Of a stretch of 11,816 nt of DNA, positions 1 through 11,816 are shown piece by piece. The stretch comes from Candidatus Wukongarchaeum yapensis (lineage in GTDB: Archaea > Asgardarchaeota > Wukongarchaeia > Wukongarchaeales > Wukongarchaeaceae). The translations under genes and the position numbers were made by a program. Positions within the stretch are counted from its first letter, which is position 1. The number at the start of each line of letters is the position of its first letter. Location of the stretch: assembly GCA_016840425.1 (NCBI GenBank), contig JAEOSI010000048.1:1-11816 (forward strand). The letters are read 5' to 3'. The notes under the pieces are model-generated. The model was not told the DNA's origin. It made no database searches and saw only the letters and a program-made list of their open reading frames with translations.

Positions 1-25
1 ATCCTTATACGGAAAAAGAGGCGGG

Positions 26-62
26 GTAAAACCTATTGGTTAAACCTATTGTAAAACCTGTT
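26..62 (+). repeat. Three imperfect 12-13 bp direct repeats
   Basis: GTAAAACCTATTG (26-38), GTTAAACCTATTG (39-51), GTAAAACCTGTT (51-62), read directly. Confidence 0.75.
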
Positions 63-90
63 TTTGATTTTTTTAATTTTTTTAAAAAAA

Positions 91-127
91 CTCGGTAGCG
101 GATATGAGTCCGAAAGGACTTACTGAG
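91..127 (+). other. GNRA-capped bulged RNA hairpin followed by a T-rich tract (terminator-like or small structured RNA)
   Basis: CTCGGTA (91-97) pairs with TACTGAG (121-127, one G-U). AGTCC (107-111) pairs with GGACT (116-120) around a GAAA loop. 9-nt 5' bulge. T-rich run from about 130 to 150. Confidence 0.5.
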
Positions 128-220
128 CGTTTCTTTTCTTGTTTTTTATTTATCGCTAATTTTAAGTAATATGTTTTCGATAACTTATTAAAAATAATCG
201 ATAACAAATAAGTGATAAAT

Positions 221-649
221 TTGGGAAGAAAATCAAAGGTATCAATAGAAGAAGTCGCCAAGCTATGGGATCAGGGATTAAGTGAAAGACAAATTGCCAA
301 AAAATGCAATATATCGCAACCAGCAGTTCACAGGAAACTAAAAAAAGCTGAAAAAAAAGGTTTACTCTTACGCATACTGATAAACCCAAAAGCTATTGGC
401 AAAACAACAAAAGTTATCGACAAAAAACAAAAAACCACTGATATAAAAGTTATTGGGAACATATCAATGAAACTCGAACAGCTACTAGAAGGTGAAATCC
501 CCTCAAAAAACGGTAAAAACGGAGAAACAGTTGAAGGTTTGAAACAACTGCAAAAAAAAGGATTAAAAGTGACCACAGGCCATGTTGAACTTTTGGAAGG
601 CATTATTAAAAAACTGAAAAAACTCATAGAAAAGGAGATCGAAGCTTGA
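221..649 (+). CDS. N-terminal helix-turn-helix DNA-binding protein (resolvase/Hin-like HTH)
   Basis: GRKSKVSIEEVAKLWDQGLSERQIAKKCNISQPAVHRKLKK is a typical HTH pattern. ORF track start is GTG 212; I prefer TTG 221, preceded by SD-like AGTGA (211-215). Confidence 0.75.
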   Translation: MGRKSKVSIEEVAKLWDQGLSERQIAKKCNISQPAVHRKLKKAEKKGLLLRILINPKAIGKTTKVIDKKQKTTDIKVIGNISMKLEQLLEGEIPSKNGKNGETVEGLKQLQKKGLKVTTGHVELLEGIIKKLKKLIEKEIEA

Positions 650-1008
650 AAAAAATTAAGATATCGATAACTTTAACCGGTGATGAAGCGCGTATTTTCG
701 AAGAAATAGCAAAACGAAAGTTTGGAGAACATAGCTGGCGTAACTCCAAACTGCTCAGACTGGGCGCTTACGCGATATTGGCCTGTGAAGGCAACGTAAG
801 GTTTGTGAAACCCCAAAAAACTGCGAGAACTTTTAAAGCTACAAAAATCGAAGTTGTTGAAACACCTATAGAGCAAAAACCCCCAACAAATCCAATAGCT
901 TTAGGTGATCCAACAGTTTTAGAGTTAAAAAACGAACTTTTAACAGGAGATTCTGAAGGCGCAAAGATGTTTCAGAGAATAAAAACTAAGTTAAGGGAAA
1001 CGCTTTAG
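646..1008 (+). CDS. Probable ribbon-helix-helix (CopG/Arc-like) DNA-binding protein with C-terminal extension
   Basis: Alternating beta strand KIKISITL, helix TGDEARIFEEIAKRKF, turn G, helix RNSKLLRLGAYAIL. TTG start overlaps the upstream TGA (TTGA). SD AAGGAG at 632-637. Confidence 0.6.
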   Translation: MKKIKISITLTGDEARIFEEIAKRKFGEHSWRNSKLLRLGAYAILACEGNVRFVKPQKTARTFKATKIEVVETPIEQKPPTNPIALGDPTVLELKNELLTGDSEGAKMFQRIKTKLRETL

Positions 1009-1020
1009 AACCAGACACGT

Positions 1021-1057
1021 AGGGACATGACCGATTCACCATTATGTCTCTTCTTTT
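1021..1057 (+). terminator. Stem-loop followed by a T-rich run downstream of the HTH-RHH pair
   Basis: AGGGACATGA (1021-1030) pairs with TTATGTCTCT (1042-1051) as 10 bp including two G-U, 11-nt loop, then TCTTTT. Confidence 0.4.
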
Positions 1058-1075
1058 ACGGGAATAAATTGGCTA

Positions 1076-1443
1076 ATGGTCATACAAGGAGAAAGTTATT
1101 CCCTATACGAATACTGCGTAGAAAGAATTGAAGAAGAAGAAGAAGAACCAGAAACAGAACTAATGGCAGTAGGATCTCTAGCCTCAAGAAAAAGAATAGA
1201 AGAAGATTACAAGATCATACACTTGGCACGACAAAACTTCCAAAAACTACACGGTTTCGGAGTAGACTAGACTTCATACCAGTAAATAACAACTTTTACT
1301 GTCCCTCCTGCAATCTACCGTTATTCGATAATGAAAATGATGCTACAAACTTTTTGGAAAAAAATGAATTGTCTGAAAGCAGCTATTTCTACCTTTTCCT
1401 TTTTCAAATTAAAAACATAAAACTTAACTTTAAACGGGAATGA
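1076..1443 (+). pseudogene. Small acidic CxxC (CPSC) protein gene interrupted by a 5-bp tandem duplication
   Basis: TAGACTAGAC at 1263-1272. Removing one copy joins the 64-aa ORF to a start-less downstream frame (FIPVNNNFYCPSCNLPLFDNENDATNFLEKN...KRE*), giving 120 aa ending at TGA 1441-1443. Confidence 0.6.
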
Positions 1444-1733
1444 AGATCCCCTTTTTTCCTCTTTTCTATGTTTTTCCTTTTATAGGGATGTTTTTAAATC
1501 GTTCTCCATCACAAGATAGAAAGAAAAGATATGTGGAGGGGAAAACTATGAGTTTTCAAAAACTTGACTCGAGTGAATACTTCGATCTAAAACTAAAAAA
1601 AGAAACAAAAGAAATAGAAGAAAAGAAGTTTTTCAAGGCAGGGATGCTGAAGTTAAGTGTTTTTTGGAGAAGGTTTAATTGTATGAGTATGACTCATTTT
1701 ATTTCCTGTTTTTTATATCGTTTTTATGTATGA
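1440..1733 (+). CDS. Hypothetical protein
   Basis: Open frame; ATG 1440 overlaps the TGA of the reconstructed upstream gene (ATGA). An alternative ATG at 1548 has SD GGAGGGG (1535-1541). No recognisable motif. Confidence 0.3.
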   Translation: MKIPFFPLFYVFPFIGMFLNRSPSQDRKKRYVEGKTMSFQKLDSSEYFDLKLKKETKEIEEKKFFKAGMLKLSVFWRRFNCMSMTHFISCFLYRFYV

Positions 1734-1748
1734 GAGTAAATAGTTAAG

Positions 1749-1755
1749 TTTATAA
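1749..1755 (+). promoter_or_regulatory. Candidate TATA box for the thermosome pair
   Basis: TTTATAA about 115 nt upstream of the ATG at 1870, with purine-rich sequence upstream (GAGAGTAAATAG). Confidence 0.35.
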
Positions 1756-1855
1756 CCACCATCTACATACGCTTCATATAAATTAAGGCAAAATTATTTG
1801 TTAAAATCCAAGAGTGGAAAAAGCTTAGACTTTCTAAAAAAAACAGGAAAAAATT

Positions 1856-1862
1856 GAGGTGA
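1856..1862 (+). promoter_or_regulatory. Shine-Dalgarno site GAGGTGA
   Basis: Archaeal-type SD 7 nt before ATG 1870. Confidence 0.85.
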
Positions 1863-1869
1863 AAAAATT

Positions 1870-3519
1870 ATGACGCAATTAGGCGGAGTACCCGTATTAG
1901 TACTAAGAGAAGGAGCTACTAGAACAAGAGGCAGAGATGCTCTTAATAGCAATATTATGGCTAGTAAGGTTATAGAAGAATCAATAAAAAGCTCTCTAGG
2001 CCCGATGGGCATGGATAAGATGCTTGTAAGCACTTTCGGCGATGTAGTAGTGACAAACGATGGCGCAACTATATTGAAAGAGATCGATGTTCAACACCCA
2101 GCGGCTAAATTCATAGTAGAACTGGCGAAAGTACAAGACCAAGAAACCGGGGATGGCACCACAACAGTAGTCATTATCGCAGGTGAGTTATTGAGAGCCG
2201 CTGAAGAACTTTTAGGCCTAGACATCCACCCTACGGTAATCACAGACGGCTATCGGAAAGCTGCAGAAAAAGCTTTGAAAATTTTAGACGAAATTTCAAA
2301 ACCTGTAGCATACGAAGACGATGAGATGATGAAAAAGGTTTCAATGACAGCGCTCGCGAGTAAAATGGTTGCTGAAAACCGCGAATACTTGACAGAGCTC
2401 GCGCTAAAAGCTGTGAAATCGGTGGTAGAGGAGAAAGACGGAAAACTTGTAGTAGATATTGACGACATTAAAACAGAGAAAAAGATGGGAGAAGGTGTAG
2501 AAGATACCAAGCTAGTAAGCGGGGTGGTCCTCGATAAAGAATGGGTTCATCCACGCATGTCGAAGAAAGTAGTAGATGCAAAAATAGCCCTGATTGATGC
2601 GGCGTTAGAAGTGAAGAAGACAGAGATAACTGCAAAAATAAACATAACCGACCCAGATCAGATTAAGGCTTTCATGGATGAAGAAGAATCAATGATAAAA
2701 GCGATGGTTGACAAAGTGGTCGAGACTGGGGCAAACGTCTTAGTATGCCAGAAAGGAATTGACGATGTTGCACAGCATTTTCTAGCTAAATCGGGAGTGG
2801 CTGCGGTTAGACGTGTTAAGAGGAGTGATATGGACAAACTTTCGAAGGCTACAGGAGGAAAAATCGTAAACAGTGTCGAAGAGCTTACAGCTGAAGATTT
2901 TGGAAAAGCAGGAGTTGTCGAAGAAAGGAAGGTTGGCGAAGAGAAAATGATCTTCGTAGAGGAATGCGCTAACCCGAAGTCGGTGAGTTTACTAATAAGG
3001 GGGGGTACGGATCTCGTGGTTGATGAGGTGCAACGTGGACTTCATGATGCTCTCTGTGTTATCCGGAATGTTATTCAGGAAGGGAAAGTTGTTTCAGGCG
3101 GTGGAGCCCCTGAAATGGAGCTTTCAAGAAGAATTAGAAGATATGCTGACACTTTAATCGGTAGAGAACAGTTGGCAGTGAGAGCTTTCGCTGAAGCTTT
3201 AGAAATTGTTCCGAGAACTCTAGCCGAGAACGCCGGTCTAGATCCGACAGATATAACCGTCGAACTAAGGGCGGCTCACGATGAAGGAAAATCAGACTGG
3301 GGAGTAGATGTAATGAACGGTAAAGCTTCAGATATGACAGCGTTAAACGTTTGGGAACCAGTAATAGTCAAAAAACACGCGATCAAAAGTGCTAACGAAG
3401 CAGCTGTGATGATACTTCGGATAGACGACGTAATTGCTACTAAAGAGATTGAAAGAGGAGGCGGCGGAGTTCCAGGCGGAGAAGAAGAAGAGGGACCCAT
3501 GGATATGGGTATGGATTGA
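1870..3519 (+). CDS. ths: Thermosome (group II chaperonin) subunit, paralog 1
   Basis: [47 protein letters not shown] motifs. 549 aa; acidic/Gly-Met tail GGGGVPGGEEEEGPMDMGMD. Alpha versus beta cannot be assigned by eye. Confidence 0.98.
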   Translation: MTQLGGVPVLVLREGATRTRGRDALNSNIMASKVIEESIKSSLGPMGMDKMLVSTFGDVVVTNDGATILKEIDVQHPAAKFIVELAKVQDQETGDGTTTVVIIAGELLRAAEELLGLDIHPTVITDGYRKAAEKALKILDEISKPVAYEDDEMMKKVSMTALASKMVAENREYLTELALKAVKSVVEEKDGKLVVDIDDIKTEKKMGEGVEDTKLVSGVVLDKEWVHPRMSKKVVDAKIALIDAALEVKKTEITAKINITDPDQIKAFMDEEESMIKAMVDKVVETGANVLVCQKGIDDVAQHFLAKSGVAAVRRVKRSDMDKLSKATGGKIVNSVEELTAEDFGKAGVVEERKVGEEKMIFVEECANPKSVSLLIRGGTDLVVDEVQRGLHDALCVIRNVIQEGKVVSGGGAPEMELSRRIRRYADTLIGREQLAVRAFAEALEIVPRTLAENAGLDPTDITVELRAAHDEGKSDWGVDVMNGKASDMTALNVWEPVIVKKHAIKSANEAAVMILRIDDVIATKEIERGGGGVPGGEEEEGPMDMGMD

Positions 3520-3556
3520 AAATAGAGGTTGAAACTCGGAAAATTAAGAAAAAATA

Positions 3557-3563
3557 GAGGTGA
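3557..3563 (+). promoter_or_regulatory. Shine-Dalgarno site GAGGTGA
   Basis: SD 6 nt before ATG 3570. Confidence 0.85.
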
Positions 3564-3569
3564 GAAATT

Positions 3570-5213
3570 ATGACAAGTCAATTAGGAGGAGTTCCTGTAT
3601 TAATATTAAAGGAAGGAACCGGTCGGACAAGGGGTAAGGACGCGGTTGGCGCCAATATTATGGCAGCGCGCGTCGTGGCAGAGGCTGTAAGAACTGCCCT
3701 TGGACCCAGAGGTTTAGATAAGATGATGGTTGACAGTCTTGGAGATGTTAGTATAACGAACGACGGAGCAACTATTTTAGACAAAATGGACGTTCAACAT
3801 CCAGCGGCTAAGATGATGGTCCAAGTAGCGAAGACTCAGGACCAGGAGGTCGGTGATGGTACTACTACGGCTGTCGTGCTTGCAGGTGAGCTTCTAAGAA
3901 AGGCTGAAGAGCTACTGGACAAGCAGATTCACCCATCTATACTTGTTTCGGGATATAAGAGGCTTGAAAAGAAGTGTGACGAGTTGCTCGAACAAGTATC
4001 GATCAAAATCGATTCAGAAGACGTGGAAACAATGAAAAAGGCGGTGATGACCTCTTTAAACAGCAAGTCTGTTTCAGGTGTTAAAGAGTATTTTGGAGAG
4101 CTGTCTGTAAAAGCTATTAAAACCATAGTCGAAGAAAAGGACGGTAGGCTGGAAGCGGACATTGACAAGGTGAGCATTATCAAAAAGCAAGGTAAAGGAC
4201 TTGACGAAACGGAATTGGTGGACGGGATCATTTTAGACAAGGAAGTTGTTCACCCAGGGATGCCTAAGTTGGTGAAAAATGCGAAGGTTGCTTTGATTTC
4301 AGGAAACGTAGAAATTGAGAAAACTGAGTTTGATGCTGAAATTCGCATATCTTCTCCTGATCAAATGAAGGCGTTTATGGATGAAGAACGCCATTTAATC
4401 CAGGAGATGGTGGATAAAATAATAAACACGGGGGCAACCGTAGTTATTGTCCAGAAAGGAATTGATGATATCGCACAGCACGCCATGGCCAAAGCAGGTA
4501 TACTAGCAGTTAGAAGGGTAAAGAAGAGCGACATAGAAAAAATGGAAAAAGCTACCGGGGCTACAATAGTCTCAAGTATAAACGATTTGGGTCCTGAAAA
4601 TATCGGTACAGCGAACCACGTTGAAGAGGTAAAGATCGGTGAGGATAAGCTTGTTTTCGTTAGGGAATGTCCTCATGCAAAAGCTGTAAGTATATTAATC
4701 CGAGGTGGCGCTCAACACATAATAGATGAAGCTGAACGCTCCATACACGATGCTCTCTCCGTGGCAAGAGATATTTTAGAAGATGGGTATGCTGTGGCAG
4801 GCGGTGGCGCTTCATTCATCGAGCTTTCCCAGAAACTGATGAGTTATGCTGAGGGCATTAAAGGCAAAGAACAGCTTGCTATGATGGCTTTTGCTGAGGC
4901 TTTAGAGGTTATTCCGAAAACTCTGGCCGAAAACGCTGGTCTTGACCCTATAGACATTCTCGCAGAACTTAGGGCAAAACATGAGGAAGGCGGTAAAACT
5001 TATGGAATAGACGTTTTAAGCGCTAAAGTAAGAGATATGGCCGAGATAGGAGTGCTGGAACCGCTCCGCATAGTTAAACAAGCTGTCAAAAGTGCTACTG
5101 AAGCCGCAGTAATGATATTGAGGATTGACGACATCATTGCAGCAAAACATGGTGAGGCAGGAGCACCGCCAGGAGGAAGACCGCCCATTCACGGGCCGCC
5201 AGGCATATACTAA
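3570..5213 (+). CDS. ths: Thermosome (group II chaperonin) subunit, paralog 2
   Basis: [47 protein letters not shown] motifs. 547 aa; Pro/Gly tail [20 protein letters not shown]. Confidence 0.98.
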
Positions 5214-5267
5214 GAAAAAACCGGTCTAAAAATAGAAATAGGGAAGATCGACTTTAAGTCTTCAAAT

Positions 5268-5300
5268 ATTTTTATTTTTTCTTTTTTTTTGTTTTTGTAA
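5268..5300 (+). terminator. Oligo-T terminator region of the thermosome operon
   Basis: Consecutive T runs starting about 55 nt after the TAA at 5213, as expected for archaeal intrinsic termination. Confidence 0.55.
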
Positions 5301-5581
5301 TTTTTTCTGTTTGATATACTCTTTGTAATTATTTGGTTTTTATTTCGTTATATACTATGTTTTAGTCGTTTTAGTCTCTGTAAAACCTGTTGAATGTCCG
5401 TGTCGATTAATTTTTTCTAAATTTTTTCATGTTTTTTTTTCTAAGGCGCGGATGTGGTGTTTTTTTTGATAAAGAAATACTAAAATAGTTTGAGATTATT
5501 ATATTTTTCAGTTTAATGGGTTTATCTTTTTGTAGTGGAACATAGGTTTTAATTGGTTTTTTGTTTTGGGTGGTTAGTATC

Positions 5582-6082
5582 TTGGAGCATCCTGATAGTC
5601 CTTTTAGGCGCGTTGTTTCGGGGTTGTGGAAGTCTTTGATGAGGGTTAACGATCATTTACCGCGTGTTAAAAAAACGTTAAAACAGCTGCTTGCAGAAAG
5701 TGATCCTCAATGTATTGCAAAGGACGGGACTACAATCGGCTTTGAGAGAAAAGACTTAGAGTTTTTGGGAGAATTTATACCAAAAGAGTATCATGATAAG
5801 ATAAAGTTGCCTATCGTTTTGGTGAGTCGGGTTGATTTGGGAAGGGGTACGTATTCTATAATAGGAAATAAGCTTGAAAAATTTGTTATAAATAAAATTT
5901 TAGGGCGTACGGATAAAGATTTTGATTTTTGGGCAGATGCTGAACTTAATGAGTTTCTTAATCGGGCGGAGGTTTTTGAGCTTCGCCATAAGATGAGAAG
6001 TACAACGATCTTAGGTTTTTCAGCTGAAGCTCCTATAACATCACCCGATACTCCTGGTTTTACGTCTAGGAGGACCTTGTGA
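5582..6082 (+). CDS. DUF61 (UPF0216) family protein
   Basis: NDHLPRVKKTLKQLL, KDGT..F...LEFL, IKLPIVL and GRGTY match my recollection of DUF61. ORF track start 5561; TTG 5582 has SD GGGTGG (5568-5573). Confidence 0.8.
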   Translation: MEHPDSPFRRVVSGLWKSLMRVNDHLPRVKKTLKQLLAESDPQCIAKDGTTIGFERKDLEFLGEFIPKEYHDKIKLPIVLVSRVDLGRGTYSIIGNKLEKFVINKILGRTDKDFDFWADAELNEFLNRAEVFELRHKMRSTTILGFSAEAPITSPDTPGFTSRRTL

Positions 6083-6137
6083 AAATAAAGATGGGGGAAG
6101 AGTTAGGGGGAACATTAGTAGAGAGATAATGGTTTCT

Positions 6138-6806
6138 TTATTTTTTGCTAAATTTTTTTATTTTTGTTTGTTGGGTTTCTTTTTTGATGCGTTGGGCGGT
6201 TTTCCAGGTTTTTCTCACGAAAAGAGGGTATTTTCCTTCTTTTTCTATTGTTTTTTTTAGGAAGTTGATGGTTAGGGGGTCGTTTGGGTATCCGCTTCCT
6301 ATTTCCCCGTGTTTTTCGCGGAGTTTTTCTATTTGGTTGTCTCGTTCGACTTTTGCGATTATTGAAGCGGCAGCTACGGGGATATATTTTGTATCTGCTT
6401 TGTGTTCGCACAAAAGTTTTGCTTTTGAAGGTATATAGGGGGCAAGTCTCTTTTGGAATCTTCTAGGGTTTACGTCTGCGGCATCTGCGATGTAAAGATC
6501 AGCTTTTTTCTTGGTTTTTTTAATAAGTTCGCCCATGGAGTTAACGACGATTTTGTTCATGTTTATGCCTTCTGTTCGCATTTTATCGATTTCGTCAGCG
6601 GGTATCATTAAATATTTTTCTTCTAGAGCTGTCTCTTTAATTATTCGGGTTAGATGTTTTCTTTTTTTGGGGCTCAAAAGTTTGCTGTCCTTTATGCCAG
6701 TTCGTTCTAATTCTTTTTCTCCCCCTTCTTCTAAAATGACTATGGCGATGCACATGGGCCCGATAACTGGTCCTTTTCCGCTTTCATCAATGCCTGCAAT
6801 AATCAT
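6138..6806 (-). CDS. rnhB: Ribonuclease HII
   Basis: GIDESGKGPVIGPM, GIKDSKLL, IADAADV, HKADTKY, AAASIIAKV, GSGYPND. C-terminal PIP-like QTKIKKF. SD AAGGAG. Confidence 0.97.
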   Translation of the reverse strand: MIIAGIDESGKGPVIGPMCIAIVILEEGGEKELERTGIKDSKLLSPKKRKHLTRIIKETALEEKYLMIPADEIDKMRTEGINMNKIVVNSMGELIKKTKKKADLYIADAADVNPRRFQKRLAPYIPSKAKLLCEHKADTKYIPVAAASIIAKVERDNQIEKLREKHGEIGSGYPNDPLTINFLKKTIEKEGKYPLFVRKTWKTAQRIKKETQQTKIKKFSKK

Positions 6807-6818
6807 GTTTATTACTCC

Positions 6819-7382
6819 TTAATAATCAAGGCCGTATATCATTTTTAGGTGGGAGAAAAATTGATCTAATTTTTGTGGTTGGTTTAAAACGATTATAGTG
6901 ATGTCTGGTCGTGTTTTTATTTTTTTAGCGAAATGATGTATAAGATTTTTCCCGATTGTTCCTAATACTGGTTTGTTTGAGTTTAGGGCTTCTTTAACTG
7001 TTTCCTGGAAGGGTTGGGAGAAAAGTTCCATTTTTCCTATTTCGTCGATTATGACGATGTTTGCTGTTTTTATAGCGTTTTTGATAGCTTCTACCCCTAT
7101 CTCTTCTATCGCTTTGGTATCGACACCGTATTTGCCAACTCGGTTTTTTGTTTTTAGTTTTACGCTTGCCATAATTGCTTGTTTGCCGGTAAGAATATCT
7201 TCGATAGCAAATCCTACCCTTACACTTCTCTCCCGTATTTCTGGGGTGAAGATACCCCCAACATTGAATCCTTTAGAAATGCAAAAGTCTACAAATTTTT
7301 TAATAAGGGTTGTTTTACCCGTTCTGGGAGGTCCTGTGATTAATACGTTCTTTTTTTCTAGGTTGTTGTGTGTTTCTGACAC
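6819..7382 (-). CDS. THEP1/NTPCR-type nucleoside triphosphatase (UPF0334)
   Basis: Walker A GPPRTGKT, VGGIFTPEIR...RVGF, RVGKYGV, Walker B IVIIDEIGKMEL. GTG start. Confidence 0.92.
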   Translation of the reverse strand: MSETHNNLEKKNVLITGPPRTGKTTLIKKFVDFCISKGFNVGGIFTPEIRERSVRVGFAIEDILTGKQAIMASVKLKTKNRVGKYGVDTKAIEEIGVEAIKNAIKTANIVIIDEIGKMELFSQPFQETVKEALNSNKPVLGTIGKNLIHHFAKKIKTRPDITIIVLNQPQKLDQFFSHLKMIYGLDY

Positions 7383-7426
7383 CTATAAAAAACTCCGTTT
7401 AACTTTTTCCCGTTTTAGCTGTTTTT

Positions 7427-8629
7427 TTATGGTTTTTTAACTAGGTTTTTTATGGTTTCTTTTATAGTTTCTATGCTTGCGTTTGTACGGAGTGCTGTAG
7501 GTTTGAAATGGGTTCTCGAAGCTTGGTAATTTTGGTTTTTGAGTTCTGTGATTATTGTTTTTATCGGGGGGGCTTCGGTTTTTGTTTTTTCGCAGACTTT
7601 GTGGATATCGTAATAGAGAGGGAGGGGGGAAAGGGGTGTTTGGCTTTCTTCTAAGATGGTTTCAAGCATTTTGATAAGTTTCTGTTTGGTCTTGGTTTTA
7701 CTAGTTTTTGTTTCTTTTAAGACTTTATCACAAAAGTCATGATTATATAAGGATCCTCCCCAAAGGGGGCCGCTATAATTAATTTTATTAGAGCAAAGGG
7801 GGCAAAGCTTATTCTCAAAAGCTTTGGTGTTCATAAGTTCTATCAGTTTTCTATAACCGCAGTTATTACAATGGATGATATAACTTGAAGACAAAGATCG
7901 TTTAATAAGCTCTTTACTTCGACCTACTTCTAGATAAAGTCGTATGTAATGGTTTGTACTATGAACTATTATCGGCTTGATGTAAAGTTCGTGGATTGCT
8001 GCTGTCCTCGCTATGCTTCCTATGAGGATTCTTACGGCGATTTCGTGGCAATATTCTGTGTTTAAGGGTTTTGCTTCATATTTACGCTTGCAGGCTTCAA
8101 CCTTCCTTCCACAAAGAACTCCCATATCTGTTGCGGTTACGCATAAAAGTCCCCCTGATCTTAAAGCTCTTAAAGCAGAGTTCAAATAGGGAGCAGGAGA
8201 ACCAAAGGGGTCGATATCAACGATGTCAAAAGAAGGGGAGCTTAGAAGAAGGTTTGCGTCCATATGTCTTACCAATACTTTATAACCTAGCTGATTAAGA
8301 GAAACGTTGAGTTTTATAAAGGCTACAGCTGAAGAGTTTAAATCGTTTAAAACAACGCGCCAAATGCCGTTTACTTCTTTTGCTATTCTTACGCCTCGGG
8401 CACCAGTAGCTGCTAGAGCGTCACAAAAAGATAAAGGGCATTCTCTTTCACGCTGGTAGACTTGGACTACTATAATTGAAAGGTCACGACTAAGCTCCAT
8501 AAGGGGATTATAAAAAATGGGAGTTTTTGGGAGCGTGGGTTGACCTTTTTCTCCTCGTCTTAGCTCCTTCTCAGGAACGAGTAAGGTCGTGGTTCCTTCA
8601 ACAACTTCCGATATCTTTCTTTTAAACAA
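7427..8629 (-). CDS. trm1: tRNA (guanine26-N2)-dimethyltransferase
   Basis: FYNP, SRDLS, DALAATGARGVR, DIDPFGSP, YCHEIAVRILIG, Zn finger CNNC...CPLC, RTHF. ORF track start 8668; TTG 8629 has SD GGGGA (8636-8640). Confidence 0.96.
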   Translation of the reverse strand: MFKRKISEVVEGTTTLLVPEKELRRGEKGQPTLPKTPIFYNPLMELSRDLSIIVVQVYQRERECPLSFCDALAATGARGVRIAKEVNGIWRVVLNDLNSSAVAFIKLNVSLNQLGYKVLVRHMDANLLLSSPSFDIVDIDPFGSPAPYLNSALRALRSGGLLCVTATDMGVLCGRKVEACKRKYEAKPLNTEYCHEIAVRILIGSIARTAAIHELYIKPIIVHSTNHYIRLYLEVGRSKELIKRSLSSSYIIHCNNCGYRKLIELMNTKAFENKLCPLCSNKINYSGPLWGGSLYNHDFCDKVLKETKTSKTKTKQKLIKMLETILEESQTPLSPLPLYYDIHKVCEKTKTEAPPIKTIITELKNQNYQASRTHFKPTALRTNASIETIKETIKNLVKKP

Positions 8630-8784
8630 TACTAATCCCCTTTTTCCTAAAAAAGTGTTAAAAAACAATACTAAATAAGAGACAGATTAATGATCTTTTA
8701 GCGATTTATTGCGTAAAAGTGATTAACCGGGGGGGGGTTCGTTTACTAGAAATTAAATACTATGAATAGATCGAATTTTTCTAC

Positions 8785-9387
8785 TTATCTGAAACCTTTC
8801 GCAATAATGTAAATTTCTGCGCTTTTTTTCCTAGAAGCCTTGGGCTTCAATCTTTTAACGAAGCTGAATCTTCTTTTAATTTTTGTTATATATTCCCCTA
8901 AAAGATCCCCTTGAAACACTTTAACAACGAAGTTCCCCCCTAGTTTTAAAATCTTTTTAGCGATTTTTAAAGAGGTCTCGGCTAGAAATATCTGTCTCGC
9001 GTGGTCTAAACTCCATTCACCCGAAACCGAAGGAGAACAATCAGAAAGAACCACATCCACCTTTTCATCCTTTAAAACTTCTTCAATGGTTTTTAAAATC
9101 ACATCAAAAGCGGTTATATCTCCGCAAACATTGGTCACTTTTTCGATAGGTTTAATATTAATCTTGTCAACTGCAATCACTCTACCTTTTTCTCCTACCT
9201 TTTTACTAGCGTATTGGGACCAGCCGCCAGGGGCAGCGCAAAGATCAACAACTGCATCTCCTTTACGGATCAACTTAAACTTAGAATCGATCTGGGCTAA
9301 CTTGTAAGCTGCGCGACTTCTATAACCTTCAACTTTTGCCCGCTTCCTATACTCATCCCGCCTCCGACGATCCTTCCATTGGCTCAA
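8785..9387 (-). CDS. rlmE: 23S rRNA Um2552 2'-O-methyltransferase (RlmE/FtsJ/RrmJ)
   Basis: YRSRAAYKL, VDLCAAPGGWSQ, and K-D-K-E tetrad (YKL / VLSD / VVKVF / SAEIY). ORF track start 9414; TTG 9387 has SD GGGTG (9395-9399). Confidence 0.96.
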   Translation of the reverse strand: MSQWKDRRRRDEYRKRAKVEGYRSRAAYKLAQIDSKFKLIRKGDAVVDLCAAPGGWSQYASKKVGEKGRVIAVDKINIKPIEKVTNVCGDITAFDVILKTIEEVLKDEKVDVVLSDCSPSVSGEWSLDHARQIFLAETSLKIAKKILKLGGNFVVKVFQGDLLGEYITKIKRRFSFVKRLKPKASRKKSAEIYIIAKGFR

Positions 9388-9594
9388 AAACAAACACCCA
9401 AAACGAAAAAGCATGTGAAATTTAAAATTGGTTAAAAAATTAGAAAGAAAAAGACTATTAAAAAGATGTTTTTTGACTCATAAGAAAATAAACAAAAGAA
9501 GATATAATATTAGTCTCTCAAGCATTCCGAAAAATTGCTAGGAGGTTATTATTTGTTAAATAATCTTATTTTCTTAAAAAATAAGGGGCAAAAA

Positions 9595-10014
9595 TTATAG
9601 TAATAAGTAGTCAGTTAATTTTCGGCAGTAAACCGGGCTTATTTCGTGACCTACACCACAGAGTTCCAGGTCATCACACCTAAAACATGTAACGACTTGT
9701 TTTTCCAAGATTTCTATACTGGACTTTTCTTCAGGGTTTTTTTCGCTAATTTTTTCGAAAACGTTTTGGTAAAAGAGTCGGTAGGTCCATCGTCCTTTAT
9801 AGAGTTCCTTCTTTTTAGAGATGATATTTAATCCTTCTAAACGTGTCACAATCCTAGAGGCTTCCCGGCTTGACGTTCCAAGTCTTTTCCATAGGTCAGA
9901 TTGGAGTACGCCTGTTATGTTTGATTCTAGGACCATTTTTAAAGCAGCTTTTTCAAGTTCTTTTAACTGTTCTACTGTTGACTCTTTAATTTCTTTAGTC
10001 TCGACTAACGGCAA
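9595..10014 (-). CDS. tfeB: Transcription factor E beta subunit (RPC34/C34-like winged helix plus Fe-S domain)
   Basis: Winged helix LQSDLWKRLGTSSREASRIVTRLE...GRWTYRL. C-terminal CFRCDDLELCGVGHEISPVYC has C-x2-C-x5-C-x10-C, the spacing I recall for the Sulfolobus TFE-beta [4Fe-4S] ligands. TTG start with SD GGTGG. Confidence 0.85.
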   Translation of the reverse strand: MPLVETKEIKESTVEQLKELEKAALKMVLESNITGVLQSDLWKRLGTSSREASRIVTRLEGLNIISKKKELYKGRWTYRLFYQNVFEKISEKNPEEKSSIEILEKQVVTCFRCDDLELCGVGHEISPVYCRKLTDYLLL

Positions 10015-10447
10015 TTCTAACCCACCGTGGACATTCCTTCTAGGGTAGATAAAATACTCTGGGGGAGAGTACTCTAAATTAAGTATGGTATCCGTTTTAT
10101 TTAAATTTGTTGTTTTTTTCTTTAATATATATTTCCCGTATCTAAATCATTTAAAGATCTTATAAAACTATGATTGTTTTTTTTATAAAAATTAAAAAAT
10201 AAATAATTTAAAAACAAAATAATATATTTATTAACTTATTATATCAATATTTAAATAATATTATTATATATTAAATTTTTGATTATTTGAAATTTTAACA
10301 TAACGGGGCTTCTTAACCGATAAAACCAACAATTTAAAATGGAACGATCAGTTAAGAAAAATTACGATCGCTTCTTATTTAATAATGTATATTAACGTCA
10401 TATTTTTTACATAATATGAAAACAATTTTTTGGAGTGATTAAACATC

Positions 10448-10750
10448 ATGAAGAGACTAGGGAGCGTTCTTCATAAATCTTCCCAGGGAAAACTCATAGT
10501 TAGTGCAGATTTTGCGCCAACTCTTTCCGCCCTCGTTGTTTCTTCAAATTTGGATCGGGTAGGTACAGTCTTTGACGTGTTTGGACCGATAAGTAAACCT
10601 TATGTTTCTGTAAAACCCTTTAAAGGAACAAAAAGCGAACAATTTGTAGGAAAATATCTATACCTTCTAAATAAAAAGGATAAAAAAAGAGTTAATATAA
10701 AAGAAAAGGGAAGGAAAAAGAAAGGGAAAAAAGTCAAAAAACAAAACTAA
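10448..10750 (+). CDS. gar1: H/ACA RNP subunit Gar1
   Basis: MKRLGSVLH...G.LIV, VGTVFDVFGPISKPYVSVKP, YLYL and a Lys-rich tail. SD GGAGTGA upstream. Confidence 0.93.
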   Translation: MKRLGSVLHKSSQGKLIVSADFAPTLSALVVSSNLDRVGTVFDVFGPISKPYVSVKPFKGTKSEQFVGKYLYLLNKKDKKRVNIKEKGRKKKGKKVKKQN

Positions 10751-10827
10751 TCTTTAAAAATAAAAGAGTGGACGGCGAATATTTTCAAAAAATAAGCGTT
10801 AAATAGTGAATAGAGTGGGCGAAAATA

Positions 10828-11451
10828 ATGTTTCCTTATGAAATAGAATCAGGGAAAAGTCGTTTTAGCCGTACTGAAATACTACACTTAGCTATCGCGA
10901 CCGTGTTATTTACTGCGGTAATAGCTTCTTGGTTAACTGAAGGTTTTACAAAATTGGAAATAACTGTCTTCGGATTAATTGCTTTTTTTGTTTTGACTAG
11001 TGCAGCTTTTATACTCCATGAAATAGCGCATAAATTTAAGGCCCAAAGTTATGGCTGTTGGAGTGAATTCCGTCTACATCCTCAAGGTGTTTTAATAACT
11101 TTAATAACTCTTGCTTTAGGTTTTGGAATAATAGCCCCAGGAGCTACAATGATTGCAGGATATCCAGATAAAGAAGGTATGGGTAAAATCGCGTTATCAG
11201 GCCCCTTAACAAACTTGTTTATGGCAGGATTTTTCCTCATCATTTACCCGATTTTTCCAACGATTGCATGGTTTGGCGCTTTCTTCAACGCGATACTGGC
11301 TATTTTTAACCTTCTTCCTTTCTTCGTACTTGACGGAAAAAAAGTGCTAGAATGGAATTCCTACGTTTGGAGCGCCGTTTTCTTCCTTGTATTATCACTA
11401 ATAATTTACATGGTAGTAGTACTACCAATTGGAAGCTTATCCGATTTATGA
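10828..11451 (+). CDS. M50 family intramembrane zinc metalloprotease (site-2 protease-like)
   Basis: HEIAH (residues 64-68), IALSGPLTN, FNLLPFFVLDG (NxxPxxxxDG) and multiple hydrophobic helices. Confidence 0.93.
   Translation: MFPYEIESGKSRFSRTEILHLAIATVLFTAVIASWLTEGFTKLEITVFGLIAFFVLTSAAFILHEIAHKFKAQSYGCWSEFRLHPQGVLITLITLALGFGIIAPGATMIAGYPDKEGMGKIALSGPLTNLFMAGFFLIIYPIFPTIAWFGAFFNAILAIFNLLPFFVLDGKKVLEWNSYVWSAVFFLVLSLIIYMVVVLPIGSLSDL
10967..10997 (+). repeat. Left arm of a perfect 31-bp long-range inverted repeat (inside the M50 CDS, codons 47-57)
   Basis: TCTTCGGATTAATTGCTTTTTTTGTTTTGAC, the exact reverse complement of 11536-11566. Confidence 0.95.
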
Positions 11452-11489
11452 TATGGGAACTGAAACCCTTCGTCTAAGCAACCAAAATT

Positions 11490-11582
11490 CTAGCAAGTCC
11501 GAAAATACCTTCTACTACACTTTTTTCCTGCAATCGTCAAAACAAAAAAAGCAATTAATCCGAAGAGACCTTCATCGGGCAC
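11490..11582 (-). CDS. Possible 30-aa single-pass membrane microprotein
   Basis: GTG...TAG frame MPDEGLFGLIAFFVLTIAGKKCSRRYFRTC, with AAAGGT 9 nt upstream. Below the ORF-track cutoff; translation is unproven. Confidence 0.25.
   Translation of the reverse strand: MPDEGLFGLIAFFVLTIAGKKCSRRYFRTC
11536..11566 (-). repeat. Right arm of the 31-bp inverted repeat (intergenic)
   Basis: GTCAAAACAAAAAAAGCAATTAATCCGAAGA on +. Homology extends over 11528-11535 versus 10998-11005 with 2 mismatches (37/39 overall). Confidence 0.95.
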
Positions 11583-11717
11583 TAAAAGCAAACCTTTAAA
11601 TCATAAAAATAATCACGTCTAATGGTTACAAACATAACACTCTAAGCCATAATTGAAAACTGTATAATAGCGTTCAATCAATAAAATTATAACATATTTC
11701 ATATTTTGATAGGGATT

Positions 11718-11816
11718 TTAAGCCCATTCTTTTAGCCAAGAACAGTTATGTTTTTCTAAAGTGAGATGCTCTTTACAAAATTTCCGACCGCAATAGTTAC
11801 AAAAACGGACAAGCCC
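11718..11816 (-). CDS. 3' end of a protein with a C-terminal AN1-type zinc finger (partial, runs off the window)
   Basis: ...GLVRFCNYCGRKFCKEHLTLEKHNCSWLKEWA* contains C-x2-C-x4-C-x2-H-x5-H-x-C, the second part of the zf-AN1 signature. Not in the ORF track. Confidence 0.8.
   Translation of the reverse strand, partial: GLVRFCNYCGRKFCKEHLTLEKHNCSWLKEWA

Follow-up and report, generated by a model that had tools for sequence, protein, structure and literature searches.

Short templated inverted insertions are a known mutational process, in which a replication or repair template switch leaves the reverse complement of a nearby sequence in the DNA. They have been treated in terms of the quasi-palindromes of Ripley and of the four-point template-switch model (Loytynoja & Goldman 2017, PMC5453318). 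FoSTeS and MMBIR are associated with filler DNA, and in prokaryotes cis-antisense RNAs and long-range 5'-3' mRNA pairing provide precedents for helices formed within or between transcripts. Two facts about archaeal RNA ends bear on how such a helix could form: tracts of U4-U7 are both a termination signal and the binding site of aCPSF1, and the minimal aCPSF1-binding terminator of Methanococcus consists of two U-tracts of at least four residues (PMC8716108).

The locus described here is an inverted repeat shared by a protease gene and its own 3' flank in Candidatus Wukongarchaeum yapensis, an Asgard archaeon. The window, by which we mean the whole stretch of DNA analyzed, is 11,816 nt long and is a complete MAG contig (C266). 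Its gene content is mostly housekeeping: two thermosome paralogues, DUF61, RNase HII, an NTPase, Trm1, FtsJ, a MarR-like HTH protein, Gar1, and an M50 metalloprotease. The two thermosome (Cpn60/TCP-1) paralogues stand in tandem at 1870-3519 and 3570-5213 (549 and 547 aa) and share stretches of 70 to 73% identical DNA at a constant offset of 1703 nt. The coordinates of the features discussed below are collected in Table 1.

Table 1. Features at the M50 end of the window, with positions counted from its first nucleotide
Feature	Position	Strand	Basis or remark
Site-2-protease-like M50 metalloprotease gene, 207 aa, HEIAH motif	10828..11451	+	ORF; PF02163
Upstream arm, source sequence inside M50, codes (V)FGLIAFFVLTSA	10967..11005	+	Repeat search, ORF; 4 variable sites in 11 assemblies, including F to L and T to V
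Convergent M50 / zf-AN1 spacer, 266 nt	11452..11717	.	Expanded in this species cluster only
Micro-ORF reading the copy in the M50 frame, 33 codons from TTG or 30 from GTG	11490..11591	-	Not conserved
Cluster of window-private variants, including C at 11552	11509..11672	.	8 private sites; also site 11584 and a T-tract indel
First T-tract after the M50 stop, candidate archaeal terminator directly 5' of the copy	11522..11527	+	T6 here, T7-T8 in other assemblies
Downstream arm, inverted 39-nt copy of M50 coding sequence	11528..11566	-	31 nt exact in this window only
3' end of convergent gene, 147-aa protein with C-terminal AN1 zinc finger	11718..11816	-	PF01428, E 1.4e-08

The M50 ORF matches Pfam PF02163 (Peptidase_M50) with 28.4 bits at a cut-off of 27.2, and many of its 189 homologues are named as members of the site-2 protease family. 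The convergent zf-AN1 gene encodes a protein of 147 aa in all related loci; here it runs on into contig C141, whose positions 1-144 overlap the end of the window with 100% identity. In many of the M50 homologues, including some from Nitrososphaeria, the protease is joined to an AN1 zinc finger (PF02163 plus PF01428), and in the one fused protein that was inspected the finger is N-terminal. In the window and in all fetched relatives the AN1 finger is instead the C-terminus of the separate 147-aa protein convergent behind M50, which by eye resembles a membrane protein; fused and separate AN1 domains are 44% identical. The fusions hint that the M50 and AN1 proteins may work together.

A repeat search of the window pairs the two 39-nt arms with 95% complementarity (37/39) across 522 nt of intervening sequence. 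Within them lies an exact core, in which 11536-11566 is the reverse complement of 10967-10997 at 31/31 nt, and the core of the copy begins 85 nt past the M50 stop codon. The search thus reproduces the coordinates of the 31-bp inverted copy (37/39 with its flank) reported in the initial annotation, and the target named there, VFGLIAFFVLT, is indeed coded by the upstream arm, seven residues ahead of HEIAH. The further claim that this is a DNA-level copy and not a chance match is borne out as well: when the window was simulated 200 times under a third-order Markov model, exact inverted matches peaked at 15.4 nt on average and never exceeded 24 nt, compared to the 31 nt observed. A scan of the whole 2.16-Mb, 277-contig genome for additional copies, permitting up to 3 mismatches, found the core only in the two arms, and the genome has few isolated exact inverted repeats of at least 22 nt with both arms inside 5 kb. 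Two other inverted structures were seen elsewhere in the MAG (G000), a near-perfect fold-back of ~0.9 kb in contig C160 (45-805 against 2051-2911) and inverted terminal copies of 144 nt in contig C208; both look like assembly artefacts or large palindromes.

The copy is real, and it is lineage-specific. It lies at the same site, in the same gene order and in a spacer of 265 to 267 nt, in all ten of the other assemblies of the species cluster (NCBI GCA_976558995, GCA_976559005, GCA_976602455, and GCA_030587555; one k141 locus from ENA; three JGI metagenomes; and two Logan loci). The closest relatives of the M50 protein are 95 to 97% identical to it, and its 90% clusters contain a dozen variants. 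Outside the species cluster the picture is different: the spacer of the relatives measures 44 to 55 nt, and no inverted repeat was found in them (G001, L011-L013, and L014). The M50 and AN1 stops are ~55 nt apart in G001, the only same-genus genome compared, and the other short-spacer loci stand at 68 to 72% protein identity. Their short spacers (44 to 52 nt outside G001) are similar among themselves, and only a short motif near 11660-11680 of the window spacer still looks, by eye, like them. Since the relatives have short spacers and no copy, parsimony makes the 266-nt spacer with its copy a derived insertion of ~215 nt in the ancestor of the species cluster. A protein search for M50 in the genome contigs found no relatives, and an alignment search of the metagenome contigs returned 80 loci, the closest at 68% identity, with no intermediate relatives among them. 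The M50 gene of G001 is itself divided over two contig ends (the end of C80 and the start of C129), with ~160 nt absent that correspond to about 10955-11113 of the window and take in the upstream arm with its T8 run. This split probably reflects a gap in the assembly rather than biology; L014, which belongs to the same species as G001, has an intact M50 gene and no inverted copy.

The copy accounts for 39 of the ~215 extra bases. The rest of the spacer has no second copy in its own genome, and against 400 genomes of the phylum it gave only chance-level, AT-rich matches of 20 to 45 nt; we rejected a mobile element or MITE on these two grounds. The spacer has no match in Rfam, either at the gathering threshold or at E<=1, and a tRNA scan of the window likewise gave no match. 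Folded alone, the spacer is no more stable than its shuffles on either strand (z-scores +0.98 and +0.55). A C/D-box sRNA was also considered and rejected, no pair of C and D boxes being found by eye.

The two positions at which the 39-nt arms fail to match in every assembly carry information about the age of the copy. At this place the gene in the window has ACT AGT (Thr-Ser) and the minus strand of the copy has ACG ATT. All 11 assemblies carry AGT in the gene, and the outgroup genes (L011 and L014) read ATT ATT, their proteins having Ile at this place. The ATT that the copy shares with the outgroups indicates that the copy preserves the ancestral Ile codon and that the gene later changed from Ile to Ser. 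The copy also contains ATT GCT (Ile-Ala), which is specific to this lineage, the outgroups having GTT GTT (Val-Val). Taken together, the two codon comparisons place the copying after the outgroup split and before the change from Ile to Ser, and make the copy a dated relic of an older state of M50.

Variation among the 11 assemblies shows how the arms have fared since. The upstream arm is variable at four of its 39 sites (10969, 10971, 10996, and 10997) and the downstream arm at three of 39 (11536, 11538, and 11552), and none of these seven substitutions forms part of a compensatory double change. Four are transversions that break a pair; the other three are transitions that leave a G.U pair on the plus-strand RNA, an outcome that has a 1 in 8 chance of arising for all three and is not significant, though not negligible. 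Watson-Crick complementarity, 37/39 in the window, stands at 36/39 in five assemblies, 34/39 in one, 33/39 in three, and 31/39 in one, and the longest exact run, 31 nt in the window, is only 13 to 16 nt in the other ten. The proportion of variable sites is 6.8 to 7.2% in the spacer, 7.7% at third and 2.4% at second codon positions of M50, and 3.4% in the AN1 gene. On this scale the downstream arm varies like the remaining spacer (7.2%), and the upstream arm is at least as variable as the M50 gene on average (5.1%). These alignments give no sign that either arm is under purifying selection, apart from the constraint usual for coding sequence.

The initial annotation had described the copy as recent or maintained, and proposed that covariation between the arms in relatives would reveal selection for pairing. 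The assemblies contradict this description and fit the refuting outcome that the annotation itself had named: they record decay at the neutral rate, with all seven substitutions uncompensated and with the arms already diverging before the sampled strains split; the same-genus genome and the relatives at 68 to 72% identity have no copy at all. In one subclade (L010, L099, L100, and L102), 6 to 7 substitutions fall within ~50 nt of the TM2-coding region (10965-11016), including an adjacent double change from ACT to GTT. This density is well over the gene average, and it may reflect a recombined patch or multinucleotide mutation.

The perfect 31/31 match is private to the window haplotype; the 10 other assemblies of the species cluster all have T, and not C, at 11552. 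This C belongs to a cluster of window-private variants extending over 165 nt, with a three-state site at 11584, compared to no private sites in the 624-nt M50 gene. The cluster stops exactly where the overlap with contig C141 starts, and it looks like a divergent haplotype or recombinant segment together with a branch of the assembly graph. In a maximum-likelihood tree (~3.6 kb, rooted on three outgroup loci) the species cluster divides into two clades, supported at 95% and 93%, and the window falls inside one of these. In the private segment, however, three sites of the window agree with the other clade, which suggests recombination. Gene conversion that keeps the arms identical was rejected as a source of the perfect match: C at 11552 is one of the private-variant cluster, and every other strain is mismatched there.

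The edges of the copy are sharp. Its minus-strand flanks, aligned to the present or the outgroup M50 sequence, score no better than shuffled flanks, and this favors a short templated patch over a large inverted duplication that has gradually decayed. We give a probability of roughly 0.7 to the reading that the repeat is a neutral scar, in which ~39 nt of M50 was copied inverted into the spacer, likely by a template switch, and then drifted. In this reading, ~39 nt of the M50 coding strand would have been copied as reverse complement into the spacer behind the gene, most likely by a replication or repair template switch that produced a templated insertion, in the ancestor of one Wukongarchaeota species cluster and within or beside the ~215-nt expansion of the spacer. 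Both arms would afterwards have drifted independently at the neutral rate. The window haplotype would have retained the original base at 11552, which would have changed in all other sampled strains, hence its 31/31 match. The initial annotation had listed a neutral template-switch scar only as a fallback; the derived state, the sharp edges and the neutral, uncompensated drift now favor it, and from them we infer both template switching as the copying mechanism and the absence of a function. The inverted orientation and the distance of ~0.5 kb fit the products of the four-point model (PMC5453318). No single four-point switch can be reconstructed, because only 39 of the ~215 bases are explained and because the outgroup spacers are too diverged to supply the pre-event sequence; no clear microhomology was seen at the junctions of the copy.

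The same edges bear on an alternative in which the copy is what remains of a larger, tail-to-tail inverted duplication of M50, with deletions leaving a 39-nt island. On the minus strand the copy keeps the M50 frame, and a spacer ~215 nt longer than that of the relatives gives room for more duplicated sequence. Against this, neither flank resembles the present or the outgroup M50, and an island of 95% similarity beside flanks of zero similarity is unlike gradual decay, so that we regard the larger duplication as unlikely. The reading preferred in the initial annotation was a cis or antisense silencer of the protease. A long-range pairing of this kind would require that read-through M50 RNA, or a plus-strand sRNA, pair with the TM2-coding part of the mRNA and lower its translation or trigger its cleavage. 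The 31-bp helix does dominate the fold predicted for a single RNA covering 10828-11600, trivially so given a perfect repeat; the predicted plus-strand duplex has -35 to -52 kcal/mol in 11/11 assemblies, and the three transitions keep their G.U pairs on that strand. The variation data speak against it, with 0 compensatory changes among 7 substitutions, 4 pair-breaking transversions, and an arm as variable as neutral spacer, and so do the sister lineages, which have the same gene pair and lack the copy, and the lack of an Rfam match. Moreover, the T6-T8 tract lies directly before the arm and, under the U-tract rule of archaeal termination, most M50 transcripts are expected to end at this candidate terminator, just ahead of the arm. 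Without covariation or constraint, and with the copy missing from sister lineages, the silencer fares poorly, and we consider functional pairing distinctly improbable. A narrower version of it, in which the young copy has been captured as a lineage-specific regulator, so that transcripts reading past the T-tract would form a 26- to 31-bp helix that throttles translation or marks the mRNA for cleavage, has in our estimate a slim chance. If it were true, the locus would hold a regulatory RNA helix born of a template switch in an Asgard archaeon, and the three transitions that keep G.U pairing would give a first indication of selection.

The minus strand of the copy allows two further readings, and the DNA itself two more. 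Co-option as a U-tract terminator of minus-strand zf-AN1 transcription draws on the sequence T7-G-T4, which the copy presents on that strand and which is invariant in 11/11 assemblies. The copy is, however, ~165 nt beyond the AN1 stop and comes after earlier T4 and T5 tracts, the relatives make do with a spacer of 44 to 55 nt, and invariance over 12 nt is uninformative at a strain identity of 96 to 98%; a terminator role is accordingly most doubtful. A micro-ORF that reads the copy in the M50 frame could encode a small membrane peptide imitating the TM2 helix of the protease, and in the window it has an acidic N-terminus, a hydrophobic core and a basic tail, with AAGGT upstream of its GTG. Other assemblies do not keep the frame: the T8 tract shifts it to an early stop in 7/11 (five of these seven also stop at codon 3 of the TTG frame), a Thr to Lys change enters the hydrophobic core in 2/11, so that the product is cut short or Lys-bearing in 9/11, and the other changes are mostly non-synonymous. 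We consider such a peptide highly improbable. The possibility, raised in the initial annotation, that the arms are an inversion substrate would imply homologous inversion of the 522-nt segment between them, as a phase switch truncating M50. The 31 bp of perfect inverted identity in the window and the fact that both recombinant frames would stay open are compatible with this. However, a single orientation, with the 207-aa M50 intact, is seen throughout the 11 assemblies (although rare variants may escape notice in contigs), the exact identity shrinks to 13 to 16 nt in 10/11, and the window has no recombinase gene or domain, which leaves a switch barely credible. The other possibility raised there, a fold-back chimera of assembly or amplification, is suggested by the position of the arm, 250 nt from the end of a MAG contig whose end overlaps another contig by 144 nt. 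It is excluded for practical purposes by 10 independent assemblies, made with different pipelines, that have the identical structure at the same place, and by arms that differ at 2 fixed positions common to all assemblies. The repeat should not, then, be labeled as a riboregulator or as a DNA switch, and an unconstrained scar is the description that we would use instead.

The result is thus mainly a negative one: the perfect inverted repeat that a protease gene shares with its 3' flank is striking, yet it proves to be an unconstrained scar. On the favored reading it documents a templated inverted insertion in an Asgard (Wukongarchaeota) genome, and the locus illustrates how a convergent spacer of 50 nt has grown five-fold in one species-level lineage.

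Compared with described systems, the element resembles in its behavior the short templated inverted insertion, a known mutational process of which it would be a further example. It shares with the template-switch insertions of Ripley and of Loytynoja & Goldman (PMC5453318) its origin as the reverse complement of a nearby sequence, here ~0.5 kb away, as well as its sharp edges, its derived state relative to outgroups and its neutral drift afterwards. It differs from them in lying within a much larger expansion of the spacer, ~215 nt, of which only 39 nt is explained, and the distance from source to copy is longer than in the human examples, where tens of bases are typical. FoSTeS and MMBIR filler DNA offers a likeness in its patchwork insertions, in which a fragment is templated inverted from a nearby locus, whereas the present locus revealed neither a deletion or rearrangement junction nor microhomology at the ends of the copy. 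With prokaryotic cis-antisense RNAs and long-range 5'-3' mRNA pairing it has in common a potential helix of 26 to 31 bp that would join a coding region to the sequence downstream of it. It departs from those elements in having a copy without covariation, without conservation above the neutral level and without a counterpart in sister lineages, and in having a likely terminator between its arms.
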